DNA of 21,216 bases from Sulfolobales archaeon (GCA_038841535.1 JAWBTQ010000020.1:1-21216), one strand, 5' to 3'. Positions 1 through 21,216 are shown, numbered from the stretch's first letter. Numbers and translations: made by a program. The notes: generated from the sequence alone by a model not told the origin.

Positions 1-890
1 TCTCTTAGGTATTGCGCTAGCCTGTCTCGAGCTCCGTCCCTCTCGACCCATACCGTGAAGAGGTTGTAGACGTGCTTAACTCCAGGCTTTTCTGTCGGCA
101 GCTTAATTTGGGGAACAGACGCTAGTTCCTCTACGTACACTCTAGCGAGCTTCCTCCTCTTCTCGTTCATCTCATCTAATCTCTTAAGTTGCGAGAGCCC
201 TAAAGCTGCCTGCACGTCCGTAATCCTCATGTTCCAACCTAGCTCTACGTGGTAATAACGAGACTTCTGACCGTGGTTTCTGAGTAGCCTCACTTGCTCC
301 GCAACTCCGTCTAAGTCTGTGGCTACAGCGCCTCCCTCACCCGTAGTTATACTTTTAGTTGGGTAGAAGCTGAACGCCGCAGCGTGACCTAAGCCACCTA
401 CTTTCCTACCTTTGAACTCCGCCCCCAAGGCCTGAGCACAGTCCTCTAAGACGTGAACCTGCCTCTCACTAGCTATCTCAGCTATCTGGTCCATATCTGC
501 TGGATGACCGTATAGATGTACTGGCACTACTGCCTTAGTAGTACCACTTATAGCTTCACGTAGCTGGTCTGGGTCTAGAGTGTAGGTCTCTAACTCGATG
601 TCAACTAGCACAGGTATAGCACCAGCAAGTAAGGCGGTAGAAGCTGTAGCAAAGAAAGTGAAGTCGGGAACTACGACCTCGTCTCCCTGACCTACTCCTA
701 GAGCCTTAAGAGAGAGGTAAAGGGCTGCGGTACCGTTAGAAACAGTAGCAACGTGCTTAACCCCTAGATAACTGGCTAACTGCTTTTCGAATTCCTCTCC
801 CACCCGCCCGAAGGCTAGCATGCCAGACCGTAGAACACTTACGACGGCTTCTATATCGCTCTCAGTAATGAGAGGTGAACTGACTTTCAT
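1..890 (-). CDS. DegT/DnrJ/EryC1/StrS-family PLP-dependent sugar aminotransferase (3' end runs off the window)
   Basis: Not in the ORF track; translated by hand. It begins MKVSSPLITESDIEAVVSVLRSGMLAFG and contains VSNGTAAL, PVHLYGHP, EDCAQALGA and FSFYPTKSITTGEGG (PLP lysine). Start is ATG 890 or GTG 893, with GGTGA upstream. Confidence 0.92.
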   Translation of the reverse strand, partial: MKVSSPLITESDIEAVVSVLRSGMLAFGRVGEEFEKQLASYLGVKHVATVSNGTAALYLSLKALGVGQGDEVVVPDFTFFATASTALLAGAIPVLVDIELETYTLDPDQLREAISGTTKAVVPVHLYGHPADMDQIAEIASERQVHVLEDCAQALGAEFKGRKVGGLGHAAAFSFYPTKSITTGEGGAVATDLDGVAEQVRLLRNHGQKSRYYHVELGWNMRITDVQAALGLSQLKRLDEMNEKRRKLARVYVEELASVPQIKLPTEKPGVKHVYNLFTVWVERDGARDRLAQYLR

Positions 891-990
891 CACTTTCTGT
901 TCACCGATGAGTGCTGTGACATAAAGTAAAAAGCTTGCTAGCGACTACCTAGAGATCTTTAAGTTATTTTACGCTGTCCTAAAGTACGCA

Positions 991-1854
991 GTGTTTTTTA
1001 TAATGGCTGCTCAAACTTCTATAGTAGTGGGAAGTGTGCTAGCTAAGCTAGCTAATAGACTGCTTCAGAGTCCACTTAAGCTGATGGTTAGGCCTCTGTA
1101 CAGGCTCTACGAGAACATGCTGTGGGATCAGGTAAAGTCAGGCCCGCTGCCAAGGCACGTCGCTATAATACCTGATGGCAATAGGAGGTGGGCTAGAGAG
1201 CTCGGTATGAGCCCAATCCAGGGGCACGAGTACGGCTATAGAAAGATTAAGGAGGTCCTAGATATTCTGTGGAGGCTTGGAGTCAAGATCGTAACGGTTT
1301 ACGCGATGTCATCTGAGAACTGCGTCAAGAGAGACCCGGTAGAGAGAGACCACCTCTTCAGCTTGATCGAGAGAGCTATTAGTGAGCTGGAGAGTAGTGG
1401 TGAACTGAGTGCGAGGAGAGTGAGAGTTAAAGTTTTCGGTAGATTAGACCTAATCCCAGAGTCTCTGGTCTCAAAGATACGCGAGGTAGAAGCTAGGACG
1501 GAGCGCTTCGATGGTGGGATACTTAACGTAGCCCTATGCTACGGCGGCCGCGAGGAGATATTGAGGGCTGTCAGAGAGTTAGCTAAAGACGCTGTGTCTG
1601 GGAGGATCTCTCTTGACGGTATAGACGAGAAGACCTTTATGTCCTATCTCTACACGTCATACCTAGGAGAGCTTGGCGACCCGGACTTAGTCATAAGAAC
1701 CTCTGGTGAAGTTCGTGTGAGTAACTTCCTTCTGTGGCAGATAGCGTACAGTGAGCTCTACTTCTGCGAAGTGTACTGGCCTGAGTTCAGGACTATAGAT
1801 CTACTGAGGGCGATAAGGGACTACCAGAGGCGGGAAAGGAGGTTCGGAGCTTAA
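991..1854 (+). CDS. uppS: cis-prenyltransferase (polyprenyl/undecaprenyl diphosphate synthase)
   Basis: Motifs PRHVAIIPDGNRRWA, YAMSSEN, YGGREEI, DPDLVIRTSGEVRVSNFLLWQIAYSEL and C-terminal RRFG. The true start may be GTG 1036, because TTTTATA at 996-1002 looks like the TATA box. Confidence 0.96.
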   Translation: MFFIMAAQTSIVVGSVLAKLANRLLQSPLKLMVRPLYRLYENMLWDQVKSGPLPRHVAIIPDGNRRWARELGMSPIQGHEYGYRKIKEVLDILWRLGVKIVTVYAMSSENCVKRDPVERDHLFSLIERAISELESSGELSARRVRVKVFGRLDLIPESLVSKIREVEARTERFDGGILNVALCYGGREEILRAVRELAKDAVSGRISLDGIDEKTFMSYLYTSYLGELGDPDLVIRTSGEVRVSNFLLWQIAYSELYFCEVYWPEFRTIDLLRAIRDYQRRERRFGA

Positions 1855-1998
1855 GGGACCCGACCCAGTTTAGGAGCTGCTACCTCTTCTCCCCTATGCG
1901 CAGTGAGCTAGGGGCTCGATGGTCTTGGAGTACTTAAGGGCAGACCTATGTCTCTACTACCGGCTGTCTTGCCGTAGTTGAAGCGGCTCTATTGCTGG

Positions 1999-2862
1999 CT
2001 ATAGGTTTACTTCTATTAGAACCCCCTCAACTACGTCCTTGTATCTATTCCTTATTGTTACCTCCGAGATCTCGGTGTCTCTGGATATAGCTGACTGAGT
2101 TTTTCTGATGTCTAAGAGTATCGAGGCAACATAGAGAGATGCTACAGCTACTCCCTGAGGACCCTTGCTCAGCAAGCTGCCGGACACTCTACCGGACTCT
2201 ACTATCTTCATAGCGAGAGTAGCGACTTGACTTGGAAGCCCTGCTTTTTGAGCGTATGTTAGTACGAGCGTTCTGGGGTCGTACGACCTAGACTTAGCTA
2301 TCCCGAGGTCCCTACGGATCTTCATTAACGCGTCCCATAAGTCACCCAGGGTTACACCACAATAGTTTACAACATCCTTCGTGTTTATCGGTATGTTCAG
2401 GTTCTCAGCCGCACATATTATGGATGCAGCTACGAAAGCACCGAGCCTCTTTCGACCCAGTATACCGCTCTTCACCAGCTTTCTGAGGATGAGCCCCACC
2501 TCTTCCTTAAGCCTTGCGGAGCTCGGTGTAGAGAGCTTGTTAATTATTTCGTTAGAGAGTTTTAGTGCTCTAGATAGCTTTCTATCGTCACTAGTTATGA
2601 CTCTACTCATGTTGTTTAACTCAGCAAGTCTCTTACCCACCCACGAGCTTCCGTCTATCTCCGTATGTAAGCCCATGTCGTGAACCTTTAGAGTATTCGG
2701 AATCTCACCACGCTCTCTATTGCTTGAAGGAGTGAAGGACCTCCACTCCTTACCCATGTCGACGAGCTTATCCTCGATTACCTCACCGGTTTCAGTACAT
2801 ATGTACTCACCTCTAAACTCGTCAAAAACTATCATGTCCTCTCGGCAGCTCACGCACATCAC
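1999..2862 (-). CDS. tfb: Transcription initiation factor IIB (divergent, TFB2-like paralog)
   Basis: Zn-ribbon CxxC...GEYICTETGEVI, B-reader EWRSF, two cyclin folds, GKxP-like SKGPQG, and HTH RKTQ...SEVTIRNRYK. Confidence 0.93.
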   Translation of the reverse strand: MMCVSCREDMIVFDEFRGEYICTETGEVIEDKLVDMGKEWRSFTPSSNRERGEIPNTLKVHDMGLHTEIDGSSWVGKRLAELNNMSRVITSDDRKLSRALKLSNEIINKLSTPSSARLKEEVGLILRKLVKSGILGRKRLGAFVAASIICAAENLNIPINTKDVVNYCGVTLGDLWDALMKIRRDLGIAKSRSYDPRTLVLTYAQKAGLPSQVATLAMKIVESGRVSGSLLSKGPQGVAVASLYVASILLDIRKTQSAISRDTEISEVTIRNRYKDVVEGVLIEVNL

Positions 2863-3086
2863 CTAACGAAGAGCTCTTCGTAGGCGCTAACCGTCACGTC
2901 TAGCTTGATCGGCTTAACTACGGCATAGGGAGACCTTACCGGACCTATCACGTCAACCAGAACTCCGATGACCTCACCCCTGGAGTTGAGTACTTTCGAA
3001 CCCAGCCTAGGCGGCTTCGAAGAGCTCAACCTAATTATGAGTTTTCCGGAGGAAGTCGTATGGAGGATGTAACCTAAGCGCTTCAA
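2859..3086 (-). CDS. gar1: H/ACA RNP subunit Gar1/Naf1
   Basis: 75 aa: MKRLG...PRLGSKV...IGVLVDVIGPVRSPYAVVKP. Its stop overlaps the tfb start, matching the conserved archaeal gar1-tfb pairing. Confidence 0.92.
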   Translation of the reverse strand: MKRLGYILHTTSSGKLIIRLSSSKPPRLGSKVLNSRGEVIGVLVDVIGPVRSPYAVVKPIKLDVTVSAYEELFVR

Positions 3087-3116
3087 GCGTTCACCGTTGG
3101 ATAATAGCTTTCAGTA

Positions 3117-3127
3117 AAGTATAAACC
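3117..3127 (-). promoter_or_regulatory. TATA box of the gar1-tfb operon
   Basis: Minus strand reads GGTTTATACTT about 30 nt upstream of the TTG start, with a GGTGA RBS between them. Confidence 0.6.
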
Positions 3128-3469
3128 AATACTACTGTAACACTCTATTCGCATTAGTGAGTATTACCCTACGTAAGAGTAAAACCAGCAGGATACCCCA
3201 AGAGTATTACTGCCCAATAGATTAATTTCTGGTATTACCCAGGAATACCGAGAAGTAAATAATGAAAATCATCGACCGAACTGTTTCATTATGACTTTAT
3301 AGTGTTCGTTTGTTGTGAGTGTGCTCATTCTTTTGTCTTTAGGTTTCTTGATGGATGTGTTCGTGGATGTAGTTAAAGCATATCCCCGAGTCCCGCGCTC
3401 TACGTAGCTGGCGTAATGCTCTAGAGACTCTGCTAGGGCTAGACCCTCTAGTAGGAGGGAGTTTAACTC

Positions 3470-3521
3470 AGACCTCCCCGCCCAGAGGAACCTTCACCCA
3501 TCAGACCAGGAAGGAGGTAAG
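3470..3521. mobile_element. Possible degenerate IS200/IS605-family end sequences (no transposase or tnpB)
   Basis: GACCTCCCCGCCC is followed by GGAACCTTCACCCATCAGACCAGGAAGGAGGTAAG. This resembles the recalled crenarchaeal tnpB-element end GGAACCCTCGCCCTTTAGGGCGGGGAGGAGGTCAG and its reverse complement. Confidence 0.4.
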
Positions 3522-3640
3522 GGAAAGTCTCGAATAAGTGAATCAGTATCTCCACGCAAAGAACTGTGGTGTAAAGCTGAGCTCTCTAAGAGTGCGCATC
3601 TTCGCGGTCAAGGTCGGTTGAGGTAGCGTGTGTAGTGGGA

Positions 3641-4462
3641 TTAAGATGGTAATGCTTTAAGTTCCTTAAGCTTTCTAAAGATCGCTAAAGTTAGAGCGAG
3701 TATTAATGCGAACGCAGCAATAGAAGAGGCTAGGAGAACTATTGGTATAGTGGGTGAGGGTTCCTGCGCTACTCCTTTTTCATCGTACAGTCTTATGCTC
3801 GTGAGGTTGAGGAAGTTTAGTTTAGATAGTTCAACCCTCATAGTGACGTCAGCACTACTCTCCATCTCACCGGATATAGACGCACTTAAGCTTACTAAGA
3901 TACCGGTCTGGCAGTCGTAGATCATCTCAGCACGAGGAGTGACCATCTTGTACTTAACGCCCCTTCCGACAGTAATGTTACCTACTTTCACCTCCTGGCA
4001 GACCTCTCCTGAGGTGTCTTCAACTATCTTATACCACCTTGCTACAGTGTTTAAAAACAGTGGGATAGAGTCCTTGCGCAACACTACATTCACGGTCACA
4101 CCCTCAGATGGGGGTACATAGAGGAGGTCGACGAAGTACTTAGTTAGGTTTGCGATAAAGAGTGGTGCTAGAACGTGGAGAAAAACTAGGTCACTGGAGG
4201 TGAGGGAATATGTTACGTTACCTGCTAGAGCACTAGCTATATAGTGTGTTCTATTCAGTTTCTCGATAACTATGTGTAGGGTATATGTACTTAGCGCCAC
4301 TCCACTAGCACCAGAAGCAGAAACACCAACTCTATAGTACACATCGTAAGCCATGTAGATCGTGTCACCTTTAAACTTGTCGAGAACGTCCCATGCGCAA
4401 CTTACGACGGGCAAGACAGTTAAAGACGCGAGCACTAGTGCCACTACCCAGGGAAACCTCAA
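3641..4462 (-). CDS. Hypothetical secreted protein with C-terminal membrane anchor
   Basis: N-terminal signal peptide, beta-rich body, several N-x-S/T sequons (NRT, NVT, NIT, NLT), a Pro/Ser linker, then a hydrophobic helix and basic tail. Confidence 0.8.
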   Translation of the reverse strand: MRFPWVVALVLASLTVLPVVSCAWDVLDKFKGDTIYMAYDVYYRVGVSASGASGVALSTYTLHIVIEKLNRTHYIASALAGNVTYSLTSSDLVFLHVLAPLFIANLTKYFVDLLYVPPSEGVTVNVVLRKDSIPLFLNTVARWYKIVEDTSGEVCQEVKVGNITVGRGVKYKMVTPRAEMIYDCQTGILVSLSASISGEMESSADVTMRVELSKLNFLNLTSIRLYDEKGVAQEPSPTIPIVLLASSIAAFALILALTLAIFRKLKELKALPS

Positions 4463-4504
4463 TTTATTTACCCAGCTCGTTATTTACTCGGTAAAATAAG
4501 TAGT

Positions 4505-4553
4505 ATGATGAAGCACGAGCGGGATGAGCCGTGATTAGTAGCAAACCGACTGA
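4505..4553 (+). ncRNA. Box C/D 2'-O-methylation guide sRNA
   Basis: Box C ATGATGA 4505-4511; 12-nt guide AGCACGAGCGGG; D' ATGA 4524-4527; C' GTGATTA 4531-4537; 12-nt guide GTAGCAAACCGA; D CTGA 4550-4553. This is canonical archaeal spacing. Confidence 0.8.
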
Positions 4554-5577
4554 GCCTTTCTTAGACCACGACCATGTCGAGGATTTAAGTGGGCGGATAT
4601 ACGTTACGGTTGGTAATGTACACCCCCCGGGGGCCGTCATTGCCTACCTCAAGTACGTACCTACTCACCGCAGGACTTACTGGTGTCGCGGGTCTAAGTG
4701 CTACGAGAGGGTATTGAAGAAGTACGGCGCGGATTTCGTTCTGAGTGTAGCTAGAGATTACCAAGAAGAGATATACGACCCTTCTATTGGTGTGACAGTA
4801 CCTGTCGTTAGATTTAGGAATATCGCGTCAGTTTACAGACCCCGCGAGAGGCTCCAAGAGGTCTTGAGGAACGCGAGGGACTCCGTAGAAGTCGACGCAG
4901 TTATAGCTTACGAGAGATTGAGGGCGTGTTCGAGTGTGAACTCGGGGAGTATTGGGGTTGATGGATCTGTTGCTGTTGGGATACAGAATCCTCAGATATC
5001 GGATGTTGACCTAGTTGTTTACGGGTGTAGAGGATCTCTTGATGTAGTGGAGTCCGTTCACAGCTCTTTTGAAACTGTACCCAAGGAAGTTGAGGCAGAA
5101 AGACTCGTTAAGATGTCTGAGACGTACCGACTCCCTCTAGAGGTAGTAAGGGCTATCTCGGCTCCCTACAAGAGGTTGTACATGCGTGAGAGAAAACGAG
5201 AAGTTAACTTGCTGTTCTCTGACGACAGGTGTGGCAGGTACGGTGAGAGTGTTCTGATTCCGACCGCACTAGTAGAAGCGGAAGTTCTCGTTGAGTCATT
5301 CGACTGTCACTCACTGTTTTACCCAGGGATAGCTAGAGTGAGTAGAGTTCTAGACTTAAGAATCCTCGGGTCTCTAAGAGAGTCTAGCATTAGTACATAC
5401 AGTGGGGTAAGCAAGATAGTTACATACGAATCCATTTACTCCTACCCTCTTTACAGGGGTGGGGAGATCAGAGTTAGGGGAGTTTTGAGTATAGAAAAAC
5501 CCACTGATGAGCTAGTTATCACTGTCGGGACTAGGGAGATACATAGCTACGCTATTCCGAGGAGAGTCAGTGTTTGA
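4531..5577 (+). CDS. Archaeal Pol-beta-superfamily nucleotidyltransferase-domain protein
   Basis: GVDGSVAVG...SDVDLVVYG (GS...DxD) motif and an N-terminal GNVHPP...AYLKY block typical of this uncharacterised archaeal family. Confidence 0.78.
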   Translation: MISSKPTEPFLDHDHVEDLSGRIYVTVGNVHPPGAVIAYLKYVPTHRRTYWCRGSKCYERVLKKYGADFVLSVARDYQEEIYDPSIGVTVPVVRFRNIASVYRPRERLQEVLRNARDSVEVDAVIAYERLRACSSVNSGSIGVDGSVAVGIQNPQISDVDLVVYGCRGSLDVVESVHSSFETVPKEVEAERLVKMSETYRLPLEVVRAISAPYKRLYMRERKREVNLLFSDDRCGRYGESVLIPTALVEAEVLVESFDCHSLFYPGIARVSRVLDLRILGSLRESSISTYSGVSKIVTYESIYSYPLYRGGEIRVRGVLSIEKPTDELVITVGTREIHSYAIPRRVSV

Positions 5578-8161
5578 GTGAGAACCTCAACAACTTAACT
5601 AAAGAGAGTAGAGCTACCAATAAAGCCAGAAGCGACGCTATTAAGGCTGTATAGGCAGTACTAGCTAACCTACCCAAGTCAACAGATGCTCTATCACAGC
5701 ACGTCCTCAACTCCTCAACATCCCCCTCAACTTTCTCGAGTCTCCTAACAGCGCTCTCAATATCGAACCTGAAGATCTGGCCCTCAACCTGAGCTACTCT
5801 ATGGCTTATGTTATCTATGACTCGGCTTAGGTCTACCACGGAAGAGCTGGCCTTAGCTAAGCCCGAAGAGAGCTCCTCTACGGTGAGGCTAAGCTTACTC
5901 AATACTTGCCTCATTTCGTCGGACTTCTCTTGCTCAACCCTGAGGGAATCTCTTAGCTCGTTGACAACTCTCTGCAACTCTGCTACTAAGCTAGCTAACG
6001 GCTTCATCGGGTCTACTGAGATGACGTTCAGGGATTCATTGCTTTTAGTACAAGTACCAGCGTAGCATGCTTGGATCTCGATAAACACTACCCCCATGCT
6101 TGGGTAATCAGTTACTTCAATAGCTAGTATAGCTACGTTTTCCTCGTAGGATACGTTTATGACCCTCAAGACCGGGTAGCCGGGGTAGACTTGCCTAAGT
6201 GAGACGTCGAAGCCTTCGTGAGGTAGCAGCACTTCGATAGTGCCTCTATCATTAACTACGTAATAGCTCTTCACGTTAACTTTTAAGGTGACTTTCGGTT
6301 CCTCAACTCTCTCAACTATTAGCTTGGGTGGACTTAACGTTACTGTTGTGGAGAGGTAGACCCCCGGAATAGATAGGTCTTCCGCTACTAAGTAGAGGCT
6401 TCTTGCCTCACTCACATATGGAGCTACGATCTTAGTGCGGAGTGTGCCCCTGAGGTTAGTGCTGTCTAGTAAGAGGGTGTTTCCAGCAATATAGATTACG
6501 ACGAGATCTCCTAATCCAAGCCCAGAGATCGATATGTCGTATAGCTGTCCTGAAGTCATGTTGTTAACTAAACTCATCGCGGGATTTATAAAGACCAACC
6601 CCTCACCATAAGACCTTCCATCACTCGAGAGTACGGCAACGGTGTTTCCACTTATGTGAGTGAGTGGAACTGTAATAGCAACCCCCCCTGTTGCGTACGC
6701 ACCTGAGTACACTCTCACGCCCGAGATGTAAACGTCAACATAGCTACCTGGAGTGACTCCAGCAACTACCTTCACCTTATCGCCCGGTTGAGCACTAACG
6801 GGTGAAACCGATGTAGGAACAGGCCTTACTAAGATATCTGAAGCTCTAGCTGTAGCTAGGTACGCCCTAACTCTTCCATACCCAGACCCAGGTTGATCTA
6901 GAGGAGTAGCAGTCGCAGTCAAAGTGTCGTATACAGCTTCAACTAGCTTGATGCCACTAAAGCCCTTGCTTCTTAATTCATTAGCTGCTAGTGCGGCAAC
7001 ACCTGCCACTAGAGGTGTTGAAGCACTAGTTCCACTACCTATAGCCAGGAGACCACCAGGGTATGCTCCAGGCACTTCCACTCCAGGTGCTACAATGTCA
7101 GGCTTCACGTACTTCCTCGGATACTGCCCCTTGAAAGGCCAGCTAGTTGGTGGTGAAGGCCACTCGACCTCCTCGTAGCTACTGAAGTAAGCTACTTGGT
7201 CGTTAAAGTCTGTTGCCCCAACACCTATAACACCCCAAACGTTACCGGGGTTGGAGCTACTGTACGGTCCTCCGTTCCCTATAGCAGCTACTACCACTAC
7301 TCCAGCATCGAGGAGTTTTTCTATTGCCGGAAGGAATAGGTTGCTGTAGTTACCAAGAGCACCCAGGCTCATTGAAACAACGAGGGGTCTAGGTACGTCT
7401 ACGTACCTCTTGTAGCAGTCGTATGGTCTGAGAACCCACTCCAGTCCAGCTAGTACTTGCGCGAACGTGCCGTAACCACCGGGAAGCACGCTGGCAACCA
7501 TGAGTTTAGCACTAGGTATCACACCGAAGATGTATGTAGAAGTATCTCCACCAACTAATATACTGCTAACCCACGTTCCGTGGCCGTCGGTATCTCGAGG
7601 TGTTGAGCAAACGGGTCTACCCCTCCTATCAAACTCGATCCAGCCACCGGGATACGAAGGATCTAGAGGGTTTACAGTAACAAGCTTGTTTAGCAATAGG
7701 GGGTGCTCTGGGTCTACCCCCGTGTCTAGTACTGCCACAATAACGTCACTACCCGCCACTCCAAGGTAGTTCCAGACTATGTCTGCCCCGACTCTACTGA
7801 TAGCCCATGACCACGCAGTAACATACTCACTACTCTGGCTCCCGAGCTTACTTAAGCCACCTATGACTCGCAAGTTCATCTCAGCCTTAGCTACCTCGAG
7901 GTTCGGAAAGACGGAGCCTCTGCTTACAGCCATAACGTACTTAGGGCACTCGACAAGTGCGATATTGAATATGCTGTACAACCTCAGCATTCTGCATCCA
8001 CGTGTGGACAGGTCGTCTAGTAGTGACGGGTCTTTCCCGAAGTCGACTAGGTATTCCCCGCTACTGGTATCTACTATTGATGAAGCTATTGATACTAGTT
8101 GGATGGAGAGGAGTAGATAGAGTACGGCCAATAAGTATAGCTTAGTTGCCACAGTCTTCAA
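5567..8161 (-). CDS. Membrane-anchored S8 (subtilisin-like) serine protease with coiled-coil stalk
   Basis: Signal peptide and prodomain; Asp VAVLDTG, His GHGTWV, oxyanion AAIGNGG, KPDIVAPG, Ser SGTSASTP. These are followed by beta-rich domains, a heptad region and a C-terminal TM helix. Confidence 0.93.
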   Translation of the reverse strand: MKTVATKLYLLAVLYLLLSIQLVSIASSIVDTSSGEYLVDFGKDPSLLDDLSTRGCRMLRLYSIFNIALVECPKYVMAVSRGSVFPNLEVAKAEMNLRVIGGLSKLGSQSSEYVTAWSWAISRVGADIVWNYLGVAGSDVIVAVLDTGVDPEHPLLLNKLVTVNPLDPSYPGGWIEFDRRGRPVCSTPRDTDGHGTWVSSILVGGDTSTYIFGVIPSAKLMVASVLPGGYGTFAQVLAGLEWVLRPYDCYKRYVDVPRPLVVSMSLGALGNYSNLFLPAIEKLLDAGVVVVAAIGNGGPYSSSNPGNVWGVIGVGATDFNDQVAYFSSYEEVEWPSPPTSWPFKGQYPRKYVKPDIVAPGVEVPGAYPGGLLAIGSGTSASTPLVAGVAALAANELRSKGFSGIKLVEAVYDTLTATATPLDQPGSGYGRVRAYLATARASDILVRPVPTSVSPVSAQPGDKVKVVAGVTPGSYVDVYISGVRVYSGAYATGGVAITVPLTHISGNTVAVLSSDGRSYGEGLVFINPAMSLVNNMTSGQLYDISISGLGLGDLVVIYIAGNTLLLDSTNLRGTLRTKIVAPYVSEARSLYLVAEDLSIPGVYLSTTVTLSPPKLIVERVEEPKVTLKVNVKSYYVVNDRGTIEVLLPHEGFDVSLRQVYPGYPVLRVINVSYEENVAILAIEVTDYPSMGVVFIEIQACYAGTCTKSNESLNVISVDPMKPLASLVAELQRVVNELRDSLRVEQEKSDEMRQVLSKLSLTVEELSSGLAKASSSVVDLSRVIDNISHRVAQVEGQIFRFDIESAVRRLEKVEGDVEELRTCCDRASVDLGRLASTAYTALIASLLALLVALLSLVKLLRFSLKH

Positions 8162-8307
8162 TATCTCACCAACTGTTTTTCGCTTTACTTATAAAAGGTG
8201 AGGCTACTCACTTACCTAGCCTCGTTTAAGGCATTTAATAGAACTTAGTTTTATACAGCATGACTGAATTTTTATACCCTTCGATAGAGAGTTAATACGG
8301 TGAGTAA

Positions 8308-8550
8308 ATGAAAGAAGAAGTCTGCTACGAGCTTTACGGAGAGCATATATCTCTTAAAGAACTCGGAATATCTGTGCTTGTGTCTACCTCTTTCGCTATG
8401 CTGTTTTTCTCCGCAGCTCCCGCAGTATCCGGGGTTCTAGGGGTTCAGCCAGCAGGTATATCGATTACTCTTGGAGCTTTAGGTGCTACAATAGGTTTCG
8501 CTATTTCAGTGTTGATCTCTAAAGTCAAGAGAGTAGTCGTGGAGGTGTGA
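8308..8550 (+). CDS. Small two-TM membrane protein, partner of the downstream permease
   Basis: 80 aa with two hydrophobic segments; GGTGA RBS and upstream TTTTTATA; GTGA overlap with the next gene. Confidence 0.8.
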   Translation: MKEEVCYELYGEHISLKELGISVLVSTSFAMLFFSAAPAVSGVLGVQPAGISITLGALGATIGFAISVLISKVKRVVVEV

Positions 8551-9926
8551 GTGTGGATCCACTATCACTTTTAATGGTGCTGGTTCTCTCGGCAGTCTCC
8601 ACGCTTCTATACATATTCGTTGGGATACTTCCTGGAACCGACGAGACAGCTACTATGGCTCCAATAGCTTTAACCCTTCTACTAGCGGGTCTAGACCCGC
8701 TTCTAGTGCTAGTGTGGTTTATAGCGAGTATCGCCGCGTTTAAGATGGCTGACAGCATTCCAGTAGCTCTAGCCGGCATCCCGGGTGGCGTTATGGCAGT
8801 ACCGCAGGTTCCAGACGCAATTGTTGCTAAAGAGCAAGGTCTCGCCGACACCATACTGAGGAAGGGCATAGCTGCCAGCATAGTTGGTCAAGTAGTAGCT
8901 CTAGCAGTAACCCTCTCGATCTCGTACTACCTCATGCCGGCCGGTGACTGGCTGAGGACTGCGGACGTAGTACTCGGAGTTAAGGTAGCTAGATGGTTCT
9001 GGTTAGTGCTTGCCGGTCTCGTAGTTCTCGCACTAACTTCTCGAAGTCGTTACGTAGCGCTTATTTCCATACCATCGTTCGCACTCCTTATTCAGGGCTT
9101 GAGGGGGGTGTACGGGAGAACCATATTCGTGAGCTTCTTTCTGGGAATAACTATAGGTCCAATGCTCTTTGAGCTCCTCTCCATGCTTCACAAGGACTTG
9201 AGGCAGGCATATGCCCGCAGGGGTATGAAGGAGGTGAGATTAGTGAGAATAGGGAAGATAAGCCTCAACCCCCTCAAGATACTAAGTAAAGACGAGCTCA
9301 TCCACTGCTCTGCGTGGTCAGCAGTAACGTCTATTCTAGCGACGGTTATGTCGCCAGTAGGACTAACTATCCTCATAGGTGACTTGCTCAGGGAAAGCAG
9401 TAAAGATAAAACGAGGGGTGCGGTACTAGCTTACACTGTCCGAGACGCCATCAAGAACGCCACGTACATAGGTGGAACCCTCATCCCCTTACTCGTTATA
9501 GGAGAACCTACAGGACCCATGGCGGCAGGACCAGCCGCTCCGTTCTTTCAGAAGCTAGACTCGATCGGGATGTCACCACGGGACTACATAGTTAGTAGAT
9601 ATGATTACCCAACAGTGGTACTCATGCTCTTCATAGCGACAGCTGTGTCGTTTTTCATAGCTTACCCTGTCTTAGTCAAGTACTCGAGGAAGCTGACGTT
9701 GGCGGTATTTAGGAGAGTTCCTGCTGAAGCTCTCTACGGATTATTTATAGCTATAGTGATAATGCTGTCCTACTATGACGCTAAACTAGCTGGAGTATTC
9801 GGTACACTAGTAGTGAGCATGGTCTCGGGGGCACTGTGGAAGCTTGGGGTATCTCTAGGTGTGCTATTTATGACGCTTGTGGCTGCCCCCACCTTAGTTG
9901 GGTTACTCACAGCATTACCACTATGA
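8547..9926 (+). CDS. Tripartite tricarboxylate transporter TctA-family (DUF112-like) permease
   Basis: Polytopic membrane protein with GILPGTDETATMAP, IPVALAGIPGG and the second-half repeat NATYIGGTLIPLLVIGEP. Confidence 0.8.
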   Translation: MSVDPLSLLMVLVLSAVSTLLYIFVGILPGTDETATMAPIALTLLLAGLDPLLVLVWFIASIAAFKMADSIPVALAGIPGGVMAVPQVPDAIVAKEQGLADTILRKGIAASIVGQVVALAVTLSISYYLMPAGDWLRTADVVLGVKVARWFWLVLAGLVVLALTSRSRYVALISIPSFALLIQGLRGVYGRTIFVSFFLGITIGPMLFELLSMLHKDLRQAYARRGMKEVRLVRIGKISLNPLKILSKDELIHCSAWSAVTSILATVMSPVGLTILIGDLLRESSKDKTRGAVLAYTVRDAIKNATYIGGTLIPLLVIGEPTGPMAAGPAAPFFQKLDSIGMSPRDYIVSRYDYPTVVLMLFIATAVSFFIAYPVLVKYSRKLTLAVFRRVPAEALYGLFIAIVIMLSYYDAKLAGVFGTLVVSMVSGALWKLGVSLGVLFMTLVAAPTLVGLLTALPL

Positions 9927-10210
9927 ACGCTGGATGCGCTGATGCTACAGAAGTAGGTTACGCGCCTTAGAGCTGAACTCATTTTGCGTTTGTTACCGAT
10001 AAACTTCAAGACTAATGCTTGCTCTCAAAACTACAAAGAGTTCCTTTACTGTTCGAGGGATTTAGTTCTCGTACTGATTTGTGTAAGTTCCCTCAATGCT
10101 CCTGCTACCGGCAACCCTGCTCACTAAGAAAACAGTAGAAAACAAAAGCCAAGTAACAAGAAAACGCGGACAGTCTCAAGGAGTGCTAGTTCTGCGAGGC
10201 TAGGCAATCA

Positions 10211-10546
10211 CTATGCTTCAAGGTTCTCTATTATTTCCTTTACGAGTTTCTCCCTCAACTCCTGCTTCTTGATTTCGGGGAGTAGGAGTATTCTTGCTAA
10301 AACTCCCAGTAGGCGCTCTATGTTCTGAAGTCTACTGTCTAAGCTCTTAATAGTGTTAGCTAAGTCAGATAAGTGTCCATCGAAGTGCGACATCATGTGA
10401 ACTGCGCTGGCAAGCATTGACGCTACATCAGTCGCCTCCTCCTGAACTCCCAAGTGTTCACCGTGTTCATGTGAGTGTACTTCCTCCTCGCTGTGAATTT
10501 CCTGTACTAACTTGTTTACGTCTTCCTCGCTCTTCGGGATGCTCAT
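10211..10546 (-). CDS. Small hypothetical protein with His/Glu-rich patch and coiled coil
   Basis: HSEEEVHSHEHGEH and HMMSHFDGH, followed by heptads LSDLANTIKSLDSRLQNIERLL. Confidence 0.75.
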   Translation of the reverse strand: MSIPKSEEDVNKLVQEIHSEEEVHSHEHGEHLGVQEEATDVASMLASAVHMMSHFDGHLSDLANTIKSLDSRLQNIERLLGVLARILLLPEIKKQELREKLVKEIIENLEA

Positions 10547-10744
10547 CCTAACAGATTTTTTCTCGGACAGAGTCCCACCGATTAATTCTGCGATGGCGGA
10601 GTATATAGCTACAACTAGAGCCTCATCCGTAGCGTAATAAACTCCTATCTCTACCTAGATATAATTCCAACAACCTAGACTTAAGCGACAGAAGGTTTAT
10701 TACTATGTTCAAGCCGTCTCGAAGTCGAATTAAGGCAGAGTATT

Positions 10745-10762
10745 GAAAAATGTTTATATAAA
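10745..10762 (+). promoter_or_regulatory. BRE/TATA promoter of the luxE-luxC-SDR operon
   Basis: GAAAAA-TG-TTTATATA, with the TATA at 10753-10760, about 30 nt before an in-frame TTG at 10791. Confidence 0.65.
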
Positions 10763-10790
10763 GTTATTTAATATTAAGTGGGTTGCTAGC

Positions 10791-12080
10791 TTGAGTGAAA
10801 AGGATCTTCCGACTTTAGACGAAATACACAAGTACTCGACTAAGAGCAAGTTGCTGGAGGATCCATACGTAAAAAAAGTTTGGGACCTTTCCGGAGATCC
10901 GGACCTCTTCAGTAAGTCCCCTGATTACCTGGCTAAGCTGAGGCGCGACCTTTTAAGAGAATCACTGCGGTTTTTTATTAGAAAAAGCAGGTTTTATGCT
11001 GATTTAATGGAGAGACTTGAGGTGGATCCCGGGGCAGCTGAAGTAGAGGACTTAGTCAAGCTAGCTGTTCCCTCAGAACTACTCAGAGGTGAGGGATACA
11101 GGAGGCTGCTAATAGAGGACGTACTCGAAGAACCTGGTCACGTGTTCTCGTCTAGTGGGACTAGCTCCTCTATCCCCGTGAGAGTCTATAGAACATACCT
11201 TGAGCTAGCGATGATGGTTAAAGCCAACACACGGCTTTTTGAGTATGTATATGGAGGCACACTCAAAGAGGGTAGAGGCATTGCCCTGTTTCTAGCAGCT
11301 AAAGAACTCCGTAATCAGCTAAACTTTGTAGCCTTTGTAGACCTCGCACTGCAGGGAAAGAAGATACCACTAGTATATGGAATGGACTTAGTAGTTGGGA
11401 CAGGAGAGGGAGGGTCTAAGTGGACTAAACTAGTGCCAAACAAGAACAGGGTACTGGAGTTCCTTAAAAGTAAGGAAGAACCTAAGCTATTCTTCACGGC
11501 TCCAGCAGGCGTGTACTTACTATCAAAGCAGATGATTGAGATGAACTCACTTAAGAGAGTGATATATAGGCTTGCTACAGGAGCACCACCAGTAGACCTT
11601 GGTCGGGGTGGGGTCGTAGTAACCGGTGGGGGATCGAAGGGAATGGACGTACCTCCCTATGCCGATATAGTAAGCTACTCTAGGAAGGTGTTTAAGGCTA
11701 GAAACGAGAGAGGTGATCTAGTCGACGCCCCATTTATGGACGTTCTCGGCATGACCGAGACTCTCACTGCCTTAATAGACAAATACGGAGTTATGAACAA
11801 AGTACCTCACCCACTACAAGAGGTCTTCATCGTCGACCCAAAGACCTATAAGATAGTTAATGAGCCTGGTAAGGAAGGAATCCTAGGGATATACGATCCC
11901 CTCGCAGTATCATGGCTCGAGGTGTTCCTGCCCGGAGACATCGTCAAGTTCTATGAGTCCGGCAGATACTATGGAAGGGAGCTCGTTTACGTTAGGAGGC
12001 TGACGAAAGAGGAAGGATGGGACCTTCAGAGAGCCTGCGGAGGTACTATAGAGGAGATGATGAGGAGGGGAAGCTCATAG
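10791..12080 (+). CDS. LuxE-family acyl-protein synthetase (adenylate-forming)
   Basis: P-loop FSSSGTSS, TGGGSKG, DVLGMTE, PGD and RRL motifs. The only cysteine is near the C-terminus (QRACGG), the position of the acylated Cys in LuxE. Start moved from 10743 to TTG 10791 because the promoter lies inside the longer ORF. Confidence 0.82.
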   Translation: MSEKDLPTLDEIHKYSTKSKLLEDPYVKKVWDLSGDPDLFSKSPDYLAKLRRDLLRESLRFFIRKSRFYADLMERLEVDPGAAEVEDLVKLAVPSELLRGEGYRRLLIEDVLEEPGHVFSSSGTSSSIPVRVYRTYLELAMMVKANTRLFEYVYGGTLKEGRGIALFLAAKELRNQLNFVAFVDLALQGKKIPLVYGMDLVVGTGEGGSKWTKLVPNKNRVLEFLKSKEEPKLFFTAPAGVYLLSKQMIEMNSLKRVIYRLATGAPPVDLGRGGVVVTGGGSKGMDVPPYADIVSYSRKVFKARNERGDLVDAPFMDVLGMTETLTALIDKYGVMNKVPHPLQEVFIVDPKTYKIVNEPGKEGILGIYDPLAVSWLEVFLPGDIVKFYESGRYYGRELVYVRRLTKEEGWDLQRACGGTIEEMMRRGSS

Positions 12081-12116
12081 CTCTCTCCATTCAACGCCGT
12101 TAATGGAGTGTAGCCT

Positions 12117-13535
12117 ATGCCGATGATAGCGGCACTAGAACCCAGCGAGGAGTCTCTCAAGTCTCTCCTAGCTACTAGTAGGGAGGTTGTTCAGGAGCTA
12201 CTAGAGCTCGGATTCGATAGGAGGGCTAGAGTGCTTCACAGTGTGGGTAATTTGTGGAGAGAAAAGCTCGAGTCTGGTGAACTCGATGAGTTAGTTAAAG
12301 AACTTACTAAGTCGACTGGGTATAGCGTTAAAAACGTAGAGCTAGACCTCTACTTCGTCTCCGAGGTGCTTAACGAGGTGTCTCTCAGGGGGCTCTTCGA
12401 GGGCAGTCTAGTAGGCGGCTACAGGAGTATCGACTCACCAGTCGAAGTCGCTCCCGGGGAATTTGTTTGGAACAGACCCATGGGAACGGTCTTCATCATC
12501 GCATCAGGCAACAGCATGGTGCCACCAGTTCTAGCTGCTTCAACATCTATTCTAGCTGGAAATCTAACGATCCTCAGACCGTCGCAAAGCAACCTCGTGG
12601 CTGTAGGCAAGGTCTTTGAGCTACTTTCAGAGCTCGCCTCAACTGGGTCCTTTGAAGCGAGTGTGCTGAGTAGGGCTGCACAAGTTCTCTACATGAGCCA
12701 CGATAGTCCGGCCTTAAGGTACCTACTCGAAGAGGCACCACTGTCAGTAGTAAACTACTGGGGAGGAGAGCCTGGAAGGTCTAGAGTTCTATCGATGACT
12801 GTGAGAAACCCGCATAGGCCGAGAGTAGTAATTAACGGACCCTTAACTGGGGTAGCTATAGTAGACGAGGAGAGTGCTGACTCGGAAACCGCTAGGAGGC
12901 TGGCTAGAGACGTAGTTCTGTACGACCAGCAGCTGTGTAGTTCTCCAACGTTCTTGCTGTTCGTAGGGTCGCGCGAGCTCCTCTTAGACTTCACTAAAAG
13001 ACTGGCTAAAGCGCTCGATGAAGTAGGAAGTAGGTTCCCCATCGAACTCAGTGAGGGCTCTTTCTACAGGCTTCACACTTTTAGAAAGTCCTTAGAGCTC
13101 AAGGGAGTTGATGTGTTTTACTCTAGGTCTGCCCACAATCCTTGGACCCTAGTAGTGCGCAAGTTAAATGATGTCGGAGCCTTTACTACAGAATGGGGGA
13201 CTTACAGTAGGAGGGTCTTAGAGGTAATTCAAGTAGAGAGCCTCGAGGGTCTTAGCAGGGGCTTAGAGTACGTCTTGAATAAGCTTAGAAAGATGGGTGT
13301 CGACGGAGTTCAAACAGCTTCATGCTCTGTGAGTAAGGACAGACTCTCAAGCATTTTAGGTATTCTAAGCAAGTACGGGGTATACAGAGTCGTACCTGCT
13401 GGTGAGTCCTTCTTGAGGACTCCTGCCGAGCCATACGACGGTGAATTCATAGCGAAGTACTACACGTACACCGTGTACATAAGAGTGAAGGATAAGCTAG
13501 GAGAATTGGTTGCTAGAGGTGCTGGAATACCTTGA
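12117..13535 (+). CDS. LuxC-family acyl-CoA/acyl-protein reductase (ALDH fold)
   Basis: PMGTVFIIASGNS, GNLTILRPS, NYWGG, catalytic YDQQLCSSP (Cys274), VQT, and GVYRVVPAG...PYDG, a LuxC-type C-terminus. Confidence 0.87.
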   Translation: MPMIAALEPSEESLKSLLATSREVVQELLELGFDRRARVLHSVGNLWREKLESGELDELVKELTKSTGYSVKNVELDLYFVSEVLNEVSLRGLFEGSLVGGYRSIDSPVEVAPGEFVWNRPMGTVFIIASGNSMVPPVLAASTSILAGNLTILRPSQSNLVAVGKVFELLSELASTGSFEASVLSRAAQVLYMSHDSPALRYLLEEAPLSVVNYWGGEPGRSRVLSMTVRNPHRPRVVINGPLTGVAIVDEESADSETARRLARDVVLYDQQLCSSPTFLLFVGSRELLLDFTKRLAKALDEVGSRFPIELSEGSFYRLHTFRKSLELKGVDVFYSRSAHNPWTLVVRKLNDVGAFTTEWGTYSRRVLEVIQVESLEGLSRGLEYVLNKLRKMGVDGVQTASCSVSKDRLSSILGILSKYGVYRVVPAGESFLRTPAEPYDGEFIAKYYTYTVYIRVKDKLGELVARGAGIP

Positions 13536-14542
13536 GAGTACTGGTAACGGGGGCATCCGGGTTTCTAGGGTCTTACGTCGTTAGAGCTCTCGTAGAGCGC
13601 GGCTACAGTGTTGTCGGAACCTACAGGACTCCGGGAAAAGATAGGAGAGTTCTTGAGCTTGGAGCGAGAGCCGTTATGATGGACCTGCTGAACCCTGAAA
13701 CCATCAAGTCCGCAGTAAGGAATGTGGACGCTGTTATCCATTTAGCAGCGTACTACACCTTCGTAGGTAAGAAGGAGCTCTACTGGAAAATAAACGTCGA
13801 GGGAACGAGAACTCTAGCTGAAGTAGCTCTAGACTCCGGAGTTCGGAGGTTTATATACTGCAGTAGCACAGAAGCTATAGGCCCCGTCGATAATCCGCCA
13901 GCAGATGAAACAACACAACCTAATCCTCAGTTCGAGTATGGAAAGTCGAAGCTAGAAGCAGAGCGAGTGCTGGGCTTGCTTGGACGGAAGGGGTTGGAGT
14001 TCACTATTGTTAGACCCAGTGGACTCTACGGTCCAGGAAACCTCGAGGACGTTTCGTACTGGTTTATAGTTAGCTTCTCAAGAGGGGGGATCTACTCGAA
14101 GTTCATGGTTGGAGATGGTCAAACACTCGTTCAGTTTGCTCACGCTCTCGATGCTGCTAGAGCCTTCGTACTGGCACTCGAGAAGTCGAGCGTATCAGTT
14201 GGGCAGACCTACATAGTTTCTGAAGATAGAGCGTATACTTACGCGGAAGTCTATAGAATACTTGGAGAACTAGTTGGGAGAAACCCGCCGAGGTACTCTC
14301 TTCCACCAAAGCTAGCTAAAGTGCTTCTCACGTTCACTGAGCTATACGATACTGCTAGACGTGGAGAGAACCTGCTCTATAGGAGGGCCATCGTTGACGC
14401 AGTAACTAAGCACAGAGCTTACAGAATAGATAAAGCCAAGCGGGAGCTAGGGTACTACCCGGTATACGACCTAAGGACAGGATTGCGAGAGACTATCGAC
14501 TGGTATAGGTCCGTAGGTGAGCTTCCGAAAGTGGGGCGGTAG
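13532..14542 (+). CDS. Extended SDR NAD(P)-dependent epimerase/dehydratase/reductase (3-beta-HSD/OleD-like)
   Basis: VLVTGASGFLG, HLAA, NVEGT, CSS, YGKSK, RPSGLYGPG and KAKRELGY motifs. Overlaps the luxC-like stop by 4 nt (TTGA). Confidence 0.92.
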   Translation: MRVLVTGASGFLGSYVVRALVERGYSVVGTYRTPGKDRRVLELGARAVMMDLLNPETIKSAVRNVDAVIHLAAYYTFVGKKELYWKINVEGTRTLAEVALDSGVRRFIYCSSTEAIGPVDNPPADETTQPNPQFEYGKSKLEAERVLGLLGRKGLEFTIVRPSGLYGPGNLEDVSYWFIVSFSRGGIYSKFMVGDGQTLVQFAHALDAARAFVLALEKSSVSVGQTYIVSEDRAYTYAEVYRILGELVGRNPPRYSLPPKLAKVLLTFTELYDTARRGENLLYRRAIVDAVTKHRAYRIDKAKRELGYYPVYDLRTGLRETIDWYRSVGELPKVGR

Positions 14543-14603
14543 GGATAATCCTCATAGCTAGTACTACTACAGTCATCGAATGACCTAGGGCTTCCTACTG
14601 AAT

Positions 14604-15653
14604 TCAACTAATAGGCTTCAGTGCGATACTATGACGCTCTTCAATATCCGCTAACACTCTTCTGCTCGTAAATAGGAGCCCTAAGTACCCTATAAAGACC
14701 AAGACTATCCCAATACCGATTAGGGCAGTCGATAATCCCGCAACTAGCGACACTAGAGAGGATCTGAATAATTTACTCCTACTTATTTTAAAGGCATCTC
14801 GGATTACTGGGTAAGCTATTGCCACAGCTGCGAGTAGAGATACGTAGGACAGCAAGATGAATATACTGATTGCTTCCGGTGGAACTCTGCTCGCCAGTGA
14901 AGCCAGCTCGTTTATAAACTGAGTATAGGTGGTACTGAAGAGCGTGGTGGAGATAATTGAGAATGCCAGTGCTGCCCTCAATCTCAGCCTGTAGCTAGAG
15001 AATATTGTAGACAGACCTGATATTACCAAATACACGCCGATGAGGGTCAATACAAAGAAAGCACAGTACATATCCATGCTCTTAATAGGGAGCGCTGTGG
15101 ACCCAAGCCCGAGTGCTACTAGCCCAGTCAGTACTCTAGCCGTCCCCGGTGTACGGTTGGAATATGCTACCCCGTGTGTATAAGTTAAGTAGAGTGCTGA
15201 CCCAGCATAGAAGATTAGTCCGTAGAGTGCGTATAGTTCTACTGAGTACTTAGAGATGTACATGATGTTCTCTGAGTAGGGTCTAAACGGCTTTATGTCG
15301 TGATAGATAGGTGCGTCCATTAAGACATGTATAAACCACCCTACGATACCTCCCAAAACATAGGATCTAAGCGAGTCACAGTAGTTACACAGACCCAAGT
15401 CAGAAAGCAAGAGCTTAACGTAACCTCTAGCAAAGTACAATACGAAACCCACTAGAGCACCTAGAGCTACTGAAGCTACGAATGTGTGGGCGTATCCATG
15501 GAGATCGTCACCCGTCCTAGTAACTACTACAGCAATGGGCTCTACGTCAACGACAAAAACTGAGCAAATCAGGAGTGCTGCCCAGCAGACCTTTTTACGC
15601 AGGACATAACCTATTAGTAAGGCTGAGCCTAGGTGGTAAGTAGTAAAAGGCAC
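14604..15653 (-). CDS. Membrane-bound metal-dependent hydrolase (YdjM/DUF4184-like) with extra C-terminal TM domain
   Basis: MPFTTYH, VDVEP, LHGYAHTF and HVLMD motifs, followed by about six additional hydrophobic helices. Confidence 0.72.
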   Translation of the reverse strand: MPFTTYHLGSALLIGYVLRKKVCWAALLICSVFVVDVEPIAVVVTRTGDDLHGYAHTFVASVALGALVGFVLYFARGYVKLLLSDLGLCNYCDSLRSYVLGGIVGWFIHVLMDAPIYHDIKPFRPYSENIMYISKYSVELYALYGLIFYAGSALYLTYTHGVAYSNRTPGTARVLTGLVALGLGSTALPIKSMDMYCAFFVLTLIGVYLVISGLSTIFSSYRLRLRAALAFSIISTTLFSTTYTQFINELASLASRVPPEAISIFILLSYVSLLAAVAIAYPVIRDAFKISRSKLFRSSLVSLVAGLSTALIGIGIVLVFIGYLGLLFTSRRVLADIEERHSIALKPIS

Positions 15654-15778
15654 TCATTTCCCTGCCAAAGACTATTTACAAGAGTTAATATATCGCCTCA
15701 TCCCCCCCGGTCTACATTAATGATCGTTTTGCGAGAACAGAGATGCCTAAATAGCTATGCGTTAAACTTCGTAATGGT

Positions 15779-17035
15779 GTGGAGTCCTTGAATAGGGGAG
15801 GCAGTGGCTTAAGTCTAGCGGGTGCTGATACGAAAGCTGAGGCATCTGATACTCTGGGTAAGCGCAACATTGTTTTAGCTGTTTTACTGGCTTCTTACAG
15901 CCTAGTCTACTTTCATCGAACCATGTCCGGGGTTATGGAGGCTGAGATTGCTTCGATCTCGGTGAGGTATGGTTATGACCCAGCTCTCTATCTATCTCTC
16001 CTCTCGTCAGCCTACTTTTACGCTTACTCTCTATCGCAGTTCGTAGTTGGGTCCCTCATCGATTACTACGGAATTAAGAGAGTTGGCTCTATATTCCTAT
16101 TTCTGCTGGCTCTTGGAACTCTACTCATGATGGTACCAGATTCTCTAGTCATGATACTAGGTAGAGTAGTAGTCGGATTTATGTCTGTCGCTGCGTTTCT
16201 CTCCTACCAAAGGTCTCTTTCTCTATATTACAGAACTGAGGAACAGGTAAGAGCTACGGCATTAGCTCTTGTTGCTGGAAACCTTACAGCAGCTATAGCG
16301 ACGTACCCTCTGAGGCGCGCTCTTGACTCTATAGGATTAAATGGAACACTAACGCTACTAGCTGCGTTTACACTACTTCTCTCTGCGGTAGTATACTTAG
16401 CGTCAGCGGATACGAGATCCGGTGGGAGTCTCGGGGAGTACTCAGCTAAGACAAGGGGCAGTCTGCGTAAGGTAGTATCCGACAAGCACAGCTGGGGTGT
16501 TAGCTTAGGCGCTCTGGCTACCTACGGCACGGGTCTCTCCTTTCAATCTTCCTGGGGTCAGATACTTCTATCTAAGGCTTTCAGCCTAGACAAGGTTGAA
16601 GTCAGCTTCTATCTACTTATGCTGGCAACAGTGTTCATGGCTTCGTGCCCAATCGCTGGATACCTTAGTGATAAGGTAATCAAGAAGAGGAAGCCCTTCC
16701 TAGTAGCTTCCTCAGTGCTAATGGCTTTTTCTTGGTTGCTGCTACTAGCTTCATCGATTTCGAGGAGCATACTTCACCTCAGTGTTGCTCTGGTAAGTTT
16801 GGGAGTGTCCCTAGGTCCACACATAGTCATATCAGTTATGATTAGGGAGGCTCATGAACGCACTGTAGCAGCTACATCGGTCGCCTTTATGAATACTGTT
16901 CTATTCCTTGGAACAGCGTTTCTTAACAGCATACTGCCACAGCTAGATTACCGCACTGCTGTTGTAGTTAGTGCTGCTCTATCAGCTATTGGAGGAATAC
17001 TGGTGCAGTTACTTACACGAGAGACATACACTTGA
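15779..17035 (+). CDS. Major facilitator superfamily transporter
   Basis: About 12 TM helices, with motif A copies GSLIDYYGIKR and GYLSDKVIKKRK, plus YFHR and GRVVVG. Confidence 0.93.
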   Translation: MESLNRGGSGLSLAGADTKAEASDTLGKRNIVLAVLLASYSLVYFHRTMSGVMEAEIASISVRYGYDPALYLSLLSSAYFYAYSLSQFVVGSLIDYYGIKRVGSIFLFLLALGTLLMMVPDSLVMILGRVVVGFMSVAAFLSYQRSLSLYYRTEEQVRATALALVAGNLTAAIATYPLRRALDSIGLNGTLTLLAAFTLLLSAVVYLASADTRSGGSLGEYSAKTRGSLRKVVSDKHSWGVSLGALATYGTGLSFQSSWGQILLSKAFSLDKVEVSFYLLMLATVFMASCPIAGYLSDKVIKKRKPFLVASSVLMAFSWLLLLASSISRSILHLSVALVSLGVSLGPHIVISVMIREAHERTVAATSVAFMNTVLFLGTAFLNSILPQLDYRTAVVVSAALSAIGGILVQLLTRETYT

Positions 17036-17348
17036 AACTGTTAATTGCTAGTGGAGCCATAAAGCAGTCTGCTATCCTAGGCAGTGGTTGCTGTTGTTTA
17101 CTATCCAGAGTGTCTTAGTTTTTTCTGGACGCAGGCTCCCCTACTCCCATTCACTAGCCGTAGAGTCATCAAGAGAAGCATCAGTGTGCACCACAAGGCT
17201 AATCCCTCCAGCCCCTGCGGCGGCGGGGCTACAGAAAGCTTAGTACCAGCTCCCAATCAACCCAGGCAGCTAAACTACCTTAAAGCCTTCAACAAGAAAG
17301 CAGTCCACTTGAACATTTAGTTACAGTATTGTCTTCAGTAGGTCCTCA

Positions 17349-18026
17349 TCACCCTGAAGGTTCTTTGACTAGAACTCTACCACACCAACTCCAGCCAGCT
17401 TTAGATAGTAACTCGAATACCTTGCTTACTGCCTCTATGACTCTAGCTCTCTCTACGCCCGGCACTCCAGCCCCTAAAACAAATACTTCCGTAGTGTTGT
17501 CTTGTATGGCTGTCTCAACGCTATCTCTATGTGGGTAGAGGTGCATGACTACCCCCCTACTATCAACGAGTATGGGGATGCCCTTAGGCAGGGTCTCACT
17601 TCCACCTCCTATAGGATTGAAGACTTCTCCTCCCTTGCTTAGCGTTAGAGTGTAGGGAGGCAGTGACTTACTCATGTCGTAGAGACCTATAGGGACTCCA
17701 GTATATGCTGAAGCTATGTTACCTGCGTCTACAACGGTGTTTATCTTGGGGAAAGACCCCCTCAAACACCTTCTCACTAAGGCTTCACTAGAGGGTCTAA
17801 CCTTGGTTGGGTCTATGCCGATCCTCCAGAAGAAGTCTCTGTAAGCTCTAAACACGGCATAGCTCTTTACTGAGTCAAGAGTGTATTGAGAGCCTACGTA
17901 CTCAATCAGCTCACTCAATTCTTTTTCAAACACTAGTTGCTTCGGCTCTGTAACCCAAACAACTGTGTATGAGACATAAACACCAAGAGGGATGAGGGAC
18001 TTATCGACCTTCAGTAGTTCGTTCAT
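17349..18026 (-). CDS. Stand-alone B3/B4 (PheRS beta editing-like) domain protein
   Basis: YRDFFWRIGIDPTKVRPSSEALVRR, INTVVDAGNIAS, PIGLYD and YPHRDS motifs. ATG 18026 preferred over 18053 because of the adjacent GGTGAG. Confidence 0.88.
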   Translation of the reverse strand: MNELLKVDKSLIPLGVYVSYTVVWVTEPKQLVFEKELSELIEYVGSQYTLDSVKSYAVFRAYRDFFWRIGIDPTKVRPSSEALVRRCLRGSFPKINTVVDAGNIASAYTGVPIGLYDMSKSLPPYTLTLSKGGEVFNPIGGGSETLPKGIPILVDSRGVVMHLYPHRDSVETAIQDNTTEVFVLGAGVPGVERARVIEAVSKVFELLSKAGWSWCGRVLVKEPSG

Positions 18027-18125
18027 CTCACCACAGTATCTCAAAGTATACACCGAGTAAGGTATTAACTAGCTCGAATAAATTGGAAATGAACTCCGAA
18101 ATTCGCTAAAGCACTGTACAGTACT

Positions 18126-18138
18126 GAAACCTTTAAGA
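18126..18138 (+). promoter_or_regulatory. Putative BRE/TATA of sufCB (leaderless transcript)
   Basis: GAAACC-TTTAAG ends 27 nt before the ATG at 18165, and there is no RBS before that ATG. Confidence 0.5.
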
Positions 18139-18164
18139 GCGTAGTTCACATATTAATATACAGA

Positions 18165-18902
18165 ATGCTGCTGGAGTTAAGGAACGTCAGTGTGGCTCTA
18201 GGAGACCGCACCATAGTCTCAAACATCAACATTGGGGTAGACTCAAGAGAGCTCCACGTGCTTATAGGTCCAAACGGCTCGGGTAAGACATCACTGCTTA
18301 ACGCCATAATGGGGATCAAGCCCTACGAGGTCGTTAGCGGTCAGGTGCTTTTCATGGATTCAGACGTAACTCGGGAGCCTCCATACCTGAAAGCTAAGAG
18401 AGGTATAGCCATCGCACACCAGCTTCCACCGGTTCTTAAGGGTATCGTAGCCGGAAAGTTTGCTGATGAGTTAGTGAGGAGATACGGTGTCATGAGGATT
18501 TACGTAGACACACTCCTAGAAACGCTAGAAGTCAGGTACTTGTTGGATAGGTATTTATTTGATAAGATGAGTGGTGGTGAGAGAAAGAGATTGGAGATGT
18601 TTTTAACGCTGCTCGTTAGACCTAAGGTAGCGTTGCTTGACGAGCCAGATAGTGGTGTTGACATAGATAGCATGGAGAAGATGAGCAGAGCTATTCATGT
18701 AGCCCTCAACTCTGGGACGTCGGTAGTTTTAGTAACTCACTCACTACATATGATAAAGCTTCTGCGAGACTACATCAAGCTCGTCCACGTACTGTACGGC
18801 GGGACACTAATACTCTCAGGTCTATACGATGAGGTGGTTCCGCTGATCGAGAAGCACGGTTTCTCTGGGGCTCTATCGAGACTAGCCGGTGGTCCGCATT
18901 GA
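18165..18902 (+). CDS. sufC: Fe-S assembly ABC ATPase SufC/SmsC
   Basis: Walker A GPNGSGKT, signature MSGGERKRLE, Walker B LLDEPDSGVDID and H-loop VTH. Overlaps the sufB-like gene. Confidence 0.9.
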   Translation: MLLELRNVSVALGDRTIVSNINIGVDSRELHVLIGPNGSGKTSLLNAIMGIKPYEVVSGQVLFMDSDVTREPPYLKAKRGIAIAHQLPPVLKGIVAGKFADELVRRYGVMRIYVDTLLETLEVRYLLDRYLFDKMSGGERKRLEMFLTLLVRPKVALLDEPDSGVDIDSMEKMSRAIHVALNSGTSVVLVTHSLHMIKLLRDYIKLVHVLYGGTLILSGLYDEVVPLIEKHGFSGALSRLAGGPH

Positions 18903-20107
18903 ACCGAGATGAAGTACTTAAGGCCCTCAGTAAGCCCTCACCTTATGGTCCCGACGTTGACTTAAGTAGATTCGATATCGGTAGCTCGACTCCTGAGTCA
19001 GTCGATGAGCGAAGCGTTGAGAGGATAACGGATAGACTCGGTATTAGTGGTCAAGTGTTTAGGAGGGTTGACTACCTCCAAGTGAATGAGTCAGTAGTTG
19101 CTAAGGCTATGAGCGAGAAGCTCGTTAAGCACGGTGCCGTAGTTTTACCAACTCGTGAAGCCCTAAGGAAGCTTAACTGGGTATCTGCGTACTCGTGGAA
19201 GCTGATAGAGCCTACCATAGATAAATACACTGCGGCATCTTACCTATACGGCAGGGAGTCGGGTTTCTTTATCTATGTACCCCCAGGCATCAAGATCATG
19301 GAACCCATATACACATGCCTCTTCATAACTAAGAAGAACTACGCTCAATTACTCCACAATATAGTTGTTGTCGACGAGGGAGCTGAATTAAACCTAGTTA
19401 CTGGGTGTGGAGTACCCGACCAGCCGACGAAGTCTCTCCACGTTGGGGTCTCAGAGTTCTATGTAGGGAGAGGGGGAAAGCTTACATACACTATGATACA
19501 CGCTTGGGCCCCAGAGATGGTGGTGAGACCTAGGACTGCTGTAGAAGTTCTAGGGGGAGGGGAGTACGTCAGTTACTACGTAATTTACTCCCCAGTTGAG
19601 TCTCTCCAGACATATCCCAGAGTATACTTACGGGATAGAGCTAAAGCCACACTTAACTCTGTTGTCGTAGGTACTGGCAACAGCATATACGATGTCGGAT
19701 CGTCTGTGATCCTGAAAGGTGGGGAATCGTCGGGCGAGATACTGTCAAGAAACCTCAGTAAGGGAAGTTCAGTAATATACGCAAGATCCCGAATAGAGGG
19801 TGCTATCGGACCATCGAGAGGGCACATAGAGTGCCTGGGTCTCATTGATGGTCCAAGTGCGGTTATCGAGTCATTGCCTGAAATAAGCTCGTCAACTCCT
19901 GAAGCAGTTCTAACTCACGAAGCGGCTATAGGTAAGATTAGTGAGGAGCAATTAAGCTACCTTATGAGCAAGGGATTCACCGAGGAAGAAGCCCGCGCAG
20001 CTATAATCAAAGGCTTCCTAAGTATCGAAGAACCTAGACTACCACACCAAGTAATGGAGATAGTCAAGAGGACTATTGAGTACATAGCCTCGAGAGCTAC
20101 GGGATAA
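18899..20107 (+). CDS. sufB: Fe-S assembly scaffold SufB/SufD family (archaeal SmsB type)
   Basis: Beta-helix motifs QLLHNIVVV, HVGVSEFYV, VRPRT, GHIECLG, and THEAAIGKISEEQLSYLMSKGFTEEEA. Confidence 0.92.
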   Translation: MNRDEVLKALSKPSPYGPDVDLSRFDIGSSTPESVDERSVERITDRLGISGQVFRRVDYLQVNESVVAKAMSEKLVKHGAVVLPTREALRKLNWVSAYSWKLIEPTIDKYTAASYLYGRESGFFIYVPPGIKIMEPIYTCLFITKKNYAQLLHNIVVVDEGAELNLVTGCGVPDQPTKSLHVGVSEFYVGRGGKLTYTMIHAWAPEMVVRPRTAVEVLGGGEYVSYYVIYSPVESLQTYPRVYLRDRAKATLNSVVVGTGNSIYDVGSSVILKGGESSGEILSRNLSKGSSVIYARSRIEGAIGPSRGHIECLGLIDGPSAVIESLPEISSSTPEAVLTHEAAIGKISEEQLSYLMSKGFTEEEARAAIIKGFLSIEEPRLPHQVMEIVKRTIEYIASRATG

Positions 20108-20143
20108 GTTCCTCTACACGTCTACTGCGTTTCATGATCTCAG

Positions 20144-20274
20144 GACCTGCAGGCTATGTTGCCTGGGTCGGCTCATCCGGAGGTAGCTGCCTTGGGTCCT
20201 TGGGGAGTTACTAGAGAAGACCGAAAGCAGGGGCCCAGGTAGCTTGTACTATGTCTCGAGCACGGTGACTTCCG
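20144..20274 (+). ncRNA. Candidate structured RNA (GC-rich, multi-stem), family unknown
   Basis: Hand-folded: hairpin 20144-20169; 17-bp stem 20185-20202/20228-20244 with three G-U pairs; closing stem 20178-20184/20268-20274. GC is 61/100 over 20141-20240. Confidence 0.4.
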
Positions 20275-20392
20275 AACGTAAATTGTGATGTAATGAGTGT
20301 TTACCTATGTCACGTGAAGAAATAAGTTCGAGGGTTTATACTGACTTAAAAGTCCTGCTACCACTACTTGTTGTAGCAGCTTACTCGACTAG

Positions 20393-20442
20393 TTGATGAA
20401 GTCCTCGATCGCTGAAGCATGATGACGGCAGGGTTTACCTGA
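20393..20442 (+). ncRNA. Box C/D 2'-O-methylation guide sRNA (both guides probably target 16S rRNA)
   Basis: Box C TTGATGA 20393-20399; guide AGTCCTCGATCG; D' CTGA 20412-20415; C' ATGATGA 20419-20425; guide CGGCAGGGTTTAC; D CTGA 20439-20442. Confidence 0.9.
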
Positions 20443-20506
20443 CGTCTTTAATCCTTAAATGAGCTAATAACAATAACTAGTTACCCAGCAGTCGCTCGAG
20501 ACTACT

Positions 20507-21211
20507 TTAGTACGGTACTACCAGGACCTTAGTTCCCCCAAGGTTTACCACTCCTGTCCAGGCTCTCTGGTTTTTGAGTAACTCCGGAAGCTTCCTAATC
20601 GCTATTAAGTCCTCTTCAGTGAGAGGCCCAACTCTATACATTAAAAACGCGCAGCTTAGTCCAACAACAGCCGATGCATACAGGCCCTCCATAAACCTCG
20701 CTATGGCGGTAGCGACATCTCTTTCAGAAGGTGCGCAGGATAGCGGGTGAGTGTGTGCCTCGAGTATGACTCCGCTTACGTAAGGCAGCAAAATTTTATC
20801 TACTTCTCCTTCAGCTAGGTATACGTCACCCGTCTTCATTACAAAAAGGCTGTACTCTACTCTCGACTGCGAAGTTATGTAGGCAAAGTACTTTAGCTCG
20901 CTCAGTACTTCAAGTGCGTAGCGATGTGCTTCTTCCAGTAACCTCCCAGGGCGCTTACCACCCAATCCATTAATAAAGCGGACTTCTACACCGCTATCTC
21001 TCAGCTCCTCGAGTTCGAAGATGTCTTGACCTAAGGAGCAGTTGCTGTAGTAAACCCTCACTTCTCCGTCCTCAACGTCTCCGGAGGTTTCGCATCCGTA
21101 CTCTGAAGCCAGAGAGAAAAGTCCGTCCGCAAGTAGCACGTATGTCGAGAGCTTTACTGAGCTATCTATGCGGTAAAGCCTTTCTAGCTTGCTAGTAGTC
21201 AAGCACAGCAC
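20507..21211 (-). CDS. Hypothetical protein with JAB/MPN-like metal-binding motif
   Basis: RVEY...EAHTHPLSCAPSERD. An in-frame TAG just before GTG 21211 shows the ORF is complete in the window. Confidence 0.7.
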   Translation of the reverse strand: MLCLTTSKLERLYRIDSSVKLSTYVLLADGLFSLASEYGCETSGDVEDGEVRVYYSNCSLGQDIFELEELRDSGVEVRFINGLGGKRPGRLLEEAHRYALEVLSELKYFAYITSQSRVEYSLFVMKTGDVYLAEGEVDKILLPYVSGVILEAHTHPLSCAPSERDVATAIARFMEGLYASAVVGLSCAFLMYRVGPLTEEDLIAIRKLPELLKNQRAWTGVVNLGGTKVLVVPY

Positions 21212-21216
21212 CTAGT

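Follow-up and report, generated by a model that had tools for sequence, protein, structure and literature searches.

A conserved archaeal gene trio with features of a LuxE/LuxC-type carboxylate-reduction module

In luminous bacteria, the aldehyde used by luciferase is supplied from an acid by an enzyme pair, the LuxC-LuxE fatty acid reductase, whose complex is solved (PDB 7xc6; Tian et al. 2022, PMC9157457). A 21,216-nt stretch of DNA from a Sulfolobales archaeon (here called the window) carries three adjoining genes, A, B and C, that a first-pass annotation had likened to luxE, luxC and an SDR gene, and had read as a pathway from acid to aldehyde to alcohol operating without luciferase. This raises the question of whether an archaeal locus could encode carboxylate reduction of the LuxE/LuxC type, and of what such a module would make.

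Layout and conservation of the locus

The three open reading frames were recovered with the boundaries that had been assigned to them (Table 1). They lie on the same strand behind one conserved TATA-like box, with genes A and B separated by 36 nt and the TTG start of gene C overlapping the stop codon of gene B by 4 nt (TTGA), as had been noted. The single promoter proposed ahead of the trio was also found: a purine run and a TATA-like box are present, and the TTATATA core is identical in the window and in the two nearest relatives compared for the promoter spacer (L001 and L003), the remainder of which has diverged. In one RNA library, contig coverage is zero over 10300-10782 and starts at 10783, which offers only a weak hint for the position of the promoter. 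Together, A, B and C look like a co-transcribed trio in a hot-spring archaeon, and the crenarchaeal origin suggested earlier agrees with the nearest public relatives, which are named Sulfolobales-order MAGs. As claimed for luxA/B, luxD, ACP and FAS genes, luciferase, LuxD, ACP and FAS-type domains were absent from the 15 other window ORFs scanned, and no lux bioluminescence family (luxA/luxB, luxD) recurred in 80 related loci. A PP-binding carrier domain is absent from the trio, and a search of the genome to which it belongs (83.8% complete) also gave none.

Table 1 Positions of the trio, its promoter elements and candidate functional residues in the window.
Feature	Position	Strand	Remark
BRE-like purine run GAAAAA	10745-10750	+	just 5' of TATA-like box
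TATA-like box TTTATATAAA	10753-10762	+	read directly in sequence
Gene A	10791-12080	+	429 aa, TTG start 10791; divergent LuxE-type acyl-protein synthetase
SSGTSSS, ANL phosphate-binding loop of gene A	11151-11171	+	residues 121-127
Lys283 codon, gene A	11637-11639	+	equivalent of LuxE Lys238
Arg402-Arg403 codons, gene A	11994-11999	+	equivalents of LuxE Arg354/Arg355
Cys416 codon TGC (QRACGG), gene A	12036-12038	+	candidate acyl-carrying cysteine, disordered C-terminal tail
Gene B	12117-13535	+	472 aa, LuxC-family acyl-thioester reductase
Cys274 codon TGT (YDQQLC; DQQLCSSP), gene B	12936-12938	+	candidate catalytic cysteine
Gene C	13532-14542	+	336 aa, extended SDR

A survey of synteny across archaea showed that the SDR gene is a regular part of the arrangement. 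Among 69 informative loci (those in which the sequence extends 2.7 kb or more past gene A), A-B-C is collinear in 64 and B adjoins A in 66. Two loci (L033 and L045) carry A-B without an adjoining C, in two others (L008 and L009) a gene on the opposite strand separates B from C, and in two genomes A stands alone with B and C together elsewhere in the genome. In a phylum sample of 401 genomes, 40 carry A and 36 carry B; every B-positive genome was also A-positive, B occurring in 36/40 A-positive versus 0/361 A-negative genomes. The A-positive genomes without B comprise three that are 93-96% complete (G096, G104 and G144) and one at 70% (G178), and one Methanosuratincola genome has retained A, next to genes for a glutaredoxin and an FTR-like protein, but neither B nor C. 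These cases suggest that A may have a role of its own. The trio otherwise spans many anaerobic archaeal lineages almost unchanged, with gene A ranging from Desulfurococcales-type archaea to Methanomassiliicoccales and Odinarchaeia at 55-88% identity, and the hosts, judged from taxon names, are mostly anaerobic fermenters or methanogens. A UbiA-family prenyltransferase gene follows the trio in Methanomassiliicoccales. Beyond A, B and C themselves, none of the neighbouring genes in the 80 related loci is conserved from lineage to lineage, so the surroundings do not point to any particular substrate.

Relationships of the encoded proteins

The designation of gene A as LuxE-like stands at the level of profiles and fails at the level of Pfam. 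The Pfam LuxE model (PF04443) did not match gene A even at E values up to 10, nor does gene A have any other Pfam match of its own; the model matches 1 of 26 aligned homologues (2.9e-7), and precomputed PF04443 assignments were seen on 4 of 120 homologues among the matches listed. By contrast, hhalign comparison of the gene A family with true LuxE (seven PF04443 proteins) gave a probability of 99.8% and an E value of 8.2e-29 over 357 columns (query 27-422). The top match in a PDB profile search was LuxE 7xc6_E (E 1.7e-4), and a search of 1.84 billion representatives with the gene A profile identified LuxE, not PaaK, as the nearest recognised family, with LuxE found in 7/21 proteins scanned from the weaker tier. 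Judged by sequence, then, the term is apt for the profile only.

Residues on which LuxE depends have counterparts in gene A. The SSGTSSS loop aligns with the SSGT(S/T)G motif of LuxE and PaaK, and its residues S121, S122, G123 and T124 are invariant in 26/26 homologues. The GGGsKG segment, which holds Lys283, aligns with LuxE GGGwK (index 234-238), whose Lys238 is reported as required for activity, and vRRLT aligns with LuxE vRRLN, in which the R354A and R355A substitutions lower activity (PMC9157457); Lys283, Arg402 and Arg403 are each invariant in 26/26 homologues. The single C-terminal cysteine singled out by the first-pass annotation was confirmed in the translation as Cys416, the sole Cys of the protein, 14 residues from its end. 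It is invariant in 26/26 homologues, is retained in 8/8 remoter relatives, including a natural A-LuxC fusion, and aligns with the invariant RGCA cysteine of true LuxE proteins.

The AF2 model of gene A (pLDDT 84.3, falling below 50 in the tail at 414-429) consists of an ANL N-domain without the ANL C-terminal subdomain, the protein ending at residue 429; LuxE itself is described as having this same truncated architecture (PMC9157457). In a fold search, PaaK CoA ligases headed the list (PaaK1/2, 2-hydroxyisobutyryl-CoA ligase and BT_0428, all with Z about 26) and LuxE 7xc6_E was not among the 50 matches listed. The alignment takes in the PaaK N-domain only, pairing model residues 35-408 with PaaK1 7-330 (Z 26) and BT_0428 6-333. 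Structurally, the adenylating domain is closest to the PaaK-type phenylacetate-CoA ligases (2y27, 2y4o; rmsd about 3 A over 314-329 residues), but these enzymes carry about 100 further residues as a C-terminal subdomain and make a CoA thioester, whereas gene A stops about 20 residues past the N-domain with its Cys tail. An ordinary PaaK-type CoA ligase paired with a generic ALDH is not supported as a description of A and B, whose nearest profiles are LuxE and LuxC 7xc6_A.

For gene B, the LuxC-like label was upheld by Pfam as well. PF05893 matched with an E value of 9.9e-31 and 107.4 bits over positions 16-392 of 401, against a cut-off of 21 that is loose, the model also matching in 8/14 control genomes; generic Aldedh scored 24.3 bits. 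LuxC 7xc6_A (E 2.7e-11) was its only PDB match below E 0.3, generic ALDHs lying at 0.32 or above. The NCBIfam LuxC equivalog for the luminous-bacterial long-chain fatty-acyl reductase (NF052251) gave 44.2 bits versus a cut-off of 750. The cysteine of the DQQLCSSP motif was verified as Cys274; it is invariant in 25/25 gene B homologues and falls on the YDQQAC cysteine of LuxC, which corresponds, via a derived numbering offset, to Cys296 in PMC9157457. A second Cys lies at residue 403, and in our own reading of the alignment gene B differs at LuxC-cleft positions, M114 and S118 each corresponding to Glu. Because PF04443 misses A and B falls so far below the NF052251 cut-off, A and B are not orthologues of the luminous-bacterial enzymes, and their substrate therefore need not be a fatty acid.

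One natural fusion (P0252, 884 aa) joins an A-like and a LuxC domain and keeps an RPGCGA motif in the linker. In addition, the modelled A-B complex reached an ipSAE of 0.73, versus 0.00 for the best control, passing a mark that is reached by 116/157 solved complexes and 2/215 mismatched pairs; contact agreement between runs was at least 74% and partner pLDDT at least 80. Residues 404-407 of A, at the tail's base, are part of the predicted interface; the Cys tail itself is left unplaced. Binding of B to its synthetase is thus a prediction of the model, and since the like complex 7xc6 has already been solved, the pass may reflect likeness only.

Gene C has the GASGFLG (residues 7-13) and YGKSK (136-140) motifs and the length (about 330 aa) of an extended SDR, in line with its initial assignment, and matches PF01370 with an E value of 4e-45. 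The best NCBIfam models were HpnA (TIGR03466; 158.7 vs a cut-off of 367.65 bits) and OleD (NF042422; 121.8 vs 580 bits), both under cut-off, and the nearest models overall (HpnA, OleD, SdmB and 3-beta-HSD) are lipid-acting. Thioester-reductase/fatty-acyl-reductase domains were also matched (TIGR01746, 2e-19; PF07993, 6e-19). The top PDB match was 3wj7 (E 1.1e-38), which is Gox2253, reported as an NADPH-dependent reductase of C7-C10 aliphatic aldehydes. An Arg follows strand beta-2, a feature that in SDRs usually goes with NADP(H), and this suggests that gene C may use NADPH.

A proposed route and its alternatives

We consider it probable that the trio forms a self-contained, CoA- and ACP-independent carboxylate-reduction module of the LuxE/LuxC type, in which the SDR probably makes an alcohol. 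Alongside the homology, catalytic-residue conservation, missing C-terminal subdomain, linkage, co-occurrence, fusion and predicted interface computed above, we infer each chemical step, the role of the SDR and the substrate as follows. Gene A would adenylate a carboxylic acid with ATP and then shift the acyl group to its own Cys416 on the flexible C-terminal tail. With A docked on B, the tail would pass the acyl group to Cys274 of B, which would use NAD(P)H to reduce the thioester to a free aldehyde, and gene C would most probably convert this aldehyde to the alcohol. Since it would consume ATP, the module probably serves biosynthesis and not the disposal of electrons in fermentation. A hydrophobic, lipid-like acid, either fatty or isoprenoid, is our guess for the substrate, and one more likely wrong than right. 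The acid-to-aldehyde-to-alcohol interpretation of the first-pass annotation is supported to this extent, and none of the outcomes set beforehand as contradicting it (an ordinary CoA ligase with a generic ALDH, an unconserved C-terminal Cys, or an SDR gene lacking synteny) was observed.

The A-B relay could be real and gene C nevertheless be no aldehyde reductase, a reading that we regard as unlikely but that has several observations in its favour. In such a case, the SDR could prepare or tailor the substrate (at a keto or hydroxy group, or as a nucleotide sugar). Alternatively, the aldehyde itself would be the wanted product and be transaminated or condensed, and the SDR would work on an intermediate further along. 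The best Pfam family of gene C is the NAD-dependent epimerase/dehydratase family, matched by many sugar-nucleotide enzymes, HpnA and OleD are not aldehyde reductases, and C is missing beside A-B or separated from B in the four loci named above. Against this stand the collinearity of C in 64/69 loci, its persistence with B where A has moved away, the 4-nt overlap in the window, and the reported activity of 3wj7, its best solved relative, on aliphatic aldehydes. A route through CoA, with A as a PaaK-like acyl-CoA ligase, B as an acyl-CoA reductase and the C-terminal Cys of A carrying no acyl group, seems to us improbable. The ANL C-terminal subdomain is the site of CoA thioesterification in PaaK-type enzymes; A is without it, and PaaK is matched only to about residue 330. 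The high structural scores of the CoA ligases and the name 'phenylacetate-CoA ligase' given to homologues of gene A in some sources fit such a route, as does the reported acceptance of acyl-CoA by LuxC itself (PMC9157457). They have to be set against the invariance of the LuxE-typical Cys and Lys/Arg pair, and the retention of the Cys in the linker of the natural fusion.

The trio might also run in reverse, the SDR and B oxidising an alcohol or aldehyde to an enzyme-bound thioester from which A, with AMP and PPi, would form ATP and conserve energy. AMP-forming ligases are able to run backwards in some syntrophs, and the hosts here are mostly anaerobic fermenters or methanogens. We nevertheless think this very improbable, given that no pyrophosphate-linked gene is conserved nearby, that the beta-2 Arg of gene C suggests NADPH use, and that a review describes the LuxC branch within the ALDH superfamily as reductive (PMC12041015).

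Returning to the preferred acid-to-alcohol module, we raise as a tentative and rather doubtful extension that the trio serves as an archaeal carrier-free route to an undescribed primary metabolite or membrane component. The product would then be an aldehyde or alcohol with a long-chain or isoprenoid backbone, which Methanomassiliicoccales, given the UbiA-family gene behind the trio, might go on to prenylate or etherify. Identity among relatives is 55-88% to gene A versus 36-90% to gene B; the synthetase is far more conserved than the reductase, a contrast that a simple relay leaves unexplained. A primary-metabolite or membrane role, if true, would explain the high synthetase identity across distant lineages. 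No characterised archaeal example of a LuxE/LuxC-type trio was found in the literature, and under this reading the module would give archaea their first carboxylate reductase of this type, and a naturally thermostable one.

Relation to known systems

Like LuxE, gene A combines a lone ANL N-domain and a Lys/Arg pair with a Cys carried by a short, flexible motif at the C terminus; like LuxC, gene B is ALDH-like with its Cys in YDQQxC; and, as for luxC and luxE, the two genes adjoin and binding of their products is predicted. Unlike LuxE, gene A has 429 rather than 373 residues, is missed by the Pfam model, and has its Cys 13 rather than 9 positions beyond the second Arg, and unlike luminous-bacterial LuxC, gene B falls far under the equivalog cut-off. 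The locus differs from the lux system as a whole in its archaeal hosts, its added SDR, and the lack of luciferase, LuxD and LuxG in the window. A luciferase-less pair in a non-luminous organism is known, by annotation, from the polar-flagellin glycosylation islands of Aeromonas, where the acyl-protein synthetase (luxE) and acyl-CoA reductase (luxC) genes are described with ACP, 3-oxoacyl-ACP reductase, AMP-dependent synthetase and glycosyltransferase genes that the archaeal trio does not have (PMC7874193).

EhpF (3hgu, 3hgv, 3l2k), which at about 350 aa is a short ANL enzyme and acts with EhpG in D-alanylgriseoluteic acid (phenazine) biosynthesis, aligns with the gene A model nearly end to end (model 20-405 to chain 2-354, Z 20.6-21.1). 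EhpF and EhpG are proposed to reduce one carboxylate of phenazine-1,6-dicarboxylate. The PDB profile search with gene A, read up to E 10, contained no sequence-level match to EhpF. A Proteus phenazine operon has been tabulated in which ehpF ('AMP-binding protein') and ehpG ('aldehyde dehydrogenase family protein') are neighbours and a further gene, ehpK, encodes an SDR (PMC11278526). Unlike the archaeal trio, EhpF and EhpG belong to bacterial secondary metabolism and act on an aromatic acid.

The A-PCP-R carboxylic acid reductases (CAR, Lys2) activate an acid with ATP, hold it as a covalent thioester and reduce it with NADPH to the aldehyde, which is the overall chemistry proposed for the trio. 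In CARs, a phosphopantetheine arm carries the acyl group and an SDR-type R domain reduces it. The trio, whose genome yielded no PP-binding domain, would instead use a protein cysteine as carrier and an ALDH-like LuxC as reductase.

Organisation and transcription of the locus

The trio described in the first-pass annotation was confirmed as three same-strand ORFs, comprising gene A (a divergent LuxE-type acyl-protein synthetase), gene B (a LuxC-family reductase) and gene C (an extended SDR). A and B are spaced 36 nt apart, and the overlap claimed for gene C is present, its TTG start sharing 4 nt with the TGA stop of B. An alternative, longer ORF for gene A (from 10743) starts upstream of the TATA-like box, and public homologues also start at the 10791 position. 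The two nearest relatives (loci L001 and L003) keep the TTATATA core of this box unchanged, although the spacer around it has diverged. A second box, TGGGTT(G/A)CT, is kept in the window, L001 and L003; the cover by RNA-library contigs begins within it, at 10783. Since the downstream gene at 14604-15653 is convergent, the transcription unit should consist of the three genes.

The stretch was found in 11 hot-spring metagenome runs, possibly including its own source, and one metatranscriptomic library (X12) contains it at 95-99% identity. Contigs of this library cover 10783-14900, one of which starts at 11389, spans B and C and extends past them, though contigs of an RNA library cannot establish a transcript or its ends. 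X12 gave no cover on 10300-10782, and absent cover does not count as a finding. The start of cover, 26 nt past the centre of the TATA-like box, is a weak hint at a transcript start.

As had been noted from the sequence, no luciferase, LuxD, ACP or FAS domain was found in the 15 other window ORFs scanned. These include a DegT aminotransferase, a cis-prenyltransferase, a TFB, a subtilase, TctA and MFS transporters, a B3/4-domain protein, SufC- and SufD-like proteins and six ORFs without a family. Of the latter, none but the 111-aa ORF upstream of gene A was seen at other loci, and that one just in the two nearest relatives. The source genome (83.8% complete) contains one LuxC-family gene, and neither a PF04443 match nor a PP-binding domain was found in it.

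Positions of the trio, upstream boxes, other window ORFs and example neighbours at related archaeal loci (L prefix)
Feature	Position	Strand	Remarks
Gene A	10791-12080	+	TTG start; 429 aa; single Cys is residue 416, codon 12036-12038, QRACGG
Gene B	12117-13535	+	472 aa; Cys274 codon 12936-12938 in DQQLCSSP; one further Cys
Gene C	13532-14542	+	336 aa; GASGFLG and YGKSK
TATA-like box TTTATATAAA	10753-10762	+	GAAAAA just before it
TGGGTT(G/A)CT box	10779-10787		between TATA-like box and start codon
DegT/DnrJ-type sugar aminotransferase	3-893	-	left window end; cut by window edge
cis-prenyltransferase (UPP/dolichol-type)	991-1854	+	left window end
TFB homologue	1999-2862	-	left window end
ORF without Pfam family	3641-4462	-	six such ORFs, 111-349 aa
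ORF without Pfam family	4531-5577	+	
ORF without Pfam family	8525-8881	-	
ORF without Pfam family	10211-10546	-	
ORF without Pfam family	14604-15653	-	
ORF without Pfam family	20507-21211	-	
UbiA-family prenyltransferase	L029:11782-12738	+	Methanomassiliicoccales example
UbiA-family prenyltransferase	L072:12979-13932	-	Methanomassiliicoccales example
Methanomethylicia neighbour	L010:5063-5413		example
Methanomethylicia neighbour	L012:7127-7702		example
ComB-like phosphatase (PF04029)	L019:11744-12490		same strand, directly after SDR

Relationship of gene A to LuxE

The earlier description of gene A as LuxE-like found no backing in the Pfam LuxE model and was upheld at the level of profiles. 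Pfam and NCBIfam scans gave no useful match, even at E up to 10, and a PDB search with the single sequence returned chance matches only. Of 8000 candidates scored, 179 proteins reached E <= 0.001. The 120 homologues listed from these share 55-100% identity across 94-100% of the length, with PF04443 precomputed in only four, and come from Sulfolobales-order MAGs, Zestosphaera, Thermosphaera, Thermofilaceae, Methanomethylicia, Archaeoglobaceae, Nitrososphaeria, Odinarchaeota and Methanomassiliicoccales; the Thermofilum pendens UniRef homologue is labelled 'Acyl-protein synthetase LuxE domain-containing protein'. In a 26-member alignment (mean column identity 66%), SSGT (121-124), GGG-K (279-283), GMTE (320-323), PGD (381-383), RR (402-403) and QRACG (413-417) are invariant. 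The C-terminal Cys on which the first-pass reading depended is thus conserved as Cys416, the candidate acyl carrier, and Ala/Gly-Cys is retained near the domain end in 8/8 more distant relatives, including the fusion protein P0252 and Theionarchaea and Pseudonocardia proteins.

When the family profile was compared with the PDB, the best match was LuxE in the solved LuxC-LuxE complex (7xc6_E, E 1.7e-4), with PaaK behind (0.17). The alignment places Lys283 of A on LuxE Lys238, and Arg402/403 on Arg354/355. Sections of Tian et al. 2022 (PMC9157457) describe the Lys238/Arg355 pair as required by LuxE, and LuxE itself as being without the ANL C-terminal subdomain, having in its place a motif of ~20 residues, 358-TRxxKGCxLS-367, with the acylated Cys364. 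Aligned by hhalign against seven PF04443 LuxE proteins, the archaeal family gave a probability of 99.8% (E 8.2e-29, 357 aligned columns), with QRACGG placed on their invariant RGCA, and in the ESM Atlas gene A neighbours LuxE clusters. Gene A represents a distinct, Pfam-invisible sister family of LuxE, tied to LuxC and a specific SDR and widespread in anaerobic archaea.

When 1.84 billion representatives were searched exhaustively with the profile, 73 proteins were recovered at E <= 0.001 (45 at <= 1e-10, 27 at <= 1e-30). Of the 21 scanned, 13 were Pfam-less, seven from the weaker tier were true PF04443 proteins and one was P0252, a natural metagenomic fusion (884 aa) of an A-like and a LuxC domain, with an RPGCGA motif in the linker before the latter. 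Its source contig is up to 66.6 kb. No longer, fused forms of A were found in a 5.8-billion set, which is weak evidence; P0252 came from the representatives search. The distant high-GC relatives P0264/P0321 (Pseudonocardia sediminis), P0255 and P0258 end in REGCG(G); as at least one of these is actinobacterial, the Cys-tailed family extends beyond archaea.

Predicted structures and the partner proteins

An AlphaFold2 model of A (pLDDT 84.3, pTM 0.87; residues 414-429 below 50) was built from an alignment whose first row, the homologue P0004, is identical to the window protein except at position 389. Top ranks in Foldseek and VIA-align were PaaK1/2, 2-hydroxyisobutyryl-CoA ligase and BT_0428 (Z ~26, rmsd ~3 A), with model residues 35-408 aligned to PaaK1 7-330 and BT_0428 6-333, that is, to the N-domain only. 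The short ANL enzyme EhpF gave a near end-to-end match (Z ~21). Because the match is limited to the N-domain and the tail is flexible, A is predicted to have the architecture described for LuxE, in which a Cys tail replaces the CoA-handling subdomain. LuxE 7xc6_E was absent among the 50 entries listed for the model by these programs, which we read as a weakness of the partly resolved chain and not as counting against homology.

For gene B, likeness to LuxC was corroborated by PF05893 (9.9e-31, 107.4 bits, positions 16-392/401), generic Aldedh reaching 24 bits; the PF05893 cut-off alone is loose, since the model matches in 8/14 control genomes. The domain is present in all 120 listed B homologues. 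Among PDB sequences, LuxC 7xc6_A (2.7e-11) was the only match better than E 0.3, aligning vlYDQQLCssp of B on icfYDQQACfst. The chain index is offset by 11 from the published numbering, as checked on L107, W111, M114, S118 and A121, residues that section 7 of PMC9157457 names, so that the Cys aligned with Cys274, the candidate catalytic residue, is LuxC Cys296. Cys274, Y269, Q271 and Q272 are invariant in 25/25 homologues. With 44 bits against a cut-off of 750, B does not qualify as an equivalog of the luminous-bacterial enzyme, and LuxC cleft residues, compared through a partial alignment and the mutagenesis in sections of PMC9157457, did not discriminate between a hydrophobic and a polar substrate.

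These results bear on the alternative that A and B are an ordinary PaaK-type CoA ligase and a generic ALDH. The fold of A speaks for it as far as the PaaK N-domain is concerned, whereas the profile of A and the sequence of B both favour LuxE/LuxC. The latter pairing is also compatible with the predicted A-B complex, which scored 0.73 (best control 0.00) against a mark reached by 116/157 solved complexes and 2/215 mismatched pairs; as a like complex has already been solved, this score would reflect likeness and is not proof of binding. Runs agreed in at least 74% of contacts, with partner pLDDT of at least 80. The predicted interface involves B 313-339 and A 71-106, 350-353, 364, 382 and 404-407, of which 404-407 form the base of the tail; the model does not place the Cys tail itself.

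Gene C is an extended SDR (PF01370, 4e-45) whose nearest NCBIfam models are HpnA (159 bits), OleD (122) and SdmB, all under cut-offs, with weaker matches to thioester-reductase and fatty-acyl-reductase domains. Its best solved relative is 3wj7 (E 1.1e-38), which we take to be Gox2253, reportedly an NADPH-dependent reductase of C7-C10 aldehydes.

Conservation of the trio and its possible function

A one-genome-per-species scan returned 90 relatives, of which 80 loci, all archaeal, were kept (L prefix). Where 2.7 kb or more follows A (69 loci), B is adjacent in 66 and A-B-C are collinear in 64, placing the SDR in synteny with the pair; median gaps by tblastn are ~90 nt (A-B) and 24 nt (B-C). At L004 and L005 A stands alone, B and C neighbouring each other at another place in these genomes, L033 and L045 have A-B without an adjacent C, one opposite-strand gene sits between B and C at L008 and L009, and B was not found in the L035 genome. 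In a phylum sample of 401 genomes, A occurred in 40, always as a single copy (E 1e-170 to 1e-233, nothing in between); B occurred in 36, all A-positive, and in 0/361 A-negative genomes, leaving four with A only. Three of these four belong to the same family, f16. Within one family of the sample, one genus was positive in 3/3 and the other genera in 0/13.

The trio ranges over at least eight archaeal lineages, including Sulfolobales/Desulfurococcaceae-type archaea, Thermofilaceae, Methanomethylicia, Nitrososphaerota and Brockarchaeota MAGs, Bathyarchaeota, Odinarchaeota, Methanomassiliicoccales and Methanofastidiosia; single Archaeoglobales and Methanomicrobia MAGs have it as well. A quick, unrooted maximum-likelihood tree was built from 70 sequences of A, leaving out four cluster members below 400 aa and any locus that lacked a full ORF. 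It has short branches and clades that broadly follow taxonomy, with groups for Sulfolobales/Thermofilales (support 100), Methanomassiliicoccales (support 96), Odinarchaeota and Methanomethylicia. L002, recorded as a Candidatus Methanomethylicia archaeon, carries an A 72-73% identical to that of the window, inside the Sulfolobales-type clade and apart from other Methanomethylicia, which may reflect gene transfer or a binning error.

Taken together, the evidence fits a putative LuxE/LuxC-type relay. A would adenylate an acid and load the acyl group on its own Cys416, the tail would pass it to Cys274 of B, and B would free the aldehyde using NAD(P)H. In the simplest reading the SDR, which stays with B even where A has moved, would convert the aldehyde to the alcohol. 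The relay leaves unexplained that conservation is far stronger in A than in B, that some Methanomethylicia-type genomes keep A without B, and that the trio has no shared pathway context across lineages. The SDR has lipid-type relatives and LuxCE acts on fatty acids, and by analogy with both we lean towards a hydrophobic acid as substrate. The EhpF/EhpG pair of phenazine pathways, however, points the other way, this architecture reportedly serving aromatic acids as well. In the operon table of PMC11278526, ehpF ('AMP-binding') adjoins ehpG ('aldehyde dehydrogenase family'), and an SDR lies in the operon.

Acid reduction by LuxE and LuxC needs neither CoA nor a carrier protein, and to our knowledge almost all known cases of this chemistry belong to bioluminescence. 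Some archaeal homologues already bear the names 'LuxE domain-containing' or 'acyl-CoA reductase' in public databases, and luxE/luxC genes without a luciferase have been annotated in Aeromonas flagellin glycosylation islands (PMC7874193). No study of an archaeal LuxE/LuxC system was found in the literature searched, which covered few subscription journals and does not prove absence; the search surfaced a paper on ammonia-oxidiser quorum sensing (PMC11442133). A sharply bounded, very slowly evolving sister family kept with one particular SDR across lineages points to a conserved piece of archaeal metabolism. As the trio is present in cultured genera such as Thermofilum, direct testing is feasible, and it could yield thermostable, carrier-free catalysts from acid to aldehyde or alcohol.

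Clustering of 1074 ORFs from the 80 loci found no fourth partner conserved across lineages, the next most frequent being a scattered ABC ATPase (25 loci), and no common theme was found among lineage-specific neighbours. In 14 Methanomassiliicoccales loci (within L023-L080) a same-strand UbiA-family, weakly MenA-like prenyltransferase follows shortly after the SDR, and in 13 a radical SAM gene adjoins it on the opposite strand; these genes may extend the pathway in this lineage. A glutaredoxin and a ferredoxin-thioredoxin-reductase beta/rubredoxin fusion follow the trio in Methanomethylicia (L010-L017, L025, L035), coming directly after A at L035. In Nitrososphaerota/Brockarchaeota, the same-strand gene directly after the SDR at L019 and six related loci encodes a ComB-like 2-phosphosulfolactate phosphatase.
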